The notes beneath the pieces were generated by a model. That model had not been told where the DNA came from. It saw only the letters and a list, made by a program, of their open reading frames with translations, and searched no databases. Made by a program: the position numbers and the translations under genes. Shown here in pieces: positions 1 to 64,000 of a DNA stretch of 64,000 nucleotides. Numbering within the stretch: the first letter of the stretch is position 1; each line of letters opens with the position of its first letter. Origin of the DNA: Candidatus Omnitrophota bacterium (GTDB lineage Bacteria > Omnitrophota > Gorgyraeia > Zapsychrales > JBAZNR01); the NCBI GenBank assembly GCA_041649175.1, contig JBAZNR010000001.1, positions 1,039,497-1,103,496 of the forward strand. The letters run 5' to 3'.

Positions 1-1
1 C

Positions 2-244
2 GCGCAGATCACGGAAGATATTTTTAGCCGGGAACTCTATACGAAAAACTTACCTGATCCCGATCTATTGATCCGGACTTCAGGGGAAAAACGTATCAGC
101 AATTTTTTATTATGGCAGTTGTCTTACGCGGAATTTTATTTCACCGAAACACTTTGGCCGGATTTTAACGAGGCAGAATTCAAAAAAGCCTTGGATGATT
201 TCAAAAACCGGGAACGCCGTTACGGAAACGTTCCTACAAATTAA
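2..244 (+). CDS. uppS: Undecaprenyl diphosphate synthase, C-terminal fragment (5' end lies outside the window)
   Basis: In-frame translation gives ...[38 protein letters not shown]...RERRYG, the conserved UppS C-terminus. The stop is at 242-244. It is followed by cdsA-dxr-rseP in the canonical order. Confidence 0.8.
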
Positions 245-250
245 ATAAAA

Positions 251-1078
251 ATGGTCATTAATCGAACGATCAGCGCAGTACTTCTTATTGTATTAGCCGC
301 ATTAGCGGTTGTTGTTGATTGGGTTTTTATCAGCGTGATCGTTTTTTTAACGGTCGGCGGCCTCTACGAATTCTTTTATCTGATCAAAAAGAAGGGAATT
401 CCCATTTATAGCTATGTGGGAACATTCATAGGCGCCATGATCCCGCTTTCGATCTATACGCGTTTTGAACTTACAAAGAATTGGGAATTACTGTTTACGG
501 TTTTGGCATTTTTGATCATTCTTTTTATGCAATTTACTCGGCATGATAATAGCAATGCGATCGCCGGGATTTCGACAACACTTTTCGGAGTTCTGTATAT
601 TTCTTGGTTCTTTAGTTTTTTGATCAAGATCAGATTCCTTTTGCCCGATATAGAAGGCGTTAAACTTTTGGCCTTTCTTATTTTGGTGACAAAGTCCGGT
701 GATATCGGAGCTTATTTGATCGGCAACCGTTTTGGAAAACATCCGCTGTTGCCGCGCATTAGTCCTAATAAATCCGTAGAAGGTTGTTTGGGTGGATTGG
801 CCTTTAGTCTTTTATGCGCCTTTGCGGCGAAGCCGTTTTTGCCGGCCTCCATTCATTTTCCTATTTGGAATATTTTCTTTATGGGGGCATTTTTTGGCGG
901 AGTCGGCCAGTTGGGCGATTTGTCCGAATCGCTGATCAAGCGTGACTGCAATGTGAAAGATTCCGGGAAGTTATTCCCGGGTATGGGCGGTATCTTAGAC
1001 GTGATCGATAGTTTGCTTTTCTCGGCACCGGCTTTTTATCTTTATATGAGCGCAGCATTAAGCACTATTAAGGGATGA
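251..1078 (+). CDS. cdsA: Phosphatidate cytidylyltransferase (CDP-diglyceride synthase)
   Basis: 275-aa polytopic membrane protein carrying the CdsA signature SGDIGAYLIGNRFGKHPL. Synteny is uppS-cdsA-dxr-rseP. Confidence 0.9.
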   Translation: MVINRTISAVLLIVLAALAVVVDWVFISVIVFLTVGGLYEFFYLIKKKGIPIYSYVGTFIGAMIPLSIYTRFELTKNWELLFTVLAFLIILFMQFTRHDNSNAIAGISTTLFGVLYISWFFSFLIKIRFLLPDIEGVKLLAFLILVTKSGDIGAYLIGNRFGKHPLLPRISPNKSVEGCLGGLAFSLLCAFAAKPFLPASIHFPIWNIFFMGAFFGGVGQLGDLSESLIKRDCNVKDSGKLFPGMGGILDVIDSLLFSAPAFYLYMSAALSTIKG

Positions 1079-2256
1079 AATTAATAAGAGTTGCGATATT
1101 AGGGTCAACCGGATCTATCGGGATCAATGCGCTAAAGGTTATTGAACGGTTTCCCGAACGATTTAAAGTTACGGCGTTAACGGCATACAATAATTTTGGC
1201 TTACTGGAAAAGCAAGTAAGGAAATTTGCTCCTTCTCATGTTGCGGTCGGCTCTTCGGGGCGTAAGTATTTCAAGAAACATCTGAATCTTAAAAAAGTAA
1301 AACTTTATGATGCGGATGAACAAATCTCTGAGATTGCCGCGCTCAAGGAAGTGGATATTGTTGTTTTGGCCATACGAGGAAGCGCGGCGTTGCTGCCGTT
1401 TTTAAGTGCGGCGCAAGCCGGCAAAAGGATCGCGCCGGCCAATAAGGAAGCCTTAGTTATCGCGGGCGGCCTTATTGTCAAGGAAGTAAAAAAGTACGGC
1501 GCATCCATTATTCCGATTGACAGCGAACAAAGTGCTATTTTTCAGTGTTTGCAAGGGCGCGGTAAAAATGAATTAAAGAAAATTTATCTGACGGCATCCG
1601 GCGGCCCTTTGTGCGATATCAAGAAAAATCGATTTAGCCGATTATCTGTTAGGGAAGTTTTGCGTCATCCGCGCTGGAAAATGGGAAAAAAGATCACGGT
1701 TGATTCCGCTACGCTCATGAACAAAGGATTTGAAGTTTTGGAAGCGCGCTGGCTTTTTGATGTTGATGTGAAGAATATTGACGTTGTTGTTCATCCCGAG
1801 GCCGTTATTCATTCCATGGTTGAATTTAACGATGGGTCGATCTTAGCGCAGTTAGGGATCACGGATATGCGGCTTCCTATTCAATATGCTTTGACGTATC
1901 CAGATCGGCTTGCCAGCGGCCTTAAACAAATTGATTTTTTCAAATTAGCAAAGCTGACATTTAAAAAACCGGATCTTAATAAATTTCCAGCGCTGTCATT
2001 GGCATTTTACGCGGCGAAAAAAGGCGAGACTTATCCGTGCGCGCTTAATGCCGCTAATGAAGAAGCCGTCGACGCGTTTCTTAACGGTTATTTGAATTTT
2101 TCGAAGATATACGGCGTTGTGGAGAAAGTAGTTTTAGCTCATCGTCCGGTCAAAGATCCCGGTTTGCATGATATTAACTTGGCAGATCAATGGGCGCGGG
2201 ATAAAGCGAGAACACTTATATTTAGCGGCCGTTCACAGGCAAGAAAAAATAGTTAA
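1075..2256 (+). CDS. dxr: 1-deoxy-D-xylulose 5-phosphate reductoisomerase
   Basis: The N-terminus VAILGSTGSIGINAL is the Dxr NADPH-binding motif. Length is 393 aa. The ATGA overlap with cdsA indicates translational coupling. Confidence 0.93.
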   Translation: MKLIRVAILGSTGSIGINALKVIERFPERFKVTALTAYNNFGLLEKQVRKFAPSHVAVGSSGRKYFKKHLNLKKVKLYDADEQISEIAALKEVDIVVLAIRGSAALLPFLSAAQAGKRIAPANKEALVIAGGLIVKEVKKYGASIIPIDSEQSAIFQCLQGRGKNELKKIYLTASGGPLCDIKKNRFSRLSVREVLRHPRWKMGKKITVDSATLMNKGFEVLEARWLFDVDVKNIDVVVHPEAVIHSMVEFNDGSILAQLGITDMRLPIQYALTYPDRLASGLKQIDFFKLAKLTFKKPDLNKFPALSLAFYAAKKGETYPCALNAANEEAVDAFLNGYLNFSKIYGVVEKVVLAHRPVKDPGLHDINLADQWARDKARTLIFSGRSQARKNS

Positions 2257-2268
2257 AAGGATCAATAA

Positions 2269-3357
2269 ATGAGTATTTTGATTTTCCTTATTGTCTTAAG
2301 CATTTTGATCATTGTTCATGAGCTTGGACACTTTGCGACCGCGAAATCTTTGGGTGTGAAAGTTGAGCGGTTTGCTGTTGGTTTCGGGCCTAAGTTATTT
2401 TCCTTTATGTTTCACGGAACTGAGTTTGCTGTTTGCCTTATTCCTCTGGGCGGCTATGTGAAGATGTCCGGCGATGAGCGCAGCGAACATAAAGGAGAAG
2501 CTCACGAATATTATTCGAAACCACCCGGCCACAGAGCCTTGATCGTTTTGATGGGCCCGGTGGTCAACTATGTTTTAGCTCTGGTGTGTTTTTATTTTGT
2601 TTTTTTATTCGGATATCCTACGCTTTCGGCGAAAGTTGGGGAATTGATCAAAGATTATCCGGCACAAAGCGCGGGCCTTGAGGTCAATGACCAGATCCTT
2701 CGTATTAATAATAAAGAGATCAAGAGCTGGGAAGACCTGCAGCAGTATATTTCTACCTCTAAAGAATCCGAATTGAATTTTGTTTTCTTAAGAGACGGAA
2801 AAGAGAAACAGCTTGTTGTTAAGCCGAGTGTTGAAGAACTTACCAATATTTTCGGGCAGAAAGAGCGAATTCGTGTTGTCGGTATTCGCCCTCAGGAAGA
2901 GATCATCGTTCTTAAACATGGAGCGGGAGAATCGGTTGTAAAATCATTCGAGCGGTTAGGGGAAATTACGGTTACGACGTATAAAGCGCTATATCGGATC
3001 GCGACAGGTGCGATGTCGGCTAAGGATTCCATGACGGGGCCGATCGGGATTTTTTATATTATTAAAAAAGCCGCCGAAATGGGGCTGTCTTATCTTTTAT
3101 ATGTCATGGCGATCATTAGCGCGAGTTTAGCAATTTTTAATCTCTTGCCGTTGCCGGTTTTAGACGGCGGGCATCTTTTTTTGCTTGGTATCGAAAAGGT
3201 GCGCGGCAAACCTTTGTCAAATAAAGCGGACGAGGCATTAAGCCGTGTTGGGCTTAGCCTGATCCTTTGCTTGGCTGCTTTTGTCTTTTATAGTGACCTG
3301 ATCCGCTATGGTTGGTTGGATAAAATTATGGGGCTATGGCGACACTTAGGATTATAA
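2269..3357 (+). CDS. rseP: Site-2 protease RseP (regulated intramembrane zinc metalloprotease with a PDZ domain)
   Basis: HELGH (HExxH) motif in the first TM segment, a PDZ-like middle region and an LDGG motif near the C-terminus. The position after dxr is conserved. Confidence 0.9.
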   Translation: MSILIFLIVLSILIIVHELGHFATAKSLGVKVERFAVGFGPKLFSFMFHGTEFAVCLIPLGGYVKMSGDERSEHKGEAHEYYSKPPGHRALIVLMGPVVNYVLALVCFYFVFLFGYPTLSAKVGELIKDYPAQSAGLEVNDQILRINNKEIKSWEDLQQYISTSKESELNFVFLRDGKEKQLVVKPSVEELTNIFGQKERIRVVGIRPQEEIIVLKHGAGESVVKSFERLGEITVTTYKALYRIATGAMSAKDSMTGPIGIFYIIKKAAEMGLSYLLYVMAIISASLAIFNLLPLPVLDGGHLFLLGIEKVRGKPLSNKADEALSRVGLSLILCLAAFVFYSDLIRYGWLDKIMGLWRHLGL

Positions 3358-3372
3358 AAAAACGGGGGACAC

Positions 3373-4635
3373 ATGGCAGATATCATTAAGCGCAAGGTGC
3401 AAGAACATCTTATTTCTAAGACTGATTTTTTGTCCGTTAAAGATAAGCTCAATGAGGATCAGCTGCGCGTTTTTGTTTTAAACGCCATTAATGAAGTATG
3501 CAAAAAAGAGGAAATGATCCTTACCGAAGACGAGCGTGTTTTACTGATCCGGGAATTGGTAAGCGCTGTTATCAGTTTTGGCCCTTTGCGTCCTTTGATG
3601 GAAGATAATTCTATTTCAGAGATCATGGTGAACGGCCCGCGCAAAATCTATATTCAGCGAAAAGGGCACATCGGGTTGGCGGATGCTCGCTTTGACGATG
3701 ACCGCCATCTTTTGCATACAATTCAAAAGATCTTGGCGATATCCGGTTCCGGGCGCCGCGTGGATGAGTCATCTCCGTATGTGGATTTTTCCTTAAGCGA
3801 TGGTTCTCGGGTCAATATTATTTTGCCGCCGGTTTCTTTATCGGGCCCGGTCATAACGATCCGAAAGTTTTCATCAGAGATCTCAAAGATAGAAGATCTT
3901 TTAGACCGTCAAATGCTCAATAAACAGATGGCCGAATTCTTGGTTGCGTCCATTAAGGCAAAGCTCAACATCGTTTTTTGCGGGGCAACGGGAACAGGTA
4001 AAACGACGACATTAAATGTTCTATCGCGGTATATTTCCGAAGACGAACGTGTGATCACTATTGAAGATACTGCTGAGCTTCAGCTTTTGCAGGAACATGT
4101 GGTAAAATTACAGTCTAAGCCGACTAATATTGAAGGCAAGGGGGCGATCAGCATTCGGGATCTTTTTATCAATTCGCTTCGTATGCGCCCGGACAGAATT
4201 ATTATTGGAGAAGTCCGCGGGTCAGAAGCGCTAGACCTTATTCAGGCGATCACCAGCGGGCACACGGGGTCACTCGCCATTGTTCACGCGGATTCTCCCC
4301 AGGACTGTTTTAATCGCATGGTAACGATGATCTTGATCTCCGGAATTCAGCTTAGCGTTGATGAGATCCGTAAACAAATCGCTTCGGCAGTTGATCTCTT
4401 TGTGCACACCGAATTATTTTTAGACGGAAAAAGAAGGATCACTCATATCACCGATACGCGTTATTTAGCCGGAGAAAATAAAGTTGTCCTGGAAGATGTT
4501 TTTCATTTTCGTCAGCAATCCATTGAATCCGACAATCGCATTATTGGTGATTGGGTGATGAACAAAAAGAAACCCTCTTTTTACGAGAAATTTGTTAAAA
4601 GAAATGTTAAACTTCCCGATGGGTTTTTCGAATAG
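3373..4635 (+). CDS. CpaF/TadA-family type II/IV secretion system ATPase (orphan)
   Basis: Walker A motif GATGTGKTTTLN, an IEDTAEL box and RMRPDRIIIGEVRG, which are hallmarks of CpaF/VirB11-type ATPases. A GGGGA RBS precedes the ATG. No pilus or tad partners are nearby. Confidence 0.85.
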   Translation: MADIIKRKVQEHLISKTDFLSVKDKLNEDQLRVFVLNAINEVCKKEEMILTEDERVLLIRELVSAVISFGPLRPLMEDNSISEIMVNGPRKIYIQRKGHIGLADARFDDDRHLLHTIQKILAISGSGRRVDESSPYVDFSLSDGSRVNIILPPVSLSGPVITIRKFSSEISKIEDLLDRQMLNKQMAEFLVASIKAKLNIVFCGATGTGKTTTLNVLSRYISEDERVITIEDTAELQLLQEHVVKLQSKPTNIEGKGAISIRDLFINSLRMRPDRIIIGEVRGSEALDLIQAITSGHTGSLAIVHADSPQDCFNRMVTMILISGIQLSVDEIRKQIASAVDLFVHTELFLDGKRRITHITDTRYLAGENKVVLEDVFHFRQQSIESDNRIIGDWVMNKKKPSFYEKFVKRNVKLPDGFFE

Positions 4636-4652
4636 GTGAGGAGCCTTAAACG

Positions 4653-5915
4653 ATGTTGTGGTCTAATTTCTTTATTCCGACGTTAAAAGAAGTTCCTTTA
4701 GGAACCGAAGCGGTCAGTCACCAGCTGTTGCTGCGCTCCGGCTTGGTGAATATGCTCACCTCCGGTGTTTATTCGTATCTACCGCTGGGCTTAAAAGTGC
4801 TTCGCCGCATTGAGAACATTATTCGCGAAGAAATGAATGCGGCCGGCGCGCAAGAATTATTCTTGCCATGTCTACAACCCATCGAACTTTGGCAAAAAAC
4901 AGGCCGCGACAAAACACTGGCTGATGTTATGATCCGCTTTGAAGATAAACGCGGACGGGCAATGTGCCTTGGCCCGACGCATGAAGAGATCATTACGGAA
5001 TTAGTTAAAAGTTTTGTGCAGTCGTATCGCCAGCTTCCGGTCGTGCTTTATCAGATCCAAACTAAGTTTCGTGACGAAATGCGTCCGCGTTTTGGGATCG
5101 TGCGCGCCTGTGAATTTATCATGAAAGACGCGTATAGTTTTGACCGCGATAAAAAGGGATTAGAAAAGAATTATAAGCTGATGTTTGAAGCGTATCAGAA
5201 TATCTTTAAGCGTTGCGGCTTGGATGTGGTTACGATCGAGGCCGATTCGGGGGCGATGGGCGGTGATGTTTCGCATGAATTTATGGTTTTGGCCCCCATT
5301 GGAGAAGACGCTGTTTTGCTTTGTGAGGCGTGCGGTTTTACGGGCAGCGTTTCGGCAAGTCAAAATGAAGGGTTTGATTGTCCGAAATGCAAAATGGCAA
5401 AACTAGCCAAAAAAGTCGCTATTGAAATCGGCCACATTTTTCAGTTGGGAACAAAATATAGCCATGCGCAAGGGGCGCAATTCTTAGACGAAAGCGGAAA
5501 ACAACAAGATATTATTATGGGTTGTTACGGCATTGGGGTCAGCCGTCTTATTGCGACCATTGTTGAGAAAAATAATGATAGTGCTGGTATTGTTTGGCCT
5601 AAAGGCGTTGCGCCGTTCGATGTGGAAATATTACCGGTCCAAGTCAGCGACAGCGGAATTATGGAATTAGCCGACGCGTATTATGAGAGTTTTAAACGGG
5701 ACGGATTAGATGTTTTATTAGATGACCGCGACGATAGCGCCGGGAGAAAGTTTAATGACGCGGATTTGATCGGCATTCCCCTGCGCGTGGTGATCGGAAA
5801 ACGGATGCGCTTGGAGGGAAAAGTCGAGATCAAAAACCGGCGTACGGGTGAAGTGGTCGTGGTGGATAAAGATCAAGCGTTGGAAAAAGTAAAAGAACTT
5901 ATTACTCAGGCTTAA
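4653..5915 (+). CDS. proS: Prolyl-tRNA synthetase, short bacterial type lacking the INS editing domain
   Basis: Class II aaRS motifs (FRDEMRPRFGIVRACEFIMKDAYSF) and an anticodon-binding C-terminus. The protein is only 420 aa. A CxxC...CxxC knuckle (approx nt 5322-5402) sits where the INS domain normally lies. Confidence 0.88.
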   Translation: MLWSNFFIPTLKEVPLGTEAVSHQLLLRSGLVNMLTSGVYSYLPLGLKVLRRIENIIREEMNAAGAQELFLPCLQPIELWQKTGRDKTLADVMIRFEDKRGRAMCLGPTHEEIITELVKSFVQSYRQLPVVLYQIQTKFRDEMRPRFGIVRACEFIMKDAYSFDRDKKGLEKNYKLMFEAYQNIFKRCGLDVVTIEADSGAMGGDVSHEFMVLAPIGEDAVLLCEACGFTGSVSASQNEGFDCPKCKMAKLAKKVAIEIGHIFQLGTKYSHAQGAQFLDESGKQQDIIMGCYGIGVSRLIATIVEKNNDSAGIVWPKGVAPFDVEILPVQVSDSGIMELADAYYESFKRDGLDVLLDDRDDSAGRKFNDADLIGIPLRVVIGKRMRLEGKVEIKNRRTGEVVVVDKDQALEKVKELITQA

Positions 5916-5918
5916 GAG

Positions 5919-6386
5919 ATGATCGACGCATCGCTGGTTGAACGTGTTAAGGAAATTGCCGTGCCATTTTTAGAGCGGCTTAACGTTGAATTAGTGGATT
6001 TAACGGTTCGCAGCGAAAGCGGCCGCGTAGTTTTAGAGATCTTGGCCGATAAAACAAGCGGCGGTATTACGCTTGATGAATGTGCGCGGCTTAACCGGGA
6101 TATTGGCGAAGCTCTTGAAAACGCGAATTTTATAACGAGCGGTTATGCGGTTGAAGTTTCATCACCAGGCCTGGATCGTCCGCTTAAGACAGCTAAAGAT
6201 TTTTTGCGGGTTTCAAACAAGAAAATACATGTATTTCTTTCAGAGTCGGTTGCAGGTAAAATTGAGTATATCGGCCTTGTTAAGGGAGTTCAAAACGATT
6301 CGCTCATACTTGATGTTGGGCCTTGTGAGCTGAGTATTATGCTGAGCACGATCAATAGGGCTAAACAAATCATTAACGATTTTTAA
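5919..6386 (+). CDS. rimP: Ribosome maturation factor RimP
   Basis: 155 aa, positioned immediately upstream of nusA-infB. A conserved VSSPGLDRPL motif is present. Confidence 0.88.
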   Translation: MIDASLVERVKEIAVPFLERLNVELVDLTVRSESGRVVLEILADKTSGGITLDECARLNRDIGEALENANFITSGYAVEVSSPGLDRPLKTAKDFLRVSNKKIHVFLSESVAGKIEYIGLVKGVQNDSLILDVGPCELSIMLSTINRAKQIINDF

Positions 6387-6404
6387 CAGAAGGGTTTGGG
6401 TATT

Positions 6405-7604
6405 ATGGATAGTGAGTTGCTGGTCATTTTGGAACAGTTAGAGCGCGATAAAGGGATCGATAAAGAAATCCTTATTCAGGCGGTAGAAATGGCTGTTGCT
6501 TCGGCAGCAAAAAAAGTCTGTAGCGTCGATAAGGTAGAGGATATTAAAGTTGTCCTGGACCGCAAAACAGGAAAATTATCCGCGTTTGCCGGCGGCCAAG
6601 AGATCAAATCGAAAGATTTTGGCCGTATTGCCGCGCAAACAGCCAAGCAGGTCGTTATTCAAAAGATCCGCGAAGCCGAAAAAGATGTTGTCTTTAACGA
6701 ATATCAGGCTCGCGTGGGGCAAATTGTCAGCGGCGGGGTTTATCGGTTTGAAAAAGGAAGCATTATTGTCGACCTAGGTAAAGCCGAAGGATTCATTCCC
6801 AAAAGCGAACAATCTATTAAAGAAGAATTTCGCCAGGGAGATCGCATCCGCGCCTATGTTTTGGATGTTAAAAAAGACCTTAAGGGTCCGCAGATCGTTT
6901 TGTCTCGGGCTCATCCGAATTTTGTCCGTAGGCTTTTTGAGCTTGAAGTTCCTGAAATTTATGAAGGCATTATTGAAGTGAAGTCTATTTCTCGCGACGC
7001 GGGCGAACGCACCAAGATCGCTGTTTATTCAAAAGATGAGAAAGTAGATTGCGTGGGAGCATGCGTAGGGATGCGCGGTGCCCGTGTTAAAAGTATTGTT
7101 TCCGAACTTCACGGAGAAAAGATCGATATTGTCCGGTATTCCGATGATATGAAAGAATATATTCAAGCGGCGCTTTCTCCGGCGGAGCTAAGCCAAATCA
7201 TTTTAAACAAAGAGAATAAAAGAGCTCAAATTCTTGTTGCGGACGATCAGCTGTCTTTATCAATTGGAAAACATGGACAGAATGTGCGCTTGGCGTCCCG
7301 GCTTATCGGGTGGGAGCTGGATATTCGCTCAGCAGTTCAGGTCCAGGAAGAATCTGCTCGTGAAGTCGCGGAGGAAGCCATGGACCCCAAAGAAAGCGCG
7401 AAAGACGAGGGGCATTCGCTTTCGGAGTTGTCCGGTGTGGGAGAGAAACTTGTAGAGCTTTTAGAAAAGTCTGGATTTGACAGCTTGGAAAAGATTGCCG
7501 AGGCAACGATTGACGGCTTAACTGAGATTAAAGGCGTCGGCAAAGTGAAAGCTGAAAAGATCATTGAGCAGGCAAAAAAAATTATTAAAGGCAAGAAAGC
7601 CTAA
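6405..7604 (+). CDS. nusA: Transcription termination/antitermination factor NusA
   Basis: S1 and KH domains are recognisable (GxxG-type KH motifs), with C-terminal HhH repeats. The six-frame ORF begins at TTG 6396. I placed the start at ATG 6405 (MDSELL). Confidence 0.9.
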   Translation: MDSELLVILEQLERDKGIDKEILIQAVEMAVASAAKKVCSVDKVEDIKVVLDRKTGKLSAFAGGQEIKSKDFGRIAAQTAKQVVIQKIREAEKDVVFNEYQARVGQIVSGGVYRFEKGSIIVDLGKAEGFIPKSEQSIKEEFRQGDRIRAYVLDVKKDLKGPQIVLSRAHPNFVRRLFELEVPEIYEGIIEVKSISRDAGERTKIAVYSKDEKVDCVGACVGMRGARVKSIVSELHGEKIDIVRYSDDMKEYIQAALSPAELSQIILNKENKRAQILVADDQLSLSIGKHGQNVRLASRLIGWELDIRSAVQVQEESAREVAEEAMDPKESAKDEGHSLSELSGVGEKLVELLEKSGFDSLEKIAEATIDGLTEIKGVGKVKAEKIIEQAKKIIKGKKA

Positions 7605-7621
7605 AAGAAAGAGTTGTGTCA

Positions 7622-10003
7622 ATGCGCGTATCGGATTTAGCCAAAGAATTAGGGGTCAATAGTGATGTTATTTTAGCCAAATTAAAATCACTTCATTTGA
7701 AAGCCAAAGATAGTAAACAAGAGATCAATGACGCGGTGATGGTGGTTTTGCGCCGCGAATTAGGCAAGGGAATACGGGTTTCGCCGAAAACGAAAGCGGT
7801 AGAAAAATCTGAGCCTGCCGCAAAGATATCAGCTAAAGAAAAAAAGATAAAACCCGAGCCTGTTAAAAAGGCGGAGTCGAAAGCTGTTTCTAAGAGCAAG
7901 AAATCGGAAAAAGAAGAAAAGCCTAAGAAAACATCAAAATTTACAAAAGTTATCACTGAAAAAAAAGCGGCTAAGTCATCCGTTAAAGCTTCCGAGAAAA
8001 CCGTACCGACCGCAAAAACTTTGCCTCCTGTAAAAGAATCTCCGGCCGCAGAAAAGCCTCATGCAGTTCTTTCGGAAAAAGAAACCGCTCAAGTTGATAA
8101 GAAAATCGTTGAGGCTCCTCCAAAGCAGGAAGCCCCCAAGGCATTTGTTTCAAAACCATTTCCACCCCGATTTGATCCTAGGGCGAGGCGGCCGGCGTTT
8201 GTCGATTCAAAACCAAAGCCGGAGATCAAAGAAGAGCCAATAAAGCAACTCGGAGAACTTGAAATTCAGATCCCTATTAGCGTTAAGGATCTTGCTTTTA
8301 AAATTCAACAAAAACCCGGCGTTGTCCTAAAACATCTTTTGCAAATGGGGGTTTTTGCCAATATTAATCAGGCATTGGGTGAAGAAGTTATCCAAAAGCT
8401 TTCAACTGTCTTTGGGTTTACCTTATCTAAGGTGAAAACCCAGGAAGAGCAGCTATTAGATTTTCATCAAGTTCCGGAAGATCCCGCGCTTTTAAAGCCG
8501 CGGTCTCCCGTTGTAACGTTCATGGGGCATGTCGATCACGGTAAAACGTCTCTTTTGGATAAGATCCGAAAGAGTAAAGTGGTGGACCGGGAACATGGCG
8601 GCATTACTCAGCATATCGGTGCTTACTCTGTTAATATCGCGAAGGGGAAGATCACATTTCTTGATACGCCGGGCCATGAAGCTTTTACTTCAATGCGTGC
8701 GCGAGGAGCCTTGATCACCGATTTAGTTGTGTTAGTTGTCGCCGCCGACGAAGGCATTATGCCGCAAACAGAAGAAGCTATCAATCACGCGCGCGCGGCC
8801 AATGTTCCTATCATTGTCGCTTTAAGCAAGATAGATAAACGTAATGCGGATGTCGACCGTATTAAAAAAGAACTTGCCGACCATGGGCTCATGTCTGAAG
8901 ATTGGGGAGGAAAAACAATTGTGGTCGGTGTTTCCGCAGTGACCGGAGAGGGCATTGATACTCTTTTAGAGATGATCTTACTTGAAGCAGAAGTCTTGGA
9001 GCTGAAGGCCAATCATGAAAAGAAGGCCTCCGGTATTGTGGTGGAAGCCCAGCTTAGCCATAATCGCGGTCCCGTCGCGACGGTGATCGTGCAAAATGGA
9101 ACTTTACGCGAAAATGATATTGTTATTGTAGGGCCGCATTCGGGAAGAATTAAAGCTATGTTTGATGATCGGGAACGCTCTATCAAAGAGGCCGGCCCGG
9201 CACAGCCTGCGGAAATCCTAGGCCTTTCCGGAGTTCCGGAAGCGGGCGATATGTTCTATGCGGTCGATGATGAAAAGCAGGCCAAAGAGATTGTGTCCCG
9301 TCGTCAGGCGCAAATCAAAAACCAAAAGATGCAGCCTATTTCGCGTGTGACTTTGGAAGATCTGTCCGCGCAAATCCAAGCTGGAAAGATCAAAGAGCTT
9401 AATGTTATTATTAAAGCGGATGTGCAAGGTTCTTTGGAAGCGCTTAAAGTTTCTTTAGAGAAGATCCCTTCCGATGAAGTGAAATTGAAATTTATCCATA
9501 TTGGGATCGGTGAGATCAATGCCTCGGATGTTATTCTTGCCGGGGCTTCTAACGCGATCATTATCGGTTTTCATGTGGAAGCAGAAACGCGGGCAAAAGA
9601 AGAATTAGAAAAACGCCCCGTCGACATCAGAACATATCGCATTATTTATGACGCCATCAATGATGTAAAAAATGCGCTGTCCGGATTATTGGAGCCAAAG
9701 ACAAAAAAGAAAACTATCGGGCGAGTTGATATTCGCCAAGTCTTTAACTTGAGCAGATCAGGCATTGTGGCCGGATGTTTTGTGGCGAAAGGCAAAGTGC
9801 ATCGTAAGGCGAATATCGATATCCTGCGTAACGGCGATCCGGTTTTCTCAGGAACCATTTCGTCTATCAAGCGCTTCAAGGATGATGTTCGCGAAGTAAC
9901 CGAAGGATTTGAATGCGGAATTACCATTAACGGATTTACCGGCGTTGAGCCCGGTGACGTTATGGAAGTTTATGAATTAGAAAAAATCGCACGGACATTA
10001 TGA
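7622..10003 (+). CDS. infB: Translation initiation factor IF-2
   Basis: Lys/Glu-rich low-complexity N-terminal region followed by a GTPase domain ([22 protein letters not shown]). The six-frame ORF begins at GTG 7616. I used ATG 7622 ([11 protein letters not shown]). Confidence 0.93.
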
Positions 10004-10980
10004 AAAAAATAGTTTTTAGCGGTATGCGCCCCACCGGAAGATTGCATTTAGGGCACTTGGTTGGCGCATTGAGCAATTGGGTTAAGCTTCAGGAAGACCA
10101 TCAATGTGTTTTTGGTATTGTGGATTGGCACGCCTTGATGGGCGAATACGAACAAAGCAGGGAGATTCCGGAAAATATTCTAGAAATGGCCATTGATTGG
10201 ATGGCTTGCGGCATTGACCCTAAAAAATCTATTGTATTCGTTCAATCGCATGTTCCCGAACATCTGGAATTGTATATGTTTTTTTCCTGCCTAACGCCGC
10301 TAGGATGGCTTGAACGCAATCCAACTTACAAAGAACAGCTCAAAGAAATTACCACGCGTGACCTCCAAACGTACGGATTTTTGGGTTATCCTGTTTTGCA
10401 GGCGGCGGATATTTTGCTTTACAAAGCCAATGCGGTTCCCATCGGCGAAGACCAGCTTCCGCATGTTGAATTAACACGCGAGATCGCCAGAAAATTCAAT
10501 CATTTATACAAAACGAATTTGTTTCCGGACTGTAAAGCGCTGTTAACGCAGTCACCGCGCCTTTTAGGTGTTGATAACCGCAAGATGAGCAAGAGTTATC
10601 AAAATGCGGTCAATCTTTCTGATGCGCCGGAAGTAGTCCGCAAAAAGATCCAAAGCATGATCACTGATCCTAAACGGATCAAGTTAACTGATCCGGGGCA
10701 TCCGGATGTCTGCAATGTCTATGATTACTATAAAATATTTTCTCCCGATAAGAGTTCGGCCGTTCGCGAATGGTGTTCGGGCGCGCAAAAGGGCTGTACA
10801 GAATGCAAAAAGATATTAGCCGATGACATTCTGGAGCGGTTAAAACCTATTGAAGAAAAACGTAAAGCTTTAAGCGAGAATAAACGTCAGGTTATTGAGT
10901 TATTGGAAGATGGCGCAAGCCGTGCCCGCGCGATAGCGCAAAAAACCATGGCCGAGGTAAAAAAGGCGGTGTTTGGTTAA
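10000..10980 (+). CDS. trpS: Tryptophanyl-tRNA synthetase
   Basis: Class I aaRS of 326 aa with a HIGH-type motif (GRLHLGHLVG) and a KMSKS motif. The ATGA overlap with infB indicates coupling. Confidence 0.92.
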   Translation: MKKIVFSGMRPTGRLHLGHLVGALSNWVKLQEDHQCVFGIVDWHALMGEYEQSREIPENILEMAIDWMACGIDPKKSIVFVQSHVPEHLELYMFFSCLTPLGWLERNPTYKEQLKEITTRDLQTYGFLGYPVLQAADILLYKANAVPIGEDQLPHVELTREIARKFNHLYKTNLFPDCKALLTQSPRLLGVDNRKMSKSYQNAVNLSDAPEVVRKKIQSMITDPKRIKLTDPGHPDVCNVYDYYKIFSPDKSSAVREWCSGAQKGCTECKKILADDILERLKPIEEKRKALSENKRQVIELLEDGASRARAIAQKTMAEVKKAVFG

Positions 10981-11901
10981 ATGAGCGGTTATAAAGTCAA
11001 ATTAGATATGTTCGAAGGCCCGTTAGACCTTCTTTTGTACCTTATTAAAAAAGATGAAGTGAACATTTACGATATTCCGATTGCTCAGGTGACTCAGCAG
11101 TATATGGAATATATCGAGATGATGAAGCTTCTTAATCTTGATGTCGTTGGAGACTTCATCGTGATGGCGGCAACACTTTTACAGATCAAGTCACGGATGC
11201 TTTTACCGCCGGATCCATCAACGGAAGAAAAGCCAGAAGAAGATCCACGCGATGAATTAGTGCGCCGGCTTTTGGAATATAAGAAGTTCAAGGAAATTGC
11301 CGACGATCTGCGCAGTAAAGAAGTTGCCCGACAGGATCTTTTTTCCCGTATCGTGGACCAAGAAAAAACCAAAGAACTTAAAGAAGACGCTAAGGAAACC
11401 TATTTTGAAGCCAGTCTTTTTGATCTGATTTCGGCGCTCACTCAGGTGTTAAAAACTGTTCCGCGTGAAGTATTTTACGAAGTCATGAAAGAGGAGTTTA
11501 CCGTCGATAAGAAGATCCATGACATCTTGCATATGCTTTTAGACACATCGCGCATTTTATTGGTTGACCTTTTTAAAATGTCGAAAAGCCGTTTGGAAAT
11601 CATTGTAACGTTCATTGCGGTCTTAGAGCTTATCCGGCTTAAAGAAATTTTAGTTTTGCAAAAGCGAGTTTTTGGCGATATTGAAGTGGTGCGCAATCGC
11701 GTTAATATCGCGGCTAATTCTGAACAGGATCCTAGCGAAGAAAATACTGAAGCAGATACCCAAGAACAGCCTGCCGAAGAGCAGCAAAAAGCCGAAGAGA
11801 TTCAGCAAAACCAAGAAAGTCCTGCTCCTTCGCAGGATCAAGGACAAGATAATGTCGACGACGGATCCAAGACACAAACTGCTCCTGACCCAGGAAACTG
11901 A
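10981..11901 (+). CDS. scpA: Segregation and condensation protein A with an unusually long acidic/Gln-rich C-terminal tail
   Basis: N-terminal FEGPLDLLLYLIKKDEVNIYDIPIA is the ScpA signature. The last ~70 aa are a low-complexity E/Q/D-rich tail. Confidence 0.85.
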   Translation: MSGYKVKLDMFEGPLDLLLYLIKKDEVNIYDIPIAQVTQQYMEYIEMMKLLNLDVVGDFIVMAATLLQIKSRMLLPPDPSTEEKPEEDPRDELVRRLLEYKKFKEIADDLRSKEVARQDLFSRIVDQEKTKELKEDAKETYFEASLFDLISALTQVLKTVPREVFYEVMKEEFTVDKKIHDILHMLLDTSRILLVDLFKMSKSRLEIIVTFIAVLELIRLKEILVLQKRVFGDIEVVRNRVNIAANSEQDPSEENTEADTQEQPAEEQQKAEEIQQNQESPAPSQDQGQDNVDDGSKTQTAPDPGN

Positions 11902-12892
11902 AGAAGACGCAGTTATCAGCCTGTCTTTACGCCCTGCCAAATTGACCGATTTTATCGGCCAGAAAGATTTAGTCGAAAGCCTTAAAGTCTCTATCCAGGC
12001 GGCTAAAGAACGTAGTGAGCCGATCGAGCATATGCTTTTTTCCGGCCCACCGGGCTTAGGGAAAACCTCTTTGGCGTATATCGTCGCCCACGAAATGAAT
12101 GCCCGCATCACGGTAACATCCGGCCCAGCTATTGAACGCGCGGGAGACTTAATTGGGATCTTAACGAACTTAGAAAAAGGGGATATTCTTTTTATTGACG
12201 AGATCCATCGCCTTTCAAAAACAGTAGAAGAATTTATGTATCCGGCGATGGAGAATTTTCAAATTGATTTTGTGGTGGATAAAGGCCCTTATGCCAAAAC
12301 GATCAAATTTAACTTAAAACCGTTTACGCTGATTGGAGCAACGACCCGTAGCGGGCTTTTAGCGTCTCCTTTACGTGACCGTTTCGGGATTTTTCATCAT
12401 TTGGATTTTTATAACCCTCAGGAGTTATCGGTGATCGTTCGCAATTCTTCGCAAAAATTGAATTTAGCCATCGAACCTGACGCGGCTGAAGAGATCGCAC
12501 GGCGCGCCCGGGGAACGCCGCGGGTAGCTAATCGACTGCTTCGTCGCGTACGGGATTACGCGCAAGTTAAAACAGAAAATAAAAAGATCAATAAAGCCGT
12601 CGTTGAAAAAGCGATGGGAACATTAAATATTGACGAAGCCGGGCTTGACGAATTCGATCGAAAATTCATTAAAGTCATTCAAGATTTCTATCGCGGAGGG
12701 CCGGTAGGTATTGAAACACTTGCGGCGACTCTTAACGAAGAGATCGATACCCTTGCTGATGTTGTAGAGCCGTTTTTGCTTAAAATAGGGTTTCTAAAAC
12801 GGACATCGCGCGGGCGTGAATTAGGCGAAGCCGCTCTCAAATATCTTAAAAACCTTCCTCTCAAGGATTCAAAGCCCCCAAAAGAATCCTAA
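11852..12892 (+). CDS. ruvB: Holliday junction branch migration ATPase RuvB
   Basis: LRPAKLTDFIGQ...GPPGLGKTSLA...FIDEIHRL...GATTR match RuvB motifs. The six-frame ORF begins at 11672. I placed the start at ATG 11852 (MSTTDP), which leaves a 50-nt overlap with the scpA tail. Confidence 0.88.
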   Translation: MSTTDPRHKLLLTQETEEDAVISLSLRPAKLTDFIGQKDLVESLKVSIQAAKERSEPIEHMLFSGPPGLGKTSLAYIVAHEMNARITVTSGPAIERAGDLIGILTNLEKGDILFIDEIHRLSKTVEEFMYPAMENFQIDFVVDKGPYAKTIKFNLKPFTLIGATTRSGLLASPLRDRFGIFHHLDFYNPQELSVIVRNSSQKLNLAIEPDAAEEIARRARGTPRVANRLLRRVRDYAQVKTENKKINKAVVEKAMGTLNIDEAGLDEFDRKFIKVIQDFYRGGPVGIETLAATLNEEIDTLADVVEPFLLKIGFLKRTSRGRELGEAALKYLKNLPLKDSKPPKES

Positions 12893-12945
12893 AACAATAT
12901 TCTATAGAGTTTATTCGCAGATTTTGTATTGCAGAGGTAGATAAG

Positions 12946-13158
12946 ATGGATACAGGAAAAGCTTTTATCTTGGTTGGCGCCGGATTGATTTTGCTGGGAA
13001 TCTTTCTTTGTTTTTCCGGAAAAATTCCGTGGATAGGAAAATTGCCGGGAGATATTATCATCAAGAAAGAGAACTTTACATTTTACTTTCCGCTGGCGAC
13101 GAGCATTTTGATCAGCATTGTTTTAAGTGTTTTCTTATTTCTATGGAACCGAAAATAA
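12946..13158 (+). CDS. DUF2905-family small membrane protein
   Basis: 70 aa with two TM helices flanking a GKLPGDI motif. Confidence 0.7.
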   Translation: MDTGKAFILVGAGLILLGIFLCFSGKIPWIGKLPGDIIIKKENFTFYFPLATSILISIVLSVFLFLWNRK

Positions 13159-14315
13159 CCCGACTTCTTACGATCTTTTGTTTTGTATTTATTTTAGCCA
13201 CCGGCTATTTGCGGGCGGCGCCGGAGCCTACGTATGCCTCGAAAGCAGTTCGCGTGGCTATTTTGCAGGATAAAAAGGAATTTAAGTTGGCGATCCACGG
13301 GAAATTTTCGATTCACGATGATAAAGATCATCAAACTCTTTTCGAAGATCGATTATTGCGCAAGGCCAATGTCAAAGTGACCGAGTATGGTTTTTTGATC
13401 GGAGACATGCCTTATTCTCAAAGGAAGATTAGGATCATTTCCGCCAAAGATGCCACCATTGATATTGACGGGCGCCGTTATCGCGGAGAAATCGATATTT
13501 TGCGCGATAGCAACAATCGCCTTTTAGTCATCAACATTGTTGGCTTGGAGGACTACGTTAAAGGCGTCCTTTATCACGAGGTTTCGCACCACTGGCTTTT
13601 GGAGGCCTTGAAGGCTCAGGCTGTGGCCGCCAGGACTTATGCGCTTTATCGCATGGAGCTTTCCAAGAATAAAAGCTATGATTTAACAAGTGATATTTAT
13701 TCGCAAGTTTACGGGGGAAAGAATTCCGAACGGTTTCGTACCAATTTAGCCGTCGATAAAACGCAAGGATTGATCCTGACTTTTAAGGGAAAGATCTTGC
13801 CGGCATATTATTCGGCAACATGTGCCGGAGCAACAGAAGATGCCGCTGAACTCTGGAAGGAAAATTTACCGCCTTTGAAAGGTGTTGTTTGTGACTATTG
13901 CAAGAACTCCCCTCACTATTTTTGGGTGAAAAACTTTAGACTTAAAGATATTCAGGATAAACTCAATGCCCGCGGTTATGAGCTGGGATTGATCGAAACG
14001 ATCACTATACTGGAGCGCAATGAAAGCGGGCGCATCAAAACCTTAGAGATCAAGACTCGAGACGGGAAGGTCATGAATATTTCGGGAAAAGATTTTCGTA
14101 ATATCGTCGGGCCGAATGCGATCAAGAGCAATAATTACGCGATCGAAATGAAAGGTTATTATATGGATCTGGTTGGAAAAGGATGGGGACATGGCGTGGG
14201 CTTATGCCAGTGGGGAGCGCATTTTATGTCCCAGGCCCGTTTTACTTATGAGCAGATCTTAAAATATTATTATCCCGGGGCGGAGATTGTTTCGTATGAA
14301 GCTAAGGGATTTTGA
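13143..14315 (+). CDS. SpoIID/LytB-domain protein (secreted amidase-enhancer-like)
   Basis: A signal-peptide-like N-terminus (MEPKITRLLTIFCFVFILATGYL) is followed by a SpoIID-type domain. The start was moved from 13008 to ATG 13143 so that the protein begins with the signal peptide. Confidence 0.75.
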   Translation: MEPKITRLLTIFCFVFILATGYLRAAPEPTYASKAVRVAILQDKKEFKLAIHGKFSIHDDKDHQTLFEDRLLRKANVKVTEYGFLIGDMPYSQRKIRIISAKDATIDIDGRRYRGEIDILRDSNNRLLVINIVGLEDYVKGVLYHEVSHHWLLEALKAQAVAARTYALYRMELSKNKSYDLTSDIYSQVYGGKNSERFRTNLAVDKTQGLILTFKGKILPAYYSATCAGATEDAAELWKENLPPLKGVVCDYCKNSPHYFWVKNFRLKDIQDKLNARGYELGLIETITILERNESGRIKTLEIKTRDGKVMNISGKDFRNIVGPNAIKSNNYAIEMKGYYMDLVGKGWGHGVGLCQWGAHFMSQARFTYEQILKYYYPGAEIVSYEAKGF

Positions 14316-15315
14316 TTATGATCTACCCAAAGAGCTGATTGCGCAAGAGCCGCTTTTAAAGCGTGATCAAGCGCGGCTGATGATCGTTGATCGCAAGGCA
14401 AAAGAAATTCGACACGATGTTTTTGCCAATATCGGAAAATATTTACCCCCCTTGAGTACGATCGTTGTTAATGATAGTAAAGTTATTCCTGCCAGGATTT
14501 TCGGGAAAAGGGAAACCGGAGGAAAAACTGAAGTTTTTTTGTTGAATCGTTTAAGCGATGGATATTCTTTTGAGGCATTGATTCGCCCCCTAAAGCGTTT
14601 AAAAATCGGAGAAAAAATTTATGTGGGCCCAAATGGCTCCGAGAGAGCCATTTGGGCCCAACTTATTGACCCTCATAGAAAAATAGTCCGCTTTAATAAG
14701 AAAAATATTTTTCCCTATTTAAACAAAATCGGCCATATGCCCTTACCGCCGTATATTAAAAGGGAAGACACAAAGCAGGACCAAGAATATTATCAAACTG
14801 TATACGCAAAAAATGCCGGCTCAGTCGCATCGCCGACGGCAGGATTGCATTTCACCAGAACTTTATTGTCAGATCTAAAGAAAAGCGGGCATTCCTTAAA
14901 GAAAGTGACGCTTCATGTGAACTTCGCGACGTTTAAAGCCGTTGAAGAAGAAAATATCACAAGCCACCAAATGCATTATGAAAGTTATTCTTTGTCATCG
15001 GCGACCCTTGCCTCTATTCAGAAAACGAGATCAAACGGAAGAAAAATTGTTGCCGTTGGAACAACCAGCTGCCGTGTTTTAGAAACGGTGGCTCAGAAAA
15101 AGAAATTAATGGGTGATACAAATATCTTTATTTATCCGGGCTATCAATTTCAAATGACGGATTGTTTGATCACCAATTTTCATCTTCCCAAAACAACTCT
15201 TTTTATGCTTGTTTGCGCCTTTGCCGGAAAAGACCTTATGCAACACGCATACCAGGAGGCAATTCGGGAGAAATACAGATTCTTTAGTTATGGCGATTGC
15301 ATGTTTTTAGCTTAG
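14296..15315 (+). CDS. queA: S-adenosylmethionine:tRNA ribosyltransferase-isomerase
   Basis: The N-terminus MKLRDFDYDLPKELIAQEP is the canonical QueA start. Length is ~340 aa. The six-frame ORF begins at TTG 14287. Confidence 0.9.
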   Translation: MKLRDFDYDLPKELIAQEPLLKRDQARLMIVDRKAKEIRHDVFANIGKYLPPLSTIVVNDSKVIPARIFGKRETGGKTEVFLLNRLSDGYSFEALIRPLKRLKIGEKIYVGPNGSERAIWAQLIDPHRKIVRFNKKNIFPYLNKIGHMPLPPYIKREDTKQDQEYYQTVYAKNAGSVASPTAGLHFTRTLLSDLKKSGHSLKKVTLHVNFATFKAVEEENITSHQMHYESYSLSSATLASIQKTRSNGRKIVAVGTTSCRVLETVAQKKKLMGDTNIFIYPGYQFQMTDCLITNFHLPKTTLFMLVCAFAGKDLMQHAYQEAIREKYRFFSYGDCMFLA

Positions 15316-15336
15316 GGCAGTTTTGTCACTTTTTTA

Positions 15337-15364
15337 TTGACAAAATTTATTTTTGGTAGATAAT
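15337..15364 (+). promoter_or_regulatory. Near-consensus sigma70 promoter upstream of the Rrf2 regulator gene
   Basis: TTGACA at 15337-15342, a 16-17 nt spacer, then GATAAT/ATAATC at ~15359-15365. Confidence 0.6.
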
Positions 15365-15365
15365 C

Positions 15366-15379
15366 GCATATAGATATGC
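15366..15379 (+). promoter_or_regulatory. Palindromic operator-like site GCATAT-AG-ATATGC abutting the -10 element
   Basis: Perfect 6-2-6 inverted repeat immediately 3' of the -10. The sequence is related to the site upstream of nirK. Confidence 0.5.
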
Positions 15380-15414
15380 TATTATTGATCAAAGACAAGA
15401 TTTGAGAAGAGACC

Positions 15415-15810
15415 ATGCTAAATAAAACAAGCTTGCAAACCGTTAAAGCACTCATTGAACTTGCCAGGCTTCCTCGCGGCCAATGGGAAGGAGCCGCGAG
15501 TATTGCCAAAAAGATCCGTGCCCCGCAAAATTATTTGAGTAAAGTTTTGCAGTGGCTTTGTAGTAAGAAAATCGTTGAATCTCAAAAAGGGTTTGGCGGA
15601 GGGTTTCGTTTAGCTCGTGACGCCCGCAAGATCTCTTTATTTGATGTTGTAGAGCCCATTGAAAAGGTGAGCCGTTGGGGAGGTTGCTTCTTAGGAAAAA
15701 GGAAATGTTCTGATACTGCTCCTTGCTCGGCTCATCATGAATGGTCAGGCGTGCGAGAGAAGTATCTGGAGTTTTTAAAAATAACGACTTTAGCCGATTT
15801 GCTGGACTAA
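15415..15810 (+). CDS. Rrf2-family transcriptional regulator, NsrR-like (putative NO/nitrite-responsive repressor with Fe-S ligand cysteines)
   Basis: 131 aa with an Rrf2 wHTH N-terminus and three clustered Cys residues (CFLGKRKCSDTAPC). It lies directly upstream of nirK-nnrS. Confidence 0.8.
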   Translation: MLNKTSLQTVKALIELARLPRGQWEGAASIAKKIRAPQNYLSKVLQWLCSKKIVESQKGFGGGFRLARDARKISLFDVVEPIEKVSRWGGCFLGKRKCSDTAPCSAHHEWSGVREKYLEFLKITTLADLLD

Positions 15811-15818
15811 TTTTTTTA

Positions 15819-15843
15819 CGCATAAATAGCATACAAATATGCG
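15819..15843 (+). promoter_or_regulatory. Nested palindrome CGCATA-AATA-GCATA-CAAA-TATGCG between the Rrf2 gene and nirK (candidate NsrR-like operator)
   Basis: Outer CGCATA/TATGCG and inner GCATA/TATGC inverted repeats. It overlaps a putative TTGCTG-16-ATAAAT promoter 22 nt upstream of the nirK ATG. Confidence 0.5.
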
Positions 15844-15864
15844 ATTACAACCCAAGGAGGCGAT

Positions 15865-17025
15865 ATGAATACATTCAAGAGAGTGGCATCCTTTTTTCGA
15901 TTGGGATCTTTATTTTTTGTATTTTTCTTTATCTTAACGGGATTAAGTTTGGCTCAGGGGAAAATGCATCTACGTTTACCGGCTTTAACCGAAAAGGCTA
16001 TTTTGACCTTTGCTCCGGAAGTGCCGCCGCCGATCACCAGAAAAAAACCGGCGGTGGTTGAAGTTCGCTTAAATTCCAGCGTGGAAACAGCGGAAATCAA
16101 AACAGGCCTGCAATATAAATATTGGACCTTTAACGGCCGTGTGCCGGGGCCTTTTATCCGAGCGCGTGCCGGCGATGTGCTTGAAATTCATCATACCAGT
16201 AGTGACGCCAGCGGAATGCCGCACAATGTTGATTTTCATGCGGTAACAGGGCCTGGGGGTGGCGCACCGGTGACAACAGTTGTGAAGGGGGAAGAGCGGG
16301 TGGCGTGGTTCAAGCTTTTAACTCCGGGGCTTTTTATCTATCATTGTGCCGCGCCGCCGGTGATGGACCATATCGCCAATGGTATGTATGGGCTTATTTT
16401 GGTTGAGCCAGCGCAAGGTTTACCAAAAGTTGACCGTGAATTTTATGTTTTACAAAGTGAGTTTTATACCAATAAAACTGAGTCGATGGAAGCAAAACCC
16501 GTCGATCATGAGAACATGGACAAAGAAGGACATCAAGATGATTTTTGGGGCGAAGAGGCAGGAAAAGAAACGGGGCCGACTTTGTTGCAATTTTCGCATC
16601 AGGCCGGGCTTGATGAGCATCCGACGTTTGTCGTCTTTAACGGAAAGTACAATTCGCTTGTGGGAGGAGGGGCTTTAAAGGCGAAGGTTGGTGAAAAGGT
16701 GAGAATTTATTTTGGAAATGCCGGCCCCAATTTGATATCTTCTTTTCATGTGATCGGGGAAATCTTTGACAAAGTTTATCGCGAGGGAGATCTGCTTTCT
16801 TCGCCCGGACGCGGTATTCAGACAACGCTGGTTCCGGCTGGTGGATCGACGGTGGTAGAATTTGCGTTAGATGTTCCCGGAACGTTCACATTGGTTGACC
16901 ATGCTATTTTTCGCGTAGAAAAAGGGGCTGTTGGGTTTCTAGATGTCGAAGGCAAAGTAAATCCCGAAATCTATACTTCTGATCAGGATGCGGTGGTTTG
17001 CAAGGGATGCATGGTTCATCCATAA
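15865..17025 (+). CDS. nirK: Copper-containing nitrite reductase (NirK)
   Basis: Signal peptide, HNVDFHA type-1/type-2 Cu ligand block and a C...H...M cupredoxin motif (CAAPPVMDHIANGMYG). Length is 386 aa. Confidence 0.85.
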   Translation: MNTFKRVASFFRLGSLFFVFFFILTGLSLAQGKMHLRLPALTEKAILTFAPEVPPPITRKKPAVVEVRLNSSVETAEIKTGLQYKYWTFNGRVPGPFIRARAGDVLEIHHTSSDASGMPHNVDFHAVTGPGGGAPVTTVVKGEERVAWFKLLTPGLFIYHCAAPPVMDHIANGMYGLILVEPAQGLPKVDREFYVLQSEFYTNKTESMEAKPVDHENMDKEGHQDDFWGEEAGKETGPTLLQFSHQAGLDEHPTFVVFNGKYNSLVGGGALKAKVGEKVRIYFGNAGPNLISSFHVIGEIFDKVYREGDLLSSPGRGIQTTLVPAGGSTVVEFALDVPGTFTLVDHAIFRVEKGAVGFLDVEGKVNPEIYTSDQDAVVCKGCMVHP

Positions 17026-17034
17026 GGGAAAAGC

Positions 17035-18240
17035 ATGAGTAAAAAATTTAGCAATTGGTGGGAAGCGGCTTGCCGGGAACCGTACCGGATCTTTTTTCCG
17101 TTGGGAGTATTGGCGGGAACGATCGGGATAGGGCATTGGCTTTTTTATGCGTTTCATTGGCTGCCGAAATATTCGGGATTTTTTCATTCGTCCATTCAAA
17201 TGATGGTTTATATGAATTGTTTTGTGGCCGGGTTTCTGATGACGGCTATTCCTCGTTTTACCGGCACTCCAACCGCCGAATCACGTGAGGTGCTTAGCTT
17301 TCTATTGATCTTAGGCGGTATGGCCACGTTTCTTTCCTTGGAACAATGGATCGTCGCGGAAGGGATGTTTATCGTCTGGCTTGTTTTATTGATGGCATTT
17401 GTAGGAAAGCGCATTGTGGCGCGGATCAGAGCCGGTTCGTCTGGCCAAAAGCCTCCGCTTGAAATGATGTGGGTTCCTTTAGGGATGATGACCGGGATAA
17501 GCGCGACGGCTTTACTGATGTTGGGGCAATTAGAGATCCTTCCTCGCTGGTCTTTGACGATTGGTAAACCGATGATGGATCAAGGATTTTTGCTTTGTGT
17601 GGTTTTGGGGATAGGCGGCTTTCTTATTCCTAGAGTTATGGGGACATATGCGCCTTTGCCATCTTCCGGACGTCTTTACGCCACCTTGTTCTTAGTTTTT
17701 ATATTTACTTTTATTTTGGAGGGAATGCAGTTGTTTTCTTGGGCTTACGGCTTGAGAGCTTTTGTGATGACGGTTGTTTTTATTCGCGCTAGAATTATCT
17801 CTAAACTGCCGGTTGCGAGAAGTTTTTATATCCGCTTGGTTTGGATTTCTGCGTGGATGACGGCCTTAGGATTATGGGGTGCGGCTTTTCTCCCGGATTA
17901 TCGCATTGTTTGGTTACATGTGACATTTATCGGCGGATTTAGCCTCATGGTTTATGCTATTGCTACGATGGTCATTATGTCGCATGCCGGCGAGGGAGAA
18001 CGATTACAAAAACCTCTGTGGATTTTCTGGATGATAGGCTTAGGAACGGTGATCGTTCTTATCAAGAGGTCTTTCGTGGCGTTTTTTCCGGATCAATATT
18101 TTCAATTTTTAGGGATGGCAGCTGCTGTTTGGCTTATCGTCGCAACAAGCTGGTTTGTTTTTATTATTCCGAGCATTCTAAAAATTCCCCGAGAAGATGA
18201 ATTCGGGAAAATGCATGAGCGAGCCGTAAGAGAAAAGTAG
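17035..18240 (+). CDS. nnrS: NnrS-family heme-copper membrane protein (NO-stress associated)
   Basis: ~12 predicted TM helices across 401 aa with conserved His residues. It is positioned immediately after nirK, as in denitrifiers. Confidence 0.75.
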   Translation: MSKKFSNWWEAACREPYRIFFPLGVLAGTIGIGHWLFYAFHWLPKYSGFFHSSIQMMVYMNCFVAGFLMTAIPRFTGTPTAESREVLSFLLILGGMATFLSLEQWIVAEGMFIVWLVLLMAFVGKRIVARIRAGSSGQKPPLEMMWVPLGMMTGISATALLMLGQLEILPRWSLTIGKPMMDQGFLLCVVLGIGGFLIPRVMGTYAPLPSSGRLYATLFLVFIFTFILEGMQLFSWAYGLRAFVMTVVFIRARIISKLPVARSFYIRLVWISAWMTALGLWGAAFLPDYRIVWLHVTFIGGFSLMVYAIATMVIMSHAGEGERLQKPLWIFWMIGLGTVIVLIKRSFVAFFPDQYFQFLGMAAAVWLIVATSWFVFIIPSILKIPREDEFGKMHERAVREK

Positions 18241-18293
18241 GTTTTTTTCGCTTTTAAGAATATTGCTTTGATCATGAAATGATGTTTTTTAGA

Positions 18294-18341
18294 GGGCGTC
18301 CTTGACGTCTTGTGAAACAAGACGTCAAGGACGCCCTTTTT
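18294..18341 (+). terminator. Rho-independent terminator after nnrS
   Basis: 19-bp perfect stem GGGCGTCCTTGACGTCTTG / CAAGACGTCAAGGACGCCC with loop TGAAA, followed by TTTTT. Confidence 0.85.
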
Positions 18342-18412
18342 GCTTTCTATATTTCTCATTGACAGCCCAGGGCTATATTGTATGCTACTATGCATCTTAA
18401 AAAGAAAATTGA

Positions 18413-20268
<1,856 letters not shown>

Positions 20269-20322
20269 GAATATTAAGATTATCCCAAAAGAAACGGGAT
20301 TCATTCAAGGAGGTTGGATTAA

Positions 20323-20688
20323 ATGGCTGGTAGCGTGGTAGAAAAAATAAAATTAGTTGAACAAAGCTTTGTTAAAAAAGTCCCTTCTTTTAACGTCGGC
20401 GATACCGTTCATATGATGGTTAAGGTTGCCGAGGCTGACAAAGTGAGATTGCATCCTTTTGAAGGAACGATCATCGCGAAAAACGGAACCGGTATTAAGG
20501 CATCGTTTACGGTAAGAAAGATCTCATTTGGTGAAGGTGTTGAACGGGTATTTCCTCTTTATTCTCCCATGATCGAGAGCATCAAAGTTGTCAATAAGGG
20601 TATTGTGAAGCGCTCCAAGCTGTATTATTTGCGCGGTAAGGCCGGTAAAGAAAGCCGCGTTAAAGTTGAGCAGCAATCCTCCTCTTAA
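20323..20688 (+). CDS. rplS: 50S ribosomal protein L19
   Basis: 121 aa with a conserved L19 core (FNVGDTV...GTIIA). A GGAGG RBS is present. It follows trmD, as in the canonical operon. Confidence 0.92.
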   Translation: MAGSVVEKIKLVEQSFVKKVPSFNVGDTVHMMVKVAEADKVRLHPFEGTIIAKNGTGIKASFTVRKISFGEGVERVFPLYSPMIESIKVVNKGIVKRSKLYYLRGKAGKESRVKVEQQSSS

Positions 20689-20699
20689 GTAAGTGACGG

Positions 20700-21323
20700 A
20701 TGTTCTATCACGAAAACAAAGCTAAAGAAAACGGGTTTGAGTTTATCGTTGGTATTGACGAAGCCGGGCGAGGCCCTCTGGCCGGTCCGGTCGTAGCTGC
20801 CGCTGTTCTTCTAAAAACACAAGAATTCCAAAATAAAATTCGCGATTCAAAGAAATTAAGCGCTTCTCAGCGTGAAAAGGCATTTGTGGAAATTCGCAAT
20901 AATGCCTACGTTGGTGTGGGGATCCTTAACGAGGGGATCGTTGATTCGCTTAATATCTTGCGCGCGTCTCATCAGGCCATGTCGATCGCTGTTTCCCAGC
21001 TTATTGAAAAACTGCCGAAAACCGAAACCTTACGAAAAGACTTTGAGCAAAAGGTTTTTCTCTTGATAGACGGAAATTCTTTTGATTCGGATCTGCCTTA
21101 TGCGTACCAGCCGATCGTCGGCGGAGATAGTTTGAGCTGCTCGATCGCCGCGGCTTCTATTATTGCCAAAGTCACCCGAGACAGGATCTTGAATATTTAT
21201 GACCGCATTTTTCCTCAATATGGATTTAAAAAGCATAAAGGTTATCCGACTCAGGCTCATCGGCTGGCAATCCAGCAATTTGGGCTATCTAGAATTCATC
21301 GAAAAACATTTAAACATTTATAA
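20700..21323 (+). CDS. rnhB: Ribonuclease HII
   Basis: VGIDEAGRGPLAGPVVAAAV is the RNase HII catalytic N-terminus. Length is 207 aa. Confidence 0.92.
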   Translation: MFYHENKAKENGFEFIVGIDEAGRGPLAGPVVAAAVLLKTQEFQNKIRDSKKLSASQREKAFVEIRNNAYVGVGILNEGIVDSLNILRASHQAMSIAVSQLIEKLPKTETLRKDFEQKVFLLIDGNSFDSDLPYAYQPIVGGDSLSCSIAAASIIAKVTRDRILNIYDRIFPQYGFKKHKGYPTQAHRLAIQQFGLSRIHRKTFKHL

Positions 21324-21707
21324 ATGAGTTTTCAAACGATTGCCCGAGGACGTTACGGGGAAGATGTTGCCGCTCAATTCTTGGTCAAAAGCGGCTATCG
21401 TATTTTAGAAAAAAACTTTAAAACACGACTAGGGGAAATTGATATTATTGCCAAAGACGGGCGAACCATCTGTTTTGTGGAAGTGAAAATGCGGCGAACA
21501 AAGCAACAAGGTTCGCCCTTAGAAGCCGTTACAAAGAAAAAACAGCTGAAACTTTCGCGTTTGGCGCTCATTTATCTTAAAAATAAAGATATGATGGACC
21601 AACAAGCACGTTTTGACGTGGTGGCGGTTTCTAAAAACCAAAATGGGGACGATGAGCTTACCTTAGTTAAAGATGCTTTTGAGCTGTCCGGCGGTTATTC
21701 TTACTAG
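21324..21707 (+). CDS. yraN: UPF0102/YraN-family endonuclease
   Basis: 127 aa with a G.YGE...FLV..GY.IL..N.....GEIDII....T..FVEVK pattern. The rnhB-yraN pairing is conserved. Confidence 0.85.
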   Translation: MSFQTIARGRYGEDVAAQFLVKSGYRILEKNFKTRLGEIDIIAKDGRTICFVEVKMRRTKQQGSPLEAVTKKKQLKLSRLALIYLKNKDMMDQQARFDVVAVSKNQNGDDELTLVKDAFELSGGYSY

Positions 21708-21738
21708 CGAAATTTGGGTAAAAAAATGTAAGAAGATG

Positions 21739-21767
21739 TTGAAAAATATTTTTCTTAAGGTTATGAT
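21739..21767 (+). promoter_or_regulatory. Putative sigma70 promoter for the FTCD_C-folD operon
   Basis: TTGAAA at 21739-21744, a 17-nt spacer, then TATGAT at 21762-21767. Confidence 0.5.
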
Positions 21768-21867
21768 TAATCGTAGGTTAGATACTGTTGTTGCCTAAAA
21801 ATAAGTTTTAAAACCAATCCTTCCGGAAAATTTAAAGGTTAAGTTCTCATCTTTTAGTTTACCTTTC

Positions 21868-22353
21868 ATGAAAAAGTTCAAAAATCACACACTGCAAGAG
21901 TATCTAAAACAGCTTTCCTTAAAGGTTCCTGTTCCGGGCGGCGGTTCGGCTGCTGCGCTCGTCGGCTCATTAGGGGCGGCGCTTATCTCGATGGTAGCGA
22001 ATTACTCTATCGGAAGAAACAAGCCCAAAGACGTTGAACGTAAGATCAAGGATATTTTGAAAAAGAGCGAATCTATTCGCTTACGATTGATGGAATTAGT
22101 TGACCTAGATGCGCAGGCGTATTTAAAGGTTGTGAAAACCCGTCATGCGAGCCCTCAAATTAAAAAAGCCGCTCTTAAGAAAGCCGCGGGGGTTCCGGCT
22201 GAAGTTTGCCGTTTATGTTATGAGGCGATTTTGCTCACGCCATTTTTAGTGGAAAAAGGCAATCGTTATTTAGTCAGCGACATCCAAGTTGCCACCGAAA
22301 TGCTCTTGGCCGCTTTTAATTCCGCCATTATCAATGTTGAGGTCAATCAATGA
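21868..22353 (+). CDS. Cyclodeaminase/cyclohydrolase-family protein (FTCD C-terminal domain-like; putative methenyl-THF cyclohydrolase / formimino-THF cyclodeaminase)
   Basis: PVPGGGSAAALVGSLGAALISMVANYS matches the FTCD_C signature. It is directly followed by folD, with which it overlaps. Confidence 0.8.
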   Translation: MKKFKNHTLQEYLKQLSLKVPVPGGGSAAALVGSLGAALISMVANYSIGRNKPKDVERKIKDILKKSESIRLRLMELVDLDAQAYLKVVKTRHASPQIKKAALKKAAGVPAEVCRLCYEAILLTPFLVEKGNRYLVSDIQVATEMLLAAFNSAIINVEVNQ

Positions 22354-23213
22354 GCGCCAAGCTTTTAGACGGAAAGCTTCTCGCCGCCAACTTAAAGCAA
22401 TCGTTAAAACAGGAAATTGAAACGCTCAAAAAAAAGACAGGAACAGCGCCTTGTATCGCTAATATCCTTTTGACGGATGATCCGGCTTCTTTAGCGTATG
22501 CCAATTCTCAGAAGAATGCGGCTGAATCCGTCGGTATTCAATATCGGATGATCAATGTTGCCGCCAATTCTTCCCAAAAAGAATTAGAAATTCAGATACA
22601 AAAACTTAATCAGGATAAAGCGATCCACGGGATCATGCTTCATAAGCCTGTTCCTGCGCAGATCAATTATTCAGCGGCTGTTAATGGCATTGATCCCGTT
22701 AAAGATGTTGAAGGGATGGGTGTTGCCAATATCGGAAAATTAGTTTTAGGGACAACGAAGATCATCCCGTGTACGGCGGCCGCGGCCATGGAGCATATCC
22801 GCTCAACGGGCGTTGCTTTACGCGGCAAGGAAGCCGTTATCGTCGGGCGAAGTGAGATTGTTGGCAAACCGCTAAGTTTATTATTACTGGCTGAATCGGC
22901 GACCGTTACCATTTGCCATACCGGAACGAGCCAGGCCGGCACATTAGAAGCCCATGTAAAACGAGCTGACATTGTTGTAGCGGCTGTCGGAAAGCCGGGA
23001 TTTGTTAAAGGCGAATGGATCAAAAAAGGTGCTATCGTTATCGATGTCGGCATTAATAAGATTGACGGAAAAATAGTAGGCGATGTTGAATTTGAAGCGG
23101 CTGCTGGGAAGGCTGCGTTCATTACGCCTGTTCCCGGAGGCGTTGGGCCTGTAACCGCGGTGATCATCATGAAAAATACTTTAGAGGCTTTTAAAGCTCA
23201 AATGGGAATTTAA
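22350..23213 (+). CDS. folD: Bifunctional 5,10-methylene-THF dehydrogenase / methenyl-THF cyclohydrolase
   Basis: 287 aa with THF-DHG_CYH domain architecture (GRSEIVGKP, PGGVGP). Confidence 0.92.
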   Translation: MSAKLLDGKLLAANLKQSLKQEIETLKKKTGTAPCIANILLTDDPASLAYANSQKNAAESVGIQYRMINVAANSSQKELEIQIQKLNQDKAIHGIMLHKPVPAQINYSAAVNGIDPVKDVEGMGVANIGKLVLGTTKIIPCTAAAAMEHIRSTGVALRGKEAVIVGRSEIVGKPLSLLLLAESATVTICHTGTSQAGTLEAHVKRADIVVAAVGKPGFVKGEWIKKGAIVIDVGINKIDGKIVGDVEFEAAAGKAAFITPVPGGVGPVTAVIIMKNTLEAFKAQMGI

Positions 23214-24496
23214 TGGCAGAAATAAAAAAAATCCTTATTTTAGGGCAGTCGGTAGCCGGTGCGGCGTTCATTGAACGATTAAGAGCGGTGGATACCGAAA
23301 GCTCCGTTACGGTTATTTCGTCCGGAAACTCTTTAGCGGCGAAGCGCGAATTGTTTGCGGCATTTTTGGCTAAGGAGATCAAGGAAGACCAGGTACTTTT
23401 TAAAGCGAAGAATTTTTACGAGCAGAATAAGGTTCAGCTTGTCTTCGGGAAAAAAGTGATCCGCGTTGATTTTAAGCGTAAGCGTGTTGTTACGGAAGAA
23501 AAAGAGCAATTTGACTTTGATATCCTGATCATAGCGGATCTCGGAATTCGCTTTCCGGAAATTAAGGGAGTGAATAAAGCGGGTGTTTTTAGTTTACGCA
23601 ATCTCGATGCTGTTAAGGATGTGGTCGATCTGTTACCACTGGTCGAATCGGTAGCTATCGAGGATGATAGTATCTGGGCAGTTCAAACTGCTTTAGCTTT
23701 CGCGAAAAGGGGCAAAGAAGTTATTTTTGTCGTTTCTTCCAATGATATTCTCGCGTCTATGGTCGAGGAGGAGGCTTCGCGGGTTTTAGCTCAGCAATTA
23801 GAGAAAAATAATGTCAGGATCATTAAAGAAAATAAAATTCAGGAGATCTTAGGAGAAGGTGAAGTAAAAGCCGTTCGCCTTAAAACCGGAAAAGTCTTGG
23901 CTTGCCAGATCGCTATTATCGGAAATACAAAAACAGATCTGCGTTTGTTTGCCGAGTCAGTGTTGCAAATCCAAAATGGAATTTTAACTAATGGTGAGTT
24001 CCAAACAAATCTGGAAAATGTTTTTGCGGCAGATACGGTTTGTGAATCTGAGGCATCGGCATTGCCCTTGGAGGAGCAGGGGCGTATGATCGCGCAAAAA
24101 ATAAGCGATCAGGAAATATCGGCCAAGCCGTTATTAAGAACAGAGGTATTTGACCTTTTGGGATGTCCGGTTGCCTTTATTGGAACGACACGGTCATCAG
24201 CGGACACGCAGAAATTTACGGTTCACAATGAAGCGATGGGAAGCTTTGCCCAAATATTTTCTTCGCAAAATATTTTAGTCGGAGCAGTTTTGATCAACAC
24301 AGCCTTATCTCAAGAAAAAATTGTCCGCTTGATCCAGGAAAAAATCGATATTTCCGGATCGGAAGAACAGATCTTTAATGATCAGAATAGTTATGAACAC
24401 ATTGTTAGCTTGTCACAGGAAAAACGCGCTTGCGCGCAGCCTGAACAGGAAACTTTTGCTGCTACCCAAACCGATCAAAAACCAGAAAGCCTATGA
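23213..24496 (+). CDS. Pyridine nucleotide-disulfide oxidoreductase-fold protein with degenerate dinucleotide-binding motifs (probable pseudo-enzyme), translationally coupled to folD
   Basis: Overall similarity to NADH oxidase / nitrite reductase FAD-NAD folds. The first motif GxGxxG reads GQSVAG, and the second motif has EDD in place of GGG (VAIEDDSIWAV). The start is coupled through TAATG at 23211-23215. Confidence 0.6.
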   Translation: MAEIKKILILGQSVAGAAFIERLRAVDTESSVTVISSGNSLAAKRELFAAFLAKEIKEDQVLFKAKNFYEQNKVQLVFGKKVIRVDFKRKRVVTEEKEQFDFDILIIADLGIRFPEIKGVNKAGVFSLRNLDAVKDVVDLLPLVESVAIEDDSIWAVQTALAFAKRGKEVIFVVSSNDILASMVEEEASRVLAQQLEKNNVRIIKENKIQEILGEGEVKAVRLKTGKVLACQIAIIGNTKTDLRLFAESVLQIQNGILTNGEFQTNLENVFAADTVCESEASALPLEEQGRMIAQKISDQEISAKPLLRTEVFDLLGCPVAFIGTTRSSADTQKFTVHNEAMGSFAQIFSSQNILVGAVLINTALSQEKIVRLIQEKIDISGSEEQIFNDQNSYEHIVSLSQEKRACAQPEQETFAATQTDQKPESL

Positions 24497-25386
24497 AAAT
24501 TTTACTTGCCAAACAGCCCTTTGTATATTATCTTCACTACCAGAAGGAGTTTGCAACAATTACTCGAATCTTCAAGTCATTCCTCATCTTCTTCTTTGTG
24601 TTTTTTGCCTTTCAGTCTGTTGTCTTTGCGGGATCCAAGGAAAGCTCAGCTAGGGAATATCACCTCAAAGGCTACGAAGCTCAGCAAAAAGGTAATCTGC
24701 AAGATGCCTTATCTTTTTATATTAAGGCTGCTTCTTTAAGTGAAGAAAATCCTGCTATCCTCAATGATGTCGCGATTTGTTATGAAAAATTGGGGATGCC
24801 TGAGAAAGCCGAAGAAAATTACTTAAGGGCTATTGCGGTTGATCCGGATTATTTGCCGGCTTATTCGAATTTAGCGTACTTTTATGCCAGGCAAGACAAT
24901 ATTCCTCGGGCCATAGAATTTTTTAAACAGCGTATTGAGCTGGGCGATGCGGATGACCCTTGGACGCAAAGGGCCAAAGACGATCTGTTGTCGGTCGGGG
25001 AAGATTTTCCCGTCGTAAAAAAGTGGTTATTGCAGCAAGAGGCAGTCGAACTAAGCCAAAAGCTCATTGAAAAGTCACGGAAAGATTTCTATAACAATGT
25101 TGAACAATCCCAGAAATGTGTTCAAGCGGCTCAAAAGCTTGAGCTGAAAAAGAAATACAGGGAAGCAGTTGAACAGTACAATAAGGCGCTCTCATTTACT
25201 CCGGAAAATCCCAAAATTATTAAAGCAAAGAAGCGGGCCATGCTTCGCATGGCCCAGGAAGAGATTGCGCAGCACTACGGCCTAGCCATGAAATCATTAG
25301 ATATGGGAGATACGGCTTCCGCCCTTGTTGAATTTCGTTATATACTCACCTTGATCCCGAACGAACCTGTTCAAGTATCTGAATAA
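24493..25386 (+). CDS. TPR-repeat protein with an N-terminal signal/TM segment
   Basis: Hydrophobic N-terminus followed by several 34-aa TPR-like repeats (AxxYxxLG motifs). The ATGA overlap with the upstream gene indicates coupling. Confidence 0.7.
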   Translation: MKILLAKQPFVYYLHYQKEFATITRIFKSFLIFFFVFFAFQSVVFAGSKESSAREYHLKGYEAQQKGNLQDALSFYIKAASLSEENPAILNDVAICYEKLGMPEKAEENYLRAIAVDPDYLPAYSNLAYFYARQDNIPRAIEFFKQRIELGDADDPWTQRAKDDLLSVGEDFPVVKKWLLQQEAVELSQKLIEKSRKDFYNNVEQSQKCVQAAQKLELKKKYREAVEQYNKALSFTPENPKIIKAKKRAMLRMAQEEIAQHYGLAMKSLDMGDTASALVEFRYILTLIPNEPVQVSE

Positions 25387-25428
25387 ATCAATCAATGGGC
25401 CTGACCAATATTCCTTAAGACTTAAAAC

Positions 25429-28008
25429 ATGCCGAATTCTAAATTATTCCTGATCGATGCCCACGGTTTATGCTACCGAGCGTATTTTGCTGTTAAAAAT
25501 TTATCAACTAGCTATGGCCAAGCGACTAATGCCGTCTTTGGGTTCACCAATATTCTAAAGAAGATCTTGCGTCAGCATAAGCCGGAATATATGGCTGTAT
25601 GTTTTGATGTCGGTAAAAAAACACATCGTCAGGAAAAATTTGCGGAGTATAAAATTCATCGGCCAGCCATGCCGGATAGCTTAATCAGCCAGATACCGAT
25701 CATTAAAGATCTTGTTTCCGCTTTCAACCTCCCGATGTTTGAGCTTGAAGGTTTTGAAGCCGATGACCTTATCGCGACGATCACCGAAAAGGTTAAAAAG
25801 GACAATCTAGACATTGTGATCGTGAGTGGTGATAAAGATATGATCCAGCTGGCAGAAAAAAACGTGAAGATCTTTAATGTCCGTAAAGACGAAGTCAGCA
25901 GTTATGAAGAATTAAAAGATGCTTTTGGCATTGATCCCGAAAAAATCGTCGACTACATTGCCTTGGCCGGTGATCAAAGCGACAATATTCCCGGTGTTGT
26001 CGGGATCGGCGAAGTGACGGCGCGGCAATTGATCAATCAGTTCGGCAGCTTAGAGGATATCTTAGCGAACGTGGACAGAATTGAATCATCAAAAGTTAAA
26101 GAAAAGCTTATGGCGCAAAGAGAGCAGGCGGTCTTTAGTAAAGAATTAGCGATGCTTGACCGCAAGGTTCCTATTCGGTTCGATCTTAAGTCTTTGAAAG
26201 TGCCCGAGCCTGACACGCGCAAGCTTTTTGAACTTTTTCAAAAATTAGAATTTAGAAAGTTTGCCGAAGAAATTTCCGGAGAAGTTTTGACAACGGGGAA
26301 AGAAGAAAAGGCCGCCAAGCCCAAAAATCTGGCAAGCTCTAGCGATTTTGAGAATTTTTATTCAAAGGCTCAAAAAAAAGGTGATATCGTCTTTCTTTTA
26401 GACCGCCCCGAAGAATCTCAGGATATTTTGTTTCCCGGTTTAATGGCCGCCATTGGTAAAGAGTTATTCTTTATTTCGGAAGATAAAATTGGTGAAGCGA
26501 AGGCTGTTTTTGAAAGTCCGGATATTGTTAAAATTACTCATGATGTCAAAGAGGCTATGAAGTTTTTATCCAGGCACGATATTTCTATCCATGGCGAGAT
26601 CTTTGATTGTATGCTGGCCGGATATTTATTAGCTCCGGCGCAAACCTCGTTTGATATCGCAACGCTATCGTGGAATTATCTTAAAACGACCATTTCTTCC
26701 GATGGGAATTTGGCAAAGAAAACAGAAGCTATTTTAAAGATATTTCCGGTCTTAAAAGAAGAATTGGTATCAAAATCGCTTTTAAAATTATTTCAAGAGA
26801 TCGAAATTCCTTTGGCGTATGTTTTGTTTAAGATGGAAGAGCAGGGTGTGTGCATTGACGAAGCCTTATTAGGTGAGCTTTCCAAAGATGGTGATGCCAA
26901 GATCCAGGAATTAACGGTCAAGTTGTTTGAAATGGCCGGGGTAGAATTTAATTTAAATTCTCCTAAGCAGTTAGCTCAGATCCTCTTTGAGAAATTAAAA
27001 TTACCCGTTGTTAAGAAAACAAAAACAGGATTTTCAACCGATGAAGGTGTTTTGGCGAAATTAGCCGAAAAACATCCGCTTCCGGCGCTTATTTTAGAAT
27101 ACCGTCAATTAGCAAAATTAAAGTCAACCTATATTGACGCTTTGCCAAAATTGATCAACCGCAAAACCGGACGTGTTCATGCTTCGTTTAATCAGGCCGG
27201 GACAGAAACAGGGCGATTAAGCTCCAATAATCCGAATTTGCAAAATATCCCTATTCGCACAGAGCTAGGGCGAAAGATCCGTAAAGCTTTTGTGGCATCT
27301 CAAAAAGACCGCATCATTGTTTCGGCCGATTATTCGCAGATCGAATTAAGGATCTTAGCTCATCTTTCTCAGGATAAAAATCTTTTTAAGGCATTTAAAA
27401 GCGATCAGGATATCCACGCTTATACCGCGGCGCTTATTTTTGACGTGAAAGAATCTGCAGTCACCTCTGAGATGCGCAATACCGCCAAGAGGGTTAATTT
27501 TGGGATCATTTACGGAATCAGCGCGTTTGGCTTAGCCAAAGACTTAAAAATTTCTCAAACACAGGCGCAGGATTTTATTGATAAGTATTTCGACCGTTAT
27601 CCGGCTGTTAAGCAATTTATGGATGACGAAATAAAGAAGTGTGAGAAAAATGGGTTTGTCCTGACTTTGCTTAATCGGCGCCGGTATTTGCCGGAAATTC
27701 ACAGCGATAATGCCAATATCAAGCAATTTGCTCAGAGACAGGCGATCAATACACCGGTTCAAGGTTCGGCGGCGGATCTGCTCAAGCTTGCCATGATCAA
27801 TATTCAAAATGAGCTTGAAAAGAATTGTTCGGAGTCAAAAATGATCATTACGGTCCACGACGAGCTTGTCTTTGATGTTGTCGAAAAAGAGCGCGAAGCG
27901 TTGACGGTGATGATCAGAGATAAAATGGAACATGCCTTATCGTTGTCTGTTCCTTTAAAGGCAAGCGTTAAGATCGGACGAAACTGGTTGGACATGCAAG
28001 AAATATGA
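25429..28008 (+). CDS. polA: DNA polymerase I
   Basis: 859 aa with an N-terminal 5'-3' exonuclease region (GDxSDNIPGV) and C-terminal polymerase A motifs (RRxAKxxNFGxxYG, HDEL). Confidence 0.93.
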   Translation: MPNSKLFLIDAHGLCYRAYFAVKNLSTSYGQATNAVFGFTNILKKILRQHKPEYMAVCFDVGKKTHRQEKFAEYKIHRPAMPDSLISQIPIIKDLVSAFNLPMFELEGFEADDLIATITEKVKKDNLDIVIVSGDKDMIQLAEKNVKIFNVRKDEVSSYEELKDAFGIDPEKIVDYIALAGDQSDNIPGVVGIGEVTARQLINQFGSLEDILANVDRIESSKVKEKLMAQREQAVFSKELAMLDRKVPIRFDLKSLKVPEPDTRKLFELFQKLEFRKFAEEISGEVLTTGKEEKAAKPKNLASSSDFENFYSKAQKKGDIVFLLDRPEESQDILFPGLMAAIGKELFFISEDKIGEAKAVFESPDIVKITHDVKEAMKFLSRHDISIHGEIFDCMLAGYLLAPAQTSFDIATLSWNYLKTTISSDGNLAKKTEAILKIFPVLKEELVSKSLLKLFQEIEIPLAYVLFKMEEQGVCIDEALLGELSKDGDAKIQELTVKLFEMAGVEFNLNSPKQLAQILFEKLKLPVVKKTKTGFSTDEGVLAKLAEKHPLPALILEYRQLAKLKSTYIDALPKLINRKTGRVHASFNQAGTETGRLSSNNPNLQNIPIRTELGRKIRKAFVASQKDRIIVSADYSQIELRILAHLSQDKNLFKAFKSDQDIHAYTAALIFDVKESAVTSEMRNTAKRVNFGIIYGISAFGLAKDLKISQTQAQDFIDKYFDRYPAVKQFMDDEIKKCEKNGFVLTLLNRRRYLPEIHSDNANIKQFAQRQAINTPVQGSAADLLKLAMINIQNELEKNCSESKMIITVHDELVFDVVEKEREALTVMIRDKMEHALSLSVPLKASVKIGRNWLDMQEI

Positions 28009-29417
28009 AAATACTTTTTTGTTCAGCGGAAGTGGCACCCTTTGCGCAAACGGGTGGGCTAGGAGAAGTTTGCGGAGCTTTGCCGTTGGCTTTGGAAAAG
28101 CGGGGAATTGATGTCAGCATCATTTTGCCTCGGTATCGATGCGTTGATGTAAAGAGATTTGCTATCGAGCGGCTCAATAAGGATATTTCAACGGCAACGA
28201 TCGGCAAAAATATCAAAGTTTACTTTATTGAGAACGACGCCCTTTATGACCGCGACGGAATTTACGGAGATAAGTGGGGCGATTATGTGGATAATTTAGA
28301 CCGTTTTTCTTATTTTTGTAAAGCGTCCTTGAACGCTGCCAAGCAACTTAATCTAAGGCCGGATGTTATTCATTGCCATGATTGGCAGGCGGCGCTTATC
28401 CCGGTTTATTTAAAATCAATTTACGCGAATGACGCGTTTTATAAGAAGACGAAATCTATTTTAACGATCCATAATTTGGCTTACCAGGGTATTTTTGATA
28501 AAGAGGAATTTGATTCGTTGGAACTTAATGAAAAATTATTCAGCATTGAAGGTTTTGAATTTTATGACTACATCAACCTTTTAAAAGGGGGAATTCTATT
28601 CAGCGACTTGGTGACCACTGTTAGCCAGCAATACGCCAAAGAAATTCAAACAGATGAATTTGGCTGTGGTTTAAACGGGGTTTTAGGCAGTCGTCCTTTT
28701 CCGGTTACCGGTATTTTAAACGGCATAGATTATGATGCCTGGAACCCGCAGACAGATTCTCTGATCGCTAAGCGCTATTCGGCCGCGACATGGGAAGACA
28801 AATATGCCAATAAGAGCAAAGTGCAGCAAGAATTCAAACTTAAGGTTGACCGCAATATTCCTTTATTTGGTTTTGTGGGTCGTCTTTCGGCGCAAAAAGG
28901 CATCGATCTTCTTTATAGGTCCATTGATGCTATTGCGAAATTTGATCTGCAGATCGTTTTCTTAGGCGTTGGCGAGGAAAAATACTACAAAATGCTGGAG
29001 AAGATGTCGGAAAAATATCCTCGAAAAATTTCCTCCGTTCTAAAGTTTGACGAAACACTTTCGCACAAGATCTATGCCGGAGCTGATATTTTCTTGATGC
29101 CTTCGGTCTATGAGCCTTGCGGATTAAGCCAGATGATCAGCCTTAAATACGGAACAATTCCTCTGGTTTTCAAAGCCGGCGGGTTAGCGGAGACGATCAT
29201 TCCTTTTGATCCGGTAAGCGGCCAGGGAAATGGTTTTGCTTTTGAGAGGTATGAAAAGGTTGATTTGGTAAAAACTGTTAAATTAGCCGTTGATACATAT
29301 CGTCAAGCGGATGTTTTTAAACGTTTGGTTCGAAAAGCTTTTGATTATGATTTCTCCTGGGGAAAATCCGCGGCAGAATATGAGAAGATCTATAAACAAT
29401 GCTCATCGTCGGTATAA
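28005..29417 (+). CDS. glgA: Glycogen synthase (GT5)
   Basis: N-terminus MKILFCSAEVAPFAQTGGLGEV (KxGGL motif). Length is 470 aa. Confidence 0.9.
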   Translation: MKILFCSAEVAPFAQTGGLGEVCGALPLALEKRGIDVSIILPRYRCVDVKRFAIERLNKDISTATIGKNIKVYFIENDALYDRDGIYGDKWGDYVDNLDRFSYFCKASLNAAKQLNLRPDVIHCHDWQAALIPVYLKSIYANDAFYKKTKSILTIHNLAYQGIFDKEEFDSLELNEKLFSIEGFEFYDYINLLKGGILFSDLVTTVSQQYAKEIQTDEFGCGLNGVLGSRPFPVTGILNGIDYDAWNPQTDSLIAKRYSAATWEDKYANKSKVQQEFKLKVDRNIPLFGFVGRLSAQKGIDLLYRSIDAIAKFDLQIVFLGVGEEKYYKMLEKMSEKYPRKISSVLKFDETLSHKIYAGADIFLMPSVYEPCGLSQMISLKYGTIPLVFKAGGLAETIIPFDPVSGQGNGFAFERYEKVDLVKTVKLAVDTYRQADVFKRLVRKAFDYDFSWGKSAAEYEKIYKQCSSSV

Positions 29418-30010
29418 CAGGAAGTTTGGCGACCGGAAAAACAACGGTTGCGAAAATGTTCAAAAGGTATGGCGCAAAAATTCTTGATGCCGACCAAATG
29501 GCGCATCAGGCCCTTGATTCAAACAGGCAATGTTTTCTTTCCATTGTAAGATATTTTGGGAAAGAAATCTTAGACGGCAAACGCATTGATCGAAAGAAGT
29601 TAGCGGATATTGTTTTTGAAGATCCTAAAAAGTTAAAAAAGCTTGTATCGATCATTCATCCGGTTGTTGTAAAAGAGATCAGAGCGCAAGTTACTCAATT
29701 AAAAAAAAGCAAGAAATCCGGCGTGCTTGTTTTAGATGTTCCGCTTTTGATCGAGGCTGGTTTACATAAATGGGTTGATTTTCTTATTGTGGTCAAAGCA
29801 GGACAAAAAAAGCAAGTTGAGCGGGCGGTTAAAGGAAAAAATATTGCCTCGCAGCAAGCCGTTCAAAGGATCAAATCTCAAATGCCGTTAAGCGAAAAGA
29901 TAAAATTAGCCGATATTGTTATTGATAACAATAAAAGTTTAACCGAGACAAGAAGGCAAGTTAGTGCGATCTGGGCAAGATTGCGCAAAAGCCAGACAAG
30001 TCAAAACTAA
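29399..30010 (+). CDS. coaE: Dephospho-CoA kinase
   Basis: The P-loop [12 protein letters not shown] begins right at the N-terminus. Length is 203 aa. Confidence 0.9.
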
Positions 30011-30024
30011 GGGGGAAACAAAGC

Positions 30025-31299
30025 ATGGAAGATAAGATAGTTGAGCAGTTGGACATTACGAAGCTTAAGGACATGAAAATGTCCGAGCTTAACAAAATAG
30101 CCAAAGACATGAATGTCAATGGCTTAAGCGGAATAAAGAAGCAGGATCTTATTTTTAAGATCCTGCAAGGCCAGGCCGAAAAAGAAGGATTGATGTTTGG
30201 CGAAGGGACTTTGGAAATCTTGCCTGAAGGGTTCGGGTTTTTGCGTAGTGCTAATTATAATTATCTGCCGTGCCCGGATGATATTTATATTTCTCCATCT
30301 CAGATCCGAAAGTTTGACTTGAAAACCGGCGATAGTGTCAGCGGCCAAATTCGTCCGCCCAAAGAAGGTGAAAAGTATTTTGCTCTTTTAAAGGTTGAAG
30401 CGGTCAATTTCGAAAATCCGGAAAAGTGCAAAGACAAGATCCTTTTCGACAATTTAACGCCGCTTTATCCCAATCAACGAATTCTTCTGGAAACGAACAA
30501 CGAAGAAATTTCAACGCGCGTTATGGATTTGCTTACCCCCTTAGGCAAAGGCCAGCGCGCTTTGATCGTTGCTCCTCCGTATAGCGGCAAAACGGTTCTG
30601 TTGCAAAAAATTGCCAACGCGATCACCACCAATCATCCGGATACTATTTTGCTCGTTCTTTTGATCGATGAGCGTCCCGAAGAGGTGACCGACATGCAGC
30701 GCGGTGTCAAAGGTGAAGTTATTTCTTCCACTTTTGATGAACCTGCCGAGCGTCATGTTCAAATTGCCGAAATTGTTCTGGAAAAAGCCAAACGCCTGGT
30801 GGAGCATAAGCGTGACGTGGTTATTTTGCTCGATAGCATTACTCGGTTGGCCCGCGCATATAATACGGTGGTTCCTCATAGCGGAAAGATCCTTTCCGGC
30901 GGTGTTGACTCCAACGCGCTTCATAAACCAAAAAGATTTTTTGGCGCCGCGCGCGGCGTGGAAGAGGGTGGGAGTTTGACGATCATTGCCACCGCTTTGG
31001 TTGATACCGGAAGCCGTATGGATGAAGTTATTTTTGAGGAATTCAAAGGAACCGGTAATATGGAATTGCAGCTCGATCGGTCGCTTTTTCAGCGCCGCAT
31101 CTATCCGGCTATTGATATTCGCCGTTCCAATACCCGCCACGAAGAATTGTTGATCGAAAAGGATGAATTGCAAAGAATTTGGCTTTTACGCAAAGTCCTT
31201 AACGATCTTAATTCGGCCGAGGCGATGGAGCTTTTGATCGAAAAGCTCAGTAAGTCTAAATCGAACGCAGAGTTTTTAAAGAACATGAACAAAGGATAA
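30025..31299 (+). CDS. rho: Transcription termination factor Rho
   Basis: N-terminal RNA-binding domain ([14 protein letters not shown]) and RecA-like ATPase motifs (GKTVLLQ). Length is 424 aa. Confidence 0.93.
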
Positions 31300-31340
31300 T
31301 TGATCAATAATTTAATAAGACACAAAAGGAGAGAAGAGAA

Positions 31341-31544
31341 ATGAAAGACAAGATCCATCCCTCATATGAGGAAACAACCATTACCTGCGCGTGCGGGGAA
31401 GTTATTCATACGCGCTCAACACGGAAAAATATCCGCGTTGAAATTTGTTCCAAATGCCATCCCTTTTTTACCGGAGCGAAAAAGTTCGTTGATAGCGCCG
31501 GACGCATTGACCGTTTTGCGAAGCGTTATGGCAAGAAAGGCTAA
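31341..31544 (+). CDS. rpmE: 50S ribosomal protein L31 (zinc-binding type)
   Basis: 67 aa, MKDKIHP...CxC...CxxCHPFFTG. A strong AAGGAGAG RBS is present. Confidence 0.92.
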
Positions 31545-31546
31545 GC

Positions 31547-32611
31547 ATGTTAAGCAAGCTTGCGACAGTCGAGAAGCGCCTCGAAGAATTAGAGGGATTG
31601 CTTTCTGACCCGAAGATCATTTCGGACCAGGGGCAATATCAGAAGTTCGCTAAGGAACTTTCGGATATTACGCCGGTTGTCACAGCTTTTCGTGCTCACC
31701 GTAAAGTTATTGCGCACATTGATGAACTTAAAGAATTGCTCAAAGAAAAACACGATAAGGATTTTGAGCAGTTGGCGAAAACTGAATTGGAAGATCTCTC
31801 CAACCGCAAAGCAGAACTAGAGAGTAAAATAACCGAGCTGCTTAACCCGGTTAAAAAAGAAAAGGATCTTGATATTATCATTGAGATCCGCGCCGGAACA
31901 GGCGGAGCCGAAGCTAGTCTCTTTGCCGGAGATCTTTATCGGATGTACACCAAATACGCGGTAACGAAGGGCTGGAAAGTAGACTTGATGAACAGCCATC
32001 CTGCGGAGGCTGGTGGGTTTAAAGAAGTTGTTTTTGGCGTTAGCGGACGGGAAGCTTCCCGTCGTCTTAAATGGGAAAGCGGAGCTCATCGTGTTCAACG
32101 CGTTCCGGCGACGGAGGCTTCAGGGCGAATTCATACTTCGGCGGCGACAGTTGCGGTTTTGTTTGAGCCGGAAGAAGTAGAATTGACCATTGATCCAAAG
32201 GATCTGAGGATCGATATCTTTCGTTCTTCGGGGCCGGGCGGGCAGAGCGTTAATACGACGGATTCGGCTGTTCGGCTTACACATTTACCGACTGGAACAG
32301 TTGTTATTTGTCAGGATGAGCGTTCTCAGCTAAAAAACCGTATCAAGGCTATGCGTGTTTTACGCGCGCGTATTTTGGATAAAATGCAATTGGATGCTTT
32401 GAATAAGGCTTCGAAAGAAAGAAAGTCACAAATTGGCACGGGTGATAGAAGTGAGAAAATTCGTACCTATAACTTTCCCGACCGAAGAATTACGGACCAT
32501 CGCATTGGATTTACCACGCATCAATTGGTGAATGTTTTAGACGGCAACATGGACGAGCTTACGGATGCGCTTTTAAAAGCGGAAGCAGAGCTTCAGGTGC
32601 AAAGCAAATGA
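31547..32611 (+). CDS. prfA: Peptide chain release factor 1
   Basis: [16 protein letters not shown] (GGQ motif) and a PxT-type tripeptide region. Length is 354 aa. Confidence 0.93.
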
Positions 32612-33408
32612 CGGAGCAAGAACTTATTCTAATCGATCTTTTAAAGTGCCGCCGCGTTGATCTGTACGCCAGGGATGTGGATCTTACGCAAAATCAGGAA
32701 GAACAATTATCTAAAATTCAAGATCGTCGGAAGTCAGGCGAGCCTTTGCAGTATATTTTAGGGCGAACAACATTTTTAAATACAGAACTTTTGGTTGATG
32801 CGCGTGTTCTTATCCCTCGTCCTGAAACGGAATTGCTGGTAGAAGCGCTGATAAAGAAATCAAGATCATTTAAGCGAGATTTAAGAATTCTTGATATTGG
32901 GACTGGCAGCGGGAATATCGCCATTGCTTTGGCTAAAAATATTCCAAATGCTTTTTTGACAGCTGTTGACATTTCTTTGGACGCTTTAGATTTGGCAAAA
33001 GTTAATGCGCAGCTTAACGGCGTTAGTGATAAAATAAATTTTACTCAAAGTGATCTATTTTCAGGATTAGAGCAAGAGGCGATCAGCGAGAAATTTGATA
33101 TCATTGTTTCCAATCCGCCGTATATCAAAAAAGAAGATATTGGCCGATTACCGGCAGATGTGCGAAGAGAACCGGTGATAGCCTTAGACGGTGGAGAAGA
33201 CGGGCTTGAGTTTTATAGAAGAATTATCGCCCACGCGCAGGGTTTTTTAAATCCCGGCGGGTTCTTAGCGCTGGAGATGGGAGATGGGCAAAAATTTTTT
33301 CTGGAAAAAATTTTTGCCCAGCATAAAAATTTTCAAGTAACAGAATTCATTAAAGATTATGTCAATACGGATCGTATCATCATCGCGGAGCTAAAAATTT
33401 ATGGATAA
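32608..33408 (+). CDS. prmC: Release factor glutamine N5-methyltransferase
   Basis: NPPY motif and a SAM-binding DIGTGSG motif. The ATGA overlap with prfA is typical for prmC. Confidence 0.9.
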
Positions 33409-34663
33409 ACTTATCATTGAGGGCGGCAGGGCTTTAAAAGGCGAAGTGAATATCAGCGGGGCAAAAAATTCAGCCTTACCGATCATGGCGGCAACACTTT
33501 TGACCGATGACACGTGCATTATTCGCAATGTGCCAAGGTTGCGTGATACCTTAACCATGGCGCGATTACTACGGTCTTTAGGAAAGAATGTGGATATTAC
33601 TGCCGATAAAGTGACCATTTCTTCCAAAGGAGAACATCAGTACATCGCCGATTACAAGTTAGTTTCTACCATGCGTGGGTCATTTTGTGTTTTAGGGCCG
33701 ATTCTCGCAAAACTTAAGAAAGCCAAAGTATCTTTACCCGGAGGTTGCATTATCGGTGTTCGCCCGGTCGATCTTCACATCAAAGGATTAGAGGCTTTAG
33801 GCGCGAAAATCACCGTTGAAAATGGCTATGTGACCGCCAAGGCGAATCAGTTAAAGGGAACAAGCATTTATTTGGGTGGTTCGTTCGGTTCATCAGTTTT
33901 GGCGACGGCCAATGTCATGATGGCGGCAACATTAGGCAAAGGAACAACGGTTATTGAGTCGGCGGCTTGTGAGCCTGAAGTTGAAGATCTGGCTAACTTC
34001 CTTGCATCCATGGGCGCCAAAATAAAAGGACAAGGCTCTCCTCAAATTTCGATCACAGGTGTTAAGAAACTTCATGGCACGGATTATAAGATTATTCCCG
34101 ACCGCATTGAAACCGGAACATTTGTTTTATTTGCTGCCGCAACGAGAAGCAATATTGTGATCAAAAACGGTTGTTACAATCATATTTTAGCTTTAGTTGA
34201 TCGGCTTCGCATTGCCGGAATTGATGTCATTGAAGAAAATAATTCCATTAAGATAAAATATCGTAAAGATATAAAGCCCGTCAGCCTTTCAACGTATCCT
34301 CATCCTGGTTTTCCAACGGATCTGCAGGCGCAATTTATGGCGCTGATGGCGATGATCCCCGGAGTAAGTGTTATTACCGATAAAGTTTATCCGGATCGCT
34401 TCATGCATATTGCCGAGCTTATTCGTATGGGAGCGAATATCCGCCGTGAGGGTAGCAGTGCTATTATTCAGGGAGTTTCATGTTTGCGCGGTGCTCCAGT
34501 TATGGCTTCTGACTTAAGGGCTTCCGCGGCTTTAGTTTTAGCCGGTTTGGCGGCCGAGGGAAAAACAGAGATCGGCCGCATCTATCATCTTGACCGCGGC
34601 TATGAATTGATCGATGAGAAATTAACAAAACTTGGCGCCAAGGTGCGCCGGGAAAAAGAATAA
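33401..34663 (+). CDS. murA: UDP-N-acetylglucosamine 1-carboxyvinyltransferase
   Basis: 420 aa of EPSP-synthase fold with the catalytic Cys region (SGAKNSALP..., LPGGCIIG). Confidence 0.93.
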   Translation: MDKLIIEGGRALKGEVNISGAKNSALPIMAATLLTDDTCIIRNVPRLRDTLTMARLLRSLGKNVDITADKVTISSKGEHQYIADYKLVSTMRGSFCVLGPILAKLKKAKVSLPGGCIIGVRPVDLHIKGLEALGAKITVENGYVTAKANQLKGTSIYLGGSFGSSVLATANVMMAATLGKGTTVIESAACEPEVEDLANFLASMGAKIKGQGSPQISITGVKKLHGTDYKIIPDRIETGTFVLFAAATRSNIVIKNGCYNHILALVDRLRIAGIDVIEENNSIKIKYRKDIKPVSLSTYPHPGFPTDLQAQFMALMAMIPGVSVITDKVYPDRFMHIAELIRMGANIRREGSSAIIQGVSCLRGAPVMASDLRASAALVLAGLAAEGKTEIGRIYHLDRGYELIDEKLTKLGAKVRREKE

Positions 34664-34675
34664 AAAGAGCAGACA

Positions 34676-35239
34676 ATGATCCTTGTTATTGATAATTACG
34701 ATTCGTTTACATATAACCTTGTTCAATATTTGGGTGAATTGGGCGCTGATCTAAAAGTCTATCGCAACGATAAAATTTCTGTTGAACAAATAAAGAAACT
34801 TAAACCCGACCGCATTGTTATTTCTCCCGGGCCAGGCCGCCCCGAGGATGCCGGAATTTCTGTGGCTGTCATCAAAGAATTATCCGGAAAAATCCCTATC
34901 TTGGGTGTTTGCTTGGGGCATCAGGCTATCGGTTTCGCCTATGGCGGAAAAATCATTCAAGCCAAGAAATTGATGCACGGAAAAACCTCGCAGATCTATC
35001 ATGATAAAAAAAGAATTTTCTCAAAAATAGATAATCCTTTTGAAGCAACGCGTTATCATTCCTTAGTGATCGAGAAAAAAAGTTTGCCGTCGTGCCTGAC
35101 TGTGACCGCTTGGACAAAGGACGAAGAAATTATGGGAGTTGTTCATAAAGATTTTCCGCTGTGGGGCGTTCAATTCCATCCTGAATCAATCTTAACCAAG
35201 TCAGGATTGGGTTTACTCAAAAATTTTCTTACCCTTTGA
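34676..35239 (+). CDS. trpG: Anthranilate synthase component II / aminodeoxychorismate synthase glutamine amidotransferase
   Basis: Class I GATase of 187 aa with a GVCLGHQ catalytic Cys and a terminal HPE motif. Confidence 0.9.
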
Positions 35240-36252
35240 TGAATAACTACATTGATAAGCTTCAGAAAAAACAGAACCTTACATCCTTAGAGATGGAAGA
35301 GGTGATGCGCTCTATCATGTCGGGAAAGGCTTCTCAAAATGATATCGCATTATTTCTAATGGCGCTGCGTGATAAAGGCGCGACGGTTGATGAGATCACC
35401 GGAGCCGCCAAGATCATGCGGCAGTTTGTGGTCCCTGTCCAAAGTAAGCACGCTGTCATTTTGGATACTTGTGGCACCGGTGGAGACCGCCTGCGAACAT
35501 TCAATATATCGACGATCGTTGCTTTCGTTGTGGCGGCCGCGGGGGTAGCGGTGGCGAAACACGGCAATCGCTCGGTTTCCAGCAAATGCGGAAGCGCCGA
35601 TCTTCTTGAAGCCTTAGGTGTTAATCTTGACGCGGAATCAAAAAACTTAAGCACTTGTTTAGATAAGATCGGTATTGTATTTTTATTCGCTCAGAAGCTT
35701 CATCCCGCTATGAAACACGCCGCACCGGCACGAAAACAATTAGGCGTTGAAACGATCTTCAATGTCTTAGGCCCTTTGACAAATCCGGCTCAAGCGACGC
35801 ATCAGATGATGGGCGTTTATCAAAATGACCTGACGGAGCCGATGGCGCAAGTTCTCAAGAATTTGGGATTGAAGAAGGCATTGGTGGTCCACGGCGCTGA
35901 TGGATTAGATGAAGTCACCACAACACGTGAAACATTTGTCAGTGAATTTAACGGAAAAGATATTAGTTCGTATACGATCGACCCCAAAGAATGCGGAATA
36001 GCGCTTGCCTCCCTGGAAAACTTAAGAGGCGGCGATGCGTCGACCAATTCTCGGATCGCTTTAGAGATTTTGAAAGGAAAAAAAAGCGCTAAACGCGATA
36101 TTGTTGTTTTTAACGCGGCTTGCGCGCTTTATATCGCGGAAAAAGTCAAGGCGATCCCCGATGGAATAAAAATAGCCGAGGATATGATCGATACAGGGAA
36201 GGCTTTAGACAAGTTGGAGGCTTTAAAGGAATTTACGCATTATGCCCAATGA
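35236..36252 (+). CDS. trpD: Anthranilate phosphoribosyltransferase
   Basis: DTCGTGGD and [15 protein letters not shown] motifs. Length is 338 aa. Confidence 0.92.
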
Positions 36253-37030
36253 CTTTTTAAAACAGATCATTGAATATAAACAAAGCCTTCTAAAAGAAAA
36301 GAAGGCATTCTATGAGACTCTTAAAAATAAGATCAGGAAGGAAAAGCTATCCCGTTATTGTATTTTTAAGAAAGCTATTTCTGCGCCCGGGCAAGTTAAT
36401 TTGATCGCCGAAATAAAGAAAGCCTCGCCTTCCAAGGGAATTATCCGCCCTAATTTTGATTGCTTGCAACTGGCAAAAGTTTATGTCAAAAATGGCGCGG
36501 CGGCCTTATCGATCTTAACGGAAGATAAATTTTTCTTAGGTAAAATTCCGTATTTGCGCCAAGTAAGCGAGAATTTAAGCGTTCCGGTCTTAACGAAAGA
36601 TTTCATCATTGATGAAGTGCAAATCTATGAAGCGTTTTATTTCGGAACAAGCGCTATTCTTTTGATCGTTGCCATCCTGGACGACAAACAACTAAGAAAC
36701 TTGATGAATGTGGCGGCCGATCTGGATTTAGATTGTTTAGTCGAAATTCACAATGAAAAAGAACTAAACCGTGCTTTAAAAGCTAAAGCGGAAATTATCG
36801 GGGTCAACAACCGAAACTTGCGCACCTTTGAAGTGGATTTAAAGGTCAGCGAGAAACTTATTCCCCAAATCCCCAAAGACAAGGTTATTGTGGCGGAAAG
36901 CGGGATCAAGGCTCATCAAGAAATAAAGGTTTTAGAAAAACTTGGGGCTCATGCGGTTTTGATCGGAGAAACATTCTTACGCGAAGCGGATGTAGCAGCT
37001 AAAGTGAAGGAAGTGATGCATGGCGAATAA
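36242..37030 (+). CDS. trpC: Indole-3-glycerol phosphate synthase
   Basis: IAEIKKASPSKG and an NNRNL motif. Length is 262 aa. Confidence 0.92.
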   Translation: MPNDFLKQIIEYKQSLLKEKKAFYETLKNKIRKEKLSRYCIFKKAISAPGQVNLIAEIKKASPSKGIIRPNFDCLQLAKVYVKNGAAALSILTEDKFFLGKIPYLRQVSENLSVPVLTKDFIIDEVQIYEAFYFGTSAILLIVAILDDKQLRNLMNVAADLDLDCLVEIHNEKELNRALKAKAEIIGVNNRNLRTFEVDLKVSEKLIPQIPKDKVIVAESGIKAHQEIKVLEKLGAHAVLIGETFLREADVAAKVKEVMHGE

Positions 37031-37646
37031 AGTTAAAGTTAAGATTTGCGGCATAACTAATGAGTCGGATGCTCTTTTTGCGTGTGAACTTGGCGCTTGG
37101 GCGCTGGGGTTTGTTTTTCACAAGAAAAGTCCGCGCTATATTTCTCCGTCGAAGGCAAAAAGAATTATTGAGGCGCTTCCTCCGTTCGTCACGCCAGTCG
37201 GCGTTTTTGCCAACTTAAGAGAAGGCGCGGTAAGAGATATCGCGCGGTTTTGTTCGTTACGAACTTTGCAATTCCACGGGAATGAAACGCCGCAGTATTG
37301 CGGGCGCTTTAGGGATCATTCCGTCATAAAAGCGTTTCGTGTCGGGAATGATTTCGATATTAGTAGCTTAAGCCAATTTAAGACATCAGGTTATTTGTTC
37401 GACACTTTCCAAGAAGATGTTCAAGGCGGAACGGGAAAGACATTTAATTGGGACATTATCAAGGATAAAAAATTTACGCGGCCGGTTATTTTGTCGGGTG
37501 GCTTAAACCCCCAGAATGTTGCGCAAGCCATTGGAGAGATCAAGCCTTACGCGGTTGACGTTAGTAGCGGCGTTGAGCAAACGCCGGGTAAGAAAAGCGG
37601 AAAATTGTTGATAGAATTCTTTCAAATTGTTAATTCTCTTAATTAA
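37020..37646 (+). CDS. trpF: Phosphoribosylanthranilate isomerase
   Basis: VKICGIT N-terminus and the QFHG motif. Length is 208 aa. Confidence 0.9.
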   Translation: MANKVKVKICGITNESDALFACELGAWALGFVFHKKSPRYISPSKAKRIIEALPPFVTPVGVFANLREGAVRDIARFCSLRTLQFHGNETPQYCGRFRDHSVIKAFRVGNDFDISSLSQFKTSGYLFDTFQEDVQGGTGKTFNWDIIKDKKFTRPVILSGGLNPQNVAQAIGEIKPYAVDVSSGVEQTPGKKSGKLLIEFFQIVNSLN

Positions 37647-37658
37647 GGAAAAGAAGCT

Positions 37659-38330
37659 ATGAGCAAAGTGATCTTTGATGTGGAAACGGTGGGGCAGGAT
37701 TTTGAAACCTTGGATGATACGTCAAAAGAGTATTTCTTAAAATTCGCCGAAACCGACGAAAAAAAAGAAGAAGCCAAGAATTCCTTAAGCTTTTATCCTT
37801 TGACCGCGCAAATTGTTACCATTGCCATGCTGGACGCCGAAACCCAAAAAGGATTTGTCTATTTTCAGAACAAGACAGGTAAGCCGGAGAAGTTTGTTGA
37901 GGGCGAAACACTTTATTTGGCGGGTACCGAACAGGATATTCTTAATAACTTCTGGGTCCAAATAAGAAAATATACGCATTTTATAACGTTCAACGGAAGG
38001 GTTTTTGATTGTCCGTTCGTGATGTTGCGTTCGGCCATAAACGGTATTCGTGCCGGTAAAAATCTTATGCCGTATCGTTATAGCCACACAGAGCATATTG
38101 ACTTGAGCGATCAGCTGACATTTTATGATGCGATGCGGCGTAAATTCAGCCTACATATGTGGTGCCAGGCTTTTGGCGTTAAAAGCCCAAAAGAAGAGGG
38201 AATTACCGGGCTTCAGGTCAAAGACCTCTTTAAAGAAGGGCGTTATCACGATATCGCGCGCTATTGTTTTCGTGATGTTCAGGCAACAAAAGAGCTTTAT
38301 CAGTATTGGGAAAAAAACCTTAGGTTTTAG
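37659..38330 (+). CDS. Predicted DEDDy 3'-5' exonuclease, RNase H-like fold (PolB-exonuclease-domain-like)
   Basis: IFDVETVG (Exo I), FNGRVFDCPFV (Exo II-like) and YCFRDVQATKELY (YxxxD Exo III). 223 aa. It is embedded between trpF and trpB. Confidence 0.65.
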   Translation: MSKVIFDVETVGQDFETLDDTSKEYFLKFAETDEKKEEAKNSLSFYPLTAQIVTIAMLDAETQKGFVYFQNKTGKPEKFVEGETLYLAGTEQDILNNFWVQIRKYTHFITFNGRVFDCPFVMLRSAINGIRAGKNLMPYRYSHTEHIDLSDQLTFYDAMRRKFSLHMWCQAFGVKSPKEEGITGLQVKDLFKEGRYHDIARYCFRDVQATKELYQYWEKNLRF

Positions 38331-38385
38331 TTTTATTTTTCAGCCTCGTCGATAGAAAGCCCTTTCTTGAGCGCGGGTAGCCACC

Positions 38386-38414
38386 TTGTCGAGTTTAGAA
38401 AAGTATGCTATATT
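38386..38414 (+). promoter_or_regulatory. Promoter of the candidate small RNA
   Basis: TTGTCG at 38386-38391, a 17-nt spacer, then TATATT at 38409-38414. The predicted +1 (~38421) coincides with the first base of the RNA closing helix. Confidence 0.55.
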
Positions 38415-38420
38415 CTTATT

Positions 38421-38616
38421 AAGCCGATAAAGGTAAACCCGTTGAAAGACGGGGACGCAAAGCCTACAGACCTAATGTGTCGGATGCTCAAAGAGGCTCG
38501 CGGTGGTGCTGGCGGGCGACAAAAGCCGGGTACGGCTTATGGCTGACGACAAGATGGTGGCTGGGTTGCCGAAGTGACGCGGGAGCGATATCCCGATCTT
38601 TGTCGGCTTCTTTTTT
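38421..38616 (+). ncRNA. Candidate structured small RNA of ~195 nt, identity unassigned (possibly 6S-like or another trans-acting sRNA)
   Basis: GC-rich island (~58% GC) in an AT-rich intergenic region. A 14-bp closing helix joins 38421-38434 with 38596-38609 and ends in UUUUUU. Internal hairpins are recognisable: 38438-38453 with a GAAA tetraloop, 38523-38538 with a GGUA loop, and 38580-38595. The RNA has its own promoter and is followed by a second terminator hairpin. Confidence 0.55.
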
Positions 38617-38627
38617 AAACACCTTTT

Positions 38628-38656
38628 AAAACCCTCTTCAATGAGGGTTTTTTATT
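38628..38656 (+). terminator. Rho-independent terminator downstream of the candidate sRNA
   Basis: 9-bp stem AAAACCCTC / GAGGGTTTT with a TTCAAT loop, followed by a T-run. Confidence 0.75.
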
Positions 38657-38731
38657 TTTATGCCATCCTTAAGCTAATCTTTCTTCTGCATTCTTTTTGT
38701 TGTGAAAAATCATTTTCTAGGCAATAGGTTA

Positions 38732-38740
38732 TGGTATAAT
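38732..38740 (+). promoter_or_regulatory. Extended -10 promoter (TGGTATAAT) for the Zn-ribbon/M20 operon
   Basis: TGnTATAAT at 38732-38740. The first in-frame ATG lies at 38749, only ~8 nt downstream. This suggests a leaderless or near-leaderless mRNA. Confidence 0.5.
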
Positions 38741-38748
38741 TGTGCCCA

Positions 38749-39051
38749 ATGAATATCAAATTTTTAAGGGTTTTTAAACGCGTTGATGTCGACGATGTCA
38801 AGGGGCATCTATTGATCTGCGGAGACCTTTCGGCCAGCTGTTCGAAATGCGCGGCTGTAGGGATAAAACTTGATAGCAGCAAGTGCCCTGAATGCCAAAC
38901 AGATTTTCGTTATGTTACTTTCCGAAATATAAAAGAAAATATGCCTAAAGTTCAAAGGTTAAGCGAACCTCCATTGGCTTTGTCGGTCATTGATTTTGAT
39001 GATTATAAGAAAATTACCGGAGCGCAAAAAGCTGAGGATTTCTTTAGATGA
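38749..39051 (+). CDS. Small Cys4 zinc-ribbon protein of unknown function
   Basis: ~100 aa with CSKC...CPEC. Its stop overlaps the start of the M20 peptidase gene (ATGA). The six-frame ORF begins at TTG 38740, inside the -10 element, so ATG 38749 is preferred. Confidence 0.55.
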   Translation: MNIKFLRVFKRVDVDDVKGHLLICGDLSASCSKCAAVGIKLDSSKCPECQTDFRYVTFRNIKENMPKVQRLSEPPLALSVIDFDDYKKITGAQKAEDFFR

Positions 39052-40190
39052 TCAATAAAAAAAGATTAACGGCATTAACTCAAAAGCTGATCGGGATCAA
39101 TTCTGAAAATCCTCCGGGACGAGAATGGGACATAGCCGAATTTATCCGTAAAGATATGCTGTCTTTAGGGCTGGATGTTAAGACATATACATTCCAAAAG
39201 AAGCGGCCGAATATTGTGGCGACTTTGCGGGGCAAATTGCCCCGCAAAGTCGCCAGCTCTCAAGCTATCTTGCTTTCGCCGCATATTGATACGGTTCCGG
39301 CGGGCAAGGGTTGGCGATTTGGTCCGTTTTCCGGGAAAATCCACCAAGGGAAAATTTATGGGCGTGGGGCTAGCGATGATAAGGGTAATTTAGCTTGTTG
39401 CATGGAAGTTTTAAGAAGCTTGATGGAAGACGGTGTTTCTTTCCAGAAAGATATTATCATGGCCGCAACGGCGGATGAGGAAACGGGGAGCCATTTTGGC
39501 ATTGTGCCGCTTTTGGCTAAAAAGATCCTGAAGCCAAAAGCGGCACTCATCATGGATTCCGACGAATTTCATTCTATTATCGCGCAAAAAGGGCTTATCC
39601 ACTGCCGGGTTCAGATTTTTGGGAAAAAAGCTCATGGCGCTTATAACTGGCGCGGTATTAATGCCATTGAACAAGCCGGCCGCATAATCAATCAAATAAA
39701 ACAACATAAGTTTTCTTTTAAAAAACATACGCTTTTGCACGCGCCGACGGTCAATGTTGGGACGATCAAAGGCGGAGACAAAGTCAATATGGTCGCGGAT
39801 TTCTGCGAATTTTCTTTAGATTTTCGTTATTTACCCGGCACAGATCCAAAATCTGTTTTAAATATTCTTAAGAAAACCATTCGATCCGAGGCAAAGAAAT
39901 TCAAGATCATCATCGACGATCTTCAATATCCTTATGAGATTGATACTGATCATTCCCTGGTTAAAACTTTTTCTGCTACCTGTAAGAAAATGGGATTTAA
40001 ATCGCAACTAACTGGCAGTGAAGGCGCAACAGTCATTTCGTTCTTTAAGCGTTTTGGTATTCCGGCTATTGCAACAGGTTTTGCGGCGGAAGGCACAGCG
40101 CATATCACGGATGAATATGCGGTGGTGAACGATCTGTATCATGGCTCGCAAGTCTTAGAACAGTTTTTAAAGGACTATGACCAAATATGA
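39048..40190 (+). CDS. M20-family metallopeptidase (ArgE/DapE-like deacylase)
   Basis: HIDTVPAG and GASDDKGNLA metal-binding motifs. Length is 380 aa. Confidence 0.8.
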   Translation: MINKKRLTALTQKLIGINSENPPGREWDIAEFIRKDMLSLGLDVKTYTFQKKRPNIVATLRGKLPRKVASSQAILLSPHIDTVPAGKGWRFGPFSGKIHQGKIYGRGASDDKGNLACCMEVLRSLMEDGVSFQKDIIMAATADEETGSHFGIVPLLAKKILKPKAALIMDSDEFHSIIAQKGLIHCRVQIFGKKAHGAYNWRGINAIEQAGRIINQIKQHKFSFKKHTLLHAPTVNVGTIKGGDKVNMVADFCEFSLDFRYLPGTDPKSVLNILKKTIRSEAKKFKIIIDDLQYPYEIDTDHSLVKTFSATCKKMGFKSQLTGSEGATVISFFKRFGIPAIATGFAAEGTAHITDEYAVVNDLYHGSQVLEQFLKDYDQI

Positions 40191-40660
40191 GTCCGGCGAA
40201 ACATGTGATTGCTTCGGGTGTTACCAGTGTTGTTTTTATGGTTTTGTTTAAATCCTGGGCGGGTGCCGTGGCGTGTTTTTTAAGCGGTATTTTGATCGAC
40301 GTGGATCATCTTTGGGATTTTTATTTAGGAACTAAGAAAATCAGCTTTAGTGTTCAGGAGCTGGATGATTTTTGTTCCCGCGATGAAAAAGGAGGAAAGC
40401 TTTATCTTTTTTTTCACTCCTATGAGTTTTTAGCGGTATTATGGGGCATTGTATTTTATTCTCAATTTTCTCCCGTTTTAACCGGTATTGTTCTTGGAAT
40501 GAGCGTTCATTTGTTGCTTGATCAAATAACTAACGCAGTTTATCCTTGGGCATATTTCTTTTTTTATCGCGCAAGGTTTGGCTTTCCGCAGGAAGTTTTC
40601 TTTAAGGAACGGTTTTTGAAAAGATTTGTTTGCGCAAACGAGACCTCATATGAGAAATAG
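40187..40660 (+). CDS. DUF457/YdjM-like membrane-bound metal-dependent hydrolase-family protein
   Basis: 157 aa with 3-4 TM segments and conserved His/Asp positions (IDVDHLWD, HLLLDQ). The ATGA overlap with the M20 gene indicates coupling. Confidence 0.55.
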   Translation: MSPAKHVIASGVTSVVFMVLFKSWAGAVACFLSGILIDVDHLWDFYLGTKKISFSVQELDDFCSRDEKGGKLYLFFHSYEFLAVLWGIVFYSQFSPVLTGIVLGMSVHLLLDQITNAVYPWAYFFFYRARFGFPQEVFFKERFLKRFVCANETSYEK

Positions 40661-41411
40661 TAAAATATTTTTAACGGCTCTATTCTTTCTGCTTGGATCG
40701 ATGACTTCTTGTTCATCTGAATCCGATCATTTCTCGCAAAATCAAAAAAACAAAGAAGCATTCAACCAAGGCCAACAAACATTTTCTCCTTTTCTTCCTG
40801 GTGAAACGATCAAGTATTCCATAAAAAATCTTGGCATTAATGCCGGAGAAGCGACGATTACTTTTGAGGGGATCAAGAAAATTAACGGCAAAGATTTTCT
40901 CCTGATTGTTTTTAAGGCCAATGCCATTAATTTCTTTGACGAGGAAAAGATATATTCCGATCCGGAAACTTTTTATCCTTTGATTGTTGAGCGTGATTTG
41001 AATATTTTCGGGAAGAAAGAAAAGATCACTGAGGTCTATGATCAGAAAAATGGTGTTATCAGAATTATCAAGAAAGCGGGCGGAAAAACGACGGAACAAA
41101 CGATCAGCAAACAAGGTGCTATTGATAACATCTATTGTTTTATTTATCGTTACCGGCAATCAGGAAAATTTCAAGTTGGCGAATCATTTTCTGTCAAGCT
41201 TCCCACAAAGGATGTTATTATAAACCTAGTGAAGGAAACGAAGATTAAAGCAGCCGGGAAAGAGTACAGTAGCTATTATCTCCAAACAAATCCGGCGCAA
41301 TATAAGGTGTGGATCGATACAAGTGAGAAAAAAGTTCCTTTGCGTATCAATGGGGCAGTTGGGGTCAGTTCAACAGCGATGATCATGAACGCATATCAAG
41401 ACGGAAAATAA
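40650..41411 (+). CDS. DUF3108-like lipoprotein
   Basis: Lipobox LLGSMTSC after a signal peptide. The mature region is beta-rich with the [19 protein letters not shown] pattern typical of DUF3108. The six-frame ORF begins at 40626. I used ATG 40650. Confidence 0.55.
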
Positions 41412-41412
41412 A

Positions 41413-42591
41413 ATGAGTTTACCAGATAAGCAAGGACATTTCGGAGAGTTTGGCGGGAAATTTGTTCCTGAGACGCTGATGTCGGCTTTAGCGGACCTAG
41501 AAAAAGTTTTTTACGCTCTAAAAAAGAACAAAAAATTCAAAGAAGAGTTTAATTTCTATCTTCGTGAGTATGCCGGACGGCCGACTAATCTTTACTTGGC
41601 CAAGCGGCTTAGTCGTCATTTAAAACATCTCAAGGTTTATCTCAAGCGCGAAGATCTTCTTCATACTGGCGCGCATAAGATCAATAATACTTTAGGTCAA
41701 ATTCTGATCGCCAGAAATATGGGGAAAACCCGTATTATTGCTGAGACGGGTGCTGGTCAGCATGGTGTGGCGACCGCGACCGCTGCGGCTTTGTTCGGCT
41801 TGAAATGTGAAATCTATATGGGCGAGGAAGACATCGAACGTCAGGCGCTTAATGTTTTTAGAATGAAACTTTTGGGCGCGAAAGTTATTCCGGTCACTAG
41901 CGGCTCTAAGACGCTTAAAGACGCGATGAATGAAGCTATTCGCGATTGGGTGACGAATGTGGCCAATACTTTTTATATTATCGGTTCCGTTGCCGGCCCT
42001 CATCCGTATCCGGTGATGGTGCGTGATTTTCAATCCGTGATCGGACGGGAAGCCCGAAAGCAAATTCTAGCCAAAGAACATCGTTTGCCGGATTGTATCG
42101 TCGCTTGTGTTGGCGGCGGTAGCAATGCTATGGGGCTTTTTCATTCTTTCTTTAACGATAAAAGCGTAAAGATGATCGGCGTAGAAGCGGCTGGATTAGG
42201 GATGAATACGCGCATGCATGCGATCTCTCTGGGGAAAGGGAAAACGGGGGTTTTGCATGGAAGTAAAAGCAGTCTTTTGCAAGAAAACGATGGCCAGGTC
42301 AAAATCGCCCACTCCATTGCGGCCGGATTAGATTATCCCGGAGTCGGGCCGGAACACGCGTATTACAAGAAAATTGGCCGGGCAAATTATGTTTCCGTGA
42401 CAGACCAAGAAGCTATTAAGGGTTTAAAACTTCTTTCACAAACGGAAGGGATCATTCCTGCCCTGGAATCGGCACATGCAATCAGCTATTTAGAAAAATT
42501 AGCAAGGAAAGTTAAGGGAAGCGCCACCGTTATTGTTTGTTTGTCAGGGCGCGGTGATAAAGATGTCAGTTCGATCAAAGATTTGATCTAG
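41413..42591 (+). CDS. trpB: Tryptophan synthase beta chain
   Basis: [12 protein letters not shown]-lysine motif and a GGGSNA motif. Length is 392 aa. Confidence 0.94.
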
Positions 42592-42604
42592 TGAAAGAAC
42601 AAAT

Positions 42605-43396
42605 ATGAATCGCATTGATAAAAAATTTAAAGAGCTTAAGATTGGACGAAAGAAAGCTTTCGTTGCATTTATCACGGCTGGCGATCCGGATCTGAAAACG
42701 ACCGAAAAATTAGTTTTGGAATTTGAGAAATCCGGCGTTGACTTGATCGAATTAGGCGTGCCTTTCTCTGATCCATTAGCCGACGGCCCGACTATTCAAG
42801 CCGCTTCTTTTAGAGCGCTTAAAAAGAAAGTTACTTTAAAGAAGATCTTTGAATTGGTGCGTTGTATCCGTCGGAAATCCCAAATCCCTATTTGTTTGAT
42901 GGGTTACTATAATCCCGTGTTTCATTTTGGCGAAGAGAAGTTTATTAAAGAAGCAAGTCGTTTTGGCGTTGATGGTGTGATCATTCCTGACCTGCCTCCG
43001 GAAGAAGCCGGCCGGTTAATTTCTGCGGCGCAAAAATACAATGTGGCAACTATTTTCTTTTTGTCGCCGACAACCACAAAAAAACGGGCTGAAAAAGTTA
43101 TTCGCGCTTCCAGCGGTTTTATTTACTATGTTTCCTTGGCAGGGGTGACGGGCACGCGCAAGGCTTTGCCGAAAACAATTATCAAGAATGTTCGCGCGGC
43201 AAAGCAGTTAACTAACAAGCCGATCTGTGTTGGCTTTGGTGTTTCCAATCCTTCTCAAGTGAAGTTGATCGGCACCATTGCCGATGGTGTTATTGTCGGA
43301 AGCGCGATCGTTAAAGAGATTGAGCGAAATGCAGGAAAAAAAGATTTAGTGAAAAATGTTTCGCGTTTTGTGAAGAAGTTAGCCGTATCTCTGTAA
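42605..43396 (+). CDS. trpA: Tryptophan synthase alpha chain
   Basis: ELGVPFSDPLADGPTIQ motif. Length is 263 aa. Confidence 0.93.
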   Translation: MNRIDKKFKELKIGRKKAFVAFITAGDPDLKTTEKLVLEFEKSGVDLIELGVPFSDPLADGPTIQAASFRALKKKVTLKKIFELVRCIRRKSQIPICLMGYYNPVFHFGEEKFIKEASRFGVDGVIIPDLPPEEAGRLISAAQKYNVATIFFLSPTTTKKRAEKVIRASSGFIYYVSLAGVTGTRKALPKTIIKNVRAAKQLTNKPICVGFGVSNPSQVKLIGTIADGVIVGSAIVKEIERNAGKKDLVKNVSRFVKKLAVSL

Positions 43397-43408
43397 AATG
43401 AATTTAAA

Positions 43409-43438
43409 GGCGGTTGAGGCGCATGCGCCTCAACCGCC
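43409..43438 (+). terminator. Perfect 30-nt palindrome (14-bp stem) 13 nt after the trpA stop; probable terminator or attenuating hairpin
   Basis: GGCGGTTGAGGCGC-AT-GCGCCTCAACCGCC followed by TTT. It lies between trpA and the M16 peptidase gene. Confidence 0.6.
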
Positions 43439-43460
43439 TTTGACTAAACGAAAGGTTTTT

Positions 43461-44738
43461 ATGTATCAAAAGACAGATTTGCCTAATGGGCTTCGTGTTG
43501 TCAGTTATGAAATGAAAGACCGAGATAGTATTTCTATAGGAATTTGGATCAATGCCGGCGGCCGCTATGAAGAAGATAAGGTAAAAGGCGCCGCGCATTT
43601 TTTAGAGCATATCCTCTTTAAAGGAACTAAGAATTATTCCTGCGAAGCGATCAAAGAGCTTATTGAAGGTGTGGGCGGAATGCTCAATGCCTTTACCTCC
43701 GAAGAAAATACCTGTTATTTTGCCAAAGTTCCGGCCAAGCATTTAAACCAGACTTTTGATGTTCTGGCGGATATGGTTTTATCGCCGCTGATCACTAAAG
43801 AGGATGTTGATAAAGAGCGCGGTGTTATATTAGAAGAAATAAAGATGTACCATGATCTTCCGCAGCATTTCGTTTTAGAGCTTTTAGACGAACTGGTGTG
43901 GCCTGACCACCCTCTGGGAAAGAATCTCGCTGGAAGCTTTGAAACCGTTGGGCAGATGAGCGAAAAAGATCTGCAGGGATTTCATCGAGGCCAGTATATT
44001 TCCAAAAATATTGTCGTGGCGGCCTGCGGAAAGTTCAAGCATAAAGATTTATTAAAACTTGTTACGAGGAAATTTCGTAATCAGGCAAAAAAACAAACCG
44101 AAAGTTTCCTTAAATTCGAGAACAGGCAAAATAGTCCGCAAGTTAAATTATTTCGTAAAGACATTGAGCAAATGCATTTAGCTTTAGGAATGCATGGGTT
44201 GCCTTACGATCATAAGGATAAATATATCTTAAATCTGCTCCATGTGATTTTGGGGGCTAATATGTCCAGCCGCCTTTTTGACGAAGTTCGGGAAAAGCGA
44301 GGGCTTGCCTATGCTATCGGCAGTTCCGTTAAATCTCTCCAGGATACGGGCCTTTTTATGGTTCGTGCCGGCGTTGATAATAAAAAGATCGTTGAGGCGG
44401 TTAAAGTTATTCTAGAAGAGTTATCCAAGATCAAAAAAGAGAACGTCACGAAAGATGAATTTACGCGCGCCAAAGATTATTATTTAGGACAAATTCTTTT
44501 AGGATTGGAAGATACACTAGAACATATGCTTTGGTTAGGGGAGTCGGTGACAGCTCTTAATAAAACGCGTACTTTAAAAGATATTCTTAAAGAAGTAAAG
44601 AAGATCGAAATATCCGATATCCGGCGGGTTGCCGGTCAGATCTTAAACGAAAATCATTTCAACCTTTCCGTGGTCGGACCATTGGCTGAATCCCAGGAAA
44701 AAGACCTGCGGCGATTAGTGGGTGTTTCTGGTAGTTAA
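43461..44738 (+). CDS. M16-family zinc peptidase (insulinase/pitrilysin-like)
   Basis: Inverted zinc-binding motif HFLEHILFKG (HxxEH). A start at ATG 43461 (MYQK) is preferred over 43398, because the palindrome would otherwise fall inside the coding sequence. Confidence 0.8.
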   Translation: MYQKTDLPNGLRVVSYEMKDRDSISIGIWINAGGRYEEDKVKGAAHFLEHILFKGTKNYSCEAIKELIEGVGGMLNAFTSEENTCYFAKVPAKHLNQTFDVLADMVLSPLITKEDVDKERGVILEEIKMYHDLPQHFVLELLDELVWPDHPLGKNLAGSFETVGQMSEKDLQGFHRGQYISKNIVVAACGKFKHKDLLKLVTRKFRNQAKKQTESFLKFENRQNSPQVKLFRKDIEQMHLALGMHGLPYDHKDKYILNLLHVILGANMSSRLFDEVREKRGLAYAIGSSVKSLQDTGLFMVRAGVDNKKIVEAVKVILEELSKIKKENVTKDEFTRAKDYYLGQILLGLEDTLEHMLWLGESVTALNKTRTLKDILKEVKKIEISDIRRVAGQILNENHFNLSVVGPLAESQEKDLRRLVGVSGS

Positions 44739-44762
44739 AACTGCTTTTAACGTCACGTTGAT

Positions 44763-45440
44763 ATGAAACGATTATTTCTGATTTTGATCACGATATTTCT
44801 GGTCAATTTTTTCATTAATCCGCAGGCTGGCCTTTACGCCCACGAAGAGGAAATCCAAACAACCAAAGAAGGCATTCAGTACGCTGTTCGTTTTCCGGAG
44901 AAATTTAAGGAAAGCGAGAGCTATCCGGTGCTTTTTTGTTTTCATCATCGCGGAGACGGTGTTGAAACAACCCGTATTTTCTCCTACGCGGCTTATAAGT
45001 TGAATTGGTTCATCGTAGGATTTAAAGATATTGTTTTTTCTGACCTGGATAAAGAAACCTGGCCCAAAGTGATCAAAGCCCAAGAATCCGTTTTGAAAGA
45101 TGTCCGAAATAAATATAATGTCCGCAATAACCGGCTTTATGCGGCAGGTTTCGCTAACGGAGCAACGATGGCCTATGATTTTGCTTATCGTCATCCGGAG
45201 AAGTTCAGGGCCATCATTGCTTTTGGCGGCGGCCTAGGATTGGATAAGCCCACATATTCGGTGGCGGTCTATCAGGCTGTCGGCGAAGATGATTTTAATT
45301 TAGACCAGGTTCAGCGCGCGGACAGCAAGTTAAAAGTTTTAGGAGTTAAGTCGCAGTTGCGTATTTTTAAAGGCGGCTATGGATGGCCGCCCGAAGAAAT
45401 CGTCAATGAAGCCCTTGAGTGGATCAGCCGGATAAAATAA
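44763..45440 (+). CDS. Secreted alpha/beta-hydrolase-fold protein (phospholipase/carboxylesterase-like) whose nucleophile elbow reads GFANG
   Basis: Signal peptide. The fold is similar to carboxylesterase/PHB-depolymerase-type esterases. Ser is replaced by Ala at the GxSxG position (AAGFANGATMA). Confidence 0.55.
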   Translation: MKRLFLILITIFLVNFFINPQAGLYAHEEEIQTTKEGIQYAVRFPEKFKESESYPVLFCFHHRGDGVETTRIFSYAAYKLNWFIVGFKDIVFSDLDKETWPKVIKAQESVLKDVRNKYNVRNNRLYAAGFANGATMAYDFAYRHPEKFRAIIAFGGGLGLDKPTYSVAVYQAVGEDDFNLDQVQRADSKLKVLGVKSQLRIFKGGYGWPPEEIVNEALEWISRIK

Positions 45441-45484
45441 TTTCGTATTTTGAATAAAAATCCAAATATTTACATACGAATATA

Positions 45485-45513
45485 TTGACAAAGAAATGAA
45501 TATCAGCTAGACT
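45485..45513 (+). promoter_or_regulatory. Consensus sigma70 promoter driving the 55-aa ORF
   Basis: TTGACA at 45485-45490, a 17-nt spacer, then TAGACT at 45508-45513. It is embedded in TATATTGACA, the same 10-mer seen at 53141-53150. Confidence 0.6.
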
Positions 45514-45635
45514 CTTATTTGTCTTTCGGTAAGTTTCCGGCAAGAAGGAGAATTGCGGATATGCCCTAAGATGAAGTAAACGGACTAATATATTCACGGT
45601 TAAGTTCAATCATCTAACCACAAGGAGAGAAACAG

Positions 45636-45803
45636 ATGCCAGAGTTAGAATTTTATGATGTGAAGTCCAAATCGAAATTTAAGTCGTCTGATTTCAAAGT
45701 AAGAGAAAAGAGCGGACGTTTCTTCGCCGTGACCAAAGCCAAAAGCGGCCCGCATGAATGCTGGCGTGTTTTGTCGAAAGACCAAGCAGCAAAATTGAAG
45801 TAA
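45636..45803 (+). CDS. Small basic (Lys-rich) hypothetical protein of 55 aa
   Basis: AAGGAGAGA RBS 7 nt upstream of the ATG. It has its own promoter, a ~115-nt leader and its own terminator. The sequence is MPELEFYDVKSKSKFKSSDFKVREKSGRFFAVTKAKSGPHECWRVLSKDQAAKLK. It is absent from the six-frame list because it is shorter than 60 aa. Confidence 0.6.
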   Translation: MPELEFYDVKSKSKFKSSDFKVREKSGRFFAVTKAKSGPHECWRVLSKDQAAKLK

Positions 45804-45877
45804 GGGTTCAGCAAGCCTCTTGTGTTTTTATGTCTCAAGGGCTTAAAATCTAAAACGGATTTGCGATTAAAGAAAAC

Positions 45878-45910
45878 CTTCTTTAGTAACTAAAGAAGAG
45901 TTTTCTTTTT
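45878..45910 (+). terminator. Rho-independent terminator after the 55-aa ORF
   Basis: 9-bp stem CTTCTTTAG / CTAAAGAAG with a TAA loop, followed by AGTTTTCTTTTTT. Confidence 0.7.
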
Positions 45911-46035
45911 TAAAAGAATTCATTTAAAAGGTTTATTCTGCCATTAAAAAAACTCGCGTAAACTTAACCTCTCGTAATTTAGCCAAATTAATCGCAGGAT
46001 TTGCGCTGGATACAAAAGCGGACGATATCCTTGTT

Positions 46036-46317
46036 TTGGATATGCGCAAGTCAGTTAATTTTTGTGATTATTTTGTTATTTGTTCTGCGACTTCCGATCG
46101 AAGAATTCGTGCCATTGCCAGTAGCATTGCTGATGAATTAGCCAAGTATGGCGTTAATGCAAGCTATCGGCCCGGCTTTGAAAGCCTCACATGGCTTTTA
46201 GTGGATACGGGGGATGTGGTGGTCCACATTTTTGAAACGAATGCGCGAGAATTCTACGGCCTCGAACATCTGTGGCAAGCGGCACCCAGGATCAATTGGA
46301 AAAATAAGTCCCGCTAA
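46036..46317 (+). CDS. rsfS: Ribosomal silencing factor RsfS (Iojap); the true start probably lies upstream at a non-canonical codon (ATT 45943)
   Basis: DYFVICSATSDRRIRAIA...GDVVVHIF...EFYGLEHLW is the RsfS core. The conserved N-terminal helix and beta-strand (NLAKLIAGFALDTKADDILVLD) are encoded in-frame upstream of the first canonical start, TTG 46036. No ATG, GTG or TTG occurs between the upstream stop at 45925-45927 and 46036. Confidence 0.8.
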   Translation: MDMRKSVNFCDYFVICSATSDRRIRAIASSIADELAKYGVNASYRPGFESLTWLLVDTGDVVVHIFETNAREFYGLEHLWQAAPRINWKNKSR

Positions 46318-46339
46318 CCGATTCAACGGTCTACTCTTC

Positions 46340-48013
46340 ATGCTGCCAGATCTAGAACTGCACCTGCAAAAATCCATTGAAAAAGCTCTTCGCGAACTTT
46401 ATCCGTCCTTAGAAAAACTTCCGCCGATTAACTTAGAAGTCCCCAGCGATAAACAGCATGGTGAGTTTTCCTGCAACATTGCTATGCGCTTAAGCGCTTT
46501 GTTGAAGCAAAATCCTATTTCCATAGCCTCAACCATTGAAAAAAACCTTTCTGCGTCTGCAAAAACCGGTTTACTCAAAGAAAAAATAAACAAGATCGAA
46601 GTTAAAGCACCCGGTTTTATTAATTTTTTCTTAATGCCTAGTGCTTTATGCAATGTTCTCTATGAGGTTTTCTCAAAAGGCGAGAATTTTGGCCGTTTGG
46701 ATGAGGGAAGGGGTGAAAAAGTTCAAATTGAATTTGTCAGCGCTAATCCGACGGGGCCTTTAAGCGTTGCTCATGCGCGTCAAGCTGCGGTCGGCGATGT
46801 TTTAGCGAATATCCTCAAATTTAGCGGCTATGACGTAAAAAAAGAATTTTATGTCAATGATGAGGGTAATCAGATCAATATCCTCGGACGATCCATTGAG
46901 CTGCGCTCCAGAGAAATTTTAGGAGAGAAAATTGAATTTCCCGAGGACGGATATCAAGGAGATTACATTCGCGACATGGCGCAGATTTTCATGAAAGAGC
47001 ATCAAGTCAAAACAACGGATGATCTTGGCAAAATCGATGCGGTCGTTTTTGCACAATTTGGCGCGAGCTATCTTCTGGCGGTTATCAAAGAAGAGTTAAA
47101 AGATTTTGGGGTCAATTTTGATACTTGGTCGCACCAATCTAAAGTTGCCGCGGCAAAAAATGTTGAAACGACCTTGGAATCGCTAAAAACAGACGGTTTT
47201 GTGTATGAAAAAGATGGGGCTTGGTGGTTTCAGTCAACACGGTTTGGTGACGATAAAGATAGGGTTGTTAAGAAATCCGATGGAAGTTTTACGTATTTAG
47301 CCCCGGACATTGTCTACCATCAGAATAAATTTGATCGTGGATTTAATCGCGCCATTAATATTTGGGGCCCGGACCATCATGGATATATTCCGCGCATCAA
47401 AGCTGCTGTTCAGGCGCTGGGAATTGATCCAAAGAATTTGGAAGTTTTGATCGTGCAGTTAGCGACGATCTCTAGAGGTGGCAAGCCGCTCTCGATGTCT
47501 ACGCGCCGCGGCCAATATATTAGTCTTCGAGAAGTGCTTAATGAAGTTGGCAATGACGCTGCCAGGTATTTCTTTTTGATGCGCCATATTGAAGCACATT
47601 TAGATTTTGATCTGGAGCTTGCCAAAAAAGAAACAGCTGAAAATCCGGTCTATTATATTCAGTATGCTCACGCGCGTATTTACAGCATTCTTGATGTTGC
47701 CCAGCAATCAAAGCTGAAGTCAAAACATGACAATTTGGATCTCTTAAAAGAAGGCTCCGAGATGGATTTGATCAAAAAGATCGGGTTTTTTCCGGATGTT
47801 ATTTTGTTGTGTTCTCGCCAACGGGATCCATTTGCGCTGGCCAGCTACTTACTGGAATTAGCAGGATGCTTTCATAAATTTTATGACCAATGCCGCGTTA
47901 TTAGCGATGATAAAGAATTATCATCGCAAAGGCTTGCCCTCATCGACGCCTCCAAAATCGTTTTTGCTAACGGCCTTAAGCTTTTAGGGGTCAGTACTCC
48001 TCAAAAGATGTAA
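46340..48013 (+). CDS. argS: Arginyl-tRNA synthetase
   Basis: Class I aaRS with a HIGH-type motif (ANPTGPLSVAHAR) and a DALR anticodon-binding C-terminus. The start was moved from 46214 to ATG 46340 to remove the overlap with rsfS. Confidence 0.9.
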   Translation: MLPDLELHLQKSIEKALRELYPSLEKLPPINLEVPSDKQHGEFSCNIAMRLSALLKQNPISIASTIEKNLSASAKTGLLKEKINKIEVKAPGFINFFLMPSALCNVLYEVFSKGENFGRLDEGRGEKVQIEFVSANPTGPLSVAHARQAAVGDVLANILKFSGYDVKKEFYVNDEGNQINILGRSIELRSREILGEKIEFPEDGYQGDYIRDMAQIFMKEHQVKTTDDLGKIDAVVFAQFGASYLLAVIKEELKDFGVNFDTWSHQSKVAAAKNVETTLESLKTDGFVYEKDGAWWFQSTRFGDDKDRVVKKSDGSFTYLAPDIVYHQNKFDRGFNRAINIWGPDHHGYIPRIKAAVQALGIDPKNLEVLIVQLATISRGGKPLSMSTRRGQYISLREVLNEVGNDAARYFFLMRHIEAHLDFDLELAKKETAENPVYYIQYAHARIYSILDVAQQSKLKSKHDNLDLLKEGSEMDLIKKIGFFPDVILLCSRQRDPFALASYLLELAGCFHKFYDQCRVISDDKELSSQRLALIDASKIVFANGLKLLGVSTPQKM

Positions 48014-48017
48014 ATCA

Positions 48018-49703
48018 ATGCAAAAAAAATGGAATATCAAGCACCCTAATCCAAAACTTCAAGCCGATCTCAGCAATTCTCTTTCACTTCATCCCATTGT
48101 CGCTCAGCTTCTTTTAAATCGCGGCATCAGCACTTCGCAAGACGCCAAAGACTTCTTATCAATTAATTTGTCATCTTTGCACGATCCGCTTTTGTTCGCG
48201 GATATGGATAAAACATTAAAACGCATCCATAAAGCCAAGGAAAAGAAAGAACGGGTCCTTATTTTTGGTGATTATGATGTGGACGGGATCACTTCTTCGG
48301 TTATCCTGAAAAATATTCTGCAAAAAATAGGTCTAGATGTCATCAACTACATCCCGCATCGTATCAACGAAGGCTATGGTTTAAATCATGCGATCGTTGA
48401 TTTCGCGAAAAAAAGAGATGTTAGATTGATGATCGCCATTGACTGTGGCATTACGGCATTCAGCGAAGTCGATGCTTTAAATAATGCTGGTATCGATGTG
48501 ATCATCATGGATCATCATGAGCCGCCGGAGAAAAAACTTCCCAACGCGGTAGCCGTCATAAATCCAAAACGCCATGATTGTAAGTATCCTTTTAAGGGAT
48601 TGGCTTCCGTTGGTCTAGCGTTTAAGCTTGCTCAGGCATTATTGGGGAAGGCGTGCGAAGACTACCTTGATCTGGTGGCGCTAGGGACGGTGGCAGATGT
48701 GGCTGAACTTTTAGGAGAAAATAGGGTTTTTGTTAAGTTTGGATTAGAAAAATTGAGCCACACCAAAAATAAAGGTTTAATGGCTTTAATGGATGTGGCG
48801 CGCATCAAAGGGAAGAAATTAAAGCCGCATTCGATCGGATTTGTTTTGGGCCCGCGGATCAATGCCAGCGGCCGCATGGGGTCAGCAGAAAAATCTTTAC
48901 AGCTTTTGCTAAGCGAAGAAGAACATGAAGCGTATTCATTGGCTAAAAGCTTGGAAGAAGAAAATCAGAAACGCCAAAAAATGCAAGGCAATATCATTGA
49001 AGAAGCCTTAAGCGTTGTTGAACGAGAAATAAATTTTAAAGATCATCGCATTATTGTTTTGAGCAAAGAAGGCTGGCATCGGGGCATTGTGGGTATTGTC
49101 GCTTCGCGTATTATGGATACATTCTATCGGCCGACCATTGTTATTTCGCTGGAAGATGGGCTTGGAACCGGTTCGGCACGATCGATTGACGGCTTTCATA
49201 TGTATGAAGCTTTAAAACACTGTGAAGCTTTGTTAGAAAATTTTGGCGGACACGAACACGCGGCGGGGTTGACGATCAAAAAAGAGAACATTGAGAATTT
49301 CAACAATTTGATCAATCAATTTGCGAAAGATCATATGGATGTCCAGAGTTTAATTCCAACACTTGATATTGATTGCGAGATCTCATTATCCAGCTTGACC
49401 TTAGAGCTTGTCGAGGCGGTTAAATCTTTGGAGCCCTTTGGTGAAGGAAATCCCTCGCCGGTTTTCTGTTCAAGGCAGTTAACAGTCAAGACGCCGCCCG
49501 TCATCTTAGGGCGCGATACCATTAAATTCTGGGTGAGTGACGGGAAAGTTGTTCTTCAAGCGGTTGGATTTGGACTGGGAAGATTCTTTGACCTGGTTTC
49601 CGGAGGCACAAAATTAGATCTGGCGTACGCGGTTTCCACTGATGATTGGAATAAAGACCCTATTATACAATTGGAAATAAAAGATATTAAAGAGGCTGAT
49701 TAA
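48018..49703 (+). CDS. recJ: Single-stranded-DNA-specific exonuclease RecJ
   Basis: DHH motifs (IFGDYDVDGITS, DHHEP) and a DHHA1 domain. Length is 561 aa. Confidence 0.9.
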   Translation: MQKKWNIKHPNPKLQADLSNSLSLHPIVAQLLLNRGISTSQDAKDFLSINLSSLHDPLLFADMDKTLKRIHKAKEKKERVLIFGDYDVDGITSSVILKNILQKIGLDVINYIPHRINEGYGLNHAIVDFAKKRDVRLMIAIDCGITAFSEVDALNNAGIDVIIMDHHEPPEKKLPNAVAVINPKRHDCKYPFKGLASVGLAFKLAQALLGKACEDYLDLVALGTVADVAELLGENRVFVKFGLEKLSHTKNKGLMALMDVARIKGKKLKPHSIGFVLGPRINASGRMGSAEKSLQLLLSEEEHEAYSLAKSLEEENQKRQKMQGNIIEEALSVVEREINFKDHRIIVLSKEGWHRGIVGIVASRIMDTFYRPTIVISLEDGLGTGSARSIDGFHMYEALKHCEALLENFGGHEHAAGLTIKKENIENFNNLINQFAKDHMDVQSLIPTLDIDCEISLSSLTLELVEAVKSLEPFGEGNPSPVFCSRQLTVKTPPVILGRDTIKFWVSDGKVVLQAVGFGLGRFFDLVSGGTKLDLAYAVSTDDWNKDPIIQLEIKDIKEAD

Positions 49704-49945
49704 GACTTGAAACTTCGCTGGGCTTTAGTTATTTTTCCGGCTTTGATACAGCGGCTGCAGACCAAAGCGGTTTGAACGGTACCGTTAAGAATGATCTTAA
49801 CTTTTTGCAGATTAGGTAAATAGTGGCGCAGGGTCTTTCCGGTGATCTTTTGACCGGCGCCGCCTTTGGCTTTCGCCATACCGCGTCGGACGTATTTGTT
49901 TCCCCGTATAGAACCTTTGTTGCAGATTTTGCAGAATTTTGCCAT
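49700..49945 (-). CDS. rpmB: 50S ribosomal protein L28
   Basis: MAKFCKICNKG...RHYLPNLQKVK matches the L28 signature (LPNLQ). This is the only minus-strand gene in the window, and its 3' end converges on recJ. Confidence 0.85.
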   Translation of the reverse strand: MAKFCKICNKGSIRGNKYVRRGMAKAKGGAGQKITGKTLRHYLPNLQKVKIILNGTVQTALVCSRCIKAGKITKAQRSFKS

Positions 49946-50114
49946 AGTTTTTTCGTGTTTGTAGGTTTTAAAAAATATTTGAACGACGAACTGATGAAGT
50001 ATACTTGAAAATAGAATTTTGTCAATAATATTTTACGGGCGGCTTTCGCTCGGAATTTCTCCGGGGATCGTAAATCAGGCTCATAAAAAGTTCTGTGGTA
50101 TTCTTTAGAAGAGA

Positions 50115-50120
50115 TATAAT
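50115..50120 (+). promoter_or_regulatory. TATAAT -10 element 7 nt upstream of the helicase-nuclease ATG (candidate leaderless transcript)
   Basis: TATAAT at 50115-50120, ATG at 50128, and no room for a Shine-Dalgarno sequence. The -35 region (TTCTGT) is weak. Confidence 0.4.
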
Positions 50121-50127
50121 ACGTTAA

Positions 50128-53043
50128 ATGGCTAATCCCATCCTAAAAGATCTTAATCCTCAGCAAAAAAAATCCGTTATCCACGAGCAGGGGCCGCTTC
50201 TTATCATTGCGGGAGCCGGCACGGGGAAGACAACGGTCATTACGCATCGTATCGCGCATTTGATCGTTGATAAGAAGATCCGTCCCGACCAGATCTTGGC
50301 CCTTACGTTTACCGATAAGGCGGCATTTCAAATGCAGGAAAAAGTTGACATCTTAGTGCCGTATGGATTTACGGATACCTGGATCTATACGTTCCATGCC
50401 TTCGGAGACAAGATTTTACGCGAAAATGCTTTGGAATTAGGTATGAACCCTGATTTTAAAGTTTTGACCCGTCCCCAAACTGTTGTTTTTTTTAGGGAAA
50501 ATTTATTTAAATTTCCGCTGAGCTACTATCGCCCCCTAGGAACGCCGACGAAATTCATTGATGCGATGATCTCACTTTTTTCGCGCGCCCGCGACGAAGA
50601 CATTTCTCCTCAAGAATATCTCGGGTATGCCCAAAAACTTCTCATAAAAGCCCGAGAAGGCACGGACAATGCGCTTACTGAAGAGGCGATGCGGGAAATG
50701 GAATTGGCAAAATGCTACGAGCAATATCAAGAATTATTGTTAAAAGCCAACAAAATCGATTTTGCCAATCAATTCTATTTAACGCTTAATTTGTTTCGCC
50801 AGCGGCCCAGTGTTCTTCGGCGTTATCAAAACCAGTTTAAATATATTCTGATCGATGAATTTCAAGACACGAATTATGCGCAATTTGAGCTCGTGAAGCT
50901 TTTAGCGGGAAAAGATTGTAACTTAACGGCTGTGGCCGACGATGATCAGTCTATCTATAAATGGCGAGGAGCTGCCGTCAGTAATATTTTAAACTTTATG
51001 AAGGTGTATCCTAAAAGCGAGAAGATCGCCCTGACAAAGAATTATCGCTCGGTTCAGCCTATTTTAGATTGCGCTTATCGTATCATTCAAAATAATAATC
51101 CGGACCGTTTTGAAGTGCAGGCCAAGATCAATAAGCGCCTGATCGGGATTTCCAAGAAGGGAAAGCCGGCCAAGCATATGCATTTTGATACCTTATCTTC
51201 GGAAGCGGATTGGGTGGCGGAATGTATCGAAAAAAAAGTTAAATCCAAGAAAAATGATTACTGTGATTTTGCTATTTTGGTCCGCTCTAACTCTGACGCG
51301 GATGCGTTTTTACAAGCACTTAACATGCGCGGGATCCCTTGGCAGTTTAGCGGTAATCAAGGGCTTTATTCGTGCGACGAGATTCGCTTGTGTATTGCGT
51401 TTTTACGGCTGATGATCAACCCATCAGATTCTCTGAGTTTGTATTTCTTATCGACATCCGCTTGTTATCAGCTCCCGATCGTTGAACTGACCAGGGTAAT
51501 GAATCTAGCTCAACGCAAACAATGGGACCTTTTTTATATTTTACAAAAACCAGAAGCGCTAAACGGGGCCGGAGAGTTGTCCGGCGAGTTTTTATCAGCG
51601 AAAACAAAAATTATTAAGGATATTTCCAGCTTTTTAGAATTATCCAAGACACATTCGGCAGGGAAACTACTATATCTTTTTTTAACACAAACAGGGTTTA
51701 TCAAAGATCTTGCGCAAGATCAAAACGCGGACAATGAACAAAAAATAAAGAATCTGGCAAAGTTTTTTGACATCATTAAAGAATTTGAGTCCGTTTCCGG
51801 TGAGAACCGGGCGATCGCCTTTGTGAATTATTTGGACATGCTGATCAATGTTGGCGATGACCCACCGGTGGCGCAAGCTGACTTGGATGCGCGCGCGGTC
51901 AACATCCTGACGATCCATAAAGCCAAGGGTTTGGAATTTCCGGTTGTTTTTATGGTGTCTTTAGTGGAGCGCCGCTTTCCGTGGCCTTTACGCCGAGAGC
52001 CTATTGAAATTCCGGAAGACCTGATCAAAGACATTCTTCCTGTCGGTGATTTTCATATTCAAGAGGAGCGAAGACTTTTTTACGTCGGAATGACACGCGC
52101 CGAAAAGGAACTGTATTTGACCTCAGCCTCGGATTACGGAACAAAGCGTCCTAAAAATGTCAGCCGTTTTGTCTTGGAAGCGGTGGCGGACAAAAGGCTA
52201 GTTCAAGCTATAAAGAAAAGTGCTTTAGAAGCCATTGAACGCAATGCTCCCCGCGCTAAAGCGCAAGCATTGGCTTCGTCGTCGGTCATTGATGACGAAC
52301 AGATCCTTAATCTAAGTTATTTCCAGATCGATGATTATTTGACTTGTCCGCTAAAATATAAATATGTCCATATTTTACGCGTGCCGATCATGGCGCATCA
52401 TACAGTTCTTTACGGCAAAGCTCTTCACGACGCGGTGCAGTATTATCACCAAAATAAGATCAAAAATTTACCAATTTCGGAAGATGATGTTGTTAAGGTT
52501 TTCGAAGAATCATTTCGCCGTGAAGGGTTTTTGTCGAGAGAGCATATTGAGTTGCGTTTAAAATCCGGCACGCAGGCGATCAGGAATTTTTATCAGGATC
52601 AAGAAAGGTCAAAAGTCACTCCGGCTTATGTTGAAAAGGATTTCTCTTTTCTTCTGGGAAATAACCGGATGATCGGGCGCTGGGATAGAATTGATATTGT
52701 TGACGGGCAGGTCATTATTATTGATTTCAAATCTTCAGCGGTAGAAACGCAAGAAAATGCTGATCGCCAGGCAAAAGAGAGCTTGCAACTTTCCTTATAC
52801 AGCTTGGCGTATGAAAAAATATTCGATCAAATTCCTTCCTATAAAGAGCTTCATTTTCTTGAAACCGGATTAGTAGGGCGGGCGCAGGTTGCCGCGGTAA
52901 ATGCGGAAAAAGTTACCGAAATAGTTTTAAAGGCATCTTCCGGTATCCGTTCGGCGGATTTTGCGGCCAAGCCAACGCGCATGGCTTGTCTTTTCTGCGC
53001 GTATAATCAGATCTGTCCGTCTGCGGAAATCCATGAAAGATAA
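50128..53043 (+). CDS. UvrD/Rep-family SF1 helicase fused to a C-terminal PD-(D/E)xK nuclease with a Cas4/AddB-type Fe-S Cys cluster
   Basis: Walker A motif GAGTGKTTV and UvrD motifs (DEFQDTN, helicase C-terminal TIHKAKGLEF). The C-terminus has DYLTCPLKYKY ... CLFCAYNQICPS, a C...CxxC...C ligand set. Length is 971 aa. Confidence 0.8.
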   Translation: MANPILKDLNPQQKKSVIHEQGPLLIIAGAGTGKTTVITHRIAHLIVDKKIRPDQILALTFTDKAAFQMQEKVDILVPYGFTDTWIYTFHAFGDKILRENALELGMNPDFKVLTRPQTVVFFRENLFKFPLSYYRPLGTPTKFIDAMISLFSRARDEDISPQEYLGYAQKLLIKAREGTDNALTEEAMREMELAKCYEQYQELLLKANKIDFANQFYLTLNLFRQRPSVLRRYQNQFKYILIDEFQDTNYAQFELVKLLAGKDCNLTAVADDDQSIYKWRGAAVSNILNFMKVYPKSEKIALTKNYRSVQPILDCAYRIIQNNNPDRFEVQAKINKRLIGISKKGKPAKHMHFDTLSSEADWVAECIEKKVKSKKNDYCDFAILVRSNSDADAFLQALNMRGIPWQFSGNQGLYSCDEIRLCIAFLRLMINPSDSLSLYFLSTSACYQLPIVELTRVMNLAQRKQWDLFYILQKPEALNGAGELSGEFLSAKTKIIKDISSFLELSKTHSAGKLLYLFLTQTGFIKDLAQDQNADNEQKIKNLAKFFDIIKEFESVSGENRAIAFVNYLDMLINVGDDPPVAQADLDARAVNILTIHKAKGLEFPVVFMVSLVERRFPWPLRREPIEIPEDLIKDILPVGDFHIQEERRLFYVGMTRAEKELYLTSASDYGTKRPKNVSRFVLEAVADKRLVQAIKKSALEAIERNAPRAKAQALASSSVIDDEQILNLSYFQIDDYLTCPLKYKYVHILRVPIMAHHTVLYGKALHDAVQYYHQNKIKNLPISEDDVVKVFEESFRREGFLSREHIELRLKSGTQAIRNFYQDQERSKVTPAYVEKDFSFLLGNNRMIGRWDRIDIVDGQVIIIDFKSSAVETQENADRQAKESLQLSLYSLAYEKIFDQIPSYKELHFLETGLVGRAQVAAVNAEKVTEIVLKASSGIRSADFAAKPTRMACLFCAYNQICPSAEIHER

Positions 53044-53144
53044 GCGGGACATTCTCTCTTACGATTTGCAGCGGCATTTTTTCCGTATCTCGTAGAGATA
53101 AAACGTGATAGTAAAACTTTTGCAAAGGGGCTTCACGAAATATA

Positions 53145-53172
53145 TTGACAGAAAGTTGTCCATAGCTATAGA
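53145..53172 (+). promoter_or_regulatory. Consensus sigma70 promoter for the 73-aa protein gene
   Basis: TTGACA at 53145-53150, a 16-nt spacer, then TATAGA at 53167-53172. An AAAGGAG RBS precedes the ATG at 53203. Confidence 0.55.
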
Positions 53173-53202
53173 ATAAGGCAAATCCTGAAGAAAGGAGCAT
53201 CA

Positions 53203-53424
53203 ATGGCTAAGATCGATCTTAAAGAGTTATTGAAGGACAAGAGAGTTGTCGAAGAGATCAACCGACATCTCTGGATTGAAAGCGAAAAGGCCGGCTATGA
53301 TATTGGTTTTGAAAAGGCGGCTGAAGACTGGCTCAAGCGTTTTTCCGCAGAATGGGTCAAGTTTCACGCGACTAACGGGGCTGACGCAAAAAAGGCACGT
53401 AGCGCAAAATCGTATTTCAAATAA
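53203..53424 (+). CDS. Small hypothetical protein of 73 aa
   Basis: Strong RBS and its own promoter. The protein is charged and predicted helical (MAKIDLKELLKDKRVVEEINRHLWIESEKAGYDIGFEKAAEDWLKRFSAEWVKFHATNG...). Confidence 0.6.
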   Translation: MAKIDLKELLKDKRVVEEINRHLWIESEKAGYDIGFEKAAEDWLKRFSAEWVKFHATNGADAKKARSAKSYFK

Positions 53425-53603
53425 CAGCCTGTTGTACCGAATTTTTCTTAGGATATTGTTTTTCTTATTTTTGTCAATCATCCCGCCTGTAGGTTATGCC
53501 CACTTTAAAAAGATTTAAAATAATCTCTTTTTATGATTACGGCATAAAATAGATACGCCAGATTTGAATATCAACAGCAGCATGAAATCTACGAGGAAAT
53601 TTA

Positions 53604-55235
53604 ATGTCATTTAACTTATCAAAATTAAACAATTTCAAAACAAGGCCTGGTCCGCTTTTATTGATCATCTTAGACGGAGTTGGCTTAGGAAAACGCGATA
53701 ATTCCGACGGAGTTTTTATGGCGAAAACGCCGTGCTTAGATGAGCTTATGAAAGGCAAGTTATATACAACGCTTAAGGCTCATGGAACAGCTGTTGGAAT
53801 GCCCAGCGATGAAGATATGGGCAATAGTGAAGTTGGCCATAATGCTTTAGGGGCGGGGCGGGTTTTTGCGCAAGGCGCTAAACTTGTCAGCGAGGCGATT
53901 AACGCGAAGCGAATATTTCAAACACCTCTCTGGGGAAAGCTTATCGCGCAAGCCAAGCATGATAACAAGTCTCTGCATTTCATCGGCCTTCTTTCTGACG
54001 GCAATGTTCATTCGCATATCGATCATTTGTTCGCGCTTTTAAATCAATGCGTTAAAGAAGAGGTAAAAAAGGTCAGGCTTCATATTCTTCTTGACGGACG
54101 CGACGTTGGGCAGAAATCCGCGCCGATCTATTTAGAAAAAACCGAAAAGCTTTTAAGCGAGATCAGCAAGCAAAAAGGTTTTGATTACCGCATTGCGTCC
54201 GGCGGCGGGCGTATGGTAACTACCATGGACCGCTATAATGCCGACTGGACCATTGTCAAGCGCGGTTGGGATGCTCACGTGCTTGGAAAAGGGCGTCAGT
54301 TTTCTTCGGCAATGGAAGCCGTTTCAAAATACTATGAAGAAGATGAAAAAATTACGGATCAATATCTAAATGCTTTTGTTATCGCGCAAAACGGACAACC
54401 CATTGGAGAAATTAAAGACGGTGACGCGGTTGTCTTTTTTAATTTTCGTGGTGACCGGGCGATCGAGATATCCCGCGCGTTTGAAGAAAAAGATTTTAAC
54501 GAGTTCGATCGAGAGCGCTATCCAAATGTCCTATATGCCGGAATGATGCAATACGACGGCGATTTGATGATCCCGAAAAATTATTTGGTCAGTCCGTCTC
54601 AGCTTGACAAAACTATCAGCGAATATTTGTGCGCTAATAAGATCAGTTCTTTTGCGATCTCTGAAACGCAAAAATTCGGGCATGTGACTTATTTTTGGAA
54701 CGGAAATAAATCCGGTTATATTGACAAAAGCCTGGAAACCTACGTTGAAGTTCCGTCGGACAAGATCCGTTTTGACCTAGCGCCAAAAATGAAGGCTTTT
54801 GAAATTACCGAGAAAACCATTGAGCTTTTGAAAAGCGGAAAATACCGTTTTGGCCGCCTTAATTTCCCTAACGGAGACATGGTCGGGCATACAGGTGTTG
54901 AAAAAGCTATCATTACCTCGGTTGAAGCCGCCGATGTTTGTACGGCGCGTCTTATCGCGACTGTTAACGAACTAAAGGGAATTACTGTCATCTTGGCCGA
55001 TCACGGCAATGCCGACGAAATGTTTGTTGTTAAAGACGGCAAAAAAGTCGTCAAGACGTCCCATTCACTTAATCCTGTTCCGTTCGCTATCGTTGATTCG
55101 CAGTATAGCGGCGAATATGAAATGGCCAAATTAGAAAAGCGCGGGCTCTCTAACGTAGCAGCGACCTTGCTTAATCTTCTTGGTTTTGAAAGCGTTAAAG
55201 AATATGATCCGTCGCTGGTCACCTTTAAATCATAA
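53604..55235 (+). CDS. gpmI: 2,3-bisphosphoglycerate-independent phosphoglycerate mutase
   Basis: iPGM motifs (LLIILDGVGLG, GNSEVGHNALGAG, DGRD). Length is 543 aa. Confidence 0.92.
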   Translation: MSFNLSKLNNFKTRPGPLLLIILDGVGLGKRDNSDGVFMAKTPCLDELMKGKLYTTLKAHGTAVGMPSDEDMGNSEVGHNALGAGRVFAQGAKLVSEAINAKRIFQTPLWGKLIAQAKHDNKSLHFIGLLSDGNVHSHIDHLFALLNQCVKEEVKKVRLHILLDGRDVGQKSAPIYLEKTEKLLSEISKQKGFDYRIASGGGRMVTTMDRYNADWTIVKRGWDAHVLGKGRQFSSAMEAVSKYYEEDEKITDQYLNAFVIAQNGQPIGEIKDGDAVVFFNFRGDRAIEISRAFEEKDFNEFDRERYPNVLYAGMMQYDGDLMIPKNYLVSPSQLDKTISEYLCANKISSFAISETQKFGHVTYFWNGNKSGYIDKSLETYVEVPSDKIRFDLAPKMKAFEITEKTIELLKSGKYRFGRLNFPNGDMVGHTGVEKAIITSVEAADVCTARLIATVNELKGITVILADHGNADEMFVVKDGKKVVKTSHSLNPVPFAIVDSQYSGEYEMAKLEKRGLSNVAATLLNLLGFESVKEYDPSLVTFKS

Positions 55236-55242
55236 TGGTTCA

Positions 55243-55845
55243 ATGACCACTGAAGAAAAAATTCAGAAAATTGAAAAGTTACGCGCCCAGATCGCGAAAT
55301 GTCAGCGTTGCCGTTTGCATCAAACCCGTACCAATACTGTTCCCGGCGAAGGCGATGTAGAGGCAAAGATCTTATTTATCGGAGAAGCCCCCGGGCGTAA
55401 CGAAGATTTGCAGGGAAAGCCTTTTGTTGGGCGAGCGGGAGATGTTTTTGACCGGCTTTTAGAGTCCATCGGACTTACCCGTCAGACCATTTATCTTTGT
55501 AATATCTTAAAATGCCGCCCTCCGGAAAATCGCGCTCCTTTAAGCGATGAAATACAAGCCTGTGTGGGAAGCTTAGATATTCAACTAAAAGTCGTTGACT
55601 CGCCGGTGATAGCCCCGATGGGAAATTTTGCCGTGACGTATATTTTTCAGAAATTTTCTATTCCGTTCAAGAAGATCAGCGATGTTCACGGAAAAGTATT
55701 TCAAGCCGAAACACCGTTTGGCGTAAAAAAAGTTGTTCCTTTATTTCATCCGGCAGTTGCGACATATGACAATAAGAAAATTGATATTTTATTGAAAGAT
55801 TTTCAGGTTCTTAAAGATTTTCTCGTAAAGGAAATTGCTGCTTAA
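55243..55845 (+). CDS. Family-4 uracil-DNA glycosylase (Fe-S-type UdgA)
   Basis: CQRCRL...GEAPG motif A and an HPAV-type motif B (LFHPAVATY). The start was moved to ATG 55243 to remove the overlap with gpmI. Confidence 0.85.
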   Translation: MTTEEKIQKIEKLRAQIAKCQRCRLHQTRTNTVPGEGDVEAKILFIGEAPGRNEDLQGKPFVGRAGDVFDRLLESIGLTRQTIYLCNILKCRPPENRAPLSDEIQACVGSLDIQLKVVDSPVIAPMGNFAVTYIFQKFSIPFKKISDVHGKVFQAETPFGVKKVVPLFHPAVATYDNKKIDILLKDFQVLKDFLVKEIAA

Positions 55846-56579
55846 TGGATATCAGCTTATCTCTGATCGTTAAAATTATTTTCGGATTGGGATTTCTTGT
55901 TTTTATCGTTGCTTCGTTCTGCGTTTTCTTCGATCAAGCTGTCTTGACCCGTAAGGAAACGATCTACCGCGTTAAAACTCCCCAAAAAAGAATCGCGCTT
56001 ACCTTTGATGACGGTCCGTCTCCGGTTTGGACGCCTCAAATATTAGATGAATTAAAAAAAGCTAACGTTAAGGCTACTTTTTTTATGATCGGCCATCATG
56101 TTAAAAAATATCCGGATATTGCCAGACGGGTTGCCGACGAAGGGCATTTGATCGGCAATCACGGGTATGCCCATAGCGTTTTAATGTATTACACGCCGGA
56201 AGAATTAGAGGAAGAAATTAAATACACGGAGCATGTCATTCGTGAGATCACCGGGCAGACGACTAAATATTTCCGTCCGCCCAAAGCTTGGTTGGGAAAA
56301 AGAGAAAAAGAAATTATTAAATCGATCGGCTATGAGGTTGTTTTGTGGTCTTTGAATTCTAAAGACTGGGTAACCTTTGATGACAAATATATCATCCGCT
56401 ATATTCTGCGCCACATTAAAAATGGCGATATTCTTCTTTTTCATGATAGCGGCGGAGTTTTTAAAGCTGAAGGCGGAGACCGTCGGGAGACGGTTTCGAC
56501 AATGCCATTGCTGGCCGAAAAGCTGAAAGAACGCGGCTTTCAATTTGTAACCATTGAGGAGCTTATTCATGGGCAATGA
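55845..56579 (+). CDS. Polysaccharide deacetylase (NodB-homology, CE4)
   Basis: N-terminal TM segment plus TFDDGP and HGYAH motifs. Confidence 0.85.
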   Translation: MDISLSLIVKIIFGLGFLVFIVASFCVFFDQAVLTRKETIYRVKTPQKRIALTFDDGPSPVWTPQILDELKKANVKATFFMIGHHVKKYPDIARRVADEGHLIGNHGYAHSVLMYYTPEELEEEIKYTEHVIREITGQTTKYFRPPKAWLGKREKEIIKSIGYEVVLWSLNSKDWVTFDDKYIIRYILRHIKNGDILLFHDSGGVFKAEGGDRRETVSTMPLLAEKLKERGFQFVTIEELIHGQ

Positions 56580-58239
56580 TTTTTTTGCAAAACTTAGTCA
56601 CGGAAAGTTAGTTTTAGCTCTTGTGGTTTTATCTTATATTTTTCTGATGTTCGGCAATGGGATCATTAGTTTGACGCATCCTGATGAGGTTTTTTATATT
56701 CAGACCGCCAAGGAGATGATGACGCATAAAAGTTGGATGACACCGTATATTTTTGATCAGCCACAATTTGAAAAGCCAATTTTTTCCTATTGGTTATTTA
56801 TTTTTGCGCTTAAGATCTTTGGGTTTACGCCGTTCGCGGCGCGTTTTGCACCGGCTTTCTTTGGGATTATCGGCGTCGTAGCGACTTATGCAATAGCTTA
56901 TATGCTTTTTCAAAACAAACGGTTAGCGTTTCTGTCAGGGGTCATCTTGACAACAAGTTTTATTTATATCGCGCTTTCTCGGGCGGTTTTAACCGATATG
57001 ATCTTTTCTATTTTGGTTGTTTTATCGCTGGGAGCTTTTTATTGGGGATATATCAATAAAGAAAAGCGCAGTTTAGGGGTTTTGGCATGCTTTGCTTTTT
57101 CGGGAGTGGCTGTTTTGGCAAAAGGGCTCTTAGGCTTTGTTTTTCCGGCTGGGATTATCGGCGCATTTTTGATCTATAAAAAAGACGGGGCGTATTTTAA
57201 GAGAGGTTCGACGCTTTTAGGGATTTTAATTTTCGCGGCTATTGCCATTCCTTGGCATGTTTTGATGTGGAAATTGTATGGATATCAATTTATTGATGAA
57301 TATTGGCACAATGATCATCTCCGCAGGATCTTTGAAGCCGAACATATGAAAAGCAATACGTGGTATTTCTATCTAGGAACTATGATCGGCGGACTTTTTC
57401 CTTGGACGCTATTTTTTCTGGCAGCTATTTTTACTGCTTTTAAGAATTTCTACCGTGAATCTTTGCAAAAAGAAAAATTAGTTTTCCTTCTTTTTTGGGT
57501 AAGCGTTGTTTTTATTGTTGTCCAGTCGGCGCAATCAAAATTAGCCAGTTATATTTTTCCTGTATTTCCGGCCTTGGCTATTGTTCTTGCCCGATATTTT
57601 GAGAATGCGTTCGGCACAAATGCCGATCAACCGGCGCAAAGATCAATAAAGATCATTTCTCGTATAATGGCGTCTGCGTTTTTCTTGGCGCCGTTTGCGA
57701 TCATCATTTTAAGCAAAAAATATTCTAACCTGATCGATGATATGGTTCCTATCTATGTCTTTTCCTTCTTGGCCTTGATCATCGCGAGCCTTTTATTTGT
57801 GTTCGCCAAAAAACCGCGGGTGGTTTTTGCGGTGGTTTGTTGCGTGACCGTAGCCGTTTTAGCTATTTTCTTTCTGGGGCGCGGTTCTGCGGAGCCTTGG
57901 GTATCTTGCCGGCACATTAGCGAAGAGCTTAACGCGGTCAATCGCGCGGATTCTACGGTTATTTGTTCAAAATTTTATTCGCGCGGCGTGCGATTTTACA
58001 CGGATAGGCCGATCGCAGTCATGGATATGAATGGTAAGGGATTTTTTAGTCCTCATCCGGTCCCGATGTTCCATAATGATGATCAAGTTTTTGCATTCTT
58101 GAATACTCAGGATCGAACCTTTGCCATTGTCAAGAAATCGGATTTTGAGAATCTTAAACGTATTTCGCAAGGGCAATTTTCTCTGGAATTGATCAAGGAA
58201 ATTGGCGGAAAATATTTATTAAAGATAGAAAAACAGTAA
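56569..58239 (+). CDS. GT-C-fold glycosyltransferase of the ArnT/PMT family (undecaprenyl-phosphate-sugar-dependent)
   Basis: ~13 TM helices with a periplasmic loop motif HPDEVFY after TM1. Length is 556 aa. Confidence 0.8.
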   Translation: MGNDFFAKLSHGKLVLALVVLSYIFLMFGNGIISLTHPDEVFYIQTAKEMMTHKSWMTPYIFDQPQFEKPIFSYWLFIFALKIFGFTPFAARFAPAFFGIIGVVATYAIAYMLFQNKRLAFLSGVILTTSFIYIALSRAVLTDMIFSILVVLSLGAFYWGYINKEKRSLGVLACFAFSGVAVLAKGLLGFVFPAGIIGAFLIYKKDGAYFKRGSTLLGILIFAAIAIPWHVLMWKLYGYQFIDEYWHNDHLRRIFEAEHMKSNTWYFYLGTMIGGLFPWTLFFLAAIFTAFKNFYRESLQKEKLVFLLFWVSVVFIVVQSAQSKLASYIFPVFPALAIVLARYFENAFGTNADQPAQRSIKIISRIMASAFFLAPFAIIILSKKYSNLIDDMVPIYVFSFLALIIASLLFVFAKKPRVVFAVVCCVTVAVLAIFFLGRGSAEPWVSCRHISEELNAVNRADSTVICSKFYSRGVRFYTDRPIAVMDMNGKGFFSPHPVPMFHNDDQVFAFLNTQDRTFAIVKKSDFENLKRISQGQFSLELIKEIGGKYLLKIEKQ

Positions 58240-58312
58240 TAGCGGAATATAATAATTCTCTAGAGAGCGGGAGCTGATTGTCTAAAAGCAAAGAAATTCG
58301 TAAATAAAATTT

Positions 58313-59662
58313 ATGAAAATACCTAAGAATATCGATAGCCTTATTTTTAATGACATTAACGTCGGTGTTTACCGCAATACGCCCGGCACGCATGGAAAAT
58401 TTATCCGCGTTAATGATGCGCTAGTTCGCATGTTCGGCTACAGCAATCAAAAGGAATTCTTAAAAAAGGTTCGCCCGTCCGATGTTTATTTTTATTCCGG
58501 CGATCGCAAGAAATTTAGCGAACTACTTGCCAAAAAAGGTTTTGTCCGAAGAAAAGAGCTTGTCTTAAAACGTCGAGACGGAACATTGGCGTATGTGCAA
58601 ATTACGGCAACAGCGGTGAAAGACAAAAGAGGGAAAGTCCGTTGGTTTGATGGGATCATTGAGGATGTAACGAAGTTTCGCCGGGAACAGGAGCGGTTTC
58701 GCCATATTTTTGAAAATTCACCCGTTGCCATCTGGGAAGAAGATTTATCGGCTGTTCTTCAGCTTATCAGGCGCTTGCAGAAACAGGGGACAAAAGACCT
58801 GCGAAAATATTTCTTGAGTCATCCTGCGATCGTTGCTCATGCTTTTCGGAATATTAAAATTTTAGATATCAATAAGGCTGCCTTGCAACTTTATGGAGCG
58901 AAGAATAAAAAAGAATTAGTTAAAAATTTTGGAAAAACATTTGCCGCCGGCGCTTTAGAGATATTAACGGATGAATTTCTTACCCTGGCCAAAGGTGAAA
59001 AGAATTTTTCCACAGAGTTAAAAAGTAGAACCATTGATGGCAAGATGCGCGATGTGCTTTTGCGCGTCTCAGTTCCTGATGGTTACGAAAGAAGCCTTTC
59101 CCGTGTTATTGTTACCTTGGAAGATATTACAGAACGTAAACAGCTTGAGCGGCATTTAAAAAAAGTTGCTCAGCAAGACGGTTTGACGAAATTATTCAAC
59201 AGTCGCGCCATATCCAAGCGGCTGGATGAAGAGCTTATTCGAGCCAAGCGCTATAATCTTAATCTTTCCTGCCTGATGCTGGATGTTGATTATTTTAAAG
59301 TGATCAATGATAAATTTGGACATCAAAAAGGCGATCAGATCTTAAAGCGTGTTGCGACCTTGATCAAAACGAGCTTGCGCCGCTCGGATATTGTCGGCCG
59401 TTATGGAGGCGATGAGTTTCTGGCGATCTTGACCCAAACGAAACCTGAAAATGCCAAGATCGCCGCCGAGCGTATCCGCCAATTGGTTACCGCGCAAAGG
59501 TTTCCTTCATATAAAAATATTCCAACCAAGATTACGGTCAGCATCGGTGTCAGCGGTTATCCTCATAAGGATGTTAAGGATTTTCGGAATTTGATCTCAA
59601 ATGCTGATAAAGCGCTTTATCTTGCAAAAGGTTCCGGCCGAGATTGCGTTATTTTGTCATAA
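58313..59662 (+). CDS. PAS-PAS-GGDEF diguanylate cyclase with an intact GGDEF active site and RxxD I-site
   Basis: C-terminal motif ...RRSDIVGRYGGDEFLAIL... The N-terminal ~270 aa are PAS-like repeats. Confidence 0.85.
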   Translation: MKIPKNIDSLIFNDINVGVYRNTPGTHGKFIRVNDALVRMFGYSNQKEFLKKVRPSDVYFYSGDRKKFSELLAKKGFVRRKELVLKRRDGTLAYVQITATAVKDKRGKVRWFDGIIEDVTKFRREQERFRHIFENSPVAIWEEDLSAVLQLIRRLQKQGTKDLRKYFLSHPAIVAHAFRNIKILDINKAALQLYGAKNKKELVKNFGKTFAAGALEILTDEFLTLAKGEKNFSTELKSRTIDGKMRDVLLRVSVPDGYERSLSRVIVTLEDITERKQLERHLKKVAQQDGLTKLFNSRAISKRLDEELIRAKRYNLNLSCLMLDVDYFKVINDKFGHQKGDQILKRVATLIKTSLRRSDIVGRYGGDEFLAILTQTKPENAKIAAERIRQLVTAQRFPSYKNIPTKITVSIGVSGYPHKDVKDFRNLISNADKALYLAKGSGRDCVILS

Positions 59663-59692
59663 GGTACTTTAAGGTTTTTTCTTCATTTTCTT

Positions 59693-60655
59693 ATGTTTAA
59701 ACGAATACTAAAATATATTATTCTTGTCATCCTTTGCGTAGTCGGGTATTTGTCTACGTTTGGTTGGCATTTTCAGAAGAGTTCTGCCGGAGTTTATTCC
59801 TCTCAAGAAGAATCTCTGGCTGAATCCTTAGAAAGACACGTCTACGCCTTGTCCCATGATATCGGCTGGCGTAGTGTTGCTGAATATGAAAATCTGCAAA
59901 GATCCTACCAATATATCGCTGATCAATTTAAACAATTTGGATTAGAGGTATCAACCCAAGAGATCAGCGTGGATGGAAAAAGTACGTATAATATCATTGC
60001 GGAGAAAAAAGGCTTTAAGCATCCTGAGGCGGTTATCATCGTCGGAGCTAATTATGATACTTATTCCAATCCTGGAGCGAACAACAATGCAAGTGGGGTG
60101 TCGGCCTTAATCGAACTGGCGCGCATTTTTTCCGCGCAATTTCCGGAAACAACAATTCGTTTCGTAGCTTTTGTGAATAAAGAACCCCCCTTTGCCGGGA
60201 CGGACCAGATGGGAAGCATGGCCTATGTCAAGCTTGTCAAGGAAACAAAGCAACCCATCGAGGCGGTCATTATTATGGATGGGATTGGCTGCTATTCCTA
60301 TAAAGACTACTCGCAAAGATACTTTCCGTTTTTGGGATTATTTTATCCGGATAAGGGAAATTTTGTCATGGCATCGTCAAACATTAATTCCGCGGGACTT
60401 TTGAAAACAGTGATGGCAGCCTTCCGCAAAAAAACATCTTTCCCTATTCGATGGTCTGTCGCTTTCGATTTTGTTGATTCTGATCACCGTGTGTTTTGGC
60501 GGGAAAAATATCCTGCCGTTTTGATCAGCGATACAGGGTCTTACCGCAACAAGCATTTCCACAGTCTTTCGGATACTTATGAGAAGCTTAATTTCCGTAA
60601 TATGTCTCAGGTGACTTATGGAATAGCCGCTGTTTTGCGAGTGCTCGCCTGGTAA
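59693..60655 (+). CDS. M28-family peptidase (aminopeptidase-like), secreted or membrane-anchored
   Basis: N-terminal TM/signal segment. M28-type metal ligand blocks are present (IIVGANYDT, NNNASGVSALIELAR, DGIGC). Confidence 0.75.
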   Translation: MFKRILKYIILVILCVVGYLSTFGWHFQKSSAGVYSSQEESLAESLERHVYALSHDIGWRSVAEYENLQRSYQYIADQFKQFGLEVSTQEISVDGKSTYNIIAEKKGFKHPEAVIIVGANYDTYSNPGANNNASGVSALIELARIFSAQFPETTIRFVAFVNKEPPFAGTDQMGSMAYVKLVKETKQPIEAVIIMDGIGCYSYKDYSQRYFPFLGLFYPDKGNFVMASSNINSAGLLKTVMAAFRKKTSFPIRWSVAFDFVDSDHRVFWREKYPAVLISDTGSYRNKHFHSLSDTYEKLNFRNMSQVTYGIAAVLRVLAW

Positions 60656-60711
60656 GACAAAATAGACAAAGAAGGCTTGGGTTATTTTTATCCGCCTTAA
60701 CGCTTTTAGCC

Positions 60712-60740
60712 TTGACTATTTGAGGGATGAATAGTATAAT
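60712..60740 (+). promoter_or_regulatory. Consensus sigma70 promoter of rpsO-pnp
   Basis: TTGACT at 60712-60717, a 17-nt spacer, then TATAAT at 60735-60740. A ~63-nt leader precedes the rpsO start. Confidence 0.7.
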
Positions 60741-60803
60741 TGCTTGAAAATTAAGGAATAACGTCAAACAGATCACAGCTTTAGACAAGGAGGAAAGAAA
60801 CAA

Positions 60804-61073
60804 TTGGCTTTAGTTAAAGAAAAAAAGACCGAGATCATTGATAATTTTAAGGTTCATACGAAAGATACCGGCTCTGCCGCAGTTCAGATTGCCGTTTTAA
60901 CCGAAAAAATCAACTATCTCTCTGAACATTTTAAAGTTCACAAGAAAGATTTTCATTCCCGCAGGGGGCTTCTGATGATGATTGGAAAAAGACGCCGTCT
61001 TTTGACCTTCCTCAAAAAATCCGACCCTAAGAAATACGAAGAAACAATCAATAAGCTCAATTTACGTAAGTGA
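60804..61073 (+). CDS. rpsO: 30S ribosomal protein S15 (TTG start)
   Basis: 89 aa with the S15 core ([17 protein letters not shown]). A GGAGG RBS is present. Confidence 0.92.
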
Positions 61074-61083
61074 GGTTTATTTT

Positions 61084-63180
61084 ATGGAGTTACAACGCGT
61101 TGAGATTCCTTTCGGATCTCAAAATCTGATTATTGAAACAGGAAAATTTGCCAAGCAGGCCAATGGTGCGGTGACCGTAACGTACGGAGGCACCGTTGTT
61201 CTGGTAACCGCTTGTATGTCAAAAGACAAGCGAGAGGGCATTGATTTCTTTCCTCTTACCGTTGAATATCAAGAAAAAACATATGCCGCTGGGCGCATTC
61301 CCGGTGGATTTTTTAAGCGAGAAGGACGCCCAACCGAAAGCGCGATCCTTGCTTCTCGCGTTATTGACAGGCCGATCCGTCCGTTGTTCCCTAAGGGTTT
61401 TTTGAATGATGTTCAAGTTGTTGCCTTGGTTTTAAGTAGCGATGGCGAACATGACCCGGATATCTTAGGGGTTGTTGGAGCTTCAGCAGCGCTTATGATC
61501 TCGGATATTCCTTTTGACGGGCCGATCGGGGCGCTTCGCGTAGCGTGGGTGGATGAACAGATGGTCATTAACCCGACTTATGTGCAAAGGGACGCAAGTC
61601 TTTTAGATTTGATCATCGTCGGTGGAAAAGACGGAGTTGTCATGATCGAAGGCGAAGCTAAAGAAGCCTCGGAAGAAAAGATCTTAGAAGCTATTCGTTT
61701 TGGCTTTGATAAATTGCAGGCTGTTTGTTCAATGCAGCAGGAACTTGCAAAAGCGGTTGGCTTAAAGAAAGCAAAAGTTGAACTAGAAGAGGTTGATCCA
61801 AAATTCCTCAAAAAGGTCGAAGAATTATCTGTCGGAAAGCTTTCTCAGATCTACAAGATTTCTGATAAAGAAGGCCGTGAAGAAGCGTTAGATCTATTAG
61901 CAAAAGAACTTACCAAAGATTTAACCATTTTCGACGCATTTAAAACAGACGGAAAAGAAATTACGGCCGGGCAGGTTAAGGCGATCTTGCATGAAATTGA
62001 AGCGCATCAGGTCCGCCACATTATTTTAAGCGAAAAACGAAGAATTGATGGGCGCGGGCTAAAAGACATTCGTTCCATTTCTTGTGAAACGAATATTTTG
62101 CCCAGAACTCATGGTTCCGGCTTGTTCACCCGCGGTCAAACGCAAAGTTTAGCGATCGCAACTTTAGGTACGCGCAGTGATGAGCAGATCATCGAAGACT
62201 TGGAAGGCAAGTCGAAGAAAACATTCATGCTCCATTATAATTTTCCGTCGTTTAGCGTCGGAGAAACGCGTCCGATGCGCGGTCCTGGCCGCCGTGAGAT
62301 CGGCCATGGCGCTTTAGCGGAAAAAGCCATTCGAGCTATTATTCCTAACAAGGAAGAATTTCCTTATACGATTCGCATTGTTTCTGAAGTTTTAGAATCC
62401 AACGGTTCTTCCAGCATGGCGACTGTTTGCGCCGGGACACTTTGCCTTATGGACGCGGGCGTTCCTATCAAAGACGCTGTAGCCGGAATATCGGTCGGGT
62501 TAGTTACTAAGGATAAAGAAGCTGTTTTGCTTACGGATATTATGGGCGTTGAAGATCATTTTGGCGATATGGATTTCAAAATTGCCGGAACTCGCAAGGG
62601 AATAACGGCTATTCAGCTGGACCTTAAGATCAAAGGGATCAGCATTGACCTTTTGACGCAAGGGATGCAACAAGCCAAAGATGCTAGGTTCATTATTTTA
62701 GATAAAATGCACGCAGCGATTTCTGCGCCGCGCGCTGAGCTCTCTTTATACGCGCCGCGTATCACAAAACTGCATATCAATCCGGAAAAGATCGGCGATG
62801 TCATCGGCCCCGGAGGAAAAATTATTAAGAAAATCATTGAAGAAACGGGTGTTTCCATTGATATTGAAGATGATGGAACAGTTTTAGTGGCTTCCACTAA
62901 CCAGGAAAGTTCTCAGAAAGCGATCGGCATCATCAAAGGCTTAACGGAAGAGGTCGTTGTTGGGACCATTTACCACGCAAAGGTCAAGCGTGTTGTGAAT
63001 TTCGGCGCTTTTTGTGAGATCTTGCCCGGCAAAGAAGGACTTGTTCATGTTTCTGAATTGTCGAATACTTTTGTCAAAGATGTAACAAAGGTTGTTAAAG
63101 TTGGCGACGAGTTCAAAGTAAAAGTCATAGAAATTGATGAATTGAATAGGGTGAACTTAAGCAAAAAACAGGCTGAATGA
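61084..63180 (+). CDS. pnp: Polynucleotide phosphorylase
   Basis: Two RNase PH domains followed by KH and S1 domains. Length is 698 aa. It follows rpsO, as in the canonical operon. Confidence 0.94.
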   Translation: MELQRVEIPFGSQNLIIETGKFAKQANGAVTVTYGGTVVLVTACMSKDKREGIDFFPLTVEYQEKTYAAGRIPGGFFKREGRPTESAILASRVIDRPIRPLFPKGFLNDVQVVALVLSSDGEHDPDILGVVGASAALMISDIPFDGPIGALRVAWVDEQMVINPTYVQRDASLLDLIIVGGKDGVVMIEGEAKEASEEKILEAIRFGFDKLQAVCSMQQELAKAVGLKKAKVELEEVDPKFLKKVEELSVGKLSQIYKISDKEGREEALDLLAKELTKDLTIFDAFKTDGKEITAGQVKAILHEIEAHQVRHIILSEKRRIDGRGLKDIRSISCETNILPRTHGSGLFTRGQTQSLAIATLGTRSDEQIIEDLEGKSKKTFMLHYNFPSFSVGETRPMRGPGRREIGHGALAEKAIRAIIPNKEEFPYTIRIVSEVLESNGSSSMATVCAGTLCLMDAGVPIKDAVAGISVGLVTKDKEAVLLTDIMGVEDHFGDMDFKIAGTRKGITAIQLDLKIKGISIDLLTQGMQQAKDARFIILDKMHAAISAPRAELSLYAPRITKLHINPEKIGDVIGPGGKIIKKIIEETGVSIDIEDDGTVLVASTNQESSQKAIGIIKGLTEEVVVGTIYHAKVKRVVNFGAFCEILPGKEGLVHVSELSNTFVKDVTKVVKVGDEFKVKVIEIDELNRVNLSKKQAE

Positions 63181-64000
63181 CACGTCAATACGTTAACGAA
63201 ATTAAAGCCATCGTTATTTTGGCGGCTGCTGTTATTCTATTCTTGAGCTTCGTTTCGTTTGTTCCCGAAGACCTCTCTTGGTATACCTCGCATCCGAATG
63301 TTCCTGCCAAAAATCTCATTCGCATCGTCGGCGCTTATGCGGCCGGAACTCTATTTTTCATATTTGGATATAGCGCGTATGCGGTTACTCTTTTCCTATT
63401 TTTCTGGGGATGGAATAAGATCTCTTCTTTAGATCTGCGTTTCTCATTTTCTAAAGGTGTGAGCTTTATAACACTTTTGTGCGTCTTAAGCTCTTTGTTC
63501 AGTATGGTTGGCAGCCAGGTTTCTTCGCTTCGTTTCCAACGTTCGGGGCTTGTGGGATTTTTTATTTCCGATTTCTTTGTTCAGTATTTTGGGCGCGTTG
63601 GTGCGTATATCTTTTTGATTCTCTTTGGCATGGTGGCTCTTATTCTGATCGGTGAATTTCTTATTTCACCTTTCTTGTTTAAAGTCTCCGGTGCTGTTAA
63701 AGATTCTATGGGGATCATCAAAGATAAAGTTCAAGACGGCAAAGAAAAGGCTTCTTTGTTCCGTCCTCGCGTTCAGGAAAAAGAGGACGCAAAACAAAAG
63801 GCGCCGCCCAAATCGCTTTTTCCTCAAAAAGAAAAACCTGCTAAAGAAAATCAAAAAGATGTTAAGGCGCCTGCTGAGCCCAAGCCTGCTTTTAAAGATT
63901 CAGCCAAGCCCAATATTCGTGTTGCTGCGCCTCCCGTGAAAGAGGAGCGCTCAGCTCTCATTTCGAAGCCGCGTACTGTTGGCGAATACCATTTACCTTC
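63177..64000 (+). CDS. ftsK: DNA translocase FtsK, N-terminal membrane domain and linker (3' end lies outside the window)
   Basis: Four TM helices followed by a Lys/Pro-rich linker. The open frame runs to the window end. The ATGA overlap with pnp suggests coupling. The call rests on architecture only, so confidence is moderate. Confidence 0.55.
   Translation, partial: MTRQYVNEIKAIVILAAAVILFLSFVSFVPEDLSWYTSHPNVPAKNLIRIVGAYAAGTLFFIFGYSAYAVTLFLFFWGWNKISSLDLRFSFSKGVSFITLLCVLSSLFSMVGSQVSSLRFQRSGLVGFFISDFFVQYFGRVGAYIFLILFGMVALILIGEFLISPFLFKVSGAVKDSMGIIKDKVQDGKEKASLFRPRVQEKEDAKQKAPPKSLFPQKEKPAKENQKDVKAPAEPKPAFKDSAKPNIRVAAPPVKEERSALISKPRTVGEYHLP

Follow-up and report, generated by a model that had tools for sequence, protein, structure and literature searches.

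The helicase-nuclease gene and its surroundings

Within the 64,000-nucleotide stretch of an Omnitrophota chromosome analysed here (the window), an open reading frame on the plus strand (50128..53043, ATG start, TAA stop included) encodes a protein of 971 amino acids with a UvrD-like helicase and a PD-(D/E)xK nuclease in one chain. An in-frame TAA (50125-50127) abuts the ATG at 50128 on its 5' side, and the next in-frame ATG, GTG or TTG is codon 45, past the Walker A motif, so that the annotated ATG is the sole usable start. A homology search with the protein returned an entry that is 100% identical to it (P0001, "UvrD-helicase domain-containing protein", from a Candidatus Omnitrophota MAG), together with at least 120 clusters that share 56-76% identity over about 970 residues. 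Judged by its sequence, the protein is strongly conserved across the phylum.

The reading frame is flanked by a 73-aa ORF and by rpmB (49700..49945, minus strand), the gene for ribosomal protein L28 (Ribosomal_L28), from which it diverges, as the initial annotation had stated. The rpmB promoter (TTGACA-N16-TATACT, minus strand, 49998..50025, 11/12 matches) lies back-to-back with the upstream region of the helicase-nuclease gene, which has a promoter region of its own. Beyond rpmB lies recJ (48018..49703, plus strand; DHH, DHHA1 and RecJ_OB domains), which keeps its synteny with the gene in 10 Omnitrophota-type loci; this synteny is restricted to one lineage, and RmuC neighbours the gene in 10 other loci. 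The window is core chromosome, with genes for IF-2, Pol I, PNPase, ArgRS, UDG and iPGM. Clustering of the neighbouring genes in 89 related loci revealed no large recurrent partner subunit, no candidate being present in more than about 10 of them, and no cas genes were seen among the annotated neighbours. In Omnitrophota, the gene behaves as a conserved gene of the housekeeping type and not as a defence gene.

An active-looking SF1A motor

Residues 9-668 (50152..52131) form an SF1A motor of the UvrD/PcrA type, which is recognised by Pfam, PDB and Foldseek matches. UvrD-helicase (PF00580) covers residues 9-294 (2.4e-76) and UvrD_C (PF13361) covers residues 300-668 (5.7e-56), consistent with the UvrD/PcrA motifs first assigned to the N-terminal part. 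These comprise the Walker A sequence AGAGTGKT (50209-50232), motif Ia (50305-50325), motif II, DEFQD (50854-50868), motif III, DDDQSIYKWRGA (50938-50973), motif IV (51043-51051), motif V (51910-51939) and motif VI (52063-52101), all on the plus strand, and 31 homologues show little or no variation at the core residues of motifs I-VI. The chain that bears the four cysteines of the nuclease described below also has intact Walker A, DEFQD and arginine-finger motifs, and with all ATPase and helicase motifs intact, the motor looks active. PcrA is its best match both in sequence (1pjr, E 3.5e-101) and by Foldseek (3.9e-39, 32% identity), followed by UvrD, Mtb UvrD1 and Rep, with AddA, AdnB and RecB ranking below. 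PcrA, UvrD and Rep share 27-32% identity and all motifs with this motor; they differ in having no nuclease, whereas here a linker and a nuclease replace the C-terminal region.

The flexible, roughly 60-residue linker (residues 669-728, 52132..52311, plus strand) is mostly of low confidence or disordered in the full-length AF2 model, with pLDDT below 50 at residues 668-676 and 690-717. Since the inter-domain arrangement in this model is unreliable (pTM 0.42), the strand that reaches the nuclease cannot be read from it.

A nuclease of the predicted iron-staple type

A PD-(D/E)xK nuclease of the Fe-S ("iron-staple") type occupies residues 729-964 (52312..53019, plus strand), as assigned by Pfam, AF2 and Foldseek. 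A C-terminal nuclease with a C…CxxC…C pattern had been proposed from the DNA, and the domain search, which could have spoken against it, returned PDDEXK_1 (PF12705) over residues 729-964 at 1.8e-30. Cas_Cas4 (PF01930) scored 20.9, just under its cut-off of 22.7, and the CRISPR Cas4 model TIGR00372 reached 34 bits, under its cut-off of 65. The active site, E…D…DxK…QxxxY, is intact in sequence and consists of E836, D853 (52684-52686), D866 (52723-52725), K868 (52729-52731) and Q887/Y891 (52786-52800). Omnitrophota-type homologues show no variation at D853, D866, K868, Q887 or Y891; a more diverse set of 19 domain sequences likewise keeps four of these fixed, with D866 nearly invariant. Four cysteines, C740 (52345-52347), C954 (52987-52989), C957 (52996-52998) and C963 (53014-53016), occur in the contexts DDYLTC740PLKY and MAC954LFC957AYNQIC963PS, giving the pattern C…CX2CX5C, and all four are invariant in 43 homologues.

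Modelled alone by AF2, the nuclease domain has a pLDDT of 93. Foldseek placed AdnA first (E 2.9e-10, TMq 0.75), followed by ACE1 (4.4e-10), AddB (4cej_B, 3.7e-7) and Dna2 (9.7e-7), with the nucleases of AddA and RecB ranking below these four, and Cas4 SSO0001 matched at 1.8e-5 by fold and 1.8e-4 by profile. As a single sequence, the domain found only a marginal AdnB match in the PDB (E 0.28), so that a profile built from the 19 diverse nuclease domains was needed for alignment with AdnA. This profile puts CPLkY on the AdnA sequence CPLRW and CxxCx5C on CanCpvrssC. The suspected kinship with the cysteine clusters of AddB/Cas4-type nucleases held in this alignment, as all four cysteines fall on cysteines of the AdnA cluster, which has been seen by cryo-EM (PMC13000450). 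The four residues are, on this basis, candidate Fe-S ligands.

A described family and its better-known relatives

The initial annotation implied that this architecture was new, but it has already been published. In a comparative genomics study from 2017, UvrD-Cas4-like fusions were found to be the largest branch of PF12705, monophyletic and widespread (Hudaiberdiev et al., PMC5704561). Their helicase domains form a clade of their own in genomes with several UvrD paralogues, and most genomes that encode a fusion also encode RecB (PMC5704561). With its N-terminal UvrD-like SF1 helicase and its C-terminal, four-cysteine PF12705 nuclease in one polypeptide, the protein appears to be an ordinary further member of this described, uncharacterised family. 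Family members are frequently stand-alone, in non-conserved contexts, and have not been characterised experimentally; a literature search found no biochemical study of a single chain that carries UvrD and an Fe-S nuclease. The present gene, likened to the family by architecture, differs in its housekeeping context and its synteny with recJ, without type III restriction-modification or Dcm/Vsr genes. A comparison of its nuclease domain with 1.84 billion representatives gave as nearest relatives only fusions of about 950-1000 residues or fragments of these.

The initial annotation had also held that AddAB splits the motor and the Fe-S nuclease over two subunits, and this agrees with the literature: both AddAB and AdnAB carry the Fe-S nuclease on the other, motor-dead subunit (PMC13000450). 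Here, as had been proposed, an active-looking motor and a four-cysteine nuclease lie in a single polypeptide with no second subunit nearby. Mycobacterial AdnAB (PDB 6ppr, 7sjr, 9np6) resembles this arrangement in that both AdnA and AdnB combine a UvrD-like motor with a RecB-like nuclease. AdnA is the closest structure to the nuclease, with all four cysteines aligned; the nuclease of AdnB matches the catalytic core (7.7e-14) and its motor matches at 8.8e-47, at about 20% identity as compared with 32% for PcrA/UvrD. AdnAB is, however, a heterodimer encoded by two adjacent genes, with the Fe-S nuclease on the motor-dead AdnA, whereas the present protein unites the Fe-S nuclease with an apparently active motor in one chain and has no partner gene. 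Bacillus AddAB likewise has a RecB-family nuclease with flanking cysteines in a C…CX2CX5C pattern, and AddB, an iron-staple nuclease, is structurally similar; it differs in being made of two subunits from adjacent addA and addB genes, and the protein scores far under the cut-offs of the AddA (TIGR02785, 202 bits, cut-off 708) and AddB (TIGR02786, 25 bits, cut-off 487) equivalogs. The helicase-like domain of AddB is inactive and reads Chi. Cas4, ACE1, Dna2 and EXO5 share the fold and the topology of the four-cysteine cluster; Cas4, ACE1 and EXO5 differ in being stand-alone nucleases, and in Dna2 the nuclease is followed C-terminally by an SF1B (5'→3') helicase.

Leaderless or leadered expression

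A perfect -10 hexamer, TATAAT (50115..50120, plus strand), is separated from the ATG at 50128 by seven nucleotides (ACGTTAA), making it a candidate promoter for a transcript with a leader of 0-1 nt. This spacing and the absence of a Shine-Dalgarno sequence (no GGAG, GAGG or AGGA at -17 to -4) were correctly read in the initial annotation. The hexamer had also been called the only recognisable -10, which did not hold, as a promoter scan lists upstream plus-strand sites with 9/12 matches. It has no TGn, and it is missing from the scan list because its best -35 has only 2/6 matches. TATAAT occurs 24 times in the 128 kb of both strands of the window. For any one gene, a chance occurrence 5-9 nt ahead of the start has a probability of about 1e-3; summed over the window's 57-60 or so genes, it comes to about 5%, which counts against the leaderless reading. 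Only two sites in the window fall 5-9 nt before an ATG that opens a reading frame. The second, TATAAT-N8-ATG at 38749, is preceded by a c-di-GMP-I riboswitch and a terminator-like hairpin, which weakens it as independent proof of leaderless mRNAs.

The competing element is a σ70-like promoter in the upstream region (plus strand, 50005..50034, 9/12 matches), read as TTGAAA-N16-AATATT or TTGAAA-N18-TATTTT. Its TTGAAA is at 50005-50010, it overlaps the divergent rpmB promoter, and the leader would be about 90 nt long. Between it and the TATAAT, positions 50035..50114 make up most of a lineage-specific stretch, some 95 nt long, that the closest relative (L083) lacks. This stretch was considered as a mobile or repeated element and rejected, since neither the window nor the loci contain it a second time. 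For 49940-50200, a leader with secondary structure or a riboswitch was likewise rejected: there is no Rfam match at E ≤ 1 and the putative leader folds less than shuffled sequences (z +1.5).

Were the mRNA leadered, transcription would start near 50040, the AU-rich, unstructured leader would support initiation independent of a Shine-Dalgarno sequence, as for most genes of this genome, and the TATAAT would have arisen by chance, or be of minor importance, in an AT-rich upstream region. Apart from the scan score, the weak folding and the lack of a -35 or TGn at the TATAAT, this is supported by the lack of a Shine-Dalgarno sequence in 41 of 57 window genes (72%), which makes that lack the norm, and by a homologous promoter, TTGAAA-N17-TAAAAT, at the corresponding position of a related locus (L001), with a leader of about 32 nt. 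Among the 11 relatives with at least 65% identity, the leaderless geometry is clear only in L083 and weak in L087; the rest appear to be leadered or follow a co-directional gene at a distance of 20-32 nt, and the loci that look leadered or operonic include L084, L085, L092, L093, L094, L089 and L001. Against this stand the perfect consensus of the TATAAT at the exact leaderless spacing, rare as it is, and the recurrence of this geometry in the wider family. Hexamers resembling a -10 peak 6-9 nt before the start in 21 of 81 non-redundant orthologous loci (~26%), compared with 20 of 191 neighbouring operon heads (OR 3.0, p 0.0026). Eight of the 21 are accompanied by TGn (p 2e-5), and the hexamer-bearing loci are spread over 10 of 35 clusters at 60% identity. 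Moreover, L083 retains such a hexamer (AATAAT-N6-ATG) six nucleotides from the ATG despite missing the 95-nt stretch. The initial claim of leaderless translation is thereby borne out in its geometry, but the step from a TATAAT and a missing Shine-Dalgarno sequence to a leaderless mRNA is less secure than it was made out to be, given the norm in this genome, the rival promoter and the close relatives; it stays plausible, though unproven, as the geometry recurs. A transcript that starts at or 1 nt before the AUG is possible, somewhat short of an even chance, and a leader of about 90 nt with Shine-Dalgarno-independent initiation has about the same likelihood; the two may coexist. A literature search for "Omnitrophota" together with "leaderless" found no paper with both in its title or abstract.

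Proposed function and alternatives

The reading that best accounts for the locus is a stand-alone, single-chain UvrD-Cas4-like helicase-nuclease with the mechanism and expression proposed here, to which we assign a probability of about 0.6. Its motor would use ATP to move 3'→5' on single-stranded DNA and to unwind duplexes, starting at ends, nicks or stalled forks. The nuclease tethered to it would cut the resulting single strands; the predicted Fe-S cluster would stabilise this nuclease and may also aid strand splitting, as in AdnA and AddB. With unwinding and cutting joined in this way, the protein would amount to an AdnB motor plus an AdnA nuclease in one chain. The polarity, the strand preference of the nuclease, the oligomeric state and the cluster binding are features that we infer. 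The enzyme may act in recombinational repair or fork processing, where it would probably work alongside the adjacent RecJ 5'→3' exonuclease.

A less probable but still serious view is that the protein is the PcrA/UvrD orthologue of the organism, in which a nuclease has replaced the usual C-terminal tail, and that it contributes to nucleotide-excision repair, mismatch repair and, as an accessory helicase, replication, its main job being UvrD-like strand displacement rather than end resection. Consistent with this notion, the motor matches PcrA and UvrD best in both sequence and structure, the protein is highly conserved across the phylum and the chromosomal context is of the housekeeping type. 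The protein nevertheless scores well under the cut-offs of the pcrA model (TIGR01073, 478 of 911 bits) and the uvrD equivalog (354 of 1144), as it does for rep (398 of 951), and the fusion helicases form their monophyletic clade in genomes with several UvrD paralogues (PMC5704561). That the protein assists a defence system as an accessory helicase-nuclease, a role suggested for UvrD-Cas4 proteins beside type III restriction-modification or Dcm/Vsr genes, is very unlikely here. These are the commonest conserved contexts of the fusions (PMC5704561), but the neighbours in the 89 loci include no recurring Mod/Res, Dcm or Vsr cluster, the neighbours at this locus are recJ, rpmB, iPGM, UDG and other core genes, and PADLOC matches only generic GajB/UvrD-helicase models, with no other defence signature. 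The identity of 56-76% across the phylum would also be unusual for a defence gene. For the Omnitrophota lineage, the defence reading was rejected on the generic PADLOC matches and the missing R-M, Dcm and Vsr neighbours.

The stand-alone helicase-nuclease reading can be taken further, at a strength that is frankly speculative: the one-chain enzyme could be the housekeeping machine for double-strand breaks and fork processing in Omnitrophota and in several further uncultivated lineages, with its leaderless promoter maintained by selection. If so, it would work with the neighbouring RecJ, or with RmuC elsewhere, as a minimal "AdnAB in one polypeptide", and the recurrent leaderless, extended -10 design would keep a low constitutive or stress-resistant supply that is independent of Shine-Dalgarno-type initiation.

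Significance

Nothing in the window is at odds with ordinary housekeeping DNA-repair biology, and the importance of the finding is modest. The fusion family is nevertheless very large: a search with the nuclease domain at E ≤ 0.001 matches 3,887 representatives of 50%-identity clusters, and among full-length matches those with the best scores are helicase-nuclease fusions. The family unites activities that AddAB and AdnAB divide between subunits, and in the literature searched, apparently no member has been purified. Study of a tractable member could reveal how an active SF1A motor and an Fe-S nuclease work together when no partner subunit is present, and the recurrent leaderless-type promoters of the family are candidates for leaderless expression in uncultivated phyla.

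A Single-Chain Helicase-Nuclease

The helicase-nuclease ORF spans 50128..53043 (+), encodes 971 aa and, as the initial annotation had proposed, lies divergent from the ribosomal protein L28 gene (rpmB, 49700-49945, -). An in-frame TAA (50125-50127) abuts the ATG at 50128, upstream of which the sequence reads …AGAGATATAATACGTTAA to the start codon. Because the next in-frame ATG, GTG or TTG is codon 45, past Walker A, this ATG is the sole usable start; in orthologues, the start precedes Walker A by 19-40 codons, most commonly by 25-28.

The proposal that a UvrD-type motor and an Fe-S-type nuclease share one chain is borne out by Pfam domains and by invariant motifs and cysteines. Pfam places UvrD-helicase at residues 9-294 (2.4e-76), UvrD_C at 300-668 (5.7e-56) and PDDEXK_1 at 729-964 (1.8e-30), with Cas_Cas4 scoring slightly below its cut-off. 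The top NCBIfam model is PcrA (478 bits vs a cut-off of 911), and scores against the NCBIfam AddA, AddB, RecB and Cas4 equivalogs all fall far under their cut-offs. The motor is nearest to PcrA (32% identity), UvrD, UvrD1 and Rep, with AddA, AdnB and RecB ranking behind. Motifs I-VI keep their core residues with little or no variation across 31 homologues of 56-76% identity (AGAGTGKT, TFTDKAA, DEFQDT, DDDQ..Y..RGA, YRS, T.HKAKGLEF, EERRLFYV..TRA), and C740, E836, D853, D866, K868, Q887, Y891, C954, C957 and C963 are invariant there and in a 43-sequence set. Even in 19 more divergent nuclease domains (33-54% identity), little or no change is seen in the first three cysteines and the catalytic D…(D/E)xK…Q…Y. 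Four Omnitrophota orthologues of ~1335 aa (P0029, P0033, P0035 and P0072) carry a ~360-aa intein (PF14890/Hint), which in P0029, the only one aligned, interrupts helicase motif III (VADDDQ/C…intein…/SIYKWRGA) at the equivalent of window position 50949/50950, between Q274 and S275.

Modeled alone with AlphaFold2, the nuclease domain (pLDDT 93.3, pTM 0.88) finds its best PDB match in the mycobacterial AdnA Fe-S nuclease domain (E 2.9e-10, TMq 0.75), followed by the Cas4-family ACE1, AddB and Dna2; RecE, AddA, RecB/RecC, Cas4, EXO5 and MGME1 rank lower. The domain profile matches the AdnB nuclease core at 7.7e-14, the entire AdnA nuclease domain at 3.8e-8 and Cas4 SSO0001 at 1.8e-4. The CPLkY and CxxC...C regions align with the AdnA Fe-S nuclease cysteines (CPLkY over CPLRW; aCelCaykkiCP over gCanCpvrssCP). 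The AdnA cluster is visible in cryo-EM structures, and AdnA is the motor-inactive subunit (PMC13000450). Whereas AdnA thus carries its Fe-S nuclease beside an inactive motor, the protein described here has an active-looking motor in the same chain. It is an SF1A motor joined to a nuclease of the AddB/AdnA Fe-S type.

Exactly this UvrD-Cas4-like fusion was described by Hudaiberdiev et al. in 2017 as the largest PF12705 branch, found in many bacteria as well as mesophilic archaea, with monophyletic helicase domains, with genes adjoining type III R-M or Dcm/Vsr genes or solitary in variable contexts, and with a predicted RecB/AddB-like role (PMC5704561). Searching the nuclease domain against 50%-identity cluster representatives yields 3,887 relatives (E <= 0.001); the top full-length matches are all fusions of ~950-1000 aa, and an identical protein (P0001) from a Candidatus Omnitrophota MAG is deposited as a “UvrD-helicase domain-containing protein”. 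Given the 2017 description and these thousands of relatives, the architecture is known and widespread; it is also unstudied, as literature searches found no biochemical characterization. The reading of the protein was right, though not new.

Genomic Neighborhood

The gene lies in core chromosome of a Candidatus Omnitrophota MAG. Upstream are argS, recJ and rpmB; downstream follow a 73-aa ORF, iPGM, a uracil-DNA glycosylase and a polysaccharide deacetylase; and the window also encodes IF-2, Pol I and PNPase. The convergent recJ (+, end 49703) and rpmB (-, end 49700) overlap by 4 nt at their stop codons (49700-49703). The 73-aa ORF directly 3' (53203-53424, +) has a weak, below-cut-off DUF4032-like match (E 3.4e-4) and a strong σ70-like site of its own (TTGACA-N18-TAGAAT, 53145-53174). 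At the corresponding place, L083, L084, L085 and L093 have small ORFs of 64-84 aa.

When neighbors were clustered over 89 related loci, of which 2 came from genomes, 80 from metagenomes and the others via exact-protein look-ups, no broadly recurring partner gene and no recurrent restriction-modification, Dcm or Vsr genes emerged, and PADLOC returned generic UvrD-helicase models only. The genes for RecJ and L28 are its flanking neighbors in 10 loci of Omnitrophota type. In 10 other, distant loci (L005, L016, L019, L020, L023, L026, L027, L040, L043 and L050), an RmuC-family gene (PF02646, 2.2e-55), whose product we take to be a putative recombination-associated protein, lies a few genes away in variable position.

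Leaderless or Leadered Transcription

The initial annotation placed a TATAAT 7 nt before the ATG, and it is there (50115-50120, +), a perfect -10 consensus at canonical spacing, from which, together with the lack of a Shine-Dalgarno sequence, that annotation argued for a leaderless mRNA. TATAAT is scarce (24 occurrences in the window, both strands), and only two stand 5-9 nt ahead of an ORF-opening ATG. The wider family provides some support for this geometry. Among 81 non-redundant orthologous loci, hexamers matching TATAAT at >=5/6 positions, A2 and T6 fixed, peak at 6-9 nt ahead of the start codon (8, 6, 3 and 4 loci; 21/81) over a background of ~0.6 per position. The loci concerned include L005, L016, L020, L022, L023, L025, L032-L034, L047, L048, L050, L053, L057, L060, L061, L068, L081, L083 and L087; they spread over 10/35 clusters at 60% identity, with TATAAT-, TAAAAT-, TACAAT- or TATAGT-type hexamers in lineages of GC 0.29-0.72. 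The geometry is 2.5-3-fold commoner in orthologues than in neighboring genes, being found in 25/303 other ORFs of those loci (OR 3.9, p 6e-5) and in 20/191 operon-head-like ORFs (OR 3.0, p 0.0026). An extended -10 TGn accompanies 8/21 ortholog hexamers (binomial p 2e-5), which favors real promoters over AU-rich translation signals. An apparently leaderless design thus recurs in the helicase-nuclease family, as it does in ~10% of neighboring operon heads.

For this gene, the alternative is a leader transcribed from an upstream promoter. The 50115 hexamer lacks TGn and its best -35 has 2/6 matches; nor is it the only recognizable -10, as had been claimed, since a promoter scan finds TTGAAA(50005)-N16-AATATT and -N18-TATTTT (9/12 matches), overlapping the strong, near-consensus rpmB promoter (TTGACA-N16-TATACT, 50025-49998, -). 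This site matches the position of a good promoter in the leadered relative L001 (TTGAAA-N17-TAAAAT, leader ~32 nt). The absence of a Shine-Dalgarno sequence carries no weight, because a GGAG/GAGG/AGGA core at -17..-4 precedes only 16/57 window genes (28%), vs 2/57 in a control region, indicating that SD-independent initiation is the norm in this Omnitrophota genome. The 11 relatives of at least 65% identity have mixed promoter arrangements: the closest, L083 (76% identity), shares the leaderless geometry (AATAAT-N6-ATG); L001 is leadered, as noted above; in L084, L085, L092 and L093 the gene lies 20-32 nt downstream of a co-directional gene; in L087 it follows a small ORF having its own TGcTATAAT promoter; L089 has a TTG start and AAGG; L094 has TGtTAAGAT ~45 nt upstream; and L002 and L088 lack a -10-like hexamer at leaderless spacing. 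Compared with L083, the ~95-nt stretch that bears the TATAAT is specific to this lineage; it is single-copy and unstructured, with no Rfam match. By chance alone, one TATAAT so placed before an ATG would arise with a probability of ~5% per window, which also counts against the leaderless reading.

The second such placement, TGgTATAAT-N8-ATG (38732-38751, +), opens a 100-aa ORF (38749-39051) that has no Pfam match and overlaps the 5' end of an M20 peptidase gene (39048-40190). Upstream lie a c-di-GMP-I riboswitch (RF01051, 38422-38573, +; 59.4 bits vs gathering 35) and, 3' of it, a terminator-like hairpin with T-run (AACCCTC…GAGGGTTTTTTATTTTT, 38630-38659, +). This ORF combines a riboswitch leader with a leaderless-type extended -10, so a long leader is compatible with this geometry. 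A GGDEF diguanylate cyclase is encoded at 58313-59662. The leaderless reading is plausible, although it was over-argued, and we place its probability somewhat short of even (about 0.45), on a par with the leadered alternative.

Proposed Mechanism and Role

An ATP-driven SF1A motor would unwind DNA in the 3'→5' direction, and the nuclease, on a ~60-aa disordered linker (pLDDT <50 for residues 690-717 in the full-length model), would cut the resulting single strands; the pTM of that model (0.42) is too low to read the cut strand or monomer state. The Fe-S module would lend the nuclease stability and, by analogy with AdnA and AddB, may work at the junction of the fork. Because the context is one of housekeeping genes, with recJ or rmuC nearby, a role in recombinational repair or fork processing is favored over one in defense.
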